Shown one piece after another: positions 1 to 64,000 of a stretch of 64,000 nucleotides of DNA. Both the position numbers and the translations under genes were made by a program. The notes under the pieces were generated by a model. That model saw nothing but the letters and a program-made list of their open reading frames with translations, searched no databases and was not told the DNA's origin. The stretch's first letter is position 1, and the number at the start of each line of letters is the position of its first letter. Source of the DNA: Candidatus Iainarchaeum sp. (GTDB lineage Archaea; Iainarchaeota; Iainarchaeia; Iainarchaeales; JAZDFD01); contig JAZDFD010000024.1 in assembly GCA_043808155.1 (NCBI GenBank), positions 10,017 through 74,016 of the forward strand, in the 5' to 3' direction.

Positions 1-345
1 CGGCAATTCGGTGAAGGTGCAGAAATAGAATTTATCTCATCTAAACCCATGAATAAAAAATTAAGCAGAGTATACACTTTAGAAATACCTGCAAAATATA
101 GGGAAGAACAAAGAGGACTAAAACAAGTTTATGAAAACAATGAATATTTAAAATCAAAACGGAAGGATACATATTTTACTCACGAAGCAAATTTAATAGA
201 AACGCGAGCTGCTAATTATTTAACTCCAATTTTTGTGAGAAAATCAGCACATTTCATTGACGGTCTTGCAAAAAGAAGTGTTGGGCATCTTAAAAAAAGA
301 GAGAAAAGTAAACCTAAACACATCATTAGACGGAAATTGCTATAA
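1..345 (+). CDS. hypothetical protein, probably 5'-truncated by the window edge
   Basis: Frame of ORF 49..345 is open from position 1; basic C-terminus; no recognisable motif. Confidence 0.4.
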   Translation, partial: RQFGEGAEIEFISSKPMNKKLSRVYTLEIPAKYREEQRGLKQVYENNEYLKSKRKDTYFTHEANLIETRAANYLTPIFVRKSAHFIDGLAKRSVGHLKKREKSKPKHIIRRKLL

Positions 346-376
346 CTTTAAATTACATATGCGTCTTCTTTATTGT

Positions 377-1192
377 ATGAATAAAAAATTGATTGCGCAG
401 TTAATTCTGATTTTTTTAATAACACAGGCATTTGGTTTGTTTGTTGCATCTGAACTTCTTATAAGTAATACAGAGGTTCCGGCATTTGGAGAAAACAAAA
501 ACGATGTAATGAGTGCAGTTTTTCTCTTTGTGTATATTCTCGTTTTTACTGGCGCTCTTCTTTTGTTTATGAAATTCTTCAAAGGAAAAGGAATGTTCAA
601 ATTACTTGAAGCACTGATTATTTTTTCAACAACGTTAATTGTTGTTGATGTTTTAGTTCCAGGAGTGGGATTGCTTTTTGCAGTATTAATGGTTGCATTG
701 AGAAATGTTTTGCCTAATCATATTATGCTGAGAAATGTTTCATCAATTATTGCAGTTGTTGGTGCAGGTGCATTAATTGGGATTTCATTAGGATGGTTTC
801 CAGTTCTTGTATTCATGGTTTTGCTTTCAACATACGACATTATTGCAGTATTCGGAACTAAACATATGGTGACGATGGGTAAAGCCATGACAAAAAATAA
901 TTTAGCATTTACAGTTGCAATGCCAACTAAAGAACATACTTTTGAAATGGGAACAGGGGATCTTGTAATTCCTTTAACTTTTGCAGTTTCACTAATGGGG
1001 TTTGGTTTTGACACATCAGGTGTGATTAATTTGATTCCATCAATACTTGTTTTGTTTGGGTCATTAGTGGGACTTCTCTGGACAATTGATTATAGTTCCA
1101 AACATGTGGGAACAGCATTGCCTGCTTTACCACCTCAAACATTATGCATGTTAATAATGTTTGGAATTGCAATGTTAACTGGTTTGTTTTAA
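377..1192 (+). CDS. presenilin/signal-peptide-peptidase family intramembrane aspartyl protease (PSH)
   Basis: Multi-TM protein with YD (STYD), GxGD (MGTGD) and PALP motifs; likely start MNKKLIAQ at 377 (ORF track starts at 257). Confidence 0.9.
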   Translation: MNKKLIAQLILIFLITQAFGLFVASELLISNTEVPAFGENKNDVMSAVFLFVYILVFTGALLLFMKFFKGKGMFKLLEALIIFSTTLIVVDVLVPGVGLLFAVLMVALRNVLPNHIMLRNVSSIIAVVGAGALIGISLGWFPVLVFMVLLSTYDIIAVFGTKHMVTMGKAMTKNNLAFTVAMPTKEHTFEMGTGDLVIPLTFAVSLMGFGFDTSGVINLIPSILVLFGSLVGLLWTIDYSSKHVGTALPALPPQTLCMLIMFGIAMLTGLF

Positions 1193-1227
1193 ACAAATTG
1201 TTTTGAGCAATTTGTCAGGCACTTATT

Positions 1228-1737
1228 TTAAGCACCGAAAAATGCAACTCTTAAACCAGATAATCCATAATATCCTGCTAAACCAAGAAGTATGTAACGC
1301 GGGACTTTTCCAATTAAAGCACCCAGAAGAAATTTTTTAGGATCGTATTTTATCAGACCTGCAGCAATACCAATTAAATCAAATGGAAAAGGAGTGAAGG
1401 CGCCTAATGCAATTATTGCGATTCCTTTATTCTTTATTCTTTTTGTAAGTCTTTCAATTTTTAACGCATCTTCAGGTTTTACTTTTTCTAGTCCTTTGTG
1501 GCCCATTCTTCCAACTAAATAAGATGTCATTTCTCCAAGAGCTGCACCCAAACCAGCAATAAAACCTGCAATAAGAACAACGAATAAATCATTGGACATC
1601 GCACCAATTCCAAAAATCAGAAAATCAATCGGCACTGGGAATATAATCGTTGCATTTGCAACCAAAGAAGCTATGAAGAGCCCCAAATAACCAAAATTAT
1701 TAAAAAGCTCAGCAATAAAGACTTGTAATTCTGACAT
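1228..1737 (-). CDS. VTT/SNARE-associated (DedA-like) membrane protein
   Basis: Hydrophobic; GAALGEMTSYLVGR and PFPFDLIGIAAG...GKVPRY patterns typical of the family. Confidence 0.85.
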   Translation of the reverse strand: MSELQVFIAELFNNFGYLGLFIASLVANATIIFPVPIDFLIFGIGAMSNDLFVVLIAGFIAGLGAALGEMTSYLVGRMGHKGLEKVKPEDALKIERLTKRIKNKGIAIIALGAFTPFPFDLIGIAAGLIKYDPKKFLLGALIGKVPRYILLGLAGYYGLSGLRVAFFGA

Positions 1738-1802
1738 AAAGTATCACTTGACAATAAATTAAATGAACTATATTAATAATACTTTGCGAACGTGAGAATA
1801 TT

Positions 1803-2207
1803 ATGGAATATGAAAAAATGCTTGACCGTTTATACGAGTCTCTGCCAAAGCACACTCTGAACAGAGAGAGATTTGAAATGCCTGAGGCTGAATCATTCAT
1901 TCAGGGAAATAAGACTATTTTGAAGAATTTTGGTGCGGTTCTTAAGAAAATCAGCAGAGATGAGAAGCATATTATAAAGTATTTTGCAAAGGAAACTGCA
2001 ACTTCCGTGAACCAGGAAGAAGGACGACTAGTTTTGAACAGAAAATTCCCTTCGGAGCAGGTTAATAAAATACTTAGAAATTACATCACCCAATTCGTGC
2101 TTTGTCCTGAATGCAAAAGACCTGACACAGAGATAGTTGATAAGCACGGTGTAAGGATGTTGCATTGTGAAGCATGCGGAGCTGTTTCCGCAGTTAAGGG
2201 GTTGTGA
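1803..2207 (+). CDS. eif2b: translation initiation factor aIF2 beta subunit
   Basis: MEYEKMLDRLY...RFEMP...GNKT; C-terminal zinc ribbon CPECKRPDT...CEACGA. Confidence 0.95.
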   Translation: MEYEKMLDRLYESLPKHTLNRERFEMPEAESFIQGNKTILKNFGAVLKKISRDEKHIIKYFAKETATSVNQEEGRLVLNRKFPSEQVNKILRNYITQFVLCPECKRPDTEIVDKHGVRMLHCEACGAVSAVKGL

Positions 2208-2500
2208 GTATCTATTTCAAAAGTCACAAATCTCCAAAAGGAAATGTGCTTGCTGTTTGCGATAAGGAACTTATTGGAAAAATTCTTGAAGAAAATCATT
2301 TTCATTTTGAAATCTATGAATCATTTTACAAAGGTGAAAAAATCACCCCAAAGAAACTGAAAAAACTGATTCATGAATTTGATAATATCAATTTAGTCGG
2401 GGAAAAATCAGTCGGGATTGCGATTTCTGAAAAAATTGCATCTGAAAAAAATGTGATAAGAATAAAAAACGTCCCCCACGTACAAATCTTTACAATATAG
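2204..2500 (+). CDS. DUF424 family protein
   Basis: LAVCDKELIGK...FYKGE...NLVGEKSV...VPHVQI pattern; usual neighbour of aIF2beta. Confidence 0.85.
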   Translation: MSIYFKSHKSPKGNVLAVCDKELIGKILEENHFHFEIYESFYKGEKITPKKLKKLIHEFDNINLVGEKSVGIAISEKIASEKNVIRIKNVPHVQIFTI

Positions 2501-2512
2501 GAGTTAGATAAT

Positions 2513-2845
2513 TTGGCACATTTTAAAAAAAAGCAAAAAAATCCTGCAACAGATGAAGAATTAATTATCCGAATCCGTTTTCCCAGAAAACAGGATAATG
2601 AACAGTTTGGTTTTGTTACCCAACTGATGGGCGCTAATCAGATTAAAGTCAGGTGTGAAGACGGATTGGAAAGAAACTGCAGAATCCCAGGCAAGCTTAA
2701 GAAGAAAGTCTGGATAAGAGATGGTGATTTAGTTGTTGTTAAAGTTTGGGATTTCCAGCCAATCAAAGGGGATATTGTATGGAGATACTTGCCTCCGCAA
2801 ACCAATCATTTGAGAAGAAAGGGCTTACTTAAAAATCTGGAATAA
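2513..2845 (+). CDS. eif1a: translation initiation factor aIF1A
   Basis: LMGANQIKVRCEDG..RNCRIPGKLKKKVWIRDGDLVVV...KGDIVWRY OB-fold signature. Confidence 0.95.
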   Translation: MAHFKKKQKNPATDEELIIRIRFPRKQDNEQFGFVTQLMGANQIKVRCEDGLERNCRIPGKLKKKVWIRDGDLVVVKVWDFQPIKGDIVWRYLPPQTNHLRRKGLLKNLE

Positions 2846-2887
2846 TTCTTTTTCTTAAAATGTAAAGAATAAAAACTCGAAATTAGT

Positions 2888-3649
2888 GTGTTTTTTATGG
2901 AAGATGAATTTGACTTACGGCAATACGTACCGGAAGAAGACGCGAGAAAAACTTTTGCAAAAGTTTTTGATAAAAGTACTATTGAAACAATTCACAAACT
3001 TGCAACAAAAAGATATTTTGATATTGTAGAATTTGCAATAAGCACTGGCAAAGAAGCACATGTTTTCAGAGCAGTTGATACATCAGGGAATTTCAGGGCA
3101 GTTAAAATTTACAAAACAGAAACTTCTGATTTTAAACACATGACCCAGTACATTGAGGGCGACAGACGATTTAAGGGAGTGAAAAAAAACAAGAGAGATA
3201 TTGTTTTTACCTGGGCAAAAAAAGAATTCAAAAATCTTAGTTTACTTACAAAAGCAGGAGTAAGAGTTCCAATGCCAATTGCACAGATGGACAATGTTGT
3301 TGTAATGGAATTCATTGGAAAAAATGGGGAAGCGTCACCACTTCTGAAAGATAAGGATTTTCCAGATTCCCAGAAAGTTTATGATTTCATTGTTGAGGCT
3401 TTTGTGAAAATGGTTCAGAAAGCAGAACTCGTCCACGCGGATCTTTCACAATATAATATCATCAATAATGGCGATGAATTAGTGATTATTGACTGCGGTC
3501 AGTCAGTGCTTACTTCACACCCAAAAGCAGAGGAATTCTTTGAACGCGATGTGAAAAACATGGCTAATTACTTCCAGAAAATTGGAATTAAAACTGATTT
3601 TAAGGCTCTGAGGGCAGCCATAAAGGCAAAGAAGGCTGAATTTTCATAG
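2888..3649 (+). CDS. rio1: RIO1 serine/threonine kinase
   Basis: ISTGKEAHVF, AVKIY, LVHADLSQYNI, IIDCGQSV motifs; conserved aIF1A-Rio1-KH gene order. Confidence 0.95.
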   Translation: MFFMEDEFDLRQYVPEEDARKTFAKVFDKSTIETIHKLATKRYFDIVEFAISTGKEAHVFRAVDTSGNFRAVKIYKTETSDFKHMTQYIEGDRRFKGVKKNKRDIVFTWAKKEFKNLSLLTKAGVRVPMPIAQMDNVVVMEFIGKNGEASPLLKDKDFPDSQKVYDFIVEAFVKMVQKAELVHADLSQYNIINNGDELVIIDCGQSVLTSHPKAEEFFERDVKNMANYFQKIGIKTDFKALRAAIKAKKAEFS

Positions 3650-3679
3650 AAGCGTATTTAAAAGTATTGTGAATAGATA

Positions 3680-3706
3680 TAATATATACATATATAGTAT
3701 ATATTA
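3680..3706. repeat. AT-rich perfect inverted repeat upstream of the KH-top6B-top6A run
   Basis: TAATATATAC-N7-GTATATATTA, just downstream of TATA-like TTTAAAA at about 3657-3663. Confidence 0.45.
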
Positions 3707-3736
3707 GAGGAAAAAAGAGCCTTCTTGTGTGGTTTT

Positions 3737-4270
3737 ATGGACGAATTTGTTAGGATTCCAGAGGAACGGATTGGTGTTCTTGTAGGTCCCAAAGGGGCTG
3801 TGAAGCGGGAAATTGAGAAGAAAACAGGCACTAGAATAGAAATTGACAGTGAGTCAGGGGAAGTGGAAATTTCCTCAAAAAAAGAAGATGCACTTAAATT
3901 CTACAAAGCAGTGGATATTGTAAAAGCAATTGCACGCGGGTTTTCCCCGGAACATGCGATTTCACTTCTGAAAGACAGTTTTATTCTCGAAATTATAAAA
4001 ATCGCAGAGTATGCTGGAAAATCAGAAAAAGCAATTGCGGCAAAACGCGCACGCATTATTGGAAAGCATGGGACAGCAAGAGAAGAAATTGAAAACGACA
4101 CAGGCTGTTTTATTTCAGTGTATGGTAAAACAATTTCAATTATTGGACATGCAGATAAAATTGAAAAAACAAGAAAAGCAGTTGAGATGTTAATGGAAGG
4201 TGCAAAACACTCAACAGCATTTGAATTTTTGAAAAAGGATAAAAAGAAATCGGATAAATTTGAATTATGA
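3737..4270 (+). CDS. KH-domain RNA-processing protein (Pno1/Dim2/Krr1 family)
   Basis: RIGVLVGPKG and RIIGKHG GxxG KH loops; KAIARGFSPE; likely start MDEFVRIP. Confidence 0.92.
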   Translation: MDEFVRIPEERIGVLVGPKGAVKREIEKKTGTRIEIDSESGEVEISSKKEDALKFYKAVDIVKAIARGFSPEHAISLLKDSFILEIIKIAEYAGKSEKAIAAKRARIIGKHGTAREEIENDTGCFISVYGKTISIIGHADKIEKTRKAVEMLMEGAKHSTAFEFLKKDKKKSDKFEL

Positions 4271-4294
4271 AATGAACGTAAATGAAATTATTAA

Positions 4295-6031
4295 ATGAAA
4301 CGAATGAAAAAGGTGACATTTATGGCAGAAGAATTAGAAAAAGAAATTCCAATAAAAAATATTACTGCAGAGGAATTAGCAAAAGAATTCAAAGAACATT
4401 CAGTTGCTGAATTTTTCCAGAAAAACAAACAAATGCTTGGTTTGTACGGAAAAGTGAGAACACTTACAACAGTTGTTCACGAGTATGTTACAAATTCTAT
4501 TGATGCATGTGAAGAATCGGGTTTTCTGCCAGATATTGAAGTTAAGATTGATGAATTAGGAGAAGAATATTATGAAGTCACTATTAAAGACAACGGTCCT
4601 GGTTTAACTGAACAGACAGTTGGAAAAGCATTGGGCCAGCTTCTTGCAGGAACTAAGTTTCACAGATTAATGCAGAGCAGAGGACAGCAGGGAATTGGTT
4701 CAAGCGCTTGTACAATGCTTTCACAAATGACAACTGGAAAACCAATTAAAGTTATTACAGGAACCGGGAAAGGAAAACCAATTTCACTGGAGCTTACAAT
4801 TGATCCTAAAAAGAACGCACCCAAAATTACAAACATTAAAGAAGTAAGTAAAGATTTCAGAGGAACTGCAATTCAGGCAAAATTCAAAGGCGTGATTTAC
4901 AGAGACTCTGAACAGGGTGTTTTAGAGTACCTGAGAAGAACTGCAATTGCAAATCCCCATGTTGAGATTTCATTCAGGGCACCTAACGGAACAAAAATTG
5001 TTTTTAAAAGAACACAAAATAAAATTCCGAAATTACCAACTGCAGTTAAACCACACCCAAAAGGAATTGCAGTTAATGAATTAATTTCAATGGCAAAATA
5101 TACTGATGCAAGAAAAGTTAATTCTTTTTTGAAGAATGATTTTGACAGAATGGGAAACAAATCATTAGAGGACCTCGCCAAAAAGGTTAATTTTGATTTA
5201 AATAAAGATCCGAGACAATTAGCATGGCACGAAGCAGAAGAAATTATCAAAGCATTTAAGGAAATTGATTTTATTGCACCTAAGGCAGATGGTTTGAGAC
5301 CTATTGGTGAAGAACAAATAAGAAAATCAATCAACAGTATTGTAACTCCTGATTTTTTAACTGTGATTACAAGAAAGCCGCAGGTTTATGCAGGTGGATT
5401 TCCTTTCCAGGTTGAAGTTGCTATTGCATATGGTGGTGGCGCAGGAAGATCAATGGGTGACGAGAAAAAAGTAGAAATTATGAGATTTGCAAACCGCGTG
5501 CCATTACTTTTTGATGCAGGGAATGATGCAATAACAAAAGCAGTTCATTCAATTGACTGGAAAAGATATGATATCAGAGATGTTGATAATGCACCGCTCA
5601 CAATAATGGTTAATTTCATTTCTGTGCACATCCCTTACACTGGTGCGGGAAAGCAGGCAATTGCAGATGAAGAGGAAGTGGTTGAAGAATTAAGACTTGC
5701 TTTAATGGATTCAGGAAGAAAAGCAGGTAGATTCATTTCAGGAAAGAAACGAGAAAAAGAAATGCAGATGAAAAGACAGCTGTTCTACAAATATATTCCG
5801 GAAATTGCAGGTGCTTTGGGAAGACTGACAAAAACAAATGAAGATATGCTGAAAAAGAATCTCGAAAAAATGGTTCTTGAAAAATTAAAGTTAGATGAAG
5901 CTAAAATGATTGAAATTAATGACGAGGAAAATGCAAAAACCAAAGATAAGCAAGCAGACATTAAGGAAAAGAAAATGGGAATTGCAGAAAAAATCGTTAA
6001 GAAAAAAGTGAAAAAAGAAGGTAAAAGGTGA
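4295..6031 (+). CDS. top6B: DNA topoisomerase VI subunit B
   Basis: GHKL ATPase motifs HEYVTNSIDA, DNGPG, QSRGQQGIG; RFANRVPLL transducer region. Confidence 0.97.
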   Translation: MKRMKKVTFMAEELEKEIPIKNITAEELAKEFKEHSVAEFFQKNKQMLGLYGKVRTLTTVVHEYVTNSIDACEESGFLPDIEVKIDELGEEYYEVTIKDNGPGLTEQTVGKALGQLLAGTKFHRLMQSRGQQGIGSSACTMLSQMTTGKPIKVITGTGKGKPISLELTIDPKKNAPKITNIKEVSKDFRGTAIQAKFKGVIYRDSEQGVLEYLRRTAIANPHVEISFRAPNGTKIVFKRTQNKIPKLPTAVKPHPKGIAVNELISMAKYTDARKVNSFLKNDFDRMGNKSLEDLAKKVNFDLNKDPRQLAWHEAEEIIKAFKEIDFIAPKADGLRPIGEEQIRKSINSIVTPDFLTVITRKPQVYAGGFPFQVEVAIAYGGGAGRSMGDEKKVEIMRFANRVPLLFDAGNDAITKAVHSIDWKRYDIRDVDNAPLTIMVNFISVHIPYTGAGKQAIADEEEVVEELRLALMDSGRKAGRFISGKKREKEMQMKRQLFYKYIPEIAGALGRLTKTNEDMLKKNLEKMVLEKLKLDEAKMIEINDEENAKTKDKQADIKEKKMGIAEKIVKKKVKKEGKR

Positions 6032-6036
6032 TGTGA

Positions 6037-8658
6037 ATGGCAAAAGGAAAAACTGAGAAAAAAGCAAAAATCAAAAAATCAAGCAAGCTGGATGCATCAC
6101 CAAAAGAAATCGCAGCAAGATTAGAAGCTTCAGCAAAAGAAATGGTTGAATCTATTAAGAAAAAACAGGATCCTGAATTTATAACAAAACAGAGGGGCAA
6201 AAGCAATGTGAATTTTGATGAGGATTCAGGTCTTATTGAATTAGGTGCAAAAGAAACAACAAGGAATTTTTTGAATATTGGTCATGCTAAAAAGTTTATG
6301 CAGACAACATTAGTTGCTGAGAAAACACATGATTATTTGAAACAGAATAAAACTGCGTCAATTCGTGAAATCTATTATGAATTAAAACACACAATAAAAG
6401 ACACACATGAAAACACATTTGAAGACCAGACAGAAAGTGATTCAGTAATTGTTGATTTAGAGCATTCAGTTGACACAATCAGAGAAAAACTAAATCTTCA
6501 TGCAAATCCAAAAGGAACTCTTTATGGTGACATTACATTAGTTGATGTTGTTCATAATAAAGACACTTTTAATGCTTCAAAGCTTGGAAGAGGCGGCTGG
6601 AGTATTATGAGCCGAATGGAACCAGAAGAAATTAAAATCAAAAAAATAGATGCAAATTATATCCTTGTTATTGAAACAGCTGCAATGTATGAAAGACTTG
6701 TAGAAGAAGGTTTCCCTAAAAAGCACAGGGCAATTTTAGTTGGTACGGGTGGTCAGGCAGCGCGTGGTACAAGAAGATTGATTCATAGATTGCATGCAGA
6801 ATCAAAACTTCCTGTTTATGTTTTCAGTGTTGATGGTGAAGAAACAGTTGTGATTGAAGAAAATGGCTTTATTAGAAATGTTCAATTGAAAGAGCTTATG
6901 GAAGGAAAAGATTTGCTGAAAGTTGATGGCATTATAGAAAATGAAAGAAGTTCACTTAACGCAAGATCGATGTGCTTTAATGATAAAAAAGTTTCTTTTG
7001 GGCAAGTAAATCAGGTTATCAGACACCCCATTGTAGAAGATTTGTATGAAGTAAAAACAGATGTGGGATATAACGTGAAGTTGACAAGATCTCACAGTTT
7101 AATTGTTTATGATTCTAAAAAACACGAATTTGTTGAGAAAACTCCTTTGGAAGTTGATAAGGAAACTGATTTTGCAATTGTGAGCCTTGATGTTCCAAAC
7201 AATGAAAGTGTAAGAGAAATTGATTTAGCAGAATTTGCTTTAAAACACAGAAATGCAAAAATTGAAGAAGATGAAATTGTGAATGTAAAAAATAAAAGAA
7301 GTCTTCCAAGATTTATTAAAAAAGAACAACTGAATGATTTTTGCAGATTGTTGGGATATTATGCTGCAGAAGGACATACAGGAGATTATGATGTTTGCCT
7401 AAGTTTTAATATTACAGAACGTGAATATATTGAAGATGTTAAAGAAATTGGAAACAGTTTGTTTGGAATTGATGTAAAAGAGCATAACCCACACAAAACA
7501 CTTTCACAGATTAAGTTTAATAGCACAATTCTTGCATCACTATTCACAGAAATTGCTTCAACTGGCAGCAATAACAAAAGAGTACCTGATATTGTATTCA
7601 ATGTTCCGACATCTGCAAAAAAAGAATTTTTGAAAGGTTATTTTAGAGGAGATGGTAGGGTTGATTTTAATGAAAAAAAATCTTCAGTTGAATTATGGGC
7701 AAAAACTGTGAGTAAAAAGCTTGCTTATGATTTAGTTTTGCTTATTTCGCAAATTGGCGCAAATGCAACAATTCAATATCCAAAAATTTCAGAAGACGAG
7801 CATGAAGTTGAAATAGAAACAGTTTCAGGAGTATATAAAACAAAAATCATCGCAAAACAAACGCCATATTTAGTAAGTGTTTCAAATAAAGCAGCTTTGC
7901 AGGTGTTAAAAGAAATTGTTGCAGAACTAAGACCCGAAGCAATAGCACATATTGAAAACAATCATATAAAAACTCCAAAACTTGATTCACTGCCAAGAGA
8001 ATTTGTTGAACATTTTAGAGAAAATTTAAGAAATGAATTTAGAGGAGAACTTGAAAAACGATTACCGCCTGCAACGTTCCAATGGCCAAGAATTTCAAAA
8101 GAAAAATTAAGAAAACTGCTTGCAGAAAGAGAACTTAGTGAAGAACTTGAATTACTGAGAAATATTGCAGAAAGTAAAACAACATTTGCAAGAATTAAAG
8201 ACATTGAAAAAGTTGAAGCAACAGATAAATATGTTTACGATATTGAAATGGCTAATACGCACAGATTCTTTTCAAATTTTATTTGTGTGCACAATACAGA
8301 TGGGGACCCTTACGGATGGTACATATATTCTGTAATTAAGCAAGGTTCAATGGCGTTAGCAGCACACTCAGGTATGTTATCAGTTCCAGATGCAAAATAT
8401 ATTGGGATGACATTAGATGATGTTAAAACATATGGCTTAGAAAATGTAACTGAAAAAATGAAAGAAGGCGACATCAAAAGAGCAAAAGAAATGATGGACT
8501 ATCCATGGTTCCAGACAAAAGAATGGCAGGCGCAGTTAAAGAAATCCATAAGTGAAAAAATCAGAATTGAACAACAGGCACTTGCAAACAAATCATTAGA
8601 TTTTGTTGCAAGGGAATATCTCCCTCAAAAAATCAAAAAGAAAGATTTCTTGCCATAA
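6037..8658 (+). CDS. top6A: DNA topoisomerase VI subunit A, intein-containing precursor
   Basis: SIREIYY catalytic Tyr region, Toprim IET and (VF)TDGDPYG after intein removal, RIEQQAL; directly follows top6B. Confidence 0.95.
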   Translation: MAKGKTEKKAKIKKSSKLDASPKEIAARLEASAKEMVESIKKKQDPEFITKQRGKSNVNFDEDSGLIELGAKETTRNFLNIGHAKKFMQTTLVAEKTHDYLKQNKTASIREIYYELKHTIKDTHENTFEDQTESDSVIVDLEHSVDTIREKLNLHANPKGTLYGDITLVDVVHNKDTFNASKLGRGGWSIMSRMEPEEIKIKKIDANYILVIETAAMYERLVEEGFPKKHRAILVGTGGQAARGTRRLIHRLHAESKLPVYVFSVDGEETVVIEENGFIRNVQLKELMEGKDLLKVDGIIENERSSLNARSMCFNDKKVSFGQVNQVIRHPIVEDLYEVKTDVGYNVKLTRSHSLIVYDSKKHEFVEKTPLEVDKETDFAIVSLDVPNNESVREIDLAEFALKHRNAKIEEDEIVNVKNKRSLPRFIKKEQLNDFCRLLGYYAAEGHTGDYDVCLSFNITEREYIEDVKEIGNSLFGIDVKEHNPHKTLSQIKFNSTILASLFTEIASTGSNNKRVPDIVFNVPTSAKKEFLKGYFRGDGRVDFNEKKSSVELWAKTVSKKLAYDLVLLISQIGANATIQYPKISEDEHEVEIETVSGVYKTKIIAKQTPYLVSVSNKAALQVLKEIVAELRPEAIAHIENNHIKTPKLDSLPREFVEHFRENLRNEFRGELEKRLPPATFQWPRISKEKLRKLLAERELSEELELLRNIAESKTTFARIKDIEKVEATDKYVYDIEMANTHRFFSNFICVHNTDGDPYGWYIYSVIKQGSMALAAHSGMLSVPDAKYIGMTLDDVKTYGLENVTEKMKEGDIKRAKEMMDYPWFQTKEWQAQLKKSISEKIRIEQQALANKSLDFVAREYLPQKIKKKDFLP
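6826..8295 (+). mobile_element. 490-aa cis-intein with LAGLIDADG endonuclease domain in Top6A
   Basis: Begins SVDGEE (Ser1); block B TRSH; LLGYYAAEG and FLKGYFRGDG; YVYDIEM...CVHN/T end; removal restores LPVYVF-TDGDPYG. Confidence 0.93.
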
Positions 8659-8702
8659 TACACTAGTAAATTATTAATATTAGTAACTACTTCTATTATG
8701 CA

Positions 8703-9224
8703 ATGATTGAAATAAGGATACATGGGCGTGGGGGGCAGGGAGTGAAACTTGCTGCCAAGATAATTAGCAGAGCTGCTTATCTTTCTGGTTATTATACACA
8801 GGATTTTGCAATTTATGGTGCTGAAAGGCAGGGAGCTCCTGTTATTAGTTCTGTGAGAATTGATAAAAATCCAATTAAAGATAGGGGCTATTTGTTCAAT
8901 CCAGATATAATCATTATTCTGGATGATTCAATTGATAGTAATGATACTTTGAAAGGTAAAAAAAGTGACACGCAGATTTACATTAACACAATGCACGAAA
9001 TGAAAAAAAAGAACACACATGCTTTTGATGCAACAAGTATTGCAATTGATAAGATTGGAATTCCGAAAGTTAATGTTGCATTTTTAGGTGCGTTTGTTAA
9101 AAAGTTTGATTTGATTTCTTTTAAGAACTTGGAAAAATCAGTAAGAGAAGAACTTAAATCACATCCAAAAGTAATTGATAAGAATTTAGAAGCTGCAAAA
9201 GCATGTTATGAAAAAATGACATGA
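8703..9224 (+). CDS. pyruvate/2-oxoacid:ferredoxin oxidoreductase gamma subunit
   Basis: MIEIRIHGRGGQG...YGAERQGAP. Confidence 0.93.
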   Translation: MIEIRIHGRGGQGVKLAAKIISRAAYLSGYYTQDFAIYGAERQGAPVISSVRIDKNPIKDRGYLFNPDIIIILDDSIDSNDTLKGKKSDTQIYINTMHEMKKKNTHAFDATSIAIDKIGIPKVNVAFLGAFVKKFDLISFKNLEKSVREELKSHPKVIDKNLEAAKACYEKMT

Positions 9225-9275
9225 TAAAGTGAAAATGAAGTGAAGTAATAAGATGAAAATTGATGAAGTGTTAAA

Positions 9276-9569
9276 ATGAGTAAAATAATTCCGGAAGAAA
9301 AACTCAGAAGTCAAGGTTTGAAGGGAGTACCTTATTCTGTTGCAGGTAAAAATATTCCAAACAGAGGATCCTGGAGAACACACGTCCCAAAGTTTGATGA
9401 CAGCAAATGCATCAAATGTGGTTTGTGCTGGCTGCAATGTCCAGACAATGCAATAAAAGAAAAAAAAGATGGTTTTTATGAATCTGATTCAAGATTATGT
9501 AAAGGCTGTTTTATTTGTGCAAAAATATGTCCTGTTAAAGCAATTGAAATGGTAAGGGAAAAGAAATGA
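9276..9569 (+). CDS. porD: 2-oxoacid:ferredoxin oxidoreductase delta subunit (2x[4Fe-4S])
   Basis: GSWRT..P, CIKCGLCWLQCPD, CKGCFICAKICP. Confidence 0.92.
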   Translation: MSKIIPEEKLRSQGLKGVPYSVAGKNIPNRGSWRTHVPKFDDSKCIKCGLCWLQCPDNAIKEKKDGFYESDSRLCKGCFICAKICPVKAIEMVREKK

Positions 9570-10783
9570 CTAATAAAAATATTACCACGGGATTGAACAA
9601 AATGAAATCCCGTACATATACCGGCACGCCCGATCGGAAGCGGGCAAATATAGACATACTGGATGGTAATGGCGTAACTGCACAGGCAGTTTTACTTTCA
9701 CGCGTTCAGAGTATTCCAATTTTTCCGATTACTCCGCAGACTGAATTTATAAAAACAATGGCACAGCTCAAGGAAAAAGGAATTTACAAAGGAGAAATGA
9801 ATGTTTTAGAATCAGAGCATTCAGTTTTGAGTGCAGCAATTGCTTCGCAAATGACAGGTGCAAGAACTTTTACATTTTCAGGTTCACAGGGGCTTATGTT
9901 GATGCATGAAATGCTTTACGTTGCGTCAGGAACAAGAACACCCATGGTAATGGTTAACGGAAGCAGAGCTTTGAGTGCGCCAATTACACTATGGCCAGAT
10001 CATAATGATTTCTTTGACCAGCGTGATACTGGTTGGTTAATGCTTGCAACGGAATCAAATCAGGAACTTTTAGATTCGATAATAATTGCTTACAAAGTTG
10101 CAGAAAATCAAAAAGTAATGATTCCATTCATGGTGAACATGGATGGGTTTATACAATCAACAACAAGAACTGAAGTTGAGATTCCTGAACAGAATAAAAT
10201 TGACAAATTCCTACCGAAGTTAAAACAGCAGGTGAAATTAGATGTCACTAAACCAATGACACTTGGTTTAGGTGCAATGGAAGATTACATGTTTTTCAGA
10301 AGCCAGCTTCACAAAGTAAATTTAGATGCTAAAAAAGTAATTATGGATGCGCATAAAGATTTTGCAAAAATCACAGGACGCAAGTATGATGTGATTGACA
10401 CATATAAACTGAAAGATGCAAAAGTTGCAATTGTTATTATGGGTGCGGATTCCACAATTGCAAAAGCAACAGTTGATGTATTGCGCAAGAAAGGAAAAAA
10501 AGTGGGACTTCTTAGAATGAGATTAGTGCGCCCCTTCCCAGAAAAAGAAATCAGAAATGCACTGAAACATGTGAAACATATTGGTGTTTGTGATCAGAAC
10601 ATAGCTCCTGGAATGTCAGGAATAATGTTTAATGAAATAAGATCTGCTCTTTATGGCGAGAAACCACTTGTATCAAATTACATTTTTGGATTAGGCGGAA
10701 AATTCATTTCAAAAGAAGATTTTGGAAAGGTGTTTAATGAATTACTTACAAATAAAAAAGAAAAACGAGCGTGGATAATGTGA
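9566..10783 (+). CDS. porA: pyruvate/2-oxoacid:ferredoxin oxidoreductase alpha subunit
   Basis: FPITPQT, ESEHS, GARTFT..SQGLMLMHE, RPFP, GLGG. Confidence 0.93.
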   Translation: MTNKNITTGLNKMKSRTYTGTPDRKRANIDILDGNGVTAQAVLLSRVQSIPIFPITPQTEFIKTMAQLKEKGIYKGEMNVLESEHSVLSAAIASQMTGARTFTFSGSQGLMLMHEMLYVASGTRTPMVMVNGSRALSAPITLWPDHNDFFDQRDTGWLMLATESNQELLDSIIIAYKVAENQKVMIPFMVNMDGFIQSTTRTEVEIPEQNKIDKFLPKLKQQVKLDVTKPMTLGLGAMEDYMFFRSQLHKVNLDAKKVIMDAHKDFAKITGRKYDVIDTYKLKDAKVAIVIMGADSTIAKATVDVLRKKGKKVGLLRMRLVRPFPEKEIRNALKHVKHIGVCDQNIAPGMSGIMFNEIRSALYGEKPLVSNYIFGLGGKFISKEDFGKVFNELLTNKKEKRAWIM

Positions 10784-11682
10784 ATGAAAATGAAATCAAA
10801 GTAATTAAGGATGTTCCGAAAGAAGAATTAATTACTGGCGGTACTTTTGCCTGTGGTGGCTGCGGTGCAGTAACAGGAATTAAATTCACACTGAAGGCTC
10901 TGGGAAAAAACACAATAATGGTAAATAGTTCAGGATGCATGACTCTAACTGCGCTGTATCCATTCACACCTTACAAAGTTCCATGGGTTCACTTGGCAAT
11001 TGAAAACGCAGGGAGTGTTGCAACAGGAATTTTAATGGGTTTGAAAGCGCAGGGAAAAGACAAAGATACAAATGTTGTTGTTTACGCTGGAGATGGTGCA
11101 ACTTATGATATTGGATTCCAGTCATTAAGCGGAGCTGCAGACAGAAAAGAAAATTTCATTTATGTTTGTTACAATAATAGTTTCTATTCAAACACAGGTT
11201 TCCAGAGAACTGGTGCAACACCTTTACTGAGTGAAACTACTTCAACACCTCTCCCCAATATACTTCCAAGAAAACACATGGCAAAAATAATGGTTGACCA
11301 TGAATGTGAGTATGTTGCAACTGCATGTACTTCATACCCACTTGATTATATGAATAAGCTCAGGGAGGCATCAAAATACAAAGGAGTAAAATTTATTGAT
11401 TTGTTATGCCCTTGTGTCCCTGGCTGGGAATTGAAACCAGGGATGAGTTATGAAGCAGGAAAAATGATGGTTGATACTGGTTTGTGGCCAGTGTACAAAG
11501 TTGTGAAAGGACAATTTGAAGTTACTATAAAACCAAAAATGCTTCCAGTAAGACAGGCATTTGAAATGCAGGGTCGGTTTGGGCATTTGAAAGACGAACA
11601 TTTCAAACGCATCCAGGATCAAGTTGACAAAGAATGGGCACACTTTGAGAAAGGGGAATACTACAAAGCCTGCGAATATTAG
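10771..11682 (+). CDS. porB: pyruvate/2-oxoacid:ferredoxin oxidoreductase beta subunit
   Basis: ACGGCG, TPP-binding GDGATYDIGFQSLSG, NTGFQRTGATP, CPCVPGW. Confidence 0.93.
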   Translation: MDNVNENEIKVIKDVPKEELITGGTFACGGCGAVTGIKFTLKALGKNTIMVNSSGCMTLTALYPFTPYKVPWVHLAIENAGSVATGILMGLKAQGKDKDTNVVVYAGDGATYDIGFQSLSGAADRKENFIYVCYNNSFYSNTGFQRTGATPLLSETTSTPLPNILPRKHMAKIMVDHECEYVATACTSYPLDYMNKLREASKYKGVKFIDLLCPCVPGWELKPGMSYEAGKMMVDTGLWPVYKVVKGQFEVTIKPKMLPVRQAFEMQGRFGHLKDEHFKRIQDQVDKEWAHFEKGEYYKACEY

Positions 11683-12005
11683 TGATTAATATGGGTTTAG
11701 TTATTGGTTATGTGACTTGCAAGAATTCACAGGAAGCAGAAGGGATTGCAAAATATTTGTTGGAAAAAAAATTAATTGCATGCGCAAATATGGTGGATAA
11801 AATTGAGTCAATTTACAGATGGGAAGGTAAAATTGTTAATGAAAGTGAAGCATTACTTTTATTAAAAACCGAAAGCACTAAAATAAACAAAGTGAAAAAA
11901 GAAATTGAGAAAATTCACTCAAATAAAATTCCATGCATTGAATTCATTAAAGTTTCAGATGTTAATAAAAATTATGAAAAATGGGTTACTGGGGAATTGA
12001 AATGA
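11682..12005 (+). CDS. cutA: divalent-cation tolerance protein CutA
   Basis: LIACAN...SIYRWEGKI..ESE.LLLLKT...H...PCI. Confidence 0.92.
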   Translation: MINMGLVIGYVTCKNSQEAEGIAKYLLEKKLIACANMVDKIESIYRWEGKIVNESEALLLLKTESTKINKVKKEIEKIHSNKIPCIEFIKVSDVNKNYEKWVTGELK

Positions 12006-13387
12006 GAAAATACAGCAGAGAACTTGATTGTTTTTTCTATCCCGAACATATTGCAATTATTGGTGCAAGTTCGGAAGAAAGAAGCATAGGAAAACAGCTG
12101 TTCACTAATTTTATGGGAACTAAACTCAGCAAGAAAACGTATCCTGTAAACCCTTTTCACAAAAATGTTCTTGGAAAGAAAGCATATGTTTCTGTCAAAG
12201 ACATTCCTTATGATATTGATCTTGCAATAATTGCAATTCCTGCAAAACATGTCCCGAATGCATTACAGGACTGTTCAGACAAGGGAGTTAAGGGCGTGAT
12301 AATTATAAGTTCAGGTTTTAAGGAAGCCGGAAATGAGGATTTAACTGAAAAAATGAAAAAAATAATCCGGGAAAATAAAACAATGCGTGTTGTAGGTCCA
12401 AATTGTTTTGGAGTATTAATGCCTGAAATAGGACTTAACACTACTTTTTCAGTTAAGGAAAAGTCACATCTTCCAAAACACGGAAATCTTTCATTTTTCA
12501 GTCAGTCAGGTGCATTGGGTGTTGCAATACTTGACTGGGCATCTACTCAAAATTTTGGAATTCACAAATTCATGTCATATGGCAATGCAATAGATGTTGA
12601 TGAAACAGACATCTTGGATCATATGGGACATGATAAAGGTTCGAAAGTTGTTACTGCATATATCGAAGAAGTCAAACGCGGACGGAAGTTTATGGAGACT
12701 GCTAAAAAAGTCTCAAAAAGAAAACCTTTCGTGGTATTAAAAGGCGGGTCTCAGAAAGCTACACATCATGCAATTTCATCACATACAGGGAGCCTGGCAG
12801 GTGACATGAAAGTTTATGAAGCTGTGTTTAAGCAGACTGGAATTGTGCATGCAAAAAATATGAGAGAATTATTTTCTTTTGCAAAAATTCTTGAAAATGA
12901 ACCAATTGCAAATGGTAACAGAACTGCAATAATAACAAACGGTGGAGGCTATGGAATTGTTACTGCAGATGAATTTACAAAAAATAATTTAACACTTGCG
13001 AAATTAAGCTCAGGAAGCATTAAAAAATTAAAACAAATTTTGCCGCCTGCTGCAGGATTTGGAAATCCAATTGATATGCTTGGTGGTGCAGGTGAAAAAG
13101 AATATGCATTTGCAACAAAAACTGCACTTAATGACAAAAACGTTGACATGATTGCAGTGCTTGTTTTGTTCAATACACCGACTGTTGATCAGAAAACTGT
13201 AAAAGAACTTATTAAAATAAAAAAGACTGCAAAAAAACCTCTTGTTGTGCTTACATTTGGAAGCGGTTACACACAGCACAGAAAAGATGAATTTGAAAAA
13301 GGCAGGATAATTACATATGATTACCCTGATATTGCTGCACGGAGTTTAGAAGCACTTGCAAAATACTCTGCTTTTGTAAAAAGATAA
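12002..13387 (+). CDS. acdA: acetate-CoA ligase (ADP-forming) alpha subunit
   Basis: AIIGAS, IISSGFKE, VVGPNCFG, SQSGALG, SHTGSLAG phospho-His, TNGGG, NPIDMLG; ATGA overlap with cutA stop. Confidence 0.92.
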   Translation: MRKYSRELDCFFYPEHIAIIGASSEERSIGKQLFTNFMGTKLSKKTYPVNPFHKNVLGKKAYVSVKDIPYDIDLAIIAIPAKHVPNALQDCSDKGVKGVIIISSGFKEAGNEDLTEKMKKIIRENKTMRVVGPNCFGVLMPEIGLNTTFSVKEKSHLPKHGNLSFFSQSGALGVAILDWASTQNFGIHKFMSYGNAIDVDETDILDHMGHDKGSKVVTAYIEEVKRGRKFMETAKKVSKRKPFVVLKGGSQKATHHAISSHTGSLAGDMKVYEAVFKQTGIVHAKNMRELFSFAKILENEPIANGNRTAIITNGGGYGIVTADEFTKNNLTLAKLSSGSIKKLKQILPPAAGFGNPIDMLGGAGEKEYAFATKTALNDKNVDMIAVLVLFNTPTVDQKTVKELIKIKKTAKKPLVVLTFGSGYTQHRKDEFEKGRIITYDYPDIAARSLEALAKYSAFVKR

Positions 13388-14617
13388 TTACTTTTTAGTT
13401 TTGGAAAACATTTCAATAACTTTTTCATTTTCCCCTGCTTCCAGAAGTTCGAAAATTCGTTCATAATCTAATTCATTTCCAAAGTCAGTCTGGGAAAGAT
13501 TCTTTCCCAGCAGTTCAAGTCCCAGTACGGAAATTGATTTCTTTGATTTCTGCAGTTCTCTTAATTCTGCCATGCTTTTTTTGAATGACATTGTTGAAAA
13601 ATCAGTGGATATTGAAAGGATTGCTTTGTCTTTAAATTTTTCTTTTATTTCTGTTATTTTAATGTCTGATGGCGCATAGCCTTTCGCGAGTTTTCCCTTA
13701 ATCTTTACACGTATCAGTGGTTTCATTGAATCATTATTTGAAAGAAACTCAGAAATCTTAGTTTCAAAAATTTCATTTGCCTGTTCAGGAGTTGCGTTAT
13801 CTAATTTTTCAGAATAATAGTAAAGTTTTCTTTGATTTGGGAGAGACATGAACTCTTTGCTCATCATTTGCGTGTCAATCACATAAATTCCTTTTGGTTT
13901 TTCAGACTCCAGGTTTTTCATCTGAGTTGTGATTGTGGAACCTGGCATTAAGAATTCAATTCCATGCTCTGAAATTTCAGAAGTCCAGTGAAGATGGCCA
14001 TTGATTATTAAATCAAAATTTTTTGGGAGATTTTCAATTCCAATGGTTGCAATCATTTCATCTTCAAATGGCAGGAATTCCTTTATTGATTGGTGAAGCA
14101 TCAGAATATTCTTCGCATCCTTTACTGGTTGCGGATTCCATATTTTTAAGGCATTTAAAGCCATTTTTTCAGGAACTCCGCCTAATCCATGAATTGCCAC
14201 TTTTTCAGAATTCTTTTCGAGAACAATGTATTCTGCATGAAGATGGATTATGAAACCTGCACTTTCCAAAACATCTAATGCATTACAAAAATCTTTTGAC
14301 CTGTATTCATGGGTTCCGTGGATTGCAATTAGTGGAATATGATTCAGAGTAATTTCTTTTGTTTCTGAATTTTTTGTTCTTTTTAGAATGAATGTGCCCT
14401 GCGAGTTTTTAATTTCTGAAAGAATTTTAAAAGTTTTTTCCCATGTTTCCTGATCAGGAATTTGAGTATCAAAAAAATCACCAGCGTGAATTATTAAATC
14501 TGGTTTTTGTGAGAGTGCCAAGCTCAATGCATTTTTTGTATTTTCAAAACTTTCTTCAAATCGTTCTGTTCCTTTGCCAAAACCTAAGTGCGTGTCTGTG
14601 AAAACTGCAATTTTCAT
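13388..14617 (-). CDS. mre11: Mre11 DNA repair nuclease
   Basis: Metallophosphoesterase motifs DTHLG, AGDFFD, IHGTHE, LHQ, NGHLH, PGS. Confidence 0.88.
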   Translation of the reverse strand: MKIAVFTDTHLGFGKGTERFEESFENTKNALSLALSQKPDLIIHAGDFFDTQIPDQETWEKTFKILSEIKNSQGTFILKRTKNSETKEITLNHIPLIAIHGTHEYRSKDFCNALDVLESAGFIIHLHAEYIVLEKNSEKVAIHGLGGVPEKMALNALKIWNPQPVKDAKNILMLHQSIKEFLPFEDEMIATIGIENLPKNFDLIINGHLHWTSEISEHGIEFLMPGSTITTQMKNLESEKPKGIYVIDTQMMSKEFMSLPNQRKLYYYSEKLDNATPEQANEIFETKISEFLSNNDSMKPLIRVKIKGKLAKGYAPSDIKITEIKEKFKDKAILSISTDFSTMSFKKSMAELRELQKSKKSISVLGLELLGKNLSQTDFGNELDYERIFELLEAGENEKVIEMFSKTKK

Positions 14618-15529
14618 TTATATCACATCAATCATTTTGTAAAGCTCATTTAACATTTCAGTAGGATATAAAAGCAAGGGTCTGAAAACCAAAATTTGTA
14701 ATTTTTCATCAGCTTTGCGATATGCTTCAAAACTTTTGTCATCAAGAGATGTGTCTGCAATAACAAATGCTTCAATATTTTTTGATTCAATAAGATTTCG
14801 CGAGTGCGATAATTCAGTGATTGTGAATTTACGCCCTGCATTCCATTTTACTAAAGGTTCAATATGGGAAACTATTTTTTCTGTTTCAATTTCAACTACT
14901 GGGAAAATGTTACAGCCACGTTTTATCATTATTAATGCTGCTGCAAGTTCTTCTTTTCTACCTGTGAAAAACATTGCAACATTTCCCTGTGAACCTAATG
15001 GGAGACCCCCGAAACATTTTGTTTCTTCAAAATAAATATAGAAATTGCCTTTTCTGACTTCAGCCAACACTTTCTTATCGGGATTATTGAGATTTACTAT
15101 GAGATTTAATTCTGAGAATTTTTCATTTATTTTTGAACCCAATAAAATTTCCAAATCTTTTGATTTGTGTTCTTTTTCAAGTGATTTTACGCGGACAGCA
15201 AAACTGTCATTTTCCTCAAATAAATCCTCAACTGCATCTAAAACTTTCTCTGTGAAATGTTTTTGATTAGTGAATTTGTGCTGTTCTGCTTCTGCAAATG
15301 AGTGAATGCCGACAGTTGTTTTCAGGATTTTTTCAGCTTTTTTGAAATCATCTGTGTAAAGATACATTCTTCCGCCTGCTGAGATTATTTTTTTCACAAC
15401 TGCATTTTCACGCTTCATTGGGAATTTTATGCTGTCTCTGAGCTTGTGCATGAAATAGCTTCTCACAAAACTGGTTTTGAGTGAGATTTCTGGTGCTGTC
15501 TTTATTATGATACAATTTGGACTGAACAT
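14618..15529 (-). CDS. THUMP-domain ThiI-like protein with degenerate PP-loop
   Basis: EISLK, SFAVRVK, VNLNNPD, GGLPLGSQG; SGGxDS replaced by FTGRKEE. Confidence 0.8.
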   Translation of the reverse strand: MFSPNCIIIKTAPEISLKTSFVRSYFMHKLRDSIKFPMKRENAVVKKIISAGGRMYLYTDDFKKAEKILKTTVGIHSFAEAEQHKFTNQKHFTEKVLDAVEDLFEENDSFAVRVKSLEKEHKSKDLEILLGSKINEKFSELNLIVNLNNPDKKVLAEVRKGNFYIYFEETKCFGGLPLGSQGNVAMFFTGRKEELAAALIMIKRGCNIFPVVEIETEKIVSHIEPLVKWNAGRKFTITELSHSRNLIESKNIEAFVIADTSLDDKSFEAYRKADEKLQILVFRPLLLYPTEMLNELYKMIDVI

Positions 15530-15613
15530 ATGGAACTAGTTGAGTAAAAACATTTTAAAGGTCAAAGCATGGGGGTTTAAAACATTTTACTGAAATAAAA
15601 TAGTTTATGCACA

Positions 15614-15656
15614 GGCTGTACCGAAGGCAAGTCCAACTGAAAGTTGGACTACAGCT
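15614..15656 (+). other. structured element directly upstream of tRNA-Cys
   Basis: GGCTGTA/TACAGCT outer stem enclosing CCGAAGG and the perfect hairpin GTCCAACT-GAA-AGTTGGAC. Confidence 0.5.
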
Positions 15657-15671
15657 CAAGGATGTGGCCTT

Positions 15672-15742
15672 GCTGGACTGGCAGATAGGCTATGCACCCG
15701 CCTGCAGAGCGGGAGAGAGGGGTTCGATTCCCCTGTCCAGCT
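15672..15742 (+). tRNA. tRNA-Cys (GCA)
   Basis: Acceptor GCTGGAC/GTCCAGC, anticodon arm CCCGC-CTGCAGA-GCGGG, T-arm AGGGG-TTCGATT-CCCCT, U73 discriminator, no encoded CCA. Confidence 0.96.
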
Positions 15743-15847
15743 TTTAATTTGTATCGTGGCTATAAGCTTTAAAAAACCTTGTAGAGCCAATTATTAGAGC
15801 TATTTTTCCTGTAAAATGGAGTAAATGTAGCAAATGAGATATTACCA

Positions 15848-15898
15848 CAGTATCGAAGATACTGCATATATTTCGGAGCACCCGTACGAAATCGGGTG
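15848..15898 (+). promoter_or_regulatory. two-hairpin 5' leader of rpl10e
   Basis: CAGTATC-GAA-GATACTG and CACCCG-N8-CGGGTG; the second overlaps the G-rich SD-like region. Confidence 0.45.
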
Positions 15899-15907
15899 GT
15901 GATGGAT

Positions 15908-16690
15908 ATGGGTCTTAGACCAGGACATTGTTATAGTGACAAAAAGCAAGACAGAGCCTATACAAGGTTAGCTGTCAAAGTGCACAGAAGAAATTATATT
16001 GGTGCAGCACCTGGGTTAAAAACAAGACAATTTAACATGGGCAACGGTGCAAAAAAATATTCACACATTGTTGATTTGGTTGTGGATGAAAGTGTAAATG
16101 TAAGAGACAACGCAATTGAAGCTGTCAGAATTATGGTTACAAGATACATCACAAAACATTTAGGAAAAGAGAATTTTTTTATGAGGGTGAGAATTTATCC
16201 TCATCACATTTTAAGAGAAAACAAACAGGCAAAGGGAGCACACGCAGACAGAATTCAGCAAGGAATGTCACACGCATTTGGAAAACCAATTGGAAGAGCT
16301 GCGAGGGTGAGACCAAACCAAAAAATAGTTTCTATTTTAGTTGAAGAACAAAACGTTAATGTTGCAAAGAACGCATTTAAAAGAGTTTTCAGCAAATTGC
16401 CCTGTTCAGCACATGTGAGAGTTGGAACAGACGTTGAATCAATCGGAACTTTACCCAAGAAGAAAATCAGGGAACCAACAAAAACAAAGGGCACAGGCGG
16501 AGTTGCAGAAGCCACAGGTGAAAAGGCAGAAGAAGGAAAAGACGTCAAAAAGAAAGGTGCTAAAGGAAAGGATACAAAAGCTGAAACCCCAAAAGATGCT
16601 AAAGGTAAAGATGCAAAAGCTGACGGAAAGAAAGATGCTAAAGGAAAAGACGCAAAAACAGACGGAAAGAAAGACGCTAAAAAGAAATGA
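15908..16690 (+). CDS. rpl10e: 50S ribosomal protein L10e (uL16) with Lys-rich repeat tail
   Basis: MGLRPGHCY, RIYPHHILRENK, ADRIQQGMSHAFGKPIGRAAR. Confidence 0.96.
   Translation: MGLRPGHCYSDKKQDRAYTRLAVKVHRRNYIGAAPGLKTRQFNMGNGAKKYSHIVDLVVDESVNVRDNAIEAVRIMVTRYITKHLGKENFFMRVRIYPHHILRENKQAKGAHADRIQQGMSHAFGKPIGRAARVRPNQKIVSILVEEQNVNVAKNAFKRVFSKLPCSAHVRVGTDVESIGTLPKKKIREPTKTKGTGGVAEATGEKAEEGKDVKKKGAKGKDTKAETPKDAKGKDAKADGKKDAKGKDAKTDGKKDAKKK
16592..16681 (+). repeat. 39-bp tandem repeat (about 2.3 copies) encoding KDAKGKDAKxDGK
   Basis: aaagatgctaaagg.aaaga.gcaaaa.c.gacggaaag at 16592 and 16631, partial copy at 16670. Confidence 0.8.
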
Positions 16691-16741
16691 AATTTCTAAT
16701 TCTGAATAAATTTATATTACATAGTGCCTTTACTATTAGCA

Positions 16742-17206
16742 ATGACTTATAAGAAATTTGAAAATACCCTTGGGAATGAAGGGCAGGGTGCATTAGAATA
16801 TTTAATGACTCATGCATGGGCAATGGTCGCACTTGCAGTTGTTATTGGCGTGATTATTTTTGTTTTTGGTAATATTTCAGGAAGTACATCTTGTACATCA
16901 GATGATACAAAAATAATTTACTATGATCATGCAGTTTCTGAAACTGGTGAATTGACACTTATTTTGCAGAATGCAACAGGCCGTTCAATTAATGAAGCAA
17001 GCACTGTTTTTTCAGGAGATTTTGCAGGTATTGGGTCAGTATCAACTATTCCAGTACCTGAAGGCGAACTTTTTACAATTTCAGGCAATACTGATTTAGG
17101 AGACATCAGAGAATACAAAGGAAGAATTGAATTATCATATAAAACTACAACAGGAATTCAGCACACTGTTAAGATTACCTGCTCCGGGGTAAAAGCTAGT
17201 TCTTAG
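16742..17206 (+). CDS. archaeal type IV pilin-like protein (class III signal peptide)
   Basis: G-QGALEYLM followed by hydrophobic helix; Cys pair in globular domain. Confidence 0.8.
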   Translation: MTYKKFENTLGNEGQGALEYLMTHAWAMVALAVVIGVIIFVFGNISGSTSCTSDDTKIIYYDHAVSETGELTLILQNATGRSINEASTVFSGDFAGIGSVSTIPVPEGELFTISGNTDLGDIREYKGRIELSYKTTTGIQHTVKITCSGVKASS

Positions 17207-17267
17207 AATTAATTTTCAATCATGTTTATTAGATTCATTTTTATTGCTTTGGGAGTGCGTTTAATTT

Positions 17268-18257
17268 ATGCTTGAAATTAATTTGAAAGATGTTGTTAGT
17301 GAAATTAAAAAACACAAAGCCAAAATTATAGCAATACAAATACCTGAAGGTTTGAAAACCAAGGCATTAGAAATTTCTTCTGAAATTGAAAAAAAAGCAA
17401 AAGTTCAGACAATTATTTTCACAGACCCATGTTTTGGTGCGTGTGATTTGGCTGATGTGAAATCAAAAATTGTTGGTGCGGATTTGTTAGTTCATTTCGG
17501 GCATACAAAATTCTACAATCCAAAAATTGACACGATTTTTGTTCCATTAAAAGTGAAATTAAAGAAAAAGGATTTAGAAAAAGTAATTTCAAAATTAGCG
17601 GATGCGCTTTTAAATGAAAATGCAAAAAAAGTTGCACTGTGCGGAACAATTCAGTATGCAGAATATTTTGATTTTTTGAAGAAAGAACTTAAGAAATCAA
17701 ATATTGAAGTTTTTATTGGAAAAGGAAACATAACAGAACATGGTCAGGTACTTGGGTGTAATTATAGTGCTGTTAAAAACGTTGAAAATAAAGCTGACAC
17801 TATAGTTTATTTTGGAGATGGTATGTTCCATCCTTTAGGGGTTTGGTTTGCAGTAGATAAAAATGTAATTATTGTTGATCCGATTGAAAATAAAGTGAAA
17901 ATTCTTGAAAATGAAAGAGATTCTTTTTTAAGAAAAAGATTTGCGCAGATTGAAATTGCTAAAAAAGCAAAAACTTTCGGAATTCTTGTTACTACAAAAA
18001 CAGGGCAAATGAAAAGCAAAAAGGCATTTGAATTAAAGAAATTAATTGAGAGTAAAGGGAAGAAATCATTTATTTTGGTTTCTGATTTGATTAAACCAGA
18101 ATATCTGCTGGGAATGAAAATTGATGCGCTTGTTAATACTGCCTGTCCGCGTATTGGTGTTGATGATTTTTCATATTTTAAAATTCCGATTTTAAATCCA
18201 AAAGAACTTGAAATTACACTCGGCAAAAGAAAATGGGAAAATTATGAACTGGAGTGA
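17268..18257 (+). CDS. dph2: diphthamide biosynthesis protein Dph2
   Basis: QIPEGLK, PCFGACD, HFGH, GQVLGC, GDGMFH, TACPRI (three FeS Cys). Confidence 0.95.
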   Translation: MLEINLKDVVSEIKKHKAKIIAIQIPEGLKTKALEISSEIEKKAKVQTIIFTDPCFGACDLADVKSKIVGADLLVHFGHTKFYNPKIDTIFVPLKVKLKKKDLEKVISKLADALLNENAKKVALCGTIQYAEYFDFLKKELKKSNIEVFIGKGNITEHGQVLGCNYSAVKNVENKADTIVYFGDGMFHPLGVWFAVDKNVIIVDPIENKVKILENERDSFLRKRFAQIEIAKKAKTFGILVTTKTGQMKSKKAFELKKLIESKGKKSFILVSDLIKPEYLLGMKIDALVNTACPRIGVDDFSYFKIPILNPKELEITLGKRKWENYELE

Positions 18258-19055
18258 TTATTCATAATCATTACTTTCTGAACTTACAACTGTCCCAATG
18301 AATGAGTTTCCGCGGACTGAATTTTCAAAATTATCTAAGTTGTTTCCGTTAAGGAAAAGTGCTTTAATGCTGGAGCGGCGGAGAATGTTACATGCGGGAA
18401 GGTCAATTACTAAATTCTGACCTGGTTTGGATTCTGCTGAGGCAACCAGTTTCATAAGTTGGTCATAACCTAATTCAGAATACATTTTTGCACGCTTGTT
18501 TTTTGACGGGTCTGAGGAGTAAATGCCGTCTACATTTGACAGGTTTATGAATTTCCCATTGAGAGATTCTGCAAGCAAGGCAGCAACAAAATCCGTGGTT
18601 GCACCAGGGAGAAGACCTCCATAAACAGGAATCTGGCCTGCGTCAATTAATTCTTTTGCTGAACCAATGTGAGTTAAAACTTCAGGATATGCTTTTTCTA
18701 AACCTGCAATCAAAAGAGTTGCATTAACGCGTGTGATTTTTATAGCTAATTCATCCATAAAAAAATTATTAGTTCCAAGCTCTTTTGCAGCTGTTAAATA
18801 GTCTCTGCAAATTGCCCCGCCGCCAACTACTAATGCAAATTTGTATCCTTCACTATGCAGTCTTGAAATTGAATCTGCAATTGCGGAAACTTTTTCAGAT
18901 GATACACCTTCACCTAAAAGAACTGAACCTCCGATTGACACAACGAAAATATCACCATACGAAGAAGAGGAATATGAATTAGAAGATGACGAATATGAAG
19001 AATTTGAAGATACACTTTCGGATTCTTCATGATTTCCGAACAAATTTTCAAACAT
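18258..19055 (-). CDS. pyrH: uridylate kinase with Ser-rich N-terminal extension
   Basis: VSIGGS, VVGGG, PGATTDFVAA, NVDGIYSSDP. Confidence 0.93.
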   Translation of the reverse strand: MFENLFGNHEESESVSSNSSYSSSSNSYSSSSYGDIFVVSIGGSVLLGEGVSSEKVSAIADSISRLHSEGYKFALVVGGGAICRDYLTAAKELGTNNFFMDELAIKITRVNATLLIAGLEKAYPEVLTHIGSAKELIDAGQIPVYGGLLPGATTDFVAALLAESLNGKFINLSNVDGIYSSDPSKNKRAKMYSELGYDQLMKLVASAESKPGQNLVIDLPACNILRRSSIKALFLNGNNLDNFENSVRGNSFIGTVVSSESNDYE

Positions 19056-19164
19056 GATAAAACCCCTTCTACGTGCCCGTTTCTAAGCACTTAACTGGGA
19101 AATATTTAATAGCTTATGGCAATACATCTTAATATTACTATTGTTTAATTTGAACGTGATTTAA

Positions 19165-20409
19165 ATGGAACCCAATTTTGAAGAAGTTGATGAAGCAGAA
19201 CTAATGCAGTTCAAGAAAAAGCTAGCGAAGCTTAAAACATATCAGGGACGCGGCACTGAATTAATTTCGTTGTATCTGCCTGAAGATGTTGACAGAAGTT
19301 CAGTAATGGGTCAAATCACAGAAGAAACTTCACAGAGTAGCAATATAAAAAGTCCGACAACAAGGAAAAATGTTCAGGGTGCGTTAAGAAAAATAAACAA
19401 CTTCCTGAAGCAGATTGATTTCAAATTACCAAAAAATGGTTTGGCTGTTTTCTGTGGAAACATCTCTGACATGGAGGGCAAATCAGACATTCAGTTAATG
19501 ACCTTAAGACCCGCAATGCAATTAAAAGTAAAACTTTACAGATGTGATTCAAAATTCTTTTTAGATCCAATGGACCAGATGATTAAGCCGAATGAAATTT
19601 ATGCTTTAGCAACTGTTGACAAAAATGAAGCAACTATTGCACTGCTTTCAGGAAAAAAATATGAAATTCTCGGGCATTTTACTTCGGGAGTTGCAGGAAA
19701 AGCACGTGCAGGTGGTCAGAGTGCAAAAAGATTTGAACATTTGAGAGAAGAAGCTGCGCAGGACTTTTACAAACGAATAAGTGAAAAATTGAACGAAATT
19801 TTTCTCAAAGATGTTGATAAATTGAAAGGCATGATTATCGGCGGACCTGGAATGACAAAAACTTTTTTCATTAATAAAAATTTGATTGACCACAGACTGA
19901 TGAATAAACTCATCGGAACTGTTGATACTGCATACACAGATGATTCAGGGATTAGGGAAATGGTAAACAAATCTGAAAAACTTCTGAAAGATACAGACAT
20001 TATGAGAGAAAAATCAATTATCAATTCATTTATGGGAAATGTTGTGAAAAATAATCTTGGTGTTTATGGTAAAAAAGAAACCGAGGAAGCTGTAATGCTC
20101 GGGAAAGTAGACACTCTGCTAATTAGTGAAGAATTGGGTTGGATGGTTTACAGATATAAGTGTACTGTGTGCGGAAAAGAAAAAGAAATTACTACAAAAG
20201 AACCCAAAGAATTTGATCATAACGCAGTAAAATGCGAAAAATGCAATTCTGCAGTTGAGCTTATGGAAGAAGTTGATTACATAGATCACATGATTGAGAA
20301 AGCAAAACAGACAGGCTCAAAAATAAAGCTAATTTCTACAGATACATCGGAAGGCGAACAATTCCTCGCAGGTTTTGGCGGAATCGGTGCAATACTGAGG
20401 TATAAGTAA
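19165..20409 (+). CDS. prf1: peptide chain release factor aRF1
   Basis: GTELISLY, NIKS, YRCD, GGQS, GFGGIGAILRY. Confidence 0.97.
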   Translation: MEPNFEEVDEAELMQFKKKLAKLKTYQGRGTELISLYLPEDVDRSSVMGQITEETSQSSNIKSPTTRKNVQGALRKINNFLKQIDFKLPKNGLAVFCGNISDMEGKSDIQLMTLRPAMQLKVKLYRCDSKFFLDPMDQMIKPNEIYALATVDKNEATIALLSGKKYEILGHFTSGVAGKARAGGQSAKRFEHLREEAAQDFYKRISEKLNEIFLKDVDKLKGMIIGGPGMTKTFFINKNLIDHRLMNKLIGTVDTAYTDDSGIREMVNKSEKLLKDTDIMREKSIINSFMGNVVKNNLGVYGKKETEEAVMLGKVDTLLISEELGWMVYRYKCTVCGKEKEITTKEPKEFDHNAVKCEKCNSAVELMEEVDYIDHMIEKAKQTGSKIKLISTDTSEGEQFLAGFGGIGAILRYK

Positions 20410-21666
20410 ATGTCCACAATACACTATTCTACTTCAGCCAAAGGCATTGGCGGGCAGATAAAACGAAGATATTCTGATTTTATAGTTGAGGAAAAAACAC
20501 TGGATGGAAAGAAATGTGAAGTTAAGCGATTTATCAGTGATGAAGAAATCCAAAAAGACAAAAATGAAATTTTAATTCCTGAAAACCCGGAAAAGAAAGA
20601 ACAGCTTCATTTAGAACTTGAGAAAATAAACAAGGATTTGAATTTCATAATAAAAGATTTAACACGTTATTTGAGATGCAGTAAAAAAAGAATTGGTTAT
20701 GCTGGTTTAAAGGACAAACGGGGAGTTACCTGTCAGAAAATTTCAATATTTGATCCTGATGTGGAAAAATTAAAAGTTTTTGGAAGAGCAGGAGTTGAAT
20801 TAAGAAATGCAGAGTGGGCAGATGACAGAATTAACATAGGGAATTTGCAGGGAAACTATTTCACAATCACAATAAGAGATATTTCACTTGAAAAAGAAGA
20901 GTTAGAAACTGAAATAAAAAAATGCTTCAAAGAAATGAAAAATGGAATTGCAAATTATTTTGGGGAACAGAGATTTGGGGGAATAAGACAGATTACTCAC
21001 CTTGTTGGAAAAGAATTTGTGACAGGAAATTTCAAAAACGGAGTTATGCTTTATTTAACATCAACATGTCCTGAAGAACATGATGAAATAAGAAACGCGA
21101 GACTGAATCTTGGGAAAACAAATGATTTTGCACAGGCAACAAAAGAATTTCCAAAAGAACAAAGATATGAACGTTCAATGATTCATCATTTATGCAAATA
21201 TCCAAATGATTATGTGGGTGCGTTTGGAAAACTTCCTAAAGCTATAAGATATCTTTTTACGCATGCATACCAAAGTTATCTTTACAATAAAATCATCGAG
21301 AAAAGAATCGAAAAATATGGCAAAATTGAGAAAATTGATGGTGATGTTCTGCACAACGGAATTCCGACTGTACCTTTAATTGGTTTTGAAACAAAACTTT
21401 CGGAAAGCAAAGCAGGGGAAATAGAAAAACTTGTGTTGGAAGAGGAAGGAGTTTCCACTGATAATTTCAAAGTCAAACAAATGCCTGAAATTTCATCAAA
21501 AGGAAATAAACGTGAGATTCTTCTTTATCCTGAAGAACTGAAACTTATTGAAATTTCAGAAGATGAATTCTATGAAGGGAAATTAAAAGCAAAAATCACA
21601 TTCTATCTTTCAAAAGGAAATTATGCAACAGTTGTTCTCGAAGAGCTTATGAAAAGCTCTGCGTAA
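20410..21666 (+). CDS. truD: tRNA pseudouridine(13) synthase
   Basis: DFIVEE, YAGLKDK, GNYFTI, NYFGEQRFG, HAYQSYL, KGNYATVVL. Confidence 0.96.
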   Translation: MSTIHYSTSAKGIGGQIKRRYSDFIVEEKTLDGKKCEVKRFISDEEIQKDKNEILIPENPEKKEQLHLELEKINKDLNFIIKDLTRYLRCSKKRIGYAGLKDKRGVTCQKISIFDPDVEKLKVFGRAGVELRNAEWADDRINIGNLQGNYFTITIRDISLEKEELETEIKKCFKEMKNGIANYFGEQRFGGIRQITHLVGKEFVTGNFKNGVMLYLTSTCPEEHDEIRNARLNLGKTNDFAQATKEFPKEQRYERSMIHHLCKYPNDYVGAFGKLPKAIRYLFTHAYQSYLYNKIIEKRIEKYGKIEKIDGDVLHNGIPTVPLIGFETKLSESKAGEIEKLVLEEEGVSTDNFKVKQMPEISSKGNKREILLYPEELKLIEISEDEFYEGKLKAKITFYLSKGNYATVVLEELMKSSA

Positions 21667-21698
21667 ATAATAAAAGCTCATAGAGCATTATAGACTCT

Positions 21699-22661
21699 AT
21701 GGATTACGACCTTGTGAAATATGTTCTATTTGTTAGTTCTTTTTTGATTTCATTAGGCGCAGTATTTATTTTCTCGAAAATCAACAAACAAAACGGGATA
21801 ATTGGAATTGACATAAACAAAAAAGCCCAGACAATTATTCCTGAAAGTACGGGCGTTGGTTTGCTTATTCCTCTGATTTTAGGAGTTGCAGCATATGCTT
21901 ATCTTGAGGGTTTGAGAATTGGTTTAATTGCATGGATTGTCACGATTTTTGGTTTTGCTGCAGTTGGTTTTTTAGATGATGTACATCACAAATTTCTCAA
22001 GCAGACAATTGGCTGGCAAACGCGTGCAATTACAGTTGTTATTATTTCATTAATTTTTTCAGTTCTTTATGCACCTGAATTATTGTGGGCAATTCCCATT
22101 GCAGCATTTATTGGAATTATTGCAGGACTTCAAAATACTTTTGCAGGTCTTAATGGCTGGGAAGTTGGTTCTGGTTTTATAATTTCTGCATTTTTAATGC
22201 TCGTGCTTTGGGAAAATCACTTTTTCCTGATTAGCGTAATTTTATGTGGGGCGATTTTAGGTTTGCTTTTACTCAATAAATATCCTGCAAAAGTATTTCC
22301 TGGTGACAGCGGAACATTGATTATTGGTTCTGCAATGTCAGCATTGGTTGTGCTTTCCGGAGATGTTAAAGCAATGCTAATCACATGTTTGTTTTTCATT
22401 CCGCATTTATTTGATTTTTTAATTCTTAAAATGCTGACAAATCCGAATGACCCCAGCCAGATGAAAGTACGGCCTTATTCATTAAATGCACAGGGGAAAC
22501 TTGAAATTCCAAAATACAAAGATGGCAAAATAAAATATGATTTTGCAAAATTAATAATCAGGATTTTCGGACCTCTGAAAGAATGGCAAATTATTTGTGT
22601 TATTTGGGGTGTTGTGATTGCTAATTGTTTATTATGGACTTATTTATTTGGTTACTTTTGA
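21699..22661 (+). CDS. MraY/GPT-family polyprenyl-phosphate GlcNAc-1-P transferase (AglH-like)
   Basis: Multi-TM; GIDINK, GFLDD, NTFAGLNG, KYPAKVFPGDSGT. Confidence 0.88.
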   Translation: MDYDLVKYVLFVSSFLISLGAVFIFSKINKQNGIIGIDINKKAQTIIPESTGVGLLIPLILGVAAYAYLEGLRIGLIAWIVTIFGFAAVGFLDDVHHKFLKQTIGWQTRAITVVIISLIFSVLYAPELLWAIPIAAFIGIIAGLQNTFAGLNGWEVGSGFIISAFLMLVLWENHFFLISVILCGAILGLLLLNKYPAKVFPGDSGTLIIGSAMSALVVLSGDVKAMLITCLFFIPHLFDFLILKMLTNPNDPSQMKVRPYSLNAQGKLEIPKYKDGKIKYDFAKLIIRIFGPLKEWQIICVIWGVVIANCLLWTYLFGYF

Positions 22662-23652
22662 AAAGAAATGCAAACCCCATGCTTAAAAGTGTTGGAATAA
22701 GCAATCTGAAAACATCAAAAACAATTATTACAACTGCAATTTCTGAAAATGATAATTCAATCATTGAAAGAGAAGGCATTGAAAGATATATGTAACCTGC
22801 AAGTTCAACAATACCAATACCACGTGGCAGGAAAGGAGTTCTTTCAAGTATGGAAAGTATCACAAACAAAACAATTACTGATTCAACCGGAATGAAAACA
22901 TTTGCAGAATAAAATGCAAACAAAAGTGAAAGAAATTCAAAAACCCATGAAAGAAAAACAACCGCGGTAATGAATACAAAGAAACTCAATGAAAGTGAAC
23001 TCAAATAATCAGAATAACTTTCAAAAAACTTTTCCAGCTTTGAAAAAATCTTAATTTTTGAAGATATTTTTCTTAATTGAAAAATCATTTTTGAACCTAT
23101 TTTTTTGTTTATTGGCAAAAGAAATAACAAAGCAGCAAACAAAACAACTGCAAAACCTGAGAGCATTGCAAACAACATTAACAGATTATATTTTGCAGTT
23201 AAAAGAAACATTCCCAAAAACAGTGCAGATGTTAGTGCAATAAGCATGAATTTAATTCCCTTTACAAGAAGAGATGCTGAAACAGAAATTGAATAGGGCG
23301 TGTTGTGGGATTCTTTAAGATGCAGGGATCTCATGGCTTCTGCACCTACCTGAAGAGGTGTAAGAGCGCCATAAACTGCCCGCCATCCTGCAGAAAGCAC
23401 ACTTGAAAACCTTAGATTTGTGCGTTTTTTTAGCACAAAAGCCCATGAAATTATCCATATTGTGATAGATAACACAAAAAAAAGTGCCCCAAGGGTGCCC
23501 AAAACAGGATTTATGCTGGAAATTGTGGTGATTAGTTCACTTTGCCCAAGAAGACCACTGTTTCCCAACCCCCCAAAATATAGGATTAGAAGCGAAATAA
23601 GGGCGAAAACCGCTATCAGAGACACTATTGCAGTTTTTAGGTATTTGTCCAT
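22621..23652 (-). CDS. lysylphosphatidylglycerol synthase TM / flippase-like membrane protein
   Basis: Multi-TM; LTPLQVGAEAMR, TPFLPRGIGIVE, DVFRLL patterns. Confidence 0.75.
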   Translation of the reverse strand: MDKYLKTAIVSLIAVFALISLLILYFGGLGNSGLLGQSELITTISSINPVLGTLGALFFVLSITIWIISWAFVLKKRTNLRFSSVLSAGWRAVYGALTPLQVGAEAMRSLHLKESHNTPYSISVSASLLVKGIKFMLIALTSALFLGMFLLTAKYNLLMLFAMLSGFAVVLFAALLFLLPINKKIGSKMIFQLRKISSKIKIFSKLEKFFESYSDYLSSLSLSFFVFITAVVFLSWVFEFLSLLFAFYSANVFIPVESVIVLFVILSILERTPFLPRGIGIVELAGYIYLSMPSLSMIELSFSEIAVVIIVFDVFRLLIPTLLSMGFAFLFKSNQINKSIINN

Positions 23653-23654
23653 TT

Positions 23655-24275
23655 TCAGGCCCCTAATTTGTGAATCAGATCATTACTTTGACCAACAATG
23701 GTTTCTGCATCGCTGTAAAGAAGTTCTGCAAGAGTGAATGTGGCATTACTAATGTTAGTGTAATCAGTAGGTGTAATGTAAATTTCATTTTCGTAAAGTT
23801 TGATTTGTGATTTTGATAAAGACTTCAAAGGACGTTCTAAAATAATTTTTACAGCATTTGAAGAATCCAAAAATGCATTGCATTCATCTACTGAAAAATT
23901 AATTTCAGAATCATAATTACCCATATTAGAACTGCATGAAACAAGTTCTGAATCTGCATTTACAACTTTCAAAAAAGTTATTGCATTTTTATCATGGGCA
24001 ACTAAAACCACTGAAAGAGTTAACATTGAATTAAACATGTAATTGTTCAGAGCATCATTTTCTTTAAAATCGAAAATAAGCAAAAAGTCATTATTTGTTT
24101 TGTATGAATCCAATACATAAGTTAAATCATCAGAGTAAGAAATTATAGTAATATTATTTCTTTCAAAATTATTTGACGAAGCATAAAAAATAAATGCAAA
24201 AGCCACAATCAAAATTAATGAAATAATAATCAATAATTTGTGTGTTTTACTAATCATACAATTTAATGCGCGCAA
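23655..24275 (-). CDS. hypothetical N-terminally anchored protein
   Basis: Single N-terminal hydrophobic helix; co-oriented between S-layer and flippase-like genes. Confidence 0.6.
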   Translation of the reverse strand: MRALNCMISKTHKLLIIISLILIVAFAFIFYASSNNFERNNITIISYSDDLTYVLDSYKTNNDFLLIFDFKENDALNNYMFNSMLTLSVVLVAHDKNAITFLKVVNADSELVSCSSNMGNYDSEINFSVDECNAFLDSSNAVKIILERPLKSLSKSQIKLYENEIYITPTDYTNISNATFTLAELLYSDAETIVGQSNDLIHKLGA

Positions 24276-24349
24276 AAGTAATAAAAAACAAACGAAATAA
24301 TTAGGTCTTATACATAATCAATAACGATTTTTACATCATGCATAAAATG

Positions 24350-24388
24350 AAAAAAAAGAAAAAGAAAATTAGGCAAAATGCCTAATTT
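24350..24388 (-). terminator. hairpin plus oligo-T terminator of S-layer gene
   Basis: AAATTAGGCA-AAA-TGCCTAATTT at the stop codon, followed on the minus strand by a long T-rich tract. Confidence 0.7.
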
Positions 24389-27320
24389 ATTTTAATGCTT
24401 CAAGTGCAGCAATCAATTCTTGTGCAGCTGTTTTTGTGTCAGATGCTGTGTAACCTGCAACAATGATGTCGCCGTCTGCAAGCATTTCTGCCACATACTG
24501 ACCTGGTGAGGTCAATGCTTCTTCAAGAGTTGTGCCGTCGCTTAAACCTAGTCCAACTGCTAAGTTGTTTACTTTATGTCCACCAATTATGATGTGATTG
24601 CCTGCCCTGACATATGAATCATCATATACAAGGTCTCCTGCTGAGACAACCGCTGAATATTTACTTGGTGTTGCGACTGCGTCACCAACTCCACAAGTTC
24701 CTGCTGTGTAGTTGATTGCACTTACTGTAACTTCTGTACCGCCTGAAGTTTTACCAGTATCTCCATCTCCGAGACCTGTTAAAGCTTCACCGCCGGATAC
24801 AACAGTTGTAGTTCCTTCACCATATACAATGAACTTCAATTTCTCTTGGTTCTCTGGAATAGTGAAAGTCACTGCATCTTCAGTCAACACAGTTTTTGTA
24901 CCATAGTCTGACCATGAATTCGCCACATATGATGAGTGATTAGTTCTCATGTCATATCCTGTAGTACTTCCTCCAGTTGCTCTAAAGACATTTACATCAC
25001 CGGAGTATGAACTCAAGTTAGTTGACCCTATGTCTGCACCTAATGGTTTTCCAGTTTCTGTGTTTATGAAGACATTGTAGTCACCACTAGATGAAAGTGC
25101 AGTAATGTCTAAATTCTCTGACACATTGAAGTGAGCAACATAGTAAACTCCTGTTGAACCACCACCAAATCTAAGGTAATTTGGTACATAGTAGGAGAGT
25201 TCTGTTTCTAAGTCTTCGTCATTGTCAGTACCAATGAATGCTACGTCACTAGTGTAGTAACCTGAAAGGTTAGTACTGTCTTCTAACAACAGATAGAATT
25301 CACCATCAGCTTCACTTGCATAGAATGCATATTCTACAGTGTCATCAATACCCGTGGTAGTTAATGAAACTGGATTTGCATAGAATGCAAGACTGGTTGT
25401 GTTCTTATCGTCGTAGTAGAATGTGTTCATGTGGTTTGCAGTGTCGATGTATTCAGAGTCTGATGGTGCTGTTGATCCACCAAGCGCCTGAGTTGCGAAC
25501 TGACAGTTACCATCTGCAGTTAATGTAAGTGAGTTGTTGTCTGAACCCAATGTTGTAATAGTGTATGTTACACCATTGAGGTCCACACTTGCATAGTTAC
25601 ATGTTAGAATTCTACCGTCTAGCATGATTATGTTTGCATCTGCTACTGTTGCGTTGTCACAATCAACTGTTTTGAATTGCACCAATCCATTAATTGCATT
25701 TGTATCTGTTGGTGTTGGATCTGCTACATTCAAATCGAATACTGCTGCTTCATCACATTTGTAGTAGATTGTGTCGCCCATAAAGCTGAAGCTACTTCCG
25801 AGTGATCCTGTTGAACCTGTAATGACAAATGGAACTGCGTTTGCACCATAGTATGGTGTTCCGCCATTGTCAGTATATCCAATAGATCCATCGTATGAAC
25901 TAAAGCTTGGACCGTTGGTAACTGAACCAATCTCGACTTTTACTACTGACTGATCAGCTTTCCAACCTTCGAATTTCAGAGTCACAATACCATATCCTGC
26001 AGCGTCTTCTTCACCTGCAAGGAAAACCCATTCATTGTTTGCTGCTTTATCTGCATCAAATGCAGATTTTTCAGCATACAGTGGGGACTGTGTACTTCTC
26101 TTTGAAAGTCCGTTGTTGTTACTCTTAATTGTTATTTTTGTAATTGCTGTTTCGCTTGTAATTGTCTGAGTTCCTGCTGTGATTTCAGTTACCCAGTAGT
26201 CTTCGGTAGTTGAAGTTCTTGTTGATCTGTACGGGTATTCGTGGTTGTGCTTCATTTTTGCAATTGCTGAACCAGTTGTTACTGAAACTTTACCCTTGTT
26301 AGTTGTTGATTCCTTTGCTACTGACTCAATATAAACAACACCCTTTAAAGGATAATTTCCGCTTGAGTCAACAAATTGGTCGTTTAGGTATGCAGCTGCT
26401 GAAGCAGAGTATGTATCTACAAGGTTTCCTTCTTCATCATAAAGTGAGAAATCTGCCTTATATGTTGCTGTGCTGCCAGTCTCTGTTAGTGAATCGAAAG
26501 TTACAGTCATAGTCTGACCTGCGTAGTCTGCATCGCCTTCAAGGTCGGTTAATGATCCGCCCTCGTAGATTACTTGTGTTTCAGAATCTTTCATCAAAGT
26601 TATAGTGTAATCTGGTGATGTTCCGGATACACTTTGAACTTTGAATTTTTCACCAAAGAGGAAGATGTCGATTTTGTTTGCATCGCCTGATTCAAAAGTT
26701 ATGGGGATTCCTTCCTGTATTAAAACTTCATAGTTGAAATCGTTTATCGAACTTGCGGAAACGATTAATTCACCCATACTTTTTGCGGCTTGTGTTTCAA
26801 ATGCAGCATCTAAATCTAAACCAATTTTTTCTTCAATTCTTTGGTCGTATGATGTTGAGTTAATTCTGTAAGTTAAGATTTCATCTTTAAGGAAAGCTAA
26901 CTTGCCGTCATCTATTTCCAAAAGAAATTCTTTATTTAGTATATTTGAGGACATAGTGTTGTCATCGTAAGTGTGGCTTGAGTCTGAACTATATGATTCA
27001 GTTCCGCCGACTGTTAAGTCAACACTTAATCCTGTTGGGGTTGATTCGCCGCCTTCAGTACCTGGAGTTAGAACAACACTTTTGTCCATTGTTGCTAATT
27101 GTGCAACACGAACAGCAATGTTACCTGCCCAGATATAATCTGAAACAGCTGCGCCGTTTGAACCACCGACAATATCTACTACGGGTTTACCGTCACTGCC
27201 GATGATATCACTTTTTGCTAGATCTGTAAACTTTGCAGTTACCATTGGAGCAAGTGCTGTACCCAAAAGTGCAGCGCCGATTCCAATTGCAGCTAGCTTT
27301 TTGACATTAAGTCTTTTCAT
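24387..27320 (-). CDS. S-layer protein
   Basis: MKRLNVKKLAAIG signal; IVGG..AAVSD N-domain; C-domain IIIGGHKVNNL...IIVAGYTASDT..AA; acidic, S/T-rich; SD GAGGTGA upstream. Confidence 0.88.
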   Translation of the reverse strand: MKRLNVKKLAAIGIGAALLGTALAPMVTAKFTDLAKSDIIGSDGKPVVDIVGGSNGAAVSDYIWAGNIAVRVAQLATMDKSVVLTPGTEGGESTPTGLSVDLTVGGTESYSSDSSHTYDDNTMSSNILNKEFLLEIDDGKLAFLKDEILTYRINSTSYDQRIEEKIGLDLDAAFETQAAKSMGELIVSASSINDFNYEVLIQEGIPITFESGDANKIDIFLFGEKFKVQSVSGTSPDYTITLMKDSETQVIYEGGSLTDLEGDADYAGQTMTVTFDSLTETGSTATYKADFSLYDEEGNLVDTYSASAAAYLNDQFVDSSGNYPLKGVVYIESVAKESTTNKGKVSVTTGSAIAKMKHNHEYPYRSTRTSTTEDYWVTEITAGTQTITSETAITKITIKSNNNGLSKRSTQSPLYAEKSAFDADKAANNEWVFLAGEEDAAGYGIVTLKFEGWKADQSVVKVEIGSVTNGPSFSSYDGSIGYTDNGGTPYYGANAVPFVITGSTGSLGSSFSFMGDTIYYKCDEAAVFDLNVADPTPTDTNAINGLVQFKTVDCDNATVADANIIMLDGRILTCNYASVDLNGVTYTITTLGSDNNSLTLTADGNCQFATQALGGSTAPSDSEYIDTANHMNTFYYDDKNTTSLAFYANPVSLTTTGIDDTVEYAFYASEADGEFYLLLEDSTNLSGYYTSDVAFIGTDNDEDLETELSYYVPNYLRFGGGSTGVYYVAHFNVSENLDITALSSSGDYNVFINTETGKPLGADIGSTNLSSYSGDVNVFRATGGSTTGYDMRTNHSSYVANSWSDYGTKTVLTEDAVTFTIPENQEKLKFIVYGEGTTTVVSGGEALTGLGDGDTGKTSGGTEVTVSAINYTAGTCGVGDAVATPSKYSAVVSAGDLVYDDSYVRAGNHIIIGGHKVNNLAVGLGLSDGTTLEEALTSPGQYVAEMLADGDIIVAGYTASDTKTAAQELIAALEALK

Positions 27321-27563
27321 GTTTTGTTTCACCTCACATCTCATAAAAAATAAGGTTAAGTTACAGGGACCCCTGTCTTAGATCATAAATTCTCTAATAG
27401 GCAATTGTAACTAGACCCAGTATCTTAAAACCCCGTGGGTATTTAAATAGTTTTCGCTTTCGAAAAGCAATATAAATGCTTCTTTTCAGGAATAAAGCCC
27501 AAAATACGGGTTTTGTTGTATTGGGCATCGTCAATTCACGAATATAAAATATACTTATTGTCT

Positions 27564-27594
27564 ATACTATAAATACTATAAAGAATACTATAAA
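27564..27594. repeat. three ATACTATAAA direct repeats upstream of the S-layer gene
   Basis: Copies at 27564, 27573 and 27585. Confidence 0.5.
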
Positions 27595-27615
27595 GAACAC
27601 ATCTGGTAATTATTA

Positions 27616-28254
27616 CTATTTTTTGAAAATATTCCTGTGAAATCTTTCAAGTTCTTCTCTGTTCATTAATTTTGTAACATACTCTGTATACTTATGAAGC
27701 ATTTCTGACAGATCAATTAAACCATCCTGCAAATCATGTGCAGTGAATTCCATTTTTTCTGGTTTAATAATTTCAAGTGACGCAGGTGCGTAAAACATTA
27801 CAAAGTGCATTAAAGTTGTGAAGTCTCTTACTGTTAAATTAATTTCTAAATAAGAAGAATAATATTCATCTTCTTTTGTGATTTCTGCTTTTTCAACTGA
27901 ATAAATTGTAAAATCTTTTTCTTTGTTAAGTGCAATTTCCATTTTTGAAAGTTGATGTTCAAGAAGTGTTTTTTCAATAGCCTGCATTTCAATAAAAGCA
28001 TTAAGTCTTAGTTTGAAAGAATCATCTTCACTTATTCTTTTTCTTCTTTTCACTTCCTGACTTATATTTTCTTTTAATTTGTATTTTGTGGGATAGCCTT
28101 CCTTTACAATTACGTCTAGTTTTAGCAATCCACTAAGCTCCTGCATGAGCTTGTCATAGGGTATATCCAGCTGTTTATTCAGTTCTTCAGCTGTTTTAGA
28201 ACCATACATCAACAGCATTGCAATTCGTTTTTGTTCCTCAGTAAAGCGAGTCAT
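27616..28254 (-). CDS. N-terminal winged-HTH hypothetical protein
   Basis: KTAEELNKQLDIPYDKL...LLKLDVI wHTH-like segment; C-domain with YAPASLEIIKPE. Confidence 0.6.
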   Translation of the reverse strand: MTRFTEEQKRIAMLLMYGSKTAEELNKQLDIPYDKLMQELSGLLKLDVIVKEGYPTKYKLKENISQEVKRRKRISEDDSFKLRLNAFIEMQAIEKTLLEHQLSKMEIALNKEKDFTIYSVEKAEITKEDEYYSSYLEINLTVRDFTTLMHFVMFYAPASLEIIKPEKMEFTAHDLQDGLIDLSEMLHKYTEYVTKLMNREELERFHRNIFKK

Positions 28255-28291
28255 AACTCAAAAGAGGTTAAAAACATTTTAAAACCATTGT

Positions 28292-28636
28292 GTGGTTAAA
28301 ATTACTATGTTCCCAATACTAGATGTAATTCCGGAACTCGTGGGAAATGAGCTTGGGTCCACGATTACTGACACTGCAGCTGAGGGTGCAGCACAGCTTG
28401 TTGGAAATCCGCTTATTTTTGTCGGCGGGGTTGTTCTGATTTTAATTGCAGTTCTTGTTTTTGTTACACTTAAAAAAATATTAGTTAATTCAGTTCTGGG
28501 ATTAGTTGGCTGGGTAATTGTTGTTATGCTTTTGCATATTGACCTTCCGTTTATTCCAAGTTTAATTATAAGTGCAATTTTTGGTTTAGCTGGTTTGGGT
28601 ACACTTCTTTTACTGAGATTCTTTGGTTTATTTTAG
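28292..28636 (+). CDS. small membrane protein (BofA-like pattern)
   Basis: Three hydrophobic segments; KILVNSVLG...IFGLAG. Confidence 0.6.
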   Translation: MVKITMFPILDVIPELVGNELGSTITDTAAEGAAQLVGNPLIFVGGVVLILIAVLVFVTLKKILVNSVLGLVGWVIVVMLLHIDLPFIPSLIISAIFGLAGLGTLLLLRFFGLF

Positions 28637-28667
28637 AAAAAGAATTATTTAGTTACAAAACATTTAA

Positions 28668-29696
28668 TTACAAAATAATGTTTGATTGTGTTTTGCATTT
28701 TTTGCATTTTCCATCTGAATCTAATTCTTCAAAAGTTAGTGAATAACCATTTCTGTTTATGAGAATTGCATTGCATTTACTGCAAACTGTACTAAGTTCA
28801 GAATTCACATTCCCAACATAGACGTTTTTCAGACCGGTTTCCAGTGCGATATCACGTGCTAATTTGAGCTTTTCAATCGGCGTAGGTATGAGGTAATTCA
28901 GCTTGTACATTGGGCTGAATTTTGAAAAATGAAGTGGCATTTCAGGATTGATTTCATAAATGAATTCTGAAATTTCTTTCAGTGTTTCTGTGTCATCATT
29001 GTAACCTGGAATTATTAATGTAGTTACTTCTGTGTGAACTTTTTTCTCGTTAAAGAATTTTATGTTTTCTTTTACAAATTTCATTTTTGCATTTCCCGCG
29101 ATTTCATTGTAGAATTTTTCACTTCCTTTCAAATCAATATTTATTGCATCAAGGAACGGCGTGATTTTTTCTGCGAGTTCTTTTGTCATATAACCATTTG
29201 AAACCCAGACATTGTACAAATCATTTTTCTTTGCAAGTTTCATAATTTCAAGTGCGTATTCTGCAAAAATCGTTGGTTCAGTGTAGGTGTAGGCAATTCC
29301 GTCTGCTTCTGAATTTAGGGTTTTTTCAATAACTTTTTCAGGCTCAGTGAAAGGAACTTTGTTCAGAGTTTCTTCATTTCTTACCTGTGAGATGTTATAG
29401 TTCTGACAATGTTTGCAGAAGAAATTACACCCCAATGTTGAGATGCTCATGCAATGCGAATCCGGTCTGAAATGATAAAGCGGTTTTTTTTCAATTGGAT
29501 CAACATCAAAAGTTATTGCTTTTCCATAAACTAATGAATATAATTTGCCTTCATTATTTTTTCTTACTCCGCAGAGTCCTATTTTTGATTCAGGAATTGT
29601 ACATCTTCGATTGCATAAATTACACTGAACAATTTTGGACTCTTTTTTTTCATAGAGCATTGCTTCATGCAGTTTTTCTGAGTTCATTTCAGACAT
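28668..29696 (-). CDS. amrS: AmmeMemoRadiSam system radical SAM enzyme
   Basis: CNLCNRRC..GLCGVR, DPIEKKPLYHF, GCNFFCKHCQN, YTYTEP. Confidence 0.92.
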   Translation of the reverse strand: MSEMNSEKLHEAMLYEKKESKIVQCNLCNRRCTIPESKIGLCGVRKNNEGKLYSLVYGKAITFDVDPIEKKPLYHFRPDSHCMSISTLGCNFFCKHCQNYNISQVRNEETLNKVPFTEPEKVIEKTLNSEADGIAYTYTEPTIFAEYALEIMKLAKKNDLYNVWVSNGYMTKELAEKITPFLDAINIDLKGSEKFYNEIAGNAKMKFVKENIKFFNEKKVHTEVTTLIIPGYNDDTETLKEISEFIYEINPEMPLHFSKFSPMYKLNYLIPTPIEKLKLARDIALETGLKNVYVGNVNSELSTVCSKCNAILINRNGYSLTFEELDSDGKCKKCKTQSNIIL

Positions 29697-29725
29697 ATTT
29701 ATGAACGCTTAAGATTATTAGTTTA

Positions 29726-31015
29726 ATGACTACTAAATCTGTTATGAAAGAGTTTGATTCTGACCTGCATTTTCACGGGCTTTATTCAGGAGGCGTAAGT
29801 AAAAATATGCTTCCTGCTGTGATTGCGGAACAGGCTCAGCTTAAGGGACTGGATATTGTAAGCACATCTGATATTTTACATGAGAAATGGAATTCTCAAT
29901 GCAAAAAAGAACTTCTGGAAGAATCTAATGGTGTGTTTAAACACAGAAAATTTGATACTTATTTTATTTTAGGGACTGAAGCAGAAACAAATGACCGTGT
30001 GCATCATTTAATTTATTTTCCTGATTTTAGTTCTGCTGAAAATTTGAAAAAGAGTTTAGAGGGAAAAGGCATTTTTGATTCAATGGGATGCGGAAGACCG
30101 AGAATCAGAATTAATTCTGAAGAACTTACGGAAAAAGTAATTGATGCAAATGCAATCTTGGGACCAGCACATGCATTCACACCTTATTTTTCAATTTATG
30201 CACATCATAATTCAATGAGTGATTGTTATGGTTCAATGAAAGATAAAATTTCATTTATGGAATTGGGTTTGAGTGCAGACACTTTTTTTGCAGATAAAAT
30301 TTCAGACAATCATAATTATGTTTTTTTAACAAACTCAGATTCGCACAGTCCCTGGCCCCACAGAATTGGGCGTGAGTTTTCAAGAATTAAAATGTCAGAA
30401 CCGAGTTTTAAAGAATTAAAAAATTCAGTTGAAAAAAGAAAAGAGAATTTCATTTTAAATGTGGGTTTTGATCCGCGTGAGGGTAAGTATCACTGCACAG
30501 CATGTATTTCATGTTTTGAAAAATATTCGTTAAAAGAATCAGAATCCTTGAACTGGAAATGCCCAAAATGTAAAGCAGTAATTAAGAAGGGTGTGCGTGA
30601 CAGAATTCTTGAATTAGCGGATTTGAAAAAAGAAGCACACCCAAAATTCAGACCAGCGTATATTCATTCAATTCCGTTAGCAGAAATAATTCAGATTGCT
30701 TATGGTGTGAAAGGAGTGAATACTGCCAAAGTGCAAAGTACATGGATGAAATTCATTGATTCTTTTGGTTCTGAAATTAATATTTTAGTTGATGAGCCAG
30801 TTGAAAACTTAGAACGCGTTGATGAGTTGGTTGCAAAAAAAATTAATTCTTTCAGAAAAGGTTTTGTTCATTACATTCCCGGCGGCGGTGGAAATTATGG
30901 TGTTCCAATTATTTGCAATTCAAAAGAAGATTTTGAAAATAAGAAAAATGAATTAGCAGAAAAGCTAGAGTGTGCATCGGAGAATAAAAAACAGAAAAAG
31001 TTGGGTGAATTCTAA
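29726..31015 (+). CDS. PHP-domain TIGR00375 / endonuclease Q family protein
   Basis: DLHFH, GPAHAFTP, ELGLSAD, NSDSHS, GKYHCTAC..C, CPKC, KKGVRDRI, PGGGGNYG. Confidence 0.9.
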   Translation: MTTKSVMKEFDSDLHFHGLYSGGVSKNMLPAVIAEQAQLKGLDIVSTSDILHEKWNSQCKKELLEESNGVFKHRKFDTYFILGTEAETNDRVHHLIYFPDFSSAENLKKSLEGKGIFDSMGCGRPRIRINSEELTEKVIDANAILGPAHAFTPYFSIYAHHNSMSDCYGSMKDKISFMELGLSADTFFADKISDNHNYVFLTNSDSHSPWPHRIGREFSRIKMSEPSFKELKNSVEKRKENFILNVGFDPREGKYHCTACISCFEKYSLKESESLNWKCPKCKAVIKKGVRDRILELADLKKEAHPKFRPAYIHSIPLAEIIQIAYGVKGVNTAKVQSTWMKFIDSFGSEINILVDEPVENLERVDELVAKKINSFRKGFVHYIPGGGGNYGVPIICNSKEDFENKKNELAEKLECASENKKQKKLGEF

Positions 31016-31788
31016 CGCACATAAGTCAAATCTTTATCATTTTCTTCTACTCTGAGTTCTTCTAATTGTTTTGAAAGCTGAGTGAATGTTTTTTCAATTT
31101 GTTTTGCTTCTTTTTCTATGTTTTTCATGTCAATTTTAAAACCGTGCATTTTCACAAGAAGTTCAAGAACTTTTTTTGCAGAACCGTGATCACCATAAAT
31201 TAACTGAGAATTTGTTTCGCCCATTAAACATGCACCTTCGATTTTCTGGATTTTTGCAGAACCTAAAATTAAACCTGCGGCACCAGAAATAAGCCCTTCT
31301 TTTTTGTCAGTTACTGCACCCAATTTTGAAAGTTCATCAAGAAGTTTTTTAGAAGTTGCAGCTGCAATTACGCTTGGTTCTTTGTCAATTCTTCTGTCAC
31401 CAATGTTTATTCCTGCAAGAGTATAAATTTTAGTTACACCTAAAATTTTTGCAACATTTACTATTTGTTCTGCAAATTCATAATGATTGGAAGTTGTACC
31501 TGCTCTGAAATCAAGACTTGGCTGAACAGGACCGACTAAAAACAAAAAATCTTTTCCGTTTAAATTGTAATGAAAAATTTCATCAATAATTAAATTTATG
31601 AGTCCGTTTTTTGTGTGCACACTTGGAGGGAAGGAATCAGAATAAATTTCTGCAATTTTCTGAGTTTTGAGCTGACTCATTAAATAATCAACTGCAATTT
31701 TTCCCACAAGACCTATTCCGGGGAGCCCAGTAACTAAAACCGCATCTTGGAATTTCTTTTCTGTGAGTAGTTTTATTTTTGTAACCAT
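31012..31788 (-). CDS. PAC2-family proteasome assembly chaperone
   Basis: GLPGIGLVGKIA, ISGAAGLILG, CLMGET; next to aIF2alpha. Confidence 0.9.
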   Translation of the reverse strand: MVTKIKLLTEKKFQDAVLVTGLPGIGLVGKIAVDYLMSQLKTQKIAEIYSDSFPPSVHTKNGLINLIIDEIFHYNLNGKDFLFLVGPVQPSLDFRAGTTSNHYEFAEQIVNVAKILGVTKIYTLAGINIGDRRIDKEPSVIAAATSKKLLDELSKLGAVTDKKEGLISGAAGLILGSAKIQKIEGACLMGETNSQLIYGDHGSAKKVLELLVKMHGFKIDMKNIEKEAKQIEKTFTQLSKQLEELRVEENDKDLTYVR

Positions 31789-31808
31789 TTTATCACTAAT
31801 CTCTAATG

Positions 31809-32582
31809 CTAATTTGCACGTTCAAATTCTGCAATTGCTTTGCCTGATTTGAAATCATCAACAACAAGTCCTGAAACGTATTTTAAAACACGCTCAGCAA
31901 CTTTGTAATCTGGTGAGGATACTTTTATAACATATTTTCCCGAACCAGAATAATAAATATCAATATGTGCATCTTTTGTTGATTTTTCTGCTTTTGATAA
32001 TGTAGATTTTATTTTTTCAACACCGTTGGGTGCAGTAGACTGCAAAGTGAAAACACCTTTTACAGTTTTCATTGAAATTGAGACATTCTTTTCCACAAGA
32101 TCGAGCAGTGGTTTTTGCCATTCTTTAGGAATCATTTTAATTGCATTTTCTTTTTCAGTTGCAATTTTCTGAAATGCATCATAAAGTGTTTCGTATTCTT
32201 TAATTAATGGTTCAGCAACCGCATCCCATGCATCATCAAACTCTTTTTTTTCATTAGTTGCTAAAAGTTCAATTAATCGTGTGTTTCTTATAAGCTGTTT
32301 GTATTCTTCGATTTTTAATCGTTGGATATTAGGAGAAACTTTGGTAAGTGATAAATCAATCTGATTTTTTTCCGGAGAAATTGCGATTACTTTTGCAGCT
32401 CTCATCTGGCCTTCTTTAGCAAAATTTCTTATGTTTTTTACCCAGCGTGAAGCTACTTCTGAAATATGCACAAAGCCTTTCTGGTTATCATATTCTAATA
32501 ACTCAGCAAATACTCCGTAATCCATTACTTTTGTAATTTTGCATATTACAATATCGCCTCTTTCAGGAACATCTTCATTCAA
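31809..32582 (-). CDS. eif2a: translation initiation factor aIF2 alpha subunit
   Basis: S1 domain GFVHISEVASRWVKNI, IDLSL, PNGVEKIK, GKY...DYKVAE. Confidence 0.95.
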   Translation of the reverse strand: MNEDVPERGDIVICKITKVMDYGVFAELLEYDNQKGFVHISEVASRWVKNIRNFAKEGQMRAAKVIAISPEKNQIDLSLTKVSPNIQRLKIEEYKQLIRNTRLIELLATNEKKEFDDAWDAVAEPLIKEYETLYDAFQKIATEKENAIKMIPKEWQKPLLDLVEKNVSISMKTVKGVFTLQSTAPNGVEKIKSTLSKAEKSTKDAHIDIYYSGSGKYVIKVSSPDYKVAERVLKYVSGLVVDDFKSGKAIAEFERAN

Positions 32583-32592
32583 ACTTATCCCC

Positions 32593-32787
32593 TTATTCCA
32601 TTTCCTTTACAACTTTTGCTTTGAGTTCAATTCTTGAAGATTTACTTTTTGCAAGAAGCTGATTGCAGGCATTGCATTTCACATCAGACGCTGCTGAATT
32701 GAAAATTGTCTGTTCATTGCCGCAACCACTGCATTTTACTCTTATGAATTTTGTTTTTGGGTTTGGTATTAAATTATCATTACTCAT
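32593..32787 (-). CDS. rps27e: 30S ribosomal protein S27e
   Basis: KFIRVKCSGCGNEQTIF...VKCNAC. Confidence 0.95.
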   Translation of the reverse strand: MSNDNLIPNPKTKFIRVKCSGCGNEQTIFNSAASDVKCNACNQLLAKSKSSRIELKAKVVKEME

Positions 32788-32857
32788 AGAAAAATTTCGG
32801 TATTAAGTATTTATAAAGGGTATGGCGTGTTTCCGAAGTATTTCGCTCACGATTTCA

Positions 32858-33406
32858 TTAAGCATCCTGAACTAATTTTCTTGATTTTAAAAGAAGTGCT
32901 ACTTTTTCAGGGATTGTGACTTTTTGACCTTTTGAAAAAGGACCGTATTCTTTCATGTCACTCCCGACAAAAGAGGGAATTTGTTTAAGAACTTCAACTT
33001 TTGTTTCGGTGGGTTTTGTTTTAGTTGATGATTTTTTGTTATTATTTGATTCAAATATTTCGCTTAGAAAACCTCTGTGTTTTTCAAGAATTTTAAGCAT
33101 TTCAGTGTAGGTTTTTTTCTCTTGTTTGCACATATTCTGTTCAGAGGTTTCTCCTGTTCTTGAAGCAGTTAACGCTTTGTTGAGAATTTTCTTTTCTCTT
33201 AATGAAAAAATTTCATCAACCATTTTTTTTAAGTTTGTAAAATCTCTTGCTTTAGTTATAGAAAAATCTTTGAGACTTTTTATGTATTCTTCTTTTTCTT
33301 CGCAAATGAATTCATTCAGCGAATCATAAAAATTAGGTTCAACTTCAACTAAACGCGAGGTGCTTTTTTCCAATCTGTAAATTCTTCTTATTTCATCATA
33401 ATCCAT
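32858..33406 (-). CDS. GINS subunit (Gins15/Gins51 type)
   Basis: EK...L..V.PNFY, LREKKI, C-terminal IPSFVGSDMKEYGPF B-domain; lies next to priS. Confidence 0.82.
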   Translation of the reverse strand: MDYDEIRRIYRLEKSTSRLVEVEPNFYDSLNEFICEEKEEYIKSLKDFSITKARDFTNLKKMVDEIFSLREKKILNKALTASRTGETSEQNMCKQEKKTYTEMLKILEKHRGFLSEIFESNNNKKSSTKTKPTETKVEVLKQIPSFVGSDMKEYGPFSKGQKVTIPEKVALLLKSRKLVQDA

Positions 33407-33417
33407 GTCCAAAAAAA

Positions 33418-34647
33418 TCACCTTAATTCTGCAGCACCTCTTGCAATCAGATAAATTGCAAGATACTCCGGGAGTGAAACTTCTGTATTTTCAAACTTCC
33501 CAAAGCTCTTTCCTTTAAACATTAATTCAGGTGCTTTGTTAATAAAAACCCTTATCTCAGAGTCTGAGAAAACCAAAGCATCTGTGAAAGGATCGAATTC
33601 TTTCAGTTTTTCCCTTTCAATTGTTTTTGCAAGAAGCCCTGTTCCTCCGTGAATTGTGTCAGGAACTCTTACAATTTTGTGCATATCAATTGAGGTCTGT
33701 CTGTCAATGTCCAGTGCGACTTTTTTTCTTATGTGTTCTAAAAGTGCGTTCCAGAATTCAAGTTCTTTCGGGGTTCCTGAGGAAAGTAGAACATTCTGTT
33801 CCTGAATTTTTTTAAGTAGCAGTTCTTTATTGGGGATTAATTTTTTTGCTTTTATGACAGGTATGTTTCCTGCTTCTGCAATTGTTGATAAGTCATTTTC
33901 AGTTAAAAATTTAACAAGCGCTTCTGAAATTCTTTTTCCCCAGCCAAAACTTTGTTTCATATCAGGACACAGCATCATTTTGTCTTTTTTTACAAAACCC
34001 AATGACGGAAAATTAAGATTGTTTGCAGTTAAATAATCCAGAAGTTCAATTCTTGCTGTGTGGCTTAAAGTGTGAATTGCTTCATTTCTAATGTGCACGT
34101 GATAGCCTGCATTTCCTGAAAAATTAACTGTTAAACCAGTGAATCCAAAATCATTTTCTAAAAAATCAATTAATTTGAAAACTTGTTTTTTTGTTTCATT
34201 CAGACAGTCAGGACAGAACCATTGTGTTACTGATACGCGTTCTCCGCAGTTTGTGCATTTCTCCGGGTTTCCTGTTCCATCCAAATTACAGTTTTCACAT
34301 GCCCAGGTATCATGTTTGTCTTTGCATTTTGTTTTTATGTCATCAGCATCAAACTCGTAAATTAAATCTGCACCCTGAAGTTCTTTTGTGTTCATTGGTC
34401 TTTTTTCAGGAAATTTATAGTACGCGGAAGATGCAGAAATGTAAAAAGGCACGTCCTCGCGCAAAAAAGTGTTTAATTCATCATAGTTTTTGAACACCAC
34501 ATGCCTGTTTGAAATTTTTTTACCGTATGTTCCAAAACCAAATTCTCTTGTTTCTGGTTTTGGCGGTTCATTAACTGTGTTATTTTTGTAATAACTCTGA
34601 AATTTTTCTTTCAGGAATGTTTCTTCTCGTTCGCTCACTAACATCAC
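33418..34647 (-). CDS. priS: DNA primase catalytic subunit
   Basis: REFGF, DLIYEFDADD, FSGNAGYHVH, IDRQTSIDMHKIVRVPDTIHG. Confidence 0.95.
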   Translation of the reverse strand: MMLVSEREETFLKEKFQSYYKNNTVNEPPKPETREFGFGTYGKKISNRHVVFKNYDELNTFLREDVPFYISASSAYYKFPEKRPMNTKELQGADLIYEFDADDIKTKCKDKHDTWACENCNLDGTGNPEKCTNCGERVSVTQWFCPDCLNETKKQVFKLIDFLENDFGFTGLTVNFSGNAGYHVHIRNEAIHTLSHTARIELLDYLTANNLNFPSLGFVKKDKMMLCPDMKQSFGWGKRISEALVKFLTENDLSTIAEAGNIPVIKAKKLIPNKELLLKKIQEQNVLLSSGTPKELEFWNALLEHIRKKVALDIDRQTSIDMHKIVRVPDTIHGGTGLLAKTIEREKLKEFDPFTDALVFSDSEIRVFINKAPELMFKGKSFGKFENTEVSLPEYLAIYLIARGAAELR

Positions 34648-34722
34648 GCTTCTTTTGTTTGTATTTTACTTTTATTTTTGTTTTTTCACTCTTCTTTGGT
34701 TTGTTTGTTTATTTTGTTTTTT

Positions 34723-35769
34723 TCACGCGTCCTTAGTTTGTTTTTCATTTTTCTTTTGTTTGTTCTTTTTTTCTTTTGCGAGTTCTCTTTTGTAATAACT
34801 TAAAGGATGTTTTACATTGCAGGTTTTTGAATTGCACAGAGTATATTCTTTTATTTTGACACAGCTTGGTGGTGTGTATTTTGTTCCTTTTTTCCCTGCA
34901 ATTCTCTCAACCTGGTATTTTGTTGTGCTTTCTTTGTAATTGGGTGCTTTTTTGAAAATTTCAATTATTTCAGAACTTGGCATTTCAATACCTGCAAGGA
35001 ATGTGGCAAGAAAAAAACGTGCAGAATGCGATATATTTTTTCCTTCCAGAATTGAATCATAAATTTCCGAAACACATGGGGGAAAATATTCTGGTTTTAT
35101 TTTTCCTGTGAATTTGAATTCAGTATATCTTTTTTGAGATGCTATAACATCCAGTGCTAATTCTCGTGACATTGTTTTGAATTTTGAAGGCACATTATTT
35201 ATGTCTGCGGGAAGTGAATCATAAATTCTTGTGAAAACTAATTCTGAGATAAATCTCATGAAATCATTTTCATCCACATATACTTTTCCTGCTTTTACTT
35301 TCTGGTTTACAAGTTTCAAATAGTCTTCATTGAAATTAATTTTCAGATAATCAAACAAATCCAAAGTTACAAAGAAATTCTCATCATTAGAAAGTGAAAA
35401 TTTCAAATCCAAATCATCTGCTAAGTTGAGCAGAATTTCATTTCTGTTTTTCTCTTTTGAAAGATAATTGAATGTTGTTTTTGAAACCATCATTGCGAAT
35501 TTTTCATTTAATGATGATTTGTTCAGGAAAGAAAGCAGAATTTTTGCAACAGGGAATGCTAAAATTTCATTTTTTAAAAGTTCAGAGTGATTTATTTCCT
35601 CAACTTCGTATTCTTTTCCAATTGCAGCTAACTCAATCATTACTTTTGCACGTTTTATGGTTTCTATGGGCACCTCTTCCAGAGATAGATTCATTTCTCG
35701 GAGTACATTCTTCGCAGTGCGTGAAAAAGGGTATTTCTGAGAGAATTTGAGAGCTTCCACTGCAGCCAT
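34723..35769 (-). CDS. priL: DNA primase large subunit
   Basis: KYPF, FPPCV, HSARFFLATFL, TKYQVERI, YTPPSC..C..C..HPLSYY FeS domain. Confidence 0.93.
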   Translation of the reverse strand: MAAVEALKFSQKYPFSRTAKNVLREMNLSLEEVPIETIKRAKVMIELAAIGKEYEVEEINHSELLKNEILAFPVAKILLSFLNKSSLNEKFAMMVSKTTFNYLSKEKNRNEILLNLADDLDLKFSLSNDENFFVTLDLFDYLKINFNEDYLKLVNQKVKAGKVYVDENDFMRFISELVFTRIYDSLPADINNVPSKFKTMSRELALDVIASQKRYTEFKFTGKIKPEYFPPCVSEIYDSILEGKNISHSARFFLATFLAGIEMPSSEIIEIFKKAPNYKESTTKYQVERIAGKKGTKYTPPSCVKIKEYTLCNSKTCNVKHPLSYYKRELAKEKKNKQKKNEKQTKDA

Positions 35770-35839
35770 GAATATATAGTGAATTGAAGGGTTTTAAAAG
35801 AATTCTAAGTGGATTTCCTGTGAATTTTTTCATCAGTAT

Positions 35840-36334
35840 TTATAATTTCTTAATTGCATTCAAAAGTAGAGTATATTCCGCAAGCATTGCTTTTTGCAGT
35901 TGAGGATTTGTTACGTCTCTTTTGATTCTTTCTATTTCCCTATTTATAATAGCAATATTGTCTGTTTTCCCTATGGTCAAACCCAATTTTTCTGCAAAGT
36001 TTAATAGCATAGTAAGTCTTTGTTCATCAGGATTACGCATAATCTTGGTCAGCTGAGCTTCTAACTTTGGACTGAGTAAAATGAACTCACTAGTTTTTTC
36101 TTGTTTGGGAGGTATGCGTTTTTTTCTGGCGGGTGTGCTTTGCTGTGGTTTGGTGCGTGTGCTTTGCTGTGGTTTGGTGGGTGTGCTTTGCGGTGATTCG
36201 GTACTGGGGGGTAAGTTTAATGATTCCATAAGTAGTTTAGTTTTTAAGCGATCTAATTTTTCATCTGCCGCCCGAGGCCTTTGCACCTTTGGCTTCGCGT
36301 GTGGTAGGACTTTTTTTATTTTTGGTTTTGGCAT
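35840..36334 (-). CDS. orphan protein with basic Pro-rich N-terminus and TKPQQST repeats
   Basis: 164-aa ORF inserted between PCNA and priL; no recognisable domain. Confidence 0.55.
   Translation of the reverse strand: MPKPKIKKVLPHAKPKVQRPRAADEKLDRLKTKLLMESLNLPPSTESPQSTPTKPQQSTRTKPQQSTPARKKRIPPKQEKTSEFILLSPKLEAQLTKIMRNPDEQRLTMLLNFAEKLGLTIGKTDNIAIINREIERIKRDVTNPQLQKAMLAEYTLLLNAIKKL
36131..36191. repeat. 24-bp tandem repeat (about 2.5 copies)
   Basis: gtgtgctttgc at 36133, 36157 and 36181. Confidence 0.8.
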
Positions 36335-36374
36335 GTGTATATTAATGCACAGTAAAATAAAAAGCTTTCTAGAA

Positions 36375-37103
36375 TCAGAGTATCATATGCGCCAGATGGA
36401 AAACAATTGGTGATTTTCCAATAATGTAGCTTACGCGCATTGGGGCATCCGTTTTTAGTTCTAATGTGATTTTTTTGGTTGGGTCTGCTTCTTTTACAAT
36501 GTTCTGTAAGAAATTAAGTGAAAATTTAGTTGTAACGTCTTTTGTGCTTTTAACTGAGATTTTACTCGCCTGTTTTGCAATTGATTTTAAGGTTCCCTGT
36601 GACCCCTTGGCACCGATTGAAAATTCATTTTTTTTAACATTTAAAACAACTGAGCTTCCGAACAATGAGGCGTCTTTTAATGCTTCTTTCAGAATTCTTG
36701 CATTGATTTCAACTGTGGCATCTGCTTTATGCTGAGGTAAATTCACTTCGTCATCCTTAACATCAATCAGGGGGATCCTGAATGATCTGTTTAGTTCACC
36801 TTCCAGATCAATAAGGAAATCTGAATCTGTAATTGTCATTTTTAAGTTGTCTTCCGGAAGGATTCTGTTCATTATTTTGCTGAATTCATTTAAATCAAGA
36901 CCAATGAAAGACGGTTCAACCTTATACTTGTCAAAAACAGACGGCTCAATATGTAAATCAATTAAAACAACCTGGCTTGGGTCCATTGCTTTGAAGAAAA
37001 CACCTTTATCATTGAATCGGAAATTGCCCTCACCTAAAAAGCCAGAAATAGCATCAATTGGTTTTTTCCAGTATTCAACTTTCTTATTGCCTAGTTCAAT
37101 CAT
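36375..37103 (-). CDS. pcn: PCNA sliding clamp, divergent paralogue
   Basis: KAMDPSQVVLID, LKEALKDA, KFSLNFL, DAPMRVSY; C-terminus FHLAHM instead of LAPR. Confidence 0.88.
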   Translation of the reverse strand: MIELGNKKVEYWKKPIDAISGFLGEGNFRFNDKGVFFKAMDPSQVVLIDLHIEPSVFDKYKVEPSFIGLDLNEFSKIMNRILPEDNLKMTITDSDFLIDLEGELNRSFRIPLIDVKDDEVNLPQHKADATVEINARILKEALKDASLFGSSVVLNVKKNEFSIGAKGSQGTLKSIAKQASKISVKSTKDVTTKFSLNFLQNIVKEADPTKKITLELKTDAPMRVSYIIGKSPIVFHLAHMIL

Positions 37104-37170
37104 TGTAATCAGAGATACTTATGTCAAGAAGGATTTAAATTGGTTTTCTCTTTTTGAAAGAGTTTTCAGT

Positions 37171-37914
37171 TTACTGCTCAATTCTTGGTGCTAAAAAATA
37201 GGTAATTTGTGCATCTCCAAGAGCATAGGAGATTTTTACGGGTGCGTTGGTTTTAATGAACAGTTTTATATCTGAATCAGCAGGTGCAGCTTTGAGCATA
37301 TCTGCCAAATATTCCAAAGGGAACATGCTGTGGGATTCCTGTTTAATGTTCAGTTCTTTCAGAGTTTCGTCATTCTTTAAAGTTTCATTGTAAACAGTTC
37401 CTTTGCTTGAGTTTGCCTTTACAAAAAAGGATTTTGAATCTGCACCTAAAGAAACATGAGTGGATATTAATGATGCGTCTTTTAATGCATCCTGAAGAAC
37501 TGATGCTCGTAATGTAAGCTCAGCATCAAATTCAATCTTTGGATTGGGAATTTCATTTGAATTAATGTCAAGCAAGGGCATGACAAATTTACGTGATGAT
37601 TTTCCCTTAAAAAGCAGAGAAAGCGAGTTTTTTTTATCATCAAGTTTTATCTCAAGTTCATCTCCTGCTTTTGTGCGTGAGAGAATCTGTTTTAAGTATG
37701 CAAGATCCATTCCAAGTTTCGTCTTTTCCTTAACATGGAATTTTTTAAATGCTTTTTTGCCCATTGTGAAATCAATCATTGAAATCTGACTGGGGTCTGT
37801 TGCTTTCAAAGTTAAAGTATCATTTTCTAAAACAAAATCTGCTTCATCAATAAGGACTGCAATTGCGTCAACGCATTTTTTGAAGTTCTCTGCTTTTTCA
37901 ATTATTAATTCCAA
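37171..37914 (-). CDS. pcn: PCNA sliding clamp, canonical paralogue
   Basis: KATDPSQISMID, FPLEYL, NAPVKISY, YFLAPRIE. Confidence 0.95.
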   Translation of the reverse strand: MELIIEKAENFKKCVDAIAVLIDEADFVLENDTLTLKATDPSQISMIDFTMGKKAFKKFHVKEKTKLGMDLAYLKQILSRTKAGDELEIKLDDKKNSLSLLFKGKSSRKFVMPLLDINSNEIPNPKIEFDAELTLRASVLQDALKDASLISTHVSLGADSKSFFVKANSSKGTVYNETLKNDETLKELNIKQESHSMFPLEYLADMLKAAPADSDIKLFIKTNAPVKISYALGDAQITYFLAPRIEQ

Positions 37915-37966
37915 AAAATCACCACTTTACTATAACTATTAAACTAGACAATGAATAAAAACATTC

Positions 37967-38692
37967 CTAACAAATGCCCCTGTAATTCTCGGGGAGATTG
38001 CCAGTTATTATTACACTTCCCAAATTATCAAAAAGCCATAGCTTTACACAGCCCACAAAAGGAATTTTCAGTAATGCTTTTCCATCAAGTTCTGAAACAG
38101 GTACGGGAAACAGGGAAATGCATTGTTTGCTGGAAATTGTGCATTCCTGATCAATCACATTATTGTTATCGCCTTTTGTAACAACATAAGTCCCGTCTCC
38201 AGCATTCAATTTAGCCATTACCCTGTGGATTATTGGCTGCTGTCTGAGATTTGAAAAATAAACTACGATGTCATTAGTTGTGTTAAATGGAATTTCAGTT
38301 CCATTTTTGAAAATAATTTTTTTTGAGACATAATCTGTGTTTGCAACATCATTCAAATATGTATTTTGTAAAGTTCTTGTGTCAATATCAACTTCAGGTG
38401 CAACAAGTGTTGCAGGTGTTGTTCCCTGTAAAACAATCACATCGCCTCTGTAATAAACTGGTTCCATTGAACCACTGACTACAATAACCATCGGACTTGA
38501 TGTGCCCAAAACAAATCCTAAAATAGAATAGATTGCTAATGCAAAAACAAATGCACTTACAATATAAACAACCCATGAAATTAGTTCATTTTCATCTGGA
38601 TTTAACACAGGCATTAAAAAAAGATCAACATAATGGAACGGGTCAAGGTATTTTAAAAATCCCAATTTTGCCTTTATCGCCTTTAGACCCAT
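37967..38692 (-). CDS. signal peptidase I (Sec11 type)
   Basis: VVSGSMEP..RGD, PIIHRV, TKGDNN. Confidence 0.92.
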   Translation of the reverse strand: MGLKAIKAKLGFLKYLDPFHYVDLFLMPVLNPDENELISWVVYIVSAFVFALAIYSILGFVLGTSSPMVIVVSGSMEPVYYRGDVIVLQGTTPATLVAPEVDIDTRTLQNTYLNDVANTDYVSKKIIFKNGTEIPFNTTNDIVVYFSNLRQQPIIHRVMAKLNAGDGTYVVTKGDNNNVIDQECTISSKQCISLFPVPVSELDGKALLKIPFVGCVKLWLFDNLGSVIITGNLPENYRGIC

Positions 38693-38717
38693 TCAATCAC
38701 ATCAAGAATATGTGAAC

Positions 38718-38993
38718 TCAGCTTAAACTTTTCTTTGAATTTTGTTTGAAATCTGCGAGTTCTTTTTCGATTTCTGAAATTGCATCAGTTAATGCTTTTT
38801 TTGCTTTTTTACCTTTTGTTTTGAGAATGAATTTTGAATCCGGATCCATAGGATGTTCTAATTTGTACGAAACAAATTCAACACTTGAATCACTTAGAAG
38901 TGTTTCTCTCAGAAGGTTTGGCACAGTGTGCCTTGTTTTTTTCATTATGAATTCCAAATGTTCGGGTTTATCAACTAATATTTCAATCTCCAC
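38718..38993 (-). CDS. rpoL: RNA polymerase subunit L (Rpo11)
   Basis: HTVPNLLRETL...VEFVSYKLEHP. Confidence 0.92.
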   Translation of the reverse strand: MEIEILVDKPEHLEFIMKKTRHTVPNLLRETLLSDSSVEFVSYKLEHPMDPDSKFILKTKGKKAKKALTDAISEIEKELADFKQNSKKSLS

Positions 38994-39035
38994 AATCTCA
39001 CCTAGTTTTTCTTATTTTTCACAACACTATTAATC

Positions 39036-39599
39036 CTACTTTAACATATAATCATTTGCAATTTTTCTTTGTTCGTTACTTGCGCAACTTCTGCACTTTA
39101 ATTGCTTTCCAAATAAATATAATGGTTTTCTGCATTTTTTGCAGAATGCTTTTATAACACCTAATTCTTGTTCGTTTGTTCTTAAATCTATCCCATATGG
39201 TGCATAAAATGAAACTTTTGCTTTTACAATGTCCCCAATACCAAAAAAATCACCTAGTTTTTCAACATATTCGCGACTTATGTTTCTTACAGGAATTGCA
39301 GCCATTGCACTAGGCACAACTCGTTTTTTTCCATCTTTTTCTGCAGCAAAGATTTCAACAAATACTGAACTTGGTTTAAGCATTGAAACTCTCACATAAA
39401 CAATTGTTCCAACATCTAACATCTCAATATTTTTCATTTTTTCAACAGACACTGATTTCTCAGTGGTATCAATTTCCGACTTACCAAGACTATCAGAGCA
39501 TACATCGCCTTCATCAGATACATAAGTATTCTTTCCCGGCATGTACTCTTCTTCTGTACTAAGAAAATCCCCTGGAAATGCAATATTTTTATCAGACAT
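39036..39599 (-). CDS. csl4: exosome RNA-binding protein Csl4
   Basis: FPGDFL..EEYMPG, S1 domain GDIVKAKV, LGVIKAFCKKC...CRSC..EQRKIA. Confidence 0.93.
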   Translation of the reverse strand: MSDKNIAFPGDFLSTEEEYMPGKNTYVSDEGDVCSDSLGKSEIDTTEKSVSVEKMKNIEMLDVGTIVYVRVSMLKPSSVFVEIFAAEKDGKKRVVPSAMAAIPVRNISREYVEKLGDFFGIGDIVKAKVSFYAPYGIDLRTNEQELGVIKAFCKKCRKPLYLFGKQLKCRSCASNEQRKIANDYMLK

Positions 39600-39722
39600 A
39601 AAAAAATCCTCGAAAAACAGTTAATATTATAACTTCATAAAATTATACTTATGGTAAGTTATATAAAACAAAGGGTAGAAGCTAAGCTTGAAGCACATAG
39701 GGACGTATAGAGGGAGATTAGA

Positions 39723-40607
39723 ATGGTTTTGGAATCATTAACTGATGTGCATTTCATCAGGAGAAACCCTGTTGTTATGCTATTTCTGGCGATTGTTGTT
39801 TCATCTGTGGGCATGTGGATTGCTTATTTTACTTTCCCGGAATCTGCATCAGTTCTGGCTATTGCTAACATTGCGATTGCGTTAGTTCCCATAATGCACA
39901 GGCTCTTTGTTGTGGAGGAAGTCTGTGAAATTATGAGCCCAGGGGGTACACTTGGTTTTCTGTCAAGACATGGCTGTGCTCTGAAAATTTATACTTGGCT
40001 TTTTATTGGTTTGATTGTATCCTATGCTTTTTGGTATGTTGCAATGCCAATCGAAGTTAAGGAAAGTGTATTTGCACAGCAAGATAGTGAACTTGATAAA
40101 ATTTCAGATCTTAAAACTCAGTTAACAGGAAATGCGTATATGCCAATAACTGCCTGCGATAAAGATTTCTGGTGCTGGTTCCAGATAGTGATGTATAACA
40201 ATTCCAGTGTTCTGCTTTGGGCAATTCTGTTTTCATTTATTTATGGAGCGGGAGCTATATTCCTTATCAGCTGGAATGCATCAATTATCGGGATTGTTGT
40301 TGGCAGAGACATTATTGGTTTAGTTGCAAGCTATGCACATTTGGGTGTGGGCTGGGATCTTGCTGCAGCTTACATGCACGGGCTTTTCAATGCCTTGGGA
40401 TTTTTGCCTCATGGTTTGCCGGAAGCACTTGGTTATTTCATTGGAGCATTTGCAGGTGCAATTATTTCAGTTGCGATAAGTAAAAGACAATACAGAAGCA
40501 AAGAGTTTGAAACAATTGCAAAAGATGCATTTATTCTGGTTTTAATTGCATTGCTTTTCATATTAATTGGTGCGTTAATAGAAGCTTATTTGTTAATTTC
40601 AATGTGA
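39723..40607 (+). CDS. SpoIIM-family membrane protein
   Basis: Multi-TM; YNN, WNASIIG, LPHGLPE, ALIEAY. Confidence 0.85.
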   Translation: MVLESLTDVHFIRRNPVVMLFLAIVVSSVGMWIAYFTFPESASVLAIANIAIALVPIMHRLFVVEEVCEIMSPGGTLGFLSRHGCALKIYTWLFIGLIVSYAFWYVAMPIEVKESVFAQQDSELDKISDLKTQLTGNAYMPITACDKDFWCWFQIVMYNNSSVLLWAILFSFIYGAGAIFLISWNASIIGIVVGRDIIGLVASYAHLGVGWDLAAAYMHGLFNALGFLPHGLPEALGYFIGAFAGAIISVAISKRQYRSKEFETIAKDAFILVLIALLFILIGALIEAYLLISM

Positions 40608-40654
40608 ATCAGTTTCAAAATTAATTTTCAGAATTAGTTTCAGGTAGGAATTTT

Positions 40655-41638
40655 TTAATCCTGAGTGAGGTTTTGTTTTTTCCTTGATTTTTCAACTGCT
40701 TTGTCTACGAATTCTTCAATTAATTGTTTGTAGGGTTCGATTTGTTTTTCAAAGTTTTCAGATTCTTTTCCTTTTGTTCCAATTCTGTCGGACATGGACG
40801 CGGCTAAATTTGAAAGTTCAACTGGAAAAAATATTTTTGTGCTTTGCCCTTTTGACATTTCTTCCAGTGCTTTTATGTAATAATAATTGATTGCGTTTTG
40901 TGAAAGATTTTCTGTTGCATCTTTTACTGCTTCAATTTCTGCTTTGTGCGCATCTGCCTTCTGTAATCTTGCTAATTTTTCCTGAACAGCTGCTTTTTGT
41001 TCGTGCATTGCATCCATTACGATTTTTGGCACATCCACATCTTTGATTTCCACTGATGCAATGTCAACACCCCAGTTTCTTGAGATTAAAATAAGTTTTT
41101 CTTTTAGTGCAGCATTTAATTTTGGGAGGTTTGCAATAATCTCTGAAAGAGTCATACCGCCCATAACATCACGGATTGTTGAAATCACATAAAGTTTTAC
41201 TGCGTCTCTGAAATCTTCAACTTCAATAACTGAGTTTATTACTGACTGCGGGTCAGAACTTACTTTGAGGTAAATTATTGCATCAACTCTCAGCTCTATT
41301 GAATCCTGAGTTATTACATCCTGTTTTGGCACATCTAATGTGTGGGTTCTCAAATCTACGTGTTTGTGATTTTCAATAAAAGGAATCATAAAAGCCCAGC
41401 CTGGACCCCCGACTCTGTTGACTTTACCAAACCTGAAAATCACTGCTCGTTCATATTCTGTAAGAAGAAGAATTATGTCAAATTTCCAGAATATGAAAAG
41501 AAAGACTGCTAAAAGTCCAATCCACAGCAAATTGTCAGAAATCATCTGAATGTTTACGATTATTGCTGCAATAATCATAAGTACAAATAAGACTAAAACA
41601 ATGAAAATTATCTTCTTAATTCCTGATTCTGAAGCCAT
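40655..41638 (-). CDS. SPFH/band 7 (stomatin-like) protein
   Basis: YERAVIFRFGK, VDLRT..DVPKQDVITQD, WGVDIASVEIKDV. Confidence 0.92.
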   Translation of the reverse strand: MASESGIKKIIFIVLVLFVLMIIAAIIVNIQMISDNLLWIGLLAVFLFIFWKFDIILLLTEYERAVIFRFGKVNRVGGPGWAFMIPFIENHKHVDLRTHTLDVPKQDVITQDSIELRVDAIIYLKVSSDPQSVINSVIEVEDFRDAVKLYVISTIRDVMGGMTLSEIIANLPKLNAALKEKLILISRNWGVDIASVEIKDVDVPKIVMDAMHEQKAAVQEKLARLQKADAHKAEIEAVKDATENLSQNAINYYYIKALEEMSKGQSTKIFFPVELSNLAASMSDRIGTKGKESENFEKQIEPYKQLIEEFVDKAVEKSRKKQNLTQD

Positions 41639-41716
41639 AAAATCACGCCAAATGCGAAAGGTAAATATATTATACTAATTGATAGTTTATATATATTGTC
41701 TTTAAAGGGATATTAA

Positions 41717-42943
41717 ATGGCTGAGCAAAAACGCGTACTGGTAATGTGCATTGACAGGGACGATGACCTGGGCAGAAAAACAACTATTCAGGGACCTGTT
41801 ATAGGCAGAGAAAAGAATCTTAATGCAGCCACTGCTTTGGCTTTGCAAGACCCTACAGAGGCAGATGCAAACACAATGTTTGCAACTGTTAAGAAATATG
41901 ATGAATTAAAGAAAATTTATACGGATATTGAAATTGCTACAATTACTGGACACGGGAAAATAGGGTTTCAGGCAGATAAAAAAATAAATGAACAGCTTGA
42001 TTTTGTGTTTGAACAGTTTCCTGCAGATTCAATTGTTTTGATTACTGACGGCATGGAAGATGACCAAGTAATCCCAATTCTTCAGGGGCGTGCAAAAATA
42101 ATTTCAAAAGAAAATGTAATTATAAAACAGGCACAGGCTGTTGAATCAACTTATTACACTATTAAAGAAGTACTTAAAGACCCTGATATTGCAAGAATTG
42201 TTTTTGGAATTCCGGGTTTGGTTCTTTTACTTTATGTTGCACTTGGAAGTTTCTCATTGCAGATAATTTCATTTATTTTGGGTGCGTATCTATTGCTTAA
42301 AGGATTTGGAATTGAAGAAAGAATTCTCAGAGCCTTTAAATACATTACACAAACAGTTTCAATTCACAGAATTTCATTCCCATTTTATATTGGAGGCGTA
42401 ATTATTCTGAGTTTTGGTGTGATTACATCATACAATACTTACATATCAAACACAGCAACTGATTTGATTCTTCAGATTGCAAGTTCATTGCAACCGATAT
42501 ATGCATTTGCAACATTGAGTGTATTAACAATGATTTTGGGACGATGTATTGATGTGATTAATATAAAGAAGGCTTACAGATTGAGAAAATATTTTATGAT
42601 GTCTATTTCTGCGTTAATGATTTGGTTAATTTTTGATTCTGCAACATTAGTTGTTCTTAGGCAGGCAGATTTGAATTGGTTTTTATTTACGATTGCAATT
42701 TCATTTGCAGTTCTTTTGGTGTCATACAGAGTTTCAGCAATTATTGATGTGAGAAAGAAAATAACAAAATTGCTTATTGGTTTGCCGGTTTACAATGAAG
42801 AAGGAATCTGGGTTGGCAAAGTTTCTGAAATAAATAAAAAAACTGATTCAGTTACATATCAAGATATCAGAGATAAAACAGAAAAAAGTGCAAAAAGAAA
42901 ACAGTTTTTACTCCGCGACGGAAGAATTCTTATACAGCGATAG
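41717..42943 (+). CDS. DUF373 family membrane protein
   Basis: [38 protein letters not shown]. Confidence 0.9.
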
Positions 42944-44360
42944 TTTTCTTAGCTACTTTTTTTAGAATTTTTGGTTTTTCGATTTTTTTAACTGTACTTA
43001 TTATATTTGTAAGGCTTTTTATCATCGCATTTTTTCTGCTGTGTTTTACAAATGCATTATTCAGAACATCAGTTAGTGTTTTTACGGGAATTATTTTTAT
43101 TTTCTTCAGTTCAGATGCAGACAAAATAATATCTTCAATATTTGATGCAGGCACAATTAATTCCTCAAAACCTGCTGCAATTGCGGCTAGTGTTTTTGCA
43201 GTTACTCCGCCTACAGGCAAAACATCACCCCTAACACTTAATGAACCTGTCATTGCAAGGTTTTGTTTTATTGGGATTCCTTCCATTGCAGAAATTACTG
43301 CAGTTGCAACTGAAACAGATGCTGAATCGCCCTCAACACCCTCATAAGATTGTAAGAACTGAATATGAATATCATGTTTTGAAACATCTTTTCCTGAAAT
43401 CTTTTTTATGATTGCAGAAACATTCTGAACTGCTTCTCTTGCGATTTCCCCTAATTTGCCTGTTGCAATTAATTTTCCTTCAGATTTTGATGCCGCAGGT
43501 GCAACCTCTGCCTCAATTGGCATTACAATACCAGCGGAGCCGTCCACAAAAACTGCTAAACCATTTACCCGTCCAACAACACTTCCGATGCTTTTGTAGA
43601 CTTCGTAATCTTTTTTTTGCTGAATCATTTCATCAACCATCTGCTGTTCTAAAGTTCTTGCAGACATTTTTGCCTGATAGAGATCTTCAACATCAACAAA
43701 CTCATGGCCTTTTTCTTTTGCAATGTCTCCTGCTGCTCTTACAAGTCCTCCGATGTCACGAAGTTTCAGAGTTAATCTGTTCTTTCGTCCTGCTCTTTTC
43801 TTTGCTTCGAAAATTATCTGTTCGACTGCTTCTCTTGTGAAGTGCGGGATTTTTCCATCTTTTTTAACTTCCTGTGCAACTAACTGAACTAAATTGTCTC
43901 TGTTTTCTTTTGTGTCAGGCATATCAACATTCATGTAAATTTCATAACCATAACCGCGTATTCTTGAACGTAAAGCAGGGTGAACTTTTTTCAAATCATC
44001 ATAGTTCCCTGCTGCAACCAAAACAAAATCACATGGGACTGCTTCTGTTCTTGTCATTGCACCACTTGACATTTCTGATTGCCCTGTAATGGCATATTTC
44101 TTTTCCTGCATTGCAGTAAGAAGTTCCTGCTGTGACTTCGGGCTTAAAGTTGCAATCTCATCAACGAAAAGAACACCTCCTGAAGCTCTGTGAATCATTC
44201 CGGGCTCAACTCTTAAGTGTGGTGGTGTTCCAAGACCGCCTGAGTTATGCACTAAAATGTCTTCTACAAAAAGGTTTCCAGTTTCTGTTGTGACATTATA
44301 CACGTGTCCTTTAAAATCACGTTCAGATTTAGATTCAAATTTAGATTTACTTGCTTTCAT
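42930..44360 (-). CDS. lonB: LonB protease C-terminal half fused to split-intein C-fragment
   Basis: 39-aa IntC then SGGLGTPPH, Walker [15 protein letters not shown], catalytic EGDSAS and GGVTAK; in-frame TAA at about 44412-44414 upstream, so it is a separate gene. Confidence 0.93.
44244..44360 (-). mobile_element. split intein C-fragment (IntC, 39 aa)
   Basis: [40 protein letters not shown]: blocks F and G with His-Asn and +1 Ser. Confidence 0.92.
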
Positions 44361-44438
44361 GATATATAAATACAGGAGTGAAAGGAATAAAAAGGTTGTT
44401 TTCAGCTTTTGTTAAGTTTTGATTTTTTTAGTGTCGAA

Positions 44439-44540
44439 TCATTCTGCAATTACTAAATTTAAGGAAAACATAATGAATCTTACAAATAAGTAAAGGTATG
44501 CAGTCAGACCAGTTAAAGCCATTGCAAGACCGATTTTCAT
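44439..44540 (-). CDS. putative 33-aa hydrophobic micro-protein (not in ORF track)
   Basis: MKIGLAMALTGLTAYLYLFVRFIMFSLNLVIAE*, starting 8 nt after the PLC-like gene stop. Confidence 0.4.
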   Translation of the reverse strand: MKIGLAMALTGLTAYLYLFVRFIMFSLNLVIAE

Positions 44541-44548
44541 TTTTAAAC

Positions 44549-45232
44549 TCATAAATGTTTCTCCAATGATTCAAGACATTTGTCTATTGAAATTTTTTTG
44601 AATTCTTTTAAATAAGATGTTAATGTAGATTTTTGTTCTAATATTGTTTTCATAAAAATCTCATCTAAATTGCCGGGGATAAAGTTAATAATTTTGAAAG
44701 TATCTATACCTGGCTCTCTTAAATAAATCGCTGCCATGGATTTGTATAATAAAATATCAGTATGATTGAAACCTAAATCAACTAAGAGACATGTATCATT
44801 AGAACGGAAAATATTGCCGGCACTTTCAAAAGCAAAAAACCAGTCTGCTTCACCCTGAAAGTAATCATCAATAAGCAGATATAAAGCAAATTTTTGGGCA
44901 ATGTTATTTGCATCAACATTATAGAACTCATAAATACTTTTATCCGACCAGTTTTTATCATTAGACCAAACATCATCGACTATTAAATGAGTTTCAAATC
45001 CTGCAAGAAATGCTTTAGAGTATTTATCTGCATTAGAGATTTCGAATATGGACTGTTTTCCTTCAACCTCATGGGTTATATTTCTATCAGTAGAATTTAT
45101 GTATCTAATATCGGGTGCGATGGCTCCAAAAAAATAGTCGTCGATGTTATCATAATTTGAAATTATTGATTTCTTTTTAAGTCTACTTAAAATTAATTTT
45201 GCCATCCATTCATGAGTAAATAGGAAAGCCAT
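44549..45232 (-). CDS. zinc-dependent phospholipase C / P1-nuclease fold protein
   Basis: N-terminal TH, FGAIAPD, TH and GFETHLIVD Zn-ligand pattern; TATAAA 22 nt upstream of ATG 45232. Confidence 0.75.
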   Translation of the reverse strand: MAFLFTHEWMAKLILSRLKKKSIISNYDNIDDYFFGAIAPDIRYINSTDRNITHEVEGKQSIFEISNADKYSKAFLAGFETHLIVDDVWSNDKNWSDKSIYEFYNVDANNIAQKFALYLLIDDYFQGEADWFFAFESAGNIFRSNDTCLLVDLGFNHTDILLYKSMAAIYLREPGIDTFKIINFIPGNLDEIFMKTILEQKSTLTSYLKEFKKISIDKCLESLEKHL

Positions 45233-45288
45233 ATACAACATCAGTTTGTATAATTTATATTGTTTCTGGTACAGGATTCACTAATAAT

Positions 45289-46335
45289 TTATGTCAAGTG
45301 GATAGTTTTGCTTTGTTCTGTTTCTACTTTTAGCAGTTCTTTTCCAAGTTTTTGCTTTTTTCTTTTGTATTTTATTGCGATTTCAATTTGTTCATATGTG
45401 CGCCTTTTCTTGTCTTTTGCATAAATCAAGGGGAAAACACTATCAAAGAATAAAACTTTGTGAAAATGTGTTCGAAAGAAAATTCTGAAACAATGGCTAA
45501 AATTACCATCTTTTCTCAGTGTTTTCTTGCTGAAATCTTTTCTAATATTTGGAGTTGTGTCAACACCAACAGATTTGCACAATCTTTTAAGGCTTTTAAG
45601 AAAGGTGATATGCTTGCCCTCAAGTTTTTCAATCTTGCTTAAACCTAATGTTAAATTTGTGAAACGATAATTTCCGCGATTGTCAGATCTCCAAGAAGGA
45701 ACAGAAAATTCCGAAGAAATTAAGCCATCAAGAAATGCTATTCTTATTTTTTTGCTTAAGGAAAGAATATTTTTTGGAGGCATATAGGGGGTTGAAACTT
45801 TGTCACCAACTGGCACTCCCAAAGCAACAAACAATCTTATGGCAGCTCTGTCAAAAGTTCTAATATTATAAGAGTGACCATATTCGCCACCCTCCACTAT
45901 GTTAATTTTATTTTTAACAAAAGGAAATATCTCGATAAGATTTTCTTTGAAAATTTCAATATCTTCGATTTTAGAAGAAATAAAAGCCAGTGTATTTAAT
46001 CTTATATCAATTCCGCCATCCCCAAACAACATACCCATAATTCTAAATATTTCTTTTATGTGCTTGTGTTTTGTAGTAAGAGGCAGAAAGCCTGCTTCTT
46101 TTAGTTTGTCAACAGTTTTCAAAGGAATTGGTTTTCCTCTTTTATTAGTTCTAGTGTGCCACCATCTTATTCTTCCTTGTGGAACTCCTAATATTTTTGC
46201 ACATCTTTTGTAACCAAAACTTGGATTTTCTTTAACCAATTGCAGATATTGCTTGTATTTTTTGCAGGATTCAATATCATAATCGGAATATGTGTTAATG
46301 ATGTCTTGCTCTGTTACCAACTCTCTAGCTGTCAT
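45289..46335 (-). CDS. free-standing HTH + LAGLIDADG homing endonuclease (intein DOD type)
   Basis: HTH GYKRCAKILGVPQGRIRWW; IMGMLFGDGG and FLDGLISSE helices; LGVPVGDKV; own ATG with TTATAAA 22 nt upstream; no intein termini. Confidence 0.85.
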   Translation of the reverse strand: MTARELVTEQDIINTYSDYDIESCKKYKQYLQLVKENPSFGYKRCAKILGVPQGRIRWWHTRTNKRGKPIPLKTVDKLKEAGFLPLTTKHKHIKEIFRIMGMLFGDGGIDIRLNTLAFISSKIEDIEIFKENLIEIFPFVKNKINIVEGGEYGHSYNIRTFDRAAIRLFVALGVPVGDKVSTPYMPPKNILSLSKKIRIAFLDGLISSEFSVPSWRSDNRGNYRFTNLTLGLSKIEKLEGKHITFLKSLKRLCKSVGVDTTPNIRKDFSKKTLRKDGNFSHCFRIFFRTHFHKVLFFDSVFPLIYAKDKKRRTYEQIEIAIKYKRKKQKLGKELLKVETEQSKTIHLT

Positions 46336-46432
46336 ATAAAAATTACGATTTTTGCATTTATAAGTGCTTTGAGAGCACATTTCCGGTAAACTCCAGTCAA
46401 GACTTATTCCAAGTTTCTTCGAAGAATAAGAC

Positions 46433-47464
46433 TCATCTAAAATTAGCAATTGCAGAAGCAATTACTTTAATCTCTTCAAGAAGAATTAGATTATCTCTTT
46501 CAGAAATATTTTCTGCTTCTTTGCTTTCTTTTGAAGTGAAGACTTTGTGTTCTGGAGTTAGAGAAACTGTTTTTTCTCCGACTTTAATATCAACTAGCTT
46601 ACCTTCAAATGGTTGTCTATTTAAAGAAAGAATTCTTGAAACAACTGGCTTTCCTTCTTTGTAACCTATAGTATAAAGCTCTTCTCCTGGGGGGAGCATT
46701 ACTGCTTCGTAGTTCTTCTCGTTTCTTTCAATTAAATGTTTATATTTGGAATTGATGTGAGACCATAATTCAATAAATGTAATCTCCTCAAATTGAGCTC
46801 CTTTTCGCAAATAAAGCTTGGAAAAGCCGTAATTACACTGAAGCGGGTCATGTCTAACGTCCCCAAGCAATGAACCTGCTCTTGCACCAGTTCCTTCAAA
46901 AAAGGGAGCAATTTTTTTCTTATCATTATCAATCAAAAGTTTTGGTGATTCGTTTCCCACTTTTGTTCTTAACTGAGACCCCAGCATTGTTCCGACAACT
47001 AAAAATCCGCCCAAAATAATCATTGCTGCAAATACAACATCCGGCACCCACCCCATTTGCCATACAACACTTGCTAAAATAAACCAGCCAATTGGAAGAA
47101 TCAAACTAAACAATCTCATATTGTCTTCTTCTTTTTTTGATTCAAGTCTTTCTTTCTGCAGAATTTTCTGCCCTTCACCTGCTTTTACAACTTTTACTTT
47201 TGGGTTGTTTGGGTCTGCAGCATTCGGATACATTAAAACATCGTGTAATTTCTGAACTGGGAGAATTTCAGCCATTCCCTGTGCTAACATTGATTTTCCA
47301 GTTCCCGGAATACCCACAAGCAGAACATTTCTTTTTTGAGCTGCTGCTTTTTTTATTAATTCAACACTTTTTTCCTGACCCAAAACCTGATTTATGGTTT
47401 TTTCAGGAACATGAATTTCAGCAGTAGTTTTGTAATTTGCAGGGATTTGTGACATATAATACAT
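46433..47464 (-). CDS. lonB: LonB protease N-terminal half fused to split-intein N-fragment
   Basis: QVLGQE, Walker A GIPGTGKS, two TM helices, GSLLGDVRHDPLQ, then intein Cys1; stop after 134 intein residues; likely start 47455. Confidence 0.93.
   Translation of the reverse strand: MYYMSQIPANYKTTAEIHVPEKTINQVLGQEKSVELIKKAAAQKRNVLLVGIPGTGKSMLAQGMAEILPVQKLHDVLMYPNAADPNNPKVKVVKAGEGQKILQKERLESKKEEDNMRLFSLILPIGWFILASVVWQMGWVPDVVFAAMIILGGFLVVGTMLGSQLRTKVGNESPKLLIDNDKKKIAPFFEGTGARAGSLLGDVRHDPLQCNYGFSKLYLRKGAQFEEITFIELWSHINSKYKHLIERNEKNYEAVMLPPGEELYTIGYKEGKPVVSRILSLNRQPFEGKLVDIKVGEKTVSLTPEHKVFTSKESKEAENISERDNLILLEEIKVIASAIANFR
46436..46837 (-). mobile_element. split intein N-fragment (IntN, 134 aa)
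   Basis: Starts CNYGFSKLY (Cys1); block B VSLTPEHKVF; ends DNLILLEEIKVIASAIANFR* with no block F/G. Confidence 0.9.
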
Positions 47465-47509
47465 TAATTAATAAGAATGAATTAAAAAACTTTGGAATGC
47501 GTATTAATT

Positions 47510-48430
47510 ATGAGTGAAATGAAATTAGTGTTTTTAGGGACTGGTGCGTCAAATCCTACGAAAAAAAGGAATCTGAGTAGCGTAGCTTTGAAATTTAACG
47601 GAGAGTGGTTACTCTTTGATTGCGCGGAAGGAACCCAAAGACAGATGCTTCATACAAATGTAAGTTACATGAAAGTGAATCATATTTTTATTACTCATTT
47701 CCACGGAGACCACATTTTGGGTCTGCCTGGTCTGGTTGCAACAATGGCAATCCATGAAAGAGAAGAAGATCTGCATATTTACGGCCCTAAGGGTGTGCGT
47801 AAACTTATTGGTTCCCTTATGAAAGTTGCAGGAGACCAAATGACTTTCAAAATTAAATATCATGAAGTTCCACTAAATGGTGGCGAAATATTAAAAGATG
47901 AAAATTTTTCTGTGCGATCTGTTCCTCTAAAGCACAATACAAAATGTTTTGGTTATGTTTTTAAAGAAAAAGATAAAGAAGGAAAGTTCATGCGCAATAA
48001 AGCAGAGGAACTTGGAATTCCTGTTGGGCCATTGTACAGCAAACTTGCGACTGGTGAAAATGTAACAGTTAACGGGCAAATTTTCAGACCCGAAGATGTA
48101 ATGGATTATTCAAAAGGCAAAAAAGGCAGAAAAATTTCTTATATTGTGGATACAATGCCAAATGAAAAATATTTCAAAGCAATTGAAGATTCAGATTTAT
48201 TAATTCATGAATCAAGTTTTGCAGATGAGTTGGAGAAACGTGCCAAAGAAACATCACACTCCACTTCAAAGCAGGCAGCAGAAGTTGCAAAAAAATGCAA
48301 TGTGAAGAGATTAATTCTTACTCATGTTTCTCCGCGTTATAAAAATGACAAAGACATTCTTGCTGATGCGAAAAAAGTTTTCAAAAATACTAAAGTTGCG
48401 GAAGATTTTTTAATTATAGAAATTAAGTGA
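47510..48430 (+). CDS. rnz: ribonuclease Z
   Basis: FLGTG..PTKKRN, DCAEGTQ, THFHGDHILG, flexible arm GIPVGP, HES, HST, THVSPRY. Confidence 0.96.
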   Translation: MSEMKLVFLGTGASNPTKKRNLSSVALKFNGEWLLFDCAEGTQRQMLHTNVSYMKVNHIFITHFHGDHILGLPGLVATMAIHEREEDLHIYGPKGVRKLIGSLMKVAGDQMTFKIKYHEVPLNGGEILKDENFSVRSVPLKHNTKCFGYVFKEKDKEGKFMRNKAEELGIPVGPLYSKLATGENVTVNGQIFRPEDVMDYSKGKKGRKISYIVDTMPNEKYFKAIEDSDLLIHESSFADELEKRAKETSHSTSKQAAEVAKKCNVKRLILTHVSPRYKNDKDILADAKKVFKNTKVAEDFLIIEIK

Positions 48431-48993
48431 TACATATGTTGGGGCCAAAAGGAAGGAAAGTTAATCTTAAAAAAACAACAAAATCAAAAACCAAAGCAAC
48501 ATATGTTGGCGAAAAAGAATATTTAGGTTATGATATGGAAGGTGAGGTTCGATCTCACGAATTCAAAATCGGAACAGGGCAGAAAAATAGAAGTGTATTT
48601 CTTGCAGTTAAAAAATATTACCCTAATTTTACATCGAAATATGTGAAAGAACGTCTTGAAATAATGCAAGAGCTTCATGCACTTAACAGAATGAGAAAAA
48701 AGATGGGTGAATCAACATTGAGACTTTTTTCTACTTTTCGGATTATTGAAAAAAAGGGTGAACCACACATGCTTGCATCAAGTATATTGAATGCGCAACC
48801 ATATGACCTGACACGCGAGGAAAAAGGAGATTGGTTTAAAGATGCAAGTAAACAACTCAAAATTCTTCATGAAGAAGGATATATTGCAAACACAGAAGCG
48901 TTTCTCCCTTACAGAGACCCCAAAACAAAAAAAATAGTTGCTATAATTGGTGACTCAGGTGGAGTTAAAAGAAAGACCCCTACCAAAAAATAA
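48427..48993 (+). CDS. hypothetical protein, possible degenerate kinase-like fold
   Basis: LGYDMEGEV, LAVKKY, LHEEGY and IIGDSG in kinase-like order; basic N-terminus. Confidence 0.45.
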   Translation: MIHMLGPKGRKVNLKKTTKSKTKATYVGEKEYLGYDMEGEVRSHEFKIGTGQKNRSVFLAVKKYYPNFTSKYVKERLEIMQELHALNRMRKKMGESTLRLFSTFRIIEKKGEPHMLASSILNAQPYDLTREEKGDWFKDASKQLKILHEEGYIANTEAFLPYRDPKTKKIVAIIGDSGGVKRKTPTKK

Positions 48994-48995
48994 AA

Positions 48996-49685
48996 TTACT
49001 TCATAGTGAAACTTTCCCCGGGTTTTAGAATTATGGGTTTTGTTTTAAGGATTGATTTTTCTATTTTTGCTTTGAATTCACGCGGGTCTGCTTTTATTGT
49101 TTTGAAAGTGTTGTAGTGCATTGGAACTGCATATTTTGGTTTCATTGTTTTAACAGCACGAACCGCATCAACAACATCCATTGTATTTGCACCACCGATT
49201 GGAAGTAAAGTGATGTCTGCATGGATTCCTGCAAACTGATCAATCAAAGAAGTATCACCTGCGTGATAAACTGACTGACCTTTGTGAGAAATTAAATAAC
49301 CTAAAGGATAAAACGAACGGGGATGATGAGCATCCTTTGCAGTAATTTCAACATGGTCTAAAATAATTGTTTGATCCCGGCAAATTGAATGTAATTTATT
49401 TTTTGGGAGATTCAACTGATTTAGAATACTGTCATGAGCAACAATTTTAGTGTCATTTCCCAAAGCAAACTTTTCAATTGCTTTCTGATCAAAGTGGTCA
49501 AAGTGTTCGTGCGTTATTAAAATTGAGGAAATATTCTGAAATGTATTTGTGTTTGTAACACATGGAATCAGCCTTTCAAAAGTAAGATCATCAGTATTAT
49601 GATTAATGTACGGGTCTATCAAAAGATTTATCCCAGGGAAAGAGACCCTGAAAAATGAATGACCTAAAAACTGAATCTTAACCAT
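48996..49685 (-). CDS. metallo-beta-lactamase fold hydrolase (UPF0173-like)
   Basis: FLGHS, LIDPY, THEHFDH, YHAGDT, LLPIGG, PMHYNTF. Confidence 0.9.
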   Translation of the reverse strand: MVKIQFLGHSFFRVSFPGINLLIDPYINHNTDDLTFERLIPCVTNTNTFQNISSILITHEHFDHFDQKAIEKFALGNDTKIVAHDSILNQLNLPKNKLHSICRDQTIILDHVEITAKDAHHPRSFYPLGYLISHKGQSVYHAGDTSLIDQFAGIHADITLLPIGGANTMDVVDAVRAVKTMKPKYAVPMHYNTFKTIKADPREFKAKIEKSILKTKPIILKPGESFTMK

Positions 49686-49806
49686 ATGCTCACAAACTGC
49701 GTTACTATAAAATAAATAGGGGGCAGTGAATTTAAACACAACGCAGAAAACAACTTATTAACAGAAAGAAATAATAATCTAAAAGTGTTATAATAAATGA
49801 AAAATC

Positions 49807-50613
49807 GTGAGTGTAATGAACAAAAATCTGTTTAGAATCGTGGTTTTAATTGCGATTTCTGCGCTTTTAGTGAATAATGTCTGTGCACTTAGTTATTCAA
49901 TTCTAAATCACACTATTGAAATTTCAGTTAATGACACAGGAAATGCAGATGTTGTTGAGAGATTTAAGTTTTATTTTCCAAGTATGGCACAACGTGAAGA
50001 ATTCAAACAAACAAGTCAAACCATAGGTCTTGATTTGGAAAAATGGGAAACGCTTGACCCTAAAATAACAACCTACATTGGGAAAGGCAGGTATACTATA
50101 CAAAATATAAGCGTTGGTTTTGATGAAAGCTCGGAGTCACTTGAACTTAAATATTCTCTTCTTGAACCAATAATGGAAAAAATTGAAGAAACTTCAAGAG
50201 TTACGAAATATTCATTAAAAGCAAATGCATTTTCTGCTTCATTTGATGCAGGTGATTTGTGGAAAATTCCTGTTAATACAACAATAAGACTTATTCTTCC
50301 AACTAATACTGAATTAACAAAGACACCAAGTCCGGAAGCATCAATATTTGAAAATAAAATTGCATGGGAAGGATACAAAACTTCAAACAAACTTGAATTG
50401 GAATATGATCTCATAAAAGACATTGCACCCACTTTTGACATTGCAAAAGTTTTATTGAGTTTGACTTCCAGCAATTTGTTTATTCCTGTAATCGGAATTC
50501 TTGCACTTGTTGCAATTGTTATTTATGTGAAACGCAGTGAAATAAATTCAAAAATTGAAAATTATGTTATTAAACATTCAGAAATTGTCCCTGACGAAGA
50601 ACATTTTGAATAA
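49807..50613 (+). CDS. hypothetical secreted, C-terminally membrane-anchored protein
   Basis: N-terminal signal-like helix and a C-terminal TM followed by KR. Confidence 0.65.
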   Translation: MSVMNKNLFRIVVLIAISALLVNNVCALSYSILNHTIEISVNDTGNADVVERFKFYFPSMAQREEFKQTSQTIGLDLEKWETLDPKITTYIGKGRYTIQNISVGFDESSESLELKYSLLEPIMEKIEETSRVTKYSLKANAFSASFDAGDLWKIPVNTTIRLILPTNTELTKTPSPEASIFENKIAWEGYKTSNKLELEYDLIKDIAPTFDIAKVLLSLTSSNLFIPVIGILALVAIVIYVKRSEINSKIENYVIKHSEIVPDEEHFE

Positions 50614-50635
50614 TCACGTTAATTCTGTTTTCTTG

Positions 50636-51130
50636 TTAGCTCTGCCGTCTTGTTAATTCTGAACCGCAAACATCACAAATTTCATTTTTCGTGTCAGGAC
50701 TGAATTTTTTCCCGCAGGATCTGCATTTTACTGAAAAAGAAATTATTCTTGAGATTCCTTTTTGGGAAATTGAATTATATGGGATTTTCAGTAACTTCAG
50801 GAAATTTTGAATTGAGTAATCATCAGTTAATACTTTGAATTCCTTTTTTGAGTCATAGAATTCTGATGCAAGTGCAATAAGACTTAGGTCTTGTTTGCTC
50901 ATTTTATTAAATCCGTGCTTTGAAACATTTTCTGAAATTTTTTTGATTGTTTCTTCAGAAGGATCCTGGATTTTTAATATGCCCTGCGCAAGTGCATTTT
51001 CTGCAATATATTTTATTGACATTTCTTTCAATTCTGAAAAAATCAGAGAGGTTGTAATATATTTATTTTCAGCTCTGAATTCAAAATTTGGGCTATTTAT
51101 AAGTGCCGAAGCATCTAGTAAATAAAGCAT
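50636..51130 (-). CDS. nob1: Nob1 PIN-domain rRNA endonuclease
   Basis: LLDASAL, MSKQDLSLIALA, TDDYSIQN, CRSCGK...CDVCGS zinc ribbon. Confidence 0.9.
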   Translation of the reverse strand: MLYLLDASALINSPNFEFRAENKYITTSLIFSELKEMSIKYIAENALAQGILKIQDPSEETIKKISENVSKHGFNKMSKQDLSLIALASEFYDSKKEFKVLTDDYSIQNFLKLLKIPYNSISQKGISRIISFSVKCRSCGKKFSPDTKNEICDVCGSELTRRQS

Positions 51131-51217
51131 AATTCAATTATACTTAATAGTCTTTTATAAATAACCCTCTTATATATAGAAATAGAGTTATAGAAAATAG
51201 AGGCAAAAAGTGAGAAA

Positions 51218-52702
51218 ATGAATACCGAAGATGTTGCAGCTTCACTGAGTGGAATTGAGGTTTCAGTACTCAAAGTGCTCAAAGACGGAACCGAGAGAAA
51301 TGAACATCAAATTGCAGAAGACGGTAAAATAAATCTGGATTCTGTCAGACGTGCAACTGCATGGCTTGGTGAAAAAAAACTTCTTGATGTAAGTGAAATG
51401 AAAGAAGTGATTTTTAATTTGAGTGACGAAGGTAAAAAAGTTGTTGACTCTGGTTTGCCGGAACAGAGAATGCTAAAAGTGCTTTCTGGAAAAGGGAAAC
51501 TGAATTTTAAAGAAGCACTTAAGAAAAGCAACCTAGATGGCAGGGAATTTAATGTTGCACTTGGTTTGAACAAAAAAAATGCATTTATTATTGTTTCAAA
51601 ATCAGGAAATGAAACATTTATTGAACTTACAGAAGTTGCAAAGGAATTTATGCAGAACGGAACAGACTCTGAAAAATTTCTGAGAGAAATTAAATCGGAA
51701 AGTAAAACAAAATCTGCGCTTTCTGAAAAAGAAACAGAAGTTGCAGCTGAACTTTTGAAAAGAGGACTTGTTATTGAAAAAACACAGACAGAACGAACTG
51801 CAAAAATAAATTCAAATGGAAAAGACGCATTAGATTTTGCTTCAAAAAACAAATCCCGCAGTTTCAATATTGAAGGGAAAGTTCCTGTTTTTAATATTGG
51901 CAAGAAACATCCCTATATTCAATTCTTGCTTCAGATAAGAAGAAAATTAACAGAACTTGGATTTAAGGAAATGAGCGTACCATTAGTGGTTACAGAATTT
52001 TATAATTTTGATGTTCTTTTCCAGCCTCAAAATCATCCTGCAAGAACCTGGAGTGACACTTATCAACTGAAATATCCTAAAACAGGAAAACTTCCAGATA
52101 AAAAAATTGTTAATGCAATAAAACAGGCACATGAAACCGGAGGCAGAACAGGGAGCAAGGGGTGGGGTTATGACTGGAGTGAAAGTGTTGCATCCAGATT
52201 AATGCCTAACGCACACGGTACTTCCGGAAGTGCAAGACAAATTGTTGAGGGCGTTGAAATTCCCGGAAAGTATTTTGCAATTTCCAGATGTTACAGACCA
52301 GATGTTGTTGATGCAACTCACTTAAATGAATTCAACCAGATGGAAGGGTTTATTGTTGATGAAAGTTTTACTTTCAAAAATCTTCTCGGAATGCTGAAGC
52401 AGTTTGCAATAGAAATTGCAGGCGCAGAAAAAGTGAAATTCTATCCTGATTATTATCCATTTACTGAACCCTCAGTACAGCTGAGTGCAAAGCATCCTGA
52501 TTTGGGATGGATTGAATTTGGTGGTGCGGGAATTTTCAGACCTGAAATGACAGAAAATCTCGGAGTTAAAGCCCCCATACTTGCATGGGGTTTGGGGATT
52601 GACAGATTAGCAATGTTCAAACTTGGAATTAATGATATCAGATATTTATTCAGTCAGGATTTGGAATGGCTGAGAAGAAGCAAAGTAGTGAGAGTAGAGT
52701 GA
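51218..52702 (+). CDS. pheS: phenylalanine-tRNA ligase alpha subunit
   Basis: GKKHP, NFDVLFQPQNHPAR, YRPDVVDATHLNEFNQMEG, YYPFTEPS, AWGLGIDRLAM. Confidence 0.97.
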   Translation: MNTEDVAASLSGIEVSVLKVLKDGTERNEHQIAEDGKINLDSVRRATAWLGEKKLLDVSEMKEVIFNLSDEGKKVVDSGLPEQRMLKVLSGKGKLNFKEALKKSNLDGREFNVALGLNKKNAFIIVSKSGNETFIELTEVAKEFMQNGTDSEKFLREIKSESKTKSALSEKETEVAAELLKRGLVIEKTQTERTAKINSNGKDALDFASKNKSRSFNIEGKVPVFNIGKKHPYIQFLLQIRRKLTELGFKEMSVPLVVTEFYNFDVLFQPQNHPARTWSDTYQLKYPKTGKLPDKKIVNAIKQAHETGGRTGSKGWGYDWSESVASRLMPNAHGTSGSARQIVEGVEIPGKYFAISRCYRPDVVDATHLNEFNQMEGFIVDESFTFKNLLGMLKQFAIEIAGAEKVKFYPDYYPFTEPSVQLSAKHPDLGWIEFGGAGIFRPEMTENLGVKAPILAWGLGIDRLAMFKLGINDIRYLFSQDLEWLRRSKVVRVE

Positions 52703-52712
52703 GGAATTAGAT

Positions 52713-54356
52713 ATGCCCACGGTAGAAACATCAAAAAAAGATTTGGAAAAATTGTGCGGAATGAAATTTACAAAAGAGAAATTAGAGACTGCACTACTTT
52801 TTGCAAAAGGTGAATTAGATGGGATTGACGGAGATACTCTGAAAATTGACATTAAAGATGCAAACAGACCTGACCTCTGGAGTATTGAGGGAATTGCTCG
52901 TGTGATAAAAGCAGGTTATGGTAAAAGTAAGGGAGTTCCGAAATGGAAAATGAAAAATTCAGGTGTTGATGTTTTTATTGAAAAAAGTGTTTCGAAATCA
53001 CGTCCCTATATTACATGCGCAATTGTGAAAAATGTCAGAGTTACTGAAGACCTTTTGATTCAGATGATTCAGCTTCAGGAAAAAGTCGGCGATAGTTATG
53101 GCCGGAAGAGAGCGGAAGTCGGAATCGGGTTATATGATTTTGATAAATTAAAACCTCCGATTTATTACAGAGGTTATAAACCAAAAGATCTTGAATTTGT
53201 TCCTTTGGAATTTAAAGTTCCAATGCGACTTGATGAAATTTTAATGAAACATCCAAAAGGAATCAAATACGCGCATTTGCTGAAGGGCAAGGAAAATTAT
53301 CCTATTGTGATTGATTCTGCAAATGTCGTTGCTTCAATGCCACCTATAATTAATTCAGAAACAACTGGGAAAGTTGATGACAAAACTAAAAATATTTTTA
53401 TTGAATGCACTGGTTTTGACTGGGAAAGGGTAAATGTTGCACTGAATGTAATTATTTCTGCATTTTTAGAACGCGGGGCACAAGTAGAAACAACAAAAAT
53501 TCATTTACCAAATGGTAAAGTTAAAGTTACACCTGATTTCACACCGGGAAAAATTAAAATTGATTTGAAATATGTGAATAAAATTTCAGGTTTGGGTTTG
53601 AAGATAAATGAGGTTGTGAAACTTTTGCAGAATTCAAATTATGATGTTAAGGCAAAAGGCAATTCATTAGACGTGTCTTATCCTGCATATCGTCAGGATA
53701 TTTTACATCCAGTTGATGTTGTTGAAGATATTATTATTGCATATGGCTACAATGAAATTGAGCCTGAACTTGTGAAAGTCTCAACAAAGGGAAATGAAAG
53801 CGCCGAAGCAATTGAAATTGATTTAGTAAGAAATGTTTGTGTTGGACTGGGTTTGCAGGAAGTTCTGACTTTTACATTAGTTTCTAAAGAAGCTCAGGAA
53901 ACTAAAATGAATCTTAAGGATGTTAAATTTGTTGAAATTGAAAACCCAGTATCTGAAAACTGGTGTGTATTTAGAAAAAGTATAATTCCCGAGATTTTGA
54001 GTTTCCTTGCAACTAACAAACATTCGGCATATCCCCAGAGATTGTTTGAGATTGGAAAAACTGTTCACATTGACAGCAAATCTGAAACATGTGTTACGGA
54101 GAAGAATCTTCTTACGATTGTTATTACAGACAATAAAACTAATTTCACAGAAATTAAATCAATTATGGAAACAATTGCCCAGAACTTTGGCTGGAATTAT
54201 TCAGTTGAAAGAAAAGAACACCCAAGTTTTGAGAAAGGGAAATGTGCAGCAATTAAAATTGGAAAGCACAAAGGAGTTCTCGGTGAAATTTCAAAGGATG
54301 TTCTGAAGAATTTCAATTTAAGTATACCGGTTTCAGTTTTAGAAATTGAACTTTAA
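52713..54356 (+). CDS. pheT: phenylalanine-tRNA ligase beta subunit
   Basis: NRPDLWSIEGIAR, SMPPIINS, RQDILHPVDVVEDI..AYGYN, YPQRLFEIG. Confidence 0.97.
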   Translation: MPTVETSKKDLEKLCGMKFTKEKLETALLFAKGELDGIDGDTLKIDIKDANRPDLWSIEGIARVIKAGYGKSKGVPKWKMKNSGVDVFIEKSVSKSRPYITCAIVKNVRVTEDLLIQMIQLQEKVGDSYGRKRAEVGIGLYDFDKLKPPIYYRGYKPKDLEFVPLEFKVPMRLDEILMKHPKGIKYAHLLKGKENYPIVIDSANVVASMPPIINSETTGKVDDKTKNIFIECTGFDWERVNVALNVIISAFLERGAQVETTKIHLPNGKVKVTPDFTPGKIKIDLKYVNKISGLGLKINEVVKLLQNSNYDVKAKGNSLDVSYPAYRQDILHPVDVVEDIIIAYGYNEIEPELVKVSTKGNESAEAIEIDLVRNVCVGLGLQEVLTFTLVSKEAQETKMNLKDVKFVEIENPVSENWCVFRKSIIPEILSFLATNKHSAYPQRLFEIGKTVHIDSKSETCVTEKNLLTIVITDNKTNFTEIKSIMETIAQNFGWNYSVERKEHPSFEKGKCAAIKIGKHKGVLGEISKDVLKNFNLSIPVSVLEIEL

Positions 54357-54646
54357 ACGTTTTTTGGAGCATCAGTTAGAAGTTTTCTAATTATATCGTA
54401 ATCTTCCTGTTGTCCTGCACTTAATGGCTGATTTTCATTTTTTATTCTTTCAAGACTTTCAAATGTACTCTCAAGCTGCATTCTCAAAAGTCTGAATTCT
54501 ATTTGGGATTTTGAATCCTTTAAACCACCATTGAAATGTATTTTGGTTAGTCTTCTAAAATCATTGTAAATCGGAAGATTTTTTTTGTCATTTAGGCGTT
54601 GCTCTGGTTTCGTAGGCGATCGTTCGATTCTTTTTTTAAAAGACAT
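54353..54646 (-). CDS. orphan protein with basic N-terminus
   Basis: Likely start MSFKKRIERSPTKP; helical; no recognised motif. Confidence 0.45.
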   Translation of the reverse strand: MSFKKRIERSPTKPEQRLNDKKNLPIYNDFRRLTKIHFNGGLKDSKSQIEFRLLRMQLESTFESLERIKNENQPLSAGQQEDYDIIRKLLTDAPKNV

Positions 54647-54827
54647 AAGTAATATTTTGGGATATATGTTATTAAAACAATTTAGTCTGCTTTTCATCTG
54701 TTTCAATTGGTTCTGGTATTTCAGGGAGTTGATGAAAAAGTGTTGGAAAACTTTGGGTGATAAATCCCTGTAACTATTTTAGAAATAGAACTTTAAATTG
54801 AAATTCTGAAAATAAGGAAATTTACTT

Positions 54828-55184
54828 TTACCCAAGAAGTTCTCTTAGTTTACCTAAAAATGTGATTTCGGGAGGTGTCAATTGACGTTCTTGTTTAGCT
54901 TTTTCCAGTCGTATGCGCTCTTGGTTGAGGCTGTCTTCAAGTATTCTTATTTCCGCTCTTTGGGCGATTGATAAATGCATTCCACGATTTAGAAGACTTT
55001 CCAATTTTTGTATATCTGATTTTTTCTGTTGCATAGCCTCTCGCATTTCGTCTGATTTTAGCCCTTCTGTTCCTCCTTCTAAATGTTTCCCTTCTGGAGG
55101 TCTGGCACTCTTTCTGACCGTCTTGTTCCGGCTGCTTTTTCTCGGCGGTTTTTTAGGTGGTTTCATTGGTCTACGTCCTGGCAT
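54828..55184 (-). CDS. orphan protein with basic Pro-rich N-terminus
   Basis: MPGRRPMKPPKKPPRK, then coiled-coil-like segment. Confidence 0.55.
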   Translation of the reverse strand: MPGRRPMKPPKKPPRKSSRNKTVRKSARPPEGKHLEGGTEGLKSDEMREAMQQKKSDIQKLESLLNRGMHLSIAQRAEIRILEDSLNQERIRLEKAKQERQLTPPEITFLGKLRELLG

Positions 55185-55256
55185 AATATCACTAGTATAA
55201 TAATGGTTAATGAGTTATTAAAAACTTTCGTTAGCTGACTAATAAGTTAAAGAGCA

Positions 55257-56735
55257 TTAAAACAGCTTGGTCTGTTTGTGTGCTTCCTCTTCAATTTCAT
55301 TTTCTTCAGCTTCAGTTTCCGCAGTTTCAGTTTCTTCTGGTTCAAAATTTTGCAATGACCTCTCCGAAACTGCTGCAGGGGATTTTCCTTTTGCTAATTG
55401 TTTTTCAGAGATTCCGGACAGTGCTTTCCTGCGCTTTGTGAAATTCTTCAGTCTGATTTCTTCTGCTTCTTCAAGTATTTTCTTGACTTTTTTTGTTGTT
55501 GGTTTTGTGTTCATTAGAAATGCCAATTCTTTTTCATTTAATTCAAATTGTGCAGTGTATTGTGCAGCCAATTCTTTGTTTTCAAAAAACATCTGCAAGT
55601 AAGGTAAATCATAAGCCATAACTTCGCGGGAAGAGGTATGGATTTTCTTTCCGATTTTTGTGCCTAATTCTTTTTTCATTGCGCGCAAAGCACGTGAACC
55701 AGAAAGTTGTCTCAGTAAAGTTGGGAACGTATACATAACAAAATCATAGTATTCATTTTCTTTTGCGAATGCAACTCCGGAACTCATTAAATCAGAAGAA
55801 TATCTTTTGTAGCCCCAGTACTGACGTTTGTAAATTCTGCCATTAAAAATATCTGCTCTTGAAAGTGCTGCAAAAGCTCTTGCGGCATCTTCATTATTAG
55901 TGTACTGCCGCGGAATGTTTTCTTCAACCCATGCAGATAATAAATCTCCTGAAACAGAACTCTGGAATGTGTTTTGTCTTATTTCTTTGAGATCTTTTCC
56001 TTTGAAAATTGATTTCATTATTTTGAAAATATTTTCCTTGCGTTCTCTGTAACCTAAACTTTGCACATCCGCCATTGTGATTTCCTTTTGGTTCATTGAA
56101 AGAGTTTGTAAATCCAAAAGAGCAGCTCTGAAATCCCCGCCTGTGTTTTTTGCGAATTCTTTAATTGCTTCAGGATCATAAGTCATCAGTTCAGTATCTA
56201 AAATTTCACGCAATCTTTTTGCAATTGAAAGATAATTTATTTTTTTAAACTCCAGTGGTTCTGCATATGTTCTCATTGGCGCAAGTTTCTGATCTGCATA
56301 AATTTCATTTGCAGTAAGAATTATCGGATTTTTAGATTCTTTTAAAATTGTGATAATTGAACCTGCACCGCCTCTGTCTTGTGACTGCAAACCATCAACT
56401 TCATCCAGAAGAATTAATCTTTTTTTTCCGGAGAATGTTGCACCCTGAGATGCTGCACCTGCAACTTTATCGATTATGTCTTTTGTGCGGAAATCTGAAG
56501 CATTCATTTCAAAAAGTTCCCAGTCATAAAGTTTTGCAGTGAGAATTGCCAAACATGTTTTTCCCACACCTGGCGAGCCGTGTAAAAGCAATGGTTTCTG
56601 TGGTTGCCCTGAGGCCCATGCATCAGCCCATGCTTGCACTCTTCTGGAAATTTCATCATTTCCGATAAATTCAGATAAATCCTTTGGAGAATATTTCTCA
56701 GTCCATATTTCACTCATAAGTATATTTTTAAGCAT
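55257..56735 (-). CDS. rfcL: replication factor C large subunit
   Basis: WTEKYSP, GSPGVGKT, EMNASDFR, LLDEVDG, GDFRAAL, C-terminal PIP box QTKLF. Confidence 0.96.
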   Translation of the reverse strand: MLKNILMSEIWTEKYSPKDLSEFIGNDEISRRVQAWADAWASGQPQKPLLLHGSPGVGKTCLAILTAKLYDWELFEMNASDFRTKDIIDKVAGAASQGATFSGKKRLILLDEVDGLQSQDRGGAGSIITILKESKNPIILTANEIYADQKLAPMRTYAEPLEFKKINYLSIAKRLREILDTELMTYDPEAIKEFAKNTGGDFRAALLDLQTLSMNQKEITMADVQSLGYRERKENIFKIMKSIFKGKDLKEIRQNTFQSSVSGDLLSAWVEENIPRQYTNNEDAARAFAALSRADIFNGRIYKRQYWGYKRYSSDLMSSGVAFAKENEYYDFVMYTFPTLLRQLSGSRALRAMKKELGTKIGKKIHTSSREVMAYDLPYLQMFFENKELAAQYTAQFELNEKELAFLMNTKPTTKKVKKILEEAEEIRLKNFTKRRKALSGISEKQLAKGKSPAAVSERSLQNFEPEETETAETEAEENEIEEEAHKQTKLF

Positions 56736-56786
56736 AAAACAATTAAATGTAGTTAGGGTTTGGAAAACAAAGGTGATTAGGTGGCG

Positions 56787-57164
56787 ATGGGGGAATTTCT
56801 TGCAAAATTAGATCCAAAAATTGTGGATGGTAATTATTGGATTTGCACAATTAAAACTCATTCAGAGGTGCCTGAAAATGCAATTGCAACTTTTAAGGAA
56901 GAAAAAGGAATTAGTATTATTCTTAAGCAAGAAACAAAACCTGAATTTGAATGTACTGAAGCAAAAGCAATGATTTCAGTTGGAATTGAGACTCCTCAGG
57001 GAGCCGAAGCATTTCTTTCAAAAATAATGAGTGCAATTGCAGAGGCAGATGATTTGTGCACATATGTTTATTCTGCCTATTATCAAGATCATTTATTTGT
57101 TCCAAAAGAAAAAGCAGAAGAAGTTATTGAAGTTTTAAATAAATTGAAAAGCAGGTATCACTAA
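56787..57164 (+). CDS. ACT-domain protein (DUF2241/ACT_7-like)
   Basis: ATFKEEKGISII and YSAYYQDHLFVP patterns. Confidence 0.75.
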   Translation: MGEFLAKLDPKIVDGNYWICTIKTHSEVPENAIATFKEEKGISIILKQETKPEFECTEAKAMISVGIETPQGAEAFLSKIMSAIAEADDLCTYVYSAYYQDHLFVPKEKAEEVIEVLNKLKSRYH

Positions 57165-57181
57165 AGATTAAAAGCGTGGGG

Positions 57182-57370
57182 CTATGAAGCAAGACATGAA
57201 AAAATTGTAATAAACAAAACTATAAATCCTGAAATGCTTATTAAATTCCCGCTCCAATGACTGAAACCAATTACTGAAACAAATATTGCAAGAAGAAAAA
57301 AATACATTGAATACATAAGCGCTCTTTTGAAAATTCCAAACATGAAATCACATAAACGCAAAATAAGCAA
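57182..57370 (-). CDS. small membrane protein
   Basis: Two hydrophobic segments; co-oriented with upstream membrane ORF. Confidence 0.45.
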   Translation of the reverse strand: MLILRLCDFMFGIFKRALMYSMYFFLLAIFVSVIGFSHWSGNLISISGFIVLFITIFSCLAS

Positions 57371-57698
57371 AGCTCAATCCTATGAAAAAAACATATCCTG
57401 AAGCTGTTTTGTAGTTATCCAAAAAACTTCCTTCTGAAAATATTTCATAACTTATAAGTAATACAAAATATATCAAAGGAAATGTTATGGGAAACCATTC
57501 CCAGCCAAGCCAGCTAAAAAGATCACCAAAAGCAAGCCAGCTGAATAACAGGAATATATAACCAATGATTCTGTTTCCGCCCAGATAATATTTATAGAGC
57601 AGAGCAAAGACAAAAACCCAGAGAAGATTTGATAGAATTAAATCTATGAAAAAGCCTAGATTAAGAGTTAGGAGATTATAGATTATTTCAAATATCAT
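57348..57698 (-). CDS. hypothetical membrane protein
   Basis: Very hydrophobic, aromatic-rich 116 aa; divergent from Lrp regulator. Confidence 0.6.
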   Translation of the reverse strand: MIFEIIYNLLTLNLGFFIDLILSNLLWVFVFALLYKYYLGGNRIIGYIFLLFSWLAFGDLFSWLGWEWFPITFPLIYFVLLISYEIFSEGSFLDNYKTASGYVFFIGLSFAYFAFM

Positions 57699-57791
57699 AA
57701 ATATATGCGTTTTTGGTTATATTTAATACTTTTTTAGTATTTTTTTAATAAATACACACTATTTATAAATAATTTGTAGTTATATTAAAAT

Positions 57792-58796
57792 ATGACTGAT
57801 AAACTAGATTTGAAGGACAGAAAACTGCTTTATGAGCTTTCTAATGATTCAAAACAGAGCGTCTCAAAACTATCAAAAAAGATAGGTATTTCAGAACAAG
57901 TTGCGCTTTACAGAATGAATCGGCTCTTGGAAAAAGGAATAATAAAGAAATTTGTTACAATTGTAGATTTTCAGAAATTTGGACTTTTGAATGCAAATGT
58001 TTACTTAAAGATTGTAAATGCAGGCAAAGAAAAAGAACAGGAAATAATTGAGTTTGCGAAAGAATCACCTTACATTGATTGGGGAATTGTCGCATATGGG
58101 AAAGATAATCTTATTTTATCATTGTTTGCAAAAAATGTAAATCATTTTAATGAACTGTTTTCGGAAATTTTATTTAAATTTGGAGAGTATGTTATAAACG
58201 AGGGATATTCTTTCAATCTGGAAATGATTTCCCTTCCAAGAGACTATTTTGTAGATGCGGATGACAGAGTAGAAACAAAAGTTGTAGATATTGCAAAGAG
58301 TGCAAAGAAGATCTTTGTTCTCGATAAAAAAGATTTTCTGCTTTTGAAAGAACTTTCCAGCAATAGCAGAAAAACCGTGAAAGAGCTTTCTGAAAAACTT
58401 AAATTAAGTGGAAACGCAACTGCACACAGAATAAAGAAACTTGAAAAAGAAGGGGTTATTGCAGGTTATACAATTCAGATTGATTCAAACAAAGTTGGAA
58501 TGACATACCACCGAATAATTCTGAAAATTGCATCATCTTCAACAAAAAAGAAATTAAATGATTTAATTGAGTTTTGTAAAATGCACCCTAATATTATATT
58601 TATAACTAAAAGTATTAATCAGATAGATTTAGAAATTGAGGCAAAAGGACCCCTACATTTTCATGAAATTTTAATGGAAATCATGAAAAACTTTTCAAAT
58701 ATAATATTAGAACAAGAAACAAGTACGGGTCTGTATGAAATAAAATATGATTATTTTCCTTTTGAAAAGCTCTCAGATATTCAGGAGGATATTTAA
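57792..58796 (+). CDS. tandem-domain Lrp/AsnC transcriptional regulator
   Basis: Two HTH repeats: LDLKDRKLLYELSNDSK...RLLEKGII and LDKKDFLLLKELSSNSR...RIKKLEKEGVI. Confidence 0.9.
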   Translation: MTDKLDLKDRKLLYELSNDSKQSVSKLSKKIGISEQVALYRMNRLLEKGIIKKFVTIVDFQKFGLLNANVYLKIVNAGKEKEQEIIEFAKESPYIDWGIVAYGKDNLILSLFAKNVNHFNELFSEILFKFGEYVINEGYSFNLEMISLPRDYFVDADDRVETKVVDIAKSAKKIFVLDKKDFLLLKELSSNSRKTVKELSEKLKLSGNATAHRIKKLEKEGVIAGYTIQIDSNKVGMTYHRIILKIASSSTKKKLNDLIEFCKMHPNIIFITKSINQIDLEIEAKGPLHFHEILMEIMKNFSNIILEQETSTGLYEIKYDYFPFEKLSDIQEDI

Positions 58797-58893
58797 TAAT
58801 TTTTAACTAAAAAATATGTGCGAGAATGGAAAATATTATTTAAATCAAGATATTTAATTAAAACCTTCTTTGCTTAAATTGGTGTGATAACTA

Positions 58894-60087
58894 ATGCAGA
58901 TAGCATGTGTAGGCAAACCCTCAAGTGGAAAATCGACCTTCTTCAGTGCAGCAACGCTTGTAGATGTTGAAATTGCTAATCGTCCATTTACAACTATAAA
59001 ACCTAATCAAGGCACAGGATATGTCACAACTAAATGTGTTCACGAAGAAAAAGGAAAACCTTGTCAACCTATGAATAGTAAATGTGAAAACGGCATAAGA
59101 CTTATTCCAATACAGATGCTTGATGTGGCAGGTTTGATAGAAGATAGTTGGAAAGGCCGCGGGCTCGGCAATTCTTTTTTAAATGACTTAATGCAAGCAC
59201 AAGCTTTGATTCATGTTTTGGATGTTTCTGGCACAACAGATGCTGAAGGAAATACAGTGACTGCTGGAAGTTATAATCCTGTAAATGATGTTGAGTTTTT
59301 GGAAAGAGAAGTTGCATATTGGATTAAGCAAATTTTAGAAAAAAATTGGGGAAAAATTTCTAAAAGTATTTCTATTTCTGGAGAAATTGTTTCGGGTTTA
59401 GCAACGCAATTAAGCGGCTTAGGAATTAAAGAGAGAGACATAAAAAAAGTTTTGAGTGAAATTGAATTAAAGAGTAAGAAACCTTCTGAATGGGATGAAG
59501 AAGAAATGCTACAGTTTTCTTCTGCAATTAGGGAGAAAAGTAAACCAATGGTAATTGCTGCAAATAAATGCGATATGCAAAGTGCTGCAGAAAATTTAGA
59601 TAAACTGAAAAGTGAATTTTCTGAGAAGAGGATATTTCCAACTTCTGCAGAAAGCGAATTATCTTTGAGGAGAGCAGATAAAGCTGGAATCATAAAATAT
59701 ATTCCTGGGGGAAAAGAATTTGAAATTTTAAAAGAATGCGAAGAGAAACAGAAGAAAGCATTAGAGTTTATTCAGAAAAATGTGTTGGATGTTTTTGGAA
59801 GTACAGGAGTTCAACAAGTAATAAATAAAACTGCTTTTGATTTGTTGGATTTGGTTGTTGTTTATCCGGTACAGGATCAAAGTAAATGGGTTTCGGGTAA
59901 GGGTCATTATCTCCCTGATGCATTCCTTGTGAAAAAAGGAACTACTCCAAAAGAACTTGCAGGAATAATTCATACTGATTTTGCAAATCGATATTTAGGT
60001 GCTATTAATTGCAGAACAAATCAAAAGATATCTGAAAGTTATGAAATTCAGAATAATGATGTTATAAAAATTCTTTTGAGAAATTAG
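58894..60087 (+). CDS. ychF: YchF/OLA1-family Obg-like ATPase (archaeal type)
   Basis: GKPSSGKST, PFTTIKPN, DVAGL, GLGNSFL, ANKCD, TGS domain IHTD. Confidence 0.92.
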   Translation: MQIACVGKPSSGKSTFFSAATLVDVEIANRPFTTIKPNQGTGYVTTKCVHEEKGKPCQPMNSKCENGIRLIPIQMLDVAGLIEDSWKGRGLGNSFLNDLMQAQALIHVLDVSGTTDAEGNTVTAGSYNPVNDVEFLEREVAYWIKQILEKNWGKISKSISISGEIVSGLATQLSGLGIKERDIKKVLSEIELKSKKPSEWDEEEMLQFSSAIREKSKPMVIAANKCDMQSAAENLDKLKSEFSEKRIFPTSAESELSLRRADKAGIIKYIPGGKEFEILKECEEKQKKALEFIQKNVLDVFGSTGVQQVINKTAFDLLDLVVVYPVQDQSKWVSGKGHYLPDAFLVKKGTTPKELAGIIHTDFANRYLGAINCRTNQKISESYEIQNNDVIKILLRN

Positions 60088-60121
60088 AAAATATTGCAGC
60101 AGTATTATGAACAAATTGACA

Positions 60122-60178
60122 GTGCCAGTGAAACTGGCACAAATTCACAACTGGAATTTGCCGGCTCGCACTAGCCGG
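60122..60178. other. three abutting hairpins in a convergent intergenic region
   Basis: GTGCCAGT-GAA-ACTGGCAC, CAAATTC-N7-GAATTTG, CCGGCT-N6-AGCCGG. Confidence 0.6.
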
Positions 60179-60189
60179 GCGTTCGGCTC

Positions 60190-60363
60190 TTAGCAGGGTT
60201 TTGCCATTGCCCTAGTTTTATTGTTTAATCTTTCAAGAGTGTAGTAATATGCCTGCATAACTGCATCCAGGTCAAGTGATCTTTTTACTCCGAGTCTTGC
60301 AATTTCATCAAAATAAAGTTTTACAAGTCTGTATGCCATTTCTTCGTTTGTTATTTTAACCAT
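60190..60363 (-). CDS. 57-aa protein paralogous to the C-terminus of the upstream H1-like protein (not in ORF track)
   Basis: MVKITNEEMAYRLVKLYFDEIARLGVKRSLDLDAVMQAYYYTLERLNNKTRAMAKPC*; SD GGAGTGA; aligns with DEEIAYRMVKLYFTDLAR..KRALTLDEVINAYLYAL. Confidence 0.8.
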   Translation of the reverse strand: MVKITNEEMAYRLVKLYFDEIARLGVKRSLDLDAVMQAYYYTLERLNNKTRAMAKPC

Positions 60364-60367
60364 CAAA

Positions 60368-61648
60368 TCACTCCTTTACCATCTTGTTCATTTTTGTTAT
60401 GTCCCATTTTTTCTCTCTGGCAAGAGCATAGAGATATGCGTTTATTACTTCATCCAGTGTTAGTGCTCTTTTATGTCTGTGTCTTGCAAGATCTGTGAAA
60501 TAAAGCTTAACCATTCTGTAAGCGATTTCTTCATCTGGCAATTCATAATCCATAGTGCTTACTGCAATTGAAGGAATTCTTGCACTGCGGATTTCATTTC
60601 TCAAAACCTGCATTTGCTGTTGATTTGATGCATTATATTCAGTAATCAATTCTCTGAAAAGATCATTTATATTACTCTGCACAGGTACTTCTTTTACAAT
60701 TGTTCTTGTTAATGTCCTTGGTTGCAGTATTGTTCTTTTCGTTATGAGTTTCTTTATAATTTTGGTTAGAGTTTTTTTCTTTGGTTTTGATTTTTTCTTA
60801 ACAATTTTCTTTTTGGCTGTGGGTTTAACTTTCTTTTTGGCTTTTACAACCTTTTTAGGTTTTGCTTTTGATTTAACTCTTTTAATTACTGTTTTTGTTA
60901 TGGTTTTGGTGATTGTTTTTGTTTTGCCTTTTTTGCCCAGTGTGCCTGCTTTTGCCAATGCCCATAGTTTTACTGATTCTTCAAATGTCTTTCCCAGTCT
61001 CATTTGAGAGCCAATAAACTGATTGTATGCCGAAGGTCGTCTTTTGTTCTTTGATTTCAAAGCATTGTATTTATGCCATTCTTTTACAGCCTGTAAAAAG
61101 GTTAGGCCTGATTTTATCTGTTTTCTTATAAAAAGATTATATTCTGAAACATAACGTGAATTTTTCTTTTTCTTTTTTAAGGCTTCGAGGTCTTTTTTTA
61201 GGTCTTTTATTTCGGAATCCTGCTGAATATTTTTTTTGCTTGCTTTGGCGAGTTTGTTAGATACTGATGAAATCTGTTTCTGAACTTTTTTTGAAGCTTT
61301 TGCAGTTTTTGCTTTCTTTTGTACTACTTTCTTTTTTGCAGCTTTCTTTTTTGCTATTTTCTTTTTCACTGCTTTTTGCGTAATAGATTTTTTCTTTACT
61401 ACTTTCTTTTTTGCAGCTTTCATCTTAACTGCTTTTTTCTTAACTTTTGATTTGACAGATTTTCTTTTTGCTGTCTTTTTTGCTTTTGAAGTTTTTGTTT
61501 TCTTTTTAGCAGTTGTTTTTCTTGCTTTAACTTTTGATTTTTTTGCAGAAGTAGTTTTTTCGTTTTTTCCTAATTCTCTTACAACAATTCCCTTGCGTAA
61601 TTTGTTTACAGGGACTTCAATATTAATTTGTTTTGTTTCTTCAGCCAT
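60368..61648 (-). CDS. Lys/Ala-rich histone-H1-like protein with two HMG/YABBY-like motifs
   Basis: KKKAVK/KKKAAK low-complexity arms; SEYNLFIRKQI..GLTFLQAVKEW and PSAYNQFIGSQM..GKTFEESVKLW; SD AGGTGA. Confidence 0.7.
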   Translation of the reverse strand: MAEETKQINIEVPVNKLRKGIVVRELGKNEKTTSAKKSKVKARKTTAKKKTKTSKAKKTAKRKSVKSKVKKKAVKMKAAKKKVVKKKSITQKAVKKKIAKKKAAKKKVVQKKAKTAKASKKVQKQISSVSNKLAKASKKNIQQDSEIKDLKKDLEALKKKKKNSRYVSEYNLFIRKQIKSGLTFLQAVKEWHKYNALKSKNKRRPSAYNQFIGSQMRLGKTFEESVKLWALAKAGTLGKKGKTKTITKTITKTVIKRVKSKAKPKKVVKAKKKVKPTAKKKIVKKKSKPKKKTLTKIIKKLITKRTILQPRTLTRTIVKEVPVQSNINDLFRELITEYNASNQQQMQVLRNEIRSARIPSIAVSTMDYELPDEEIAYRMVKLYFTDLARHRHKRALTLDEVINAYLYALAREKKWDITKMNKMVKE

Positions 61649-61720
61649 CAATTCACCTTTTCACGTTATAATTGATTAATGATATATAATTTCCCTTCCT
61701 TTTGTTTTTATTTGTTTCGT

Positions 61721-62856
61721 TCAGGAAATCAGCTCGGAAACCGCCTGTTTTGAGACTTTTAGAGAAATAGCTCTTGTTTTGCCTCTCATGCCGGATTCTA
61801 TTAATGGCGCACTGATAAGATTGAGAGATTCTAATTTTGAAATTAAATCTCTGAAACTTCTCTGGGTTAGTGGGTCTTTTGCTTTGGAAGAATACTGTTC
61901 ATATAAGTCTCCCGAGTTTATATCGCCTTCTTTTTCAGAGAGAATTTTGAGAATTATTTTTTCATTTTCGGAAAGGTTTGGAAGGATTTTTTTTATTGGT
62001 GTGGAATCAACATACTTGAATGAGTTTCTTACATGTTCTGCAGTTACTTTCCCTGCGTTTTCTTTTTCTGCATCTCGTCCTGCTTTGAAAAGACATTCAA
62101 TTGCAATTCTCGCATCTCCACCTAATTTTGCAGCATGTGCAGCTGCTAAGTTTATTGCATCTGGATCTAACACGTTTCCGAGAAAGGCGTATTTTGCTCT
62201 TTCGTGTAAAATATCTTTCAATTGTGTTGGGTGTACTTTGGAAATTCGATTGAATCTTCAGTTAATGAACTTTGTACACGCGCATCTAATTTGGATGTGA
62301 ACTCATTATCATTTGAAATAAAAATTAACCCTATTCTTGACTGCTGGTGTTCTATCACTCTTAAAAGATCATAAAATAATTTTGAAGTTCCTTCTGCATC
62401 TGAATGTTCCAATAACTGGTCAACTTCATCTAACACAATTAATGGTATGAAATCTGCATTTCTTAACGCGCCTAAAAATCTTGTGTATACTTCATCAGTT
62501 GCTATTCCTCTTCGCGGAGTTGCGTAACCTAAAAAATTGGTGATTCTTGAGAGTACTGCGTGTCGTGTGTTGAATTCAAAACAATTTATGTAAATGCCTT
62601 TTCCTCTGTCAGAGAAATTTTCTAATTCATTCAGAACGTATTTTACTGTTGCAGTTTTTCCAACACCAGTTCCGCCATAAACAAAAACATTTCTTGGTCT
62701 TTTTCCTTTTAGTACTGGAGTGAATGCATAAACCAGTGAATCTATTTCCGCATCTCTGTGGGGCAATCTTTCAGGTAAGTGATCAGGATATAAGTAGCGT
62801 TCGTCTTTGAAAACGTCCCTGATTGTCTTTGGTTTTGAAAATATGTTTTTTTCCAT
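61721..62856 (-). pseudogene. cdc6: Cdc6/Orc1 initiator, interrupted by a single frameshift
   Basis: LPHRDAEI, Walker A GGTGVGKT, VLDEVD, FPKY in 62218..62856; LKDILHERA, GDARIAI and wHTH GRTR-like in 61721..62221; one extra C at 62229-62231 restores FPKYTPTQLKDIL. Confidence 0.85.
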
Positions 62857-62907
62857 GCTAACTAAATAATAGAAATACGAAAACTAATTAAGAATGTGTA
62901 TTGAAAA

Positions 62908-63942
62908 TTAAGCAGTTCCAAGGTCATCCATTGCAATGCCGCAATCTTCAGGACATGATGTTTCATCTTCTGCACCATTACAGAGATCATCTCCGCATAT
63001 GGATTCGCATTCACCGCAGTCTTCTGCACATGTTGAGCAGGTTTCGTCTCCATTGCATTCTGCATCTCCACAAACTTCTGCAGGTGGATTATCCTCTTCA
63101 GTTCCATTGTCGTTTCCAGCATCACCGGGATCTGGACTTATAATATTCACAGTATTTCCCTGAGTGTCTGTTTTTGGATCCGGATTTAAACAATCATCAT
63201 CACTATCACAATAACAAATATCTATGCATTCACCACGATTTTCACAATCATTTACACAATCATATTCGTTTGTAACACCATCACATGTTACAGCCATTCT
63301 TTGCGTACCAATGCATTCATAACAGCATGGGGGCATACTTTCGGGAATTTCAGGATGATAACAAATATCGGCTATGCATCCCAACTCACAGAAAACTGTT
63401 TCTTTTCCATTTGAAAAATGCCAGTAATCAGTGCAGTGCCACGCACCCGCGGTTCCTTTTCCAACTCCGCCTGGGAAGTTGTCAGGCTTTCCGCAATCAG
63501 GATCTGTTCCGCACCAGCACATTGTTGTGCCATCAGCCATTACTTCACAGCCTGCCTGGCAATAATAATAGTGTGTTTCTCCATTTTCAGAAATTGCAAT
63601 CCAATTTTCGTTAACACATTCATAAGTTCTTTGGGTTCCGAAGGGCGGAATTAAAGGATCAATGCATCTGTCGCGTCCATCAACTGTTGCACATTTTCCA
63701 ACACATTCAATTGTTGTGACTCCGTTTGTAAGATGTACATTGTCTGAACACCACCAATAATTTGAACCTTGAATTGGATTTGTAGAACCAAAACCCCATG
63801 AAGATTTTTCAACTGGTGGTTCTACTGGGGGAATTACAGGTGGTTCTATTGGTGGTTCCACTGGTGGAGTTACAGGTGGTTCTACGCAACCACTTAGGAT
63901 AAGTGCAAAAATAAGAAACGAAACTAAGATTATTTTTTTCAT
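62908..63942 (-). CDS. Cys-rich surface lipoprotein-like protein
   Basis: MKK-hydrophobic-LSGC lipobox, PPVE repeats, many Cys, two CGDxxCNxxETxxxCxEDCG repeats. Confidence 0.75.
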   Translation of the reverse strand: MKKIILVSFLIFALILSGCVEPPVTPPVEPPIEPPVIPPVEPPVEKSSWGFGSTNPIQGSNYWWCSDNVHLTNGVTTIECVGKCATVDGRDRCIDPLIPPFGTQRTYECVNENWIAISENGETHYYYCQAGCEVMADGTTMCWCGTDPDCGKPDNFPGGVGKGTAGAWHCTDYWHFSNGKETVFCELGCIADICYHPEIPESMPPCCYECIGTQRMAVTCDGVTNEYDCVNDCENRGECIDICYCDSDDDCLNPDPKTDTQGNTVNIISPDPGDAGNDNGTEEDNPPAEVCGDAECNGDETCSTCAEDCGECESICGDDLCNGAEDETSCPEDCGIAMDDLGTA

Positions 63943-64000
63943 AGATATACACTATTATGTAATTGTATAAAAAGGTTAGGTTTTCATAAGTGAACTTATT

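Follow-up and report, generated by a model that had tools for sequence, protein, structure and literature searches.

Nanoarchaeum equitans PolB and cyanobacterial DnaE are natural split inteins of cellular hosts, in which trans-splicing with a short IntC rebuilds an essential enzyme. In these two systems the halves lie at separate loci, there is no endonuclease and the host protein is a DNA polymerase. The Lon intein of Pyrococcus abyssi has reportedly been the subject of a paper. Both the PolB and the DnaE split inteins are mentioned in the available text of PMC2677866 and PMC4760082, and 10 contiguous LonB inteins of Euryarchaeota are listed in the latter (Novikova et al. 2016, PMC4760082). 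A different arrangement is that of the 'fractured genes' of marine metagenomes, such as gp41-1, NrdJ-1 and IMPDH-1, which has been interpreted as a transitional form linking contiguous with dispersed split inteins (Dassa et al. 2009, available part of PMC2677866). In the fragmented NrdA of phage Aeh1 the gene was split by a mobile endonuclease, and its parts reassemble non-covalently through domains derived from the mobile element, as described in the accessible part of PMC3045599.

We analysed lonB in a 64,000-nucleotide stretch of Candidatus Iainarchaeum sp. (the window), where the ORF list places the two halves of the gene in minus-strand frames at 46433..47464 (343 aa) and 42930..44360 (476 aa), whose features are given in Table 1. 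Gene 1 reads ...GDVRHDPLQ and then CNYGFSK...TPEH...ANFR before its stop, with the junction ahead of the Cys, and gene 2 begins with MKASKSK, an in-frame TAA lying 18 codons upstream of its ATG. With a stop after IntN, a separate ATG and upstream stop before IntC, and two genes in between, these are separate genes with one extein each, as the earlier note had claimed in assigning the N-extein, a 134-aa IntN and a stop to gene 1 and a 39-aa IntC with the C-extein to gene 2. The exteins join to 646 aa (209+437) across ...DPLQ-SGGLGTP..., close to the 645 or so residues expected there. Gene 1 matches a P-loop ATPase N-terminus (Mg_chelatase/AAA) in Pfam and gene 2 matches Lon_C (7.9e-32) and LonB_AAA-LID; gene 1 covers positions 3-199 of the 608-position NCBIfam LonB model TIGR00764, and gene 2 covers positions 193-606, alone scoring 653.8 bits and exceeding the 516.6-bit cut-off. 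Judged by these matches, the joined halves are an archaeal LonB with ATPase and Lon_C domains, the equivalog model being fully covered.

Table 1. Features of the split lonB locus, with positions in the window
Feature	Position	Strand	Basis and remarks
LonB N-extein, 209 aa	46838..47464	-	ORF; Walker A (GIPGTGKS); two-helix membrane hairpin (read by eye from sequence); end ...GDVRHDPLQ
IntN, 134 aa, Cys1 ... TPEH block B	46433..46837	-	TGA stop at 46433-46435
HEN, LAGLIDADG, free-standing gene, 348 aa from ATG at 46335	45289..46335	-	ORF, alignment, AF2, Foldseek
Passenger gene, 230 aa, PLC / S1-P1 nuclease fold (predicted)	44549..45241	-	PF00882, AF2 model, fold comparison
TATA-like element TTTTTATT	44386..44393	-	26-33 nt upstream of gene 2 ATG
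IntC, 39 aa, own ATG, blocks F and G, end ...ILVHN	44244..44360	-	ORF; family conservation
LonB C-extein, 437 aa	42930..44243	-	Ser+1 in SGGLGTP; Walker B, AAA lid, Lon protease domain, stop

The first gene between the halves, whose nature the earlier note did not recognise, is the intein's own LAGLIDADG endonuclease (HEN), now free-standing. Its listed frame is longer (390 aa) and starts from a TTG at 46461, overlapping the end of gene 1 in a different frame. The motifs LFGDGG and AFLDGLISSE carry the acidic residues D106 and E209, present in 21/21 sequences of alignment A1, in which G105 and G107 are likewise invariant. The AF2 model (pLDDT 90) retrieved I-Tsp061I at 1e-8 in Foldseek, followed by the TliVMA intein, PI-SceI, I-DmoI and PI-PfuI, and on this model the protein is a LAGLIDADG endonuclease with two LAGLIDADG helices, each bearing a catalytic acidic residue, in a predicted alpha-beta-beta-alpha-beta-beta-alpha fold. 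By sequence, HEN had no match in Pfam even at E 10 and none among PDB profiles; it matched the endonuclease part of the intein-containing RtcB model of NCBIfam (4.3e-18) and shares 32-33% identity with the HEN domain of the contiguous LonB inteins found in relatives. The second gene, here called the passenger, matched PF00882 in Pfam (4e-7), and its AF2 model (pLDDT 77.7) gave VIA-align Z scores of 8.2, 7.9 and 7.8 with phospholipases C and 6.2-5.5 with S1/P1 nucleases, the next row being at 3.5, which points to a Zn-dependent phospholipase C / S1-P1 nuclease fold. The passenger gene was also found between the lonB halves of other genomes.

As a free-standing intein endonuclease lies between the halves, the locus belongs to the 'fractured gene' class; the ORFs, the HEN alignment, the AF2 model and the Foldseek matches show at lonB what the definition in the available text of PMC2677866 describes. 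As in some of the loci presented in that text, the endonuclease is absent from some lonB loci. The loci of Dassa et al. 2009, as far as the accessible part of PMC2677866 describes them, are mostly of phage origin, encode enzymes of DNA synthesis and repair, and carry GIY-YIG or Vsr-like endonucleases and spacers of 27-51 nt, whereas lonB is a protease gene on the chromosome of cellular DPANN archaea with a spacer of 97 nt, additional genes between the halves (up to ~4.4 kb) and a LAGLIDADG endonuclease demonstrably homologous to the HEN domain of a contiguous intein that occupies this junction in relatives. The endonuclease type, phage context and DNA-metabolism host that are absent at lonB are properties of the described set and not of the arrangement, and we rate lonB as a new form of 'fractured gene'. 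Unlike PolB and DnaE, lonB has its halves usually separated by 1.2-4.4 kb, retains the endonuclease and encodes a membrane-bound protease. The euryarchaeal LonB inteins likewise interrupt the AAA+ module, but as single polypeptides, whereas lonB is split here, and our literature search found no paper on a split LonB intein.

The earlier note had taken the case to be unique and had suggested a search for the same split in other genomes; the search revealed a clade-wide feature, recurring in independent assemblies of many species. The split layout was found in 32 of the 40 loci examined, with both halves on the analysed stretch in 24 of the 32, and the split is shared by at least 37 of 196 genomes searched across the order (the 32 loci, G047 with locus L049, and G001, G025, G009 and G035), spanning at least 13 family codes, all of the compared genomes being metagenome-assembled bins. 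The C-exteins of the split relatives are only ~70-78% identical to that of the window. The locus is chromosomal, with flanking genes conserved in relatives. The genes between the halves vary by species and include opposite-strand ORFs of 243-461 aa in L025, L028 and L036; therefore read-through or frameshifting cannot rejoin lonB. That a chimeric contig or indel errors have artificially split a contiguous intein-containing lonB is a notion we can hardly credit, even though the source of the window is a metagenome-assembled genome and the public-run contigs at the locus are short and shallow, bridging no gene boundary under a 31-letter rule. Dozens of species show the same architecture in independent assemblies with other intervening genes, the 2.1 kb in between holds two intact genes whose conserved products are under purifying selection, and an exact 162-nt contig of run X1 spans 46280-46441 and includes the stop codon of gene 1.

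The intein halves are under purifying selection like the exteins, with dN/dS of ~0.08-0.15. For the pair L020/L025 the values were 0.14 for IntN, 0.10 for IntC and 0.07-0.10 for the exteins, and for L015/L016 they were 0.08 for IntN and HEN, 0.15 for IntC and 0.08-0.10 for the exteins. Gene 1 had a single match in the genome and Lon_C was found at two places, the second being a 763-aa open frame with protease-domain likeness only; the genome, which is 88% complete, yielded no further LonB, although a second lonB might still lie in the missing part. Relaxed selection with an intact lonB elsewhere, which the earlier note had named as the mark of a recent pseudogene, was thus not seen. DPANN genomes are reduced, and together with the incomplete genome and the degraded HEN of a few relatives this would suit a recently disrupted pseudogene, in which frameshifts and an insertion have broken a contiguous intein in an organism without LonB. 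That reading is contradicted by the selection and recurrence data and is very improbable, since the same break, with a stop or start of its own for each half, recurs across species genomes whose C-exteins have diverged this far, and IntN and IntC are constrained about as strongly as the exteins. Besides, all of the 25 split IntN sequences group in a single clade (SH-aLRT 100) separate from the three contiguous ones, so the split is old.

The ATG at the start of IntC is also conserved with a TATA-like element ahead of it, which again speaks against a pseudogene. Hexamers of this kind (ATTTAA, TTTTAA, CTTTAA, TTTTAT), a set picked after the sequences were inspected, start between -38 and -26 (mode -30) in 28 of the 32 C-half genes and occur at 6.4% of random positions. 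In the window, where the element was proposed from the outset along with the separate ATG and upstream stop, TTTTTATT may serve as the promoter of a C-half transcript with a short leader or none. None of the public RNA runs listed contained the stretch.

We compared the splicing residues across the family. Residue 1 of IntN is Cys in the window and either Cys (12/24 loci) or Ser (12/24), and T99, P100, E101 and H102 (TPEH) are invariant in 24/24 aligned IntN sequences. The terminal Asn and the +1 Ser are invariant in 32/32 split loci, the window reading ...ILVHN and then S, and the residue before the Asn is mostly His (25 of the 32), otherwise Ser (6) or Lys (1). Within IntC, G18, V20-E26, G28, N29, F31, L36 and N39 are invariant in 30/30 sequences. 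The Pfam model PF14890 (Intein_splicing) matched IntN with 19.8 bits at model positions 37-96 and IntC with 13.3 bits at positions 122-155, both below the 35.8-bit cut-off and both on the correct parts of the model; TIGR01445 (intein_Nterm) matched IntN at 0.0022 with 19 bits, below its cut-off of 24.5 bits. The basic head of IntC noticed earlier holds as a family feature, its net charge being +3 in the window and +1 to +7 (median +4) over 30 loci. The acidic IntN tail does not, as the last 35 aa carry -2 in the window and a median of +1 over 24 loci, so of the acidic-IntN and basic-IntC pairing typical of DnaE split inteins the lonB family does not keep the IntN side.

Complex modelling supports binding between IntN and IntC, the predicted complex scoring 0.85 against 0.02 for the best of three controls. 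The mark used was reached by 58/80 solved complexes and by 2/110 mismatched pairs in the benchmark; the three runs share at least 95% of contacts, with a partner pLDDT of at least 77. Split-intein complexes are among the solved structures, and likeness to them may be the source of this pass. The predicted interface would fit docking equally well, and the intein halves might serve as high-affinity docking domains of a non-covalent LonB complex without splicing. Aeh1 NrdA, whose gene was likewise broken up by a mobile endonuclease and whose fragments also have to come together again, is the precedent as described in the available text of PMC3045599, and the substitution of the penultimate His of block G in 6/32 (Ser) and 1/32 (Lys) loci would agree with it. 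However, in contrast to NrdA, lonB keeps all splicing residues, including those needed for chemistry only: the nucleophile at position 1 is never lost, and the block-B Thr and His, the terminal Asn and the +1 Ser do not vary. As an unspliced 173-aa intein would also interrupt the AAA+ module at the conserved DPLQ-SGGLGTP motif, we regard docking without splicing as unlikely.

We consider it very probable, instead, that lonB is a functional 'fractured gene' whose halves are rejoined by protein trans-splicing and whose cassette is spread by its endonuclease. The natural trans-splicing intein proposed in the earlier note withstood each computational test able to refute it and draws support from the recurrence, the retained catalytic residues, the purifying selection, the single lonB found and the predicted binding, from which we infer the splicing itself. 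Gene 1 would provide a fusion of IntN to the N-terminal, membrane-anchored portion of LonB, and gene 2, probably from its own promoter, IntC fused to the remaining ATPase and protease domain. IntN and IntC would form one HINT fold and undergo canonical class-1 splicing in trans: an acyl shift at Cys1 would be followed by trans-esterification to Ser+1, the terminal Asn would cyclise, and an O-N shift would complete a LonB of the joined length with its native junction. HEN would be the descendant of the endonuclease domain of the contiguous LonB intein at this site and most likely cuts intein-less lonB alleles, after which recombination would copy in the entire cassette of IntN, HEN, any passenger gene and IntC.

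The trees are consistent with such spread. In the extein tree, split and intein-less exteins occur as strongly supported sister pairs. With groups picked after the data were seen, AU tests rejected the monophyly of genus g65 (p 0.006) and of family f20 (p 2e-157) in the IntN tree and that of IntN subclade B in the extein tree (p 5e-52). As the intein and host trees conflict, the cassette appears to move by homing. HEN carries a frameshift in L025, survives as a remnant in L043 and is missing from L021, L030, L035 and L036; therefore mobility cannot be ongoing at these loci. Several stages coexist within this intein family: contiguous (G031, G051 and G046, with IntN-HEN-IntC in one frame at the same lonB junction), split after HEN (IntN-HEN and IntC at the same lonB site in Woesearchaeota/Nanoarchaeia), split on both sides of HEN, and HEN lost. 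Tentatively, and with slightly less than even confidence, we suggest that in DPANN archaea the lonB cassette still moves as a composite mobile element, in which a split intein and a free-standing LAGLIDADG endonuclease home between species as a unit and, within a housekeeping gene, carry along cargo such as the gene with the PLC/P1-nuclease fold. In four genomes of the order LonB is encoded by three genes joined by two split inteins, and we know of no earlier natural protein made of three pieces with two split inteins. If true, one LonB assembled from three polypeptides by two different split inteins would be the first such natural protein and would provide a naturally orthogonal intein pair.

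The lonB region of the window is composed of four consecutive minus-strand open reading frames, of which the outer two (genes 1 and 2) encode the two parts of the LonB protease and the inner two a putative endonuclease and a passenger protein. The LonB portion of gene 1 carries the Walker A motif and a two-helix hydrophobic hairpin and ends in ...GDVRHDPLQ, and the tail that follows (IntN) begins with Cys, contains TPEH and is closed by a TGA stop codon. Gene 2 opens with 39 residues (IntC) ending in ...[22 protein letters not shown], after which come SGGLGTP..., Walker B, the lid of LonB and the Lon protease domain. Both exteins were confirmed by Pfam and NCBIfam, and in the LonB equivalog model of 608 positions gene 1 accounts for positions 3-199 and gene 2 for positions 193-606, which upholds the anatomy of a lonB split by an intein as described in the earlier note. 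The Pfam and NCBIfam intein profiles matched the correct parts on both IntN and IntC, with scores under the cut-offs. The spliced product would be a LonB of 646 aa. The genes flanking lonB, coding for a membrane protein and an RNase Z-like protein, also lie beside lonB in relatives with the intein present or absent, and thus the split cassette occupies an orthologous chromosomal locus.

Features of the lonB region and related loci in the window and its source genome (G000)
Feature	Coordinates	Strand	Remarks
Membrane protein gene flanking lonB	41717-42943	+	408 aa
Gene 2, IntC and LonB C-extein	42930-44360	-	476 aa; own ATG; in-frame TAA 18 codons upstream
Passenger gene	44549-45241	-	230 aa
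Free-standing putative endonuclease gene	46335 (likely ATG) to 45289	-	348 aa; 97 nt after gene 1
Gene 1, LonB N-extein and IntN	46433-47464	-	343 aa; N-terminal 209 aa of LonB, then 134 aa
RNase Z-like metallo-beta-lactamase protein gene flanking lonB	47492-48430	+	
Pfam Intein_splicing match	about 6865-8295 (= G000:C24:16881-18311)	+	in an 873-aa frame
Apparent two-intein gene, just upstream of the window	G000:C24:6518-8734		
Second copy of the passenger gene	G000:C14:53595-54281		59% identical; one in-frame TAA

The earlier note had proposed a search for the same split in DPANN genomes, and it was found to be widespread. When gene 2 was searched against 196 species genomes of the same archaeal order (E <= 1e-20), a match was obtained in 185, most of them beginning at the +1 Ser within open frames about 625-690 aa long, so that these lonB genes carry no intein. 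With tblastn and ORF analysis, 39 candidate loci were dissected alongside the window; the split layout was present in 32 of the 40, of which 24 include both halves within the sequence retrieved. In these 24 the IntN is 122-151 aa long and closed by a stop codon, and the C-half genes have an upstream in-frame stop and an ATG yielding an IntC of mostly 39-50 aa. The split was also present in genomes G047 (locus L049), G001, G025, G009 and G035, giving a total of at least 37 of 196 genomes and at least 13 family codes. Relatives of the gene 1 IntN region formed 58 more 90%-identity clusters (209-428 aa) in a large protein collection; the labelled ones were named 'ATP-binding protein' or 'Lon-like ATP-dependent protease' and assigned to Candidatus Diapherotrites, Iainarchaeum or Micrarchaeota, which places the window's organism among the DPANN archaea, and the split intein arrangement is currently unflagged by annotation pipelines. 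In G016 and G140 the two halves reside on separate contigs whose ends lie 2.4-3.5 kb from the genes; these halves could be unlinked, and the contigs are short. The bin of G134 holds two lonB alleles (L042 on G134:C43 and L048 on G134:C44), one being split and the other interrupted at this site by a different intein, contiguous and 429 aa long, which may reflect a strain mixture (contamination is about 3%) or a real duplication. Misassembly, by which the gap between the halves would be an artefact of the contig, is given at most a very slight chance beside this recurrence. Five groundwater metagenome runs contain part of the window (<=0.31 of sampled words), and their contigs over the locus were short and shallow and bridged no gene boundary under the 31-letter rule, which is uninformative either way; no RNA run was among those listed as containing the stretch.

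The residues at both ends of the intein are strongly conserved. Position 1 of IntN is divided evenly among the 24 loci between Cys (12) and Ser (12), the nucleophile being swapped and never lost, and TPEH is invariant in all 24. The terminal Asn of IntC and the +1 Ser are invariant in 32/32 loci, the penultimate residue is His (25), Ser (6) or Lys (1), and the last 22 residues are almost invariant. In the two pairs with unsaturated dS, dN/dS was 0.14 and 0.08 for IntN, 0.10 and 0.15 for IntC and 0.07-0.10 for the exteins; the endonuclease, compared in one of these pairs, gave 0.08. The earlier note had named relaxed selection on both halves together with an intact lonB elsewhere as the marks of a pseudogene. 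Besides the low dN/dS, no other LonB was detected in G000 (1.08 Mb in 35 contigs, 88% complete), where gene 1 has a single match and Lon_C matches just one further place, a 763-aa open frame resembling the protease domain alone, and a decayed lonB is thus highly improbable. An A/T-rich hexamer that begins between positions -38 and -26 relative to the ATG (mode -30) precedes 28 of the 32 C-half genes as against 6.4% of random positions, with a pattern that was picked after the sequences had been inspected, an earlier and narrower TATA pattern having given 7/32; the hexamer fits an archaeal TATA box with a leaderless or short-leader transcript.

The complex of IntN and IntC, modelled from their alignments, scored 0.85, while the best of three controls scored 0.02, and passed a mark that is attained by 58 of 80 solved complexes as well as by 2 of 110 mismatched pairs. 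Contacts were shared among the runs to 95% or more, with a partner pLDDT of 77 or higher. Split-intein complexes have already been solved structurally, and the pass may reflect likeness to these. The model supports binding of the two parts, and binding is also what the main rival reading holds, in which IntN and IntC dock non-covalently without splicing; set beside the retained nucleophile and the invariant Asn and +1 Ser, we consider this unlikely. Overall, the lonB split intein is very probably functional, with trans-splicing as its predicted mode of action.

The first intervening gene is identified through its predicted fold as the LAGLIDADG homing endonuclease of the intein. The protein had no Pfam match even at E 10, and a profile of its alignment found nothing among PDB sequences. 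Its alignment with 20 homologues displays two LAGLIDADG-type motifs, LFGDGG and AFLDGLISSE, in which D106 and E209 are invariant in 21/21 sequences. The AlphaFold model (pLDDT 90, pTM 0.86) matched I-Tsp061I at 1e-8 in Foldseek, as well as I-DmoI and the endonuclease domains of the TliVMA, PI-SceI and PI-PfuI inteins, and by NCBIfam the protein matched the endonuclease part of an intein-containing RtcB model (4.3e-18). Of the 24 loci that include both halves, 19 have this gene (with a frameshift in L025 and a possible break in L044), one retains a remnant (L043) and four lack it (L021, L030, L035 and L036). The junction-to-junction distance ranges from 1.6 to 4.9 kb and further ORFs lie between the halves, including opposite-strand ORFs of 243-461 aa in L025, L028 and L036, and genes of this kind could not be rejoined by any translational trick. 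Repair of a contiguous intein by read-through or frameshifting was rejected, as the genes in between occupy different frames and, in some species, the opposite strand.

The passenger protein was assigned to Pfam Zn_dep_PLPC at 4e-7. Its model (pLDDT 77.7) gave no match in Foldseek; a wide VIA-align comparison returned phospholipases C (Z 8.2, 7.9 and 7.8) and S1/P1 nucleases (Z 6.2-5.5), the next row being at 3.5. Homologues lie between the lonB halves in L017, L027, L035 (two copies) and L041 and upstream of the C-half in L019 and L029, and one in G001, 74% identical, is placed between the first two genes of a three-gene lonB. The family occurs in 25/196 genomes, sometimes away from lonB, and a second copy is also encoded in the window's genome. 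The passenger gene may be cargo, may supply the element with a second nuclease or may have come to lie here by chance.

A contiguous intein is located at exactly the same lonB junction in G031, G051 and G046, and its IntN, endonuclease and IntC are homologous to the three separate pieces in the window, with identities of 28-41% for IntN and 40-55% for IntC (tblastn), and for the endonuclease 31-32% by tblastn and 32-33% in the alignment. The start of the free-standing endonuclease coincides with the start of the endonuclease domain in the contiguous form. A different intein of 429 aa occupies this site in G015, G077 and G134. All 25 split sequences group in the IntN tree as a single clade (SH-aLRT 100) that excludes the three contiguous ones, suggesting a single origin of the split. 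The C-extein tree, built from 48 loci in a sample enriched for split loci, requires at least 14 state changes; it pairs split with intein-less sisters (L023/L006, 100; L053/L005, 99; L031/L010, 98) and a split with a contiguous-intein locus (L042/L045, 99). With groups chosen once the trees had been seen, AU tests rejected the monophyly of genus g65 (p 0.006) and of family f20 (p 2e-157) in the IntN tree, and that of IntN subclade B in the extein tree (p 5e-52). Since the trees conflict and the endonuclease is intact and under selection, these data point to homing as the means by which the entire cassette spreads horizontally, the homing itself being inferred.

Other architectures of lonB inteins were also observed. 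The contiguous LonB-intein region of G031 retrieved 347 proteins at E <= 1e-5, and among the 120 matches listed about 87 were proteins of 668-761 aa with a LonB N-terminus and an intein domain and without Lon_C, labelled Woesearchaeota or Nanoarchaeota; no Thermococcales protein was among these 120 of 347. In 50 loci chosen with one such protein as query, and hence a biased sample (L068-L096, L114 and L115 are Woesearchaeota or Nanoarchaeia records), 28 were split at the same DP(F/L)Q|SGGLGTP junction, 17 were without intein, three had the N-half alone and two were unclear. In 22 of the 28, gene 1 encodes IntN fused to the endonuclease (471-508 aa past the junction) and the IntC gene lies close behind its stop, usually in another frame, while the other six have a short IntN (122-133 aa) and then 1.7-4.7 kb to the C-extein junction.

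A three-gene lonB was encoded in L064 (G001:C1:149000-158200), L065 (G025:C48), L066 (G009:C22) and L067 (G035:C6), and judged from its sequence is predicted to be joined by two split inteins. Gene A comprises the N-extein and IntN-a; gene B (618-665 aa) comprises IntC-a, 71 aa of extein and IntN-b, the last in fusion with a LAGLIDADG endonuclease (HEN-b); and gene C (402-405 aa), starting 1-17 nt before the gene B stop, comprises IntC-b (...VHN) followed by CDFVLVAAG... and the rest of LonB. IntC-b was found in open frames of 402-433 aa in 9/196 genomes, four of which were inspected in full. Gene A of G001 (L064 2363-4771, 802 aa) has an insert of ~410 aa between the P-loop region and the rest of the N-extein, probably a third, contiguous intein of the same lonB. 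In L049 (G047:C16:2900-9300) gene A consists of the N-extein and IntN-a, and gene B (990 aa) of IntC-a, an extein stretch of just 14 aa, a second intein, contiguous and at a different site, and the rest of LonB. The source genome of the window is itself intein-rich, with 12 Pfam Intein_splicing matches that fall in at least six further open frames, 606-1380 aa long.

Natural split inteins have been known from cyanobacteria, one nanoarchaeon and phages, and to our knowledge they are few and almost all in enzymes of DNA replication or repair. The accessible text of Novikova et al. 2016 lists 10 LonB inteins, all from Euryarchaeota, and mentions no split one, and a full-text literature search, covering papers outside subscription-only access, found none on a split LonB intein. 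The window locus shares its layout of extein-IntN, free-standing endonuclease gene and IntC-extein with the fractured genes in the accessible text of Dassa et al. 2009 (PMC2677866). The set presented there differs in its host (phage rather than cellular DPANN archaea), its host gene (a DNA enzyme rather than a membrane protease) and its endonuclease (GIY-YIG or Vsr-like rather than LAGLIDADG), and unlike that set the lonB arrangement carries additional genes and has contiguous relatives that can be seen at this very site. As one gene family displays contiguous, endonuclease-fused split, free-standing endonuclease and endonuclease-less forms, the origin model for split inteins in figure 5 of the same paper becomes directly testable on real sequences. 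The family also provides a resource of dozens of divergent split inteins of mesophilic origin, with Cys1 or Ser1 and a Ser+1 junction, and the natural tandem intein pair on one protein offers candidate orthogonal ligation tools. Proteostasis in these reduced organisms may regularly involve obligatory protein trans-splicing, since here the split intein belongs to an AAA+ protease anchored in the membrane of cellular archaea and occurs commonly among DPANN lineages.
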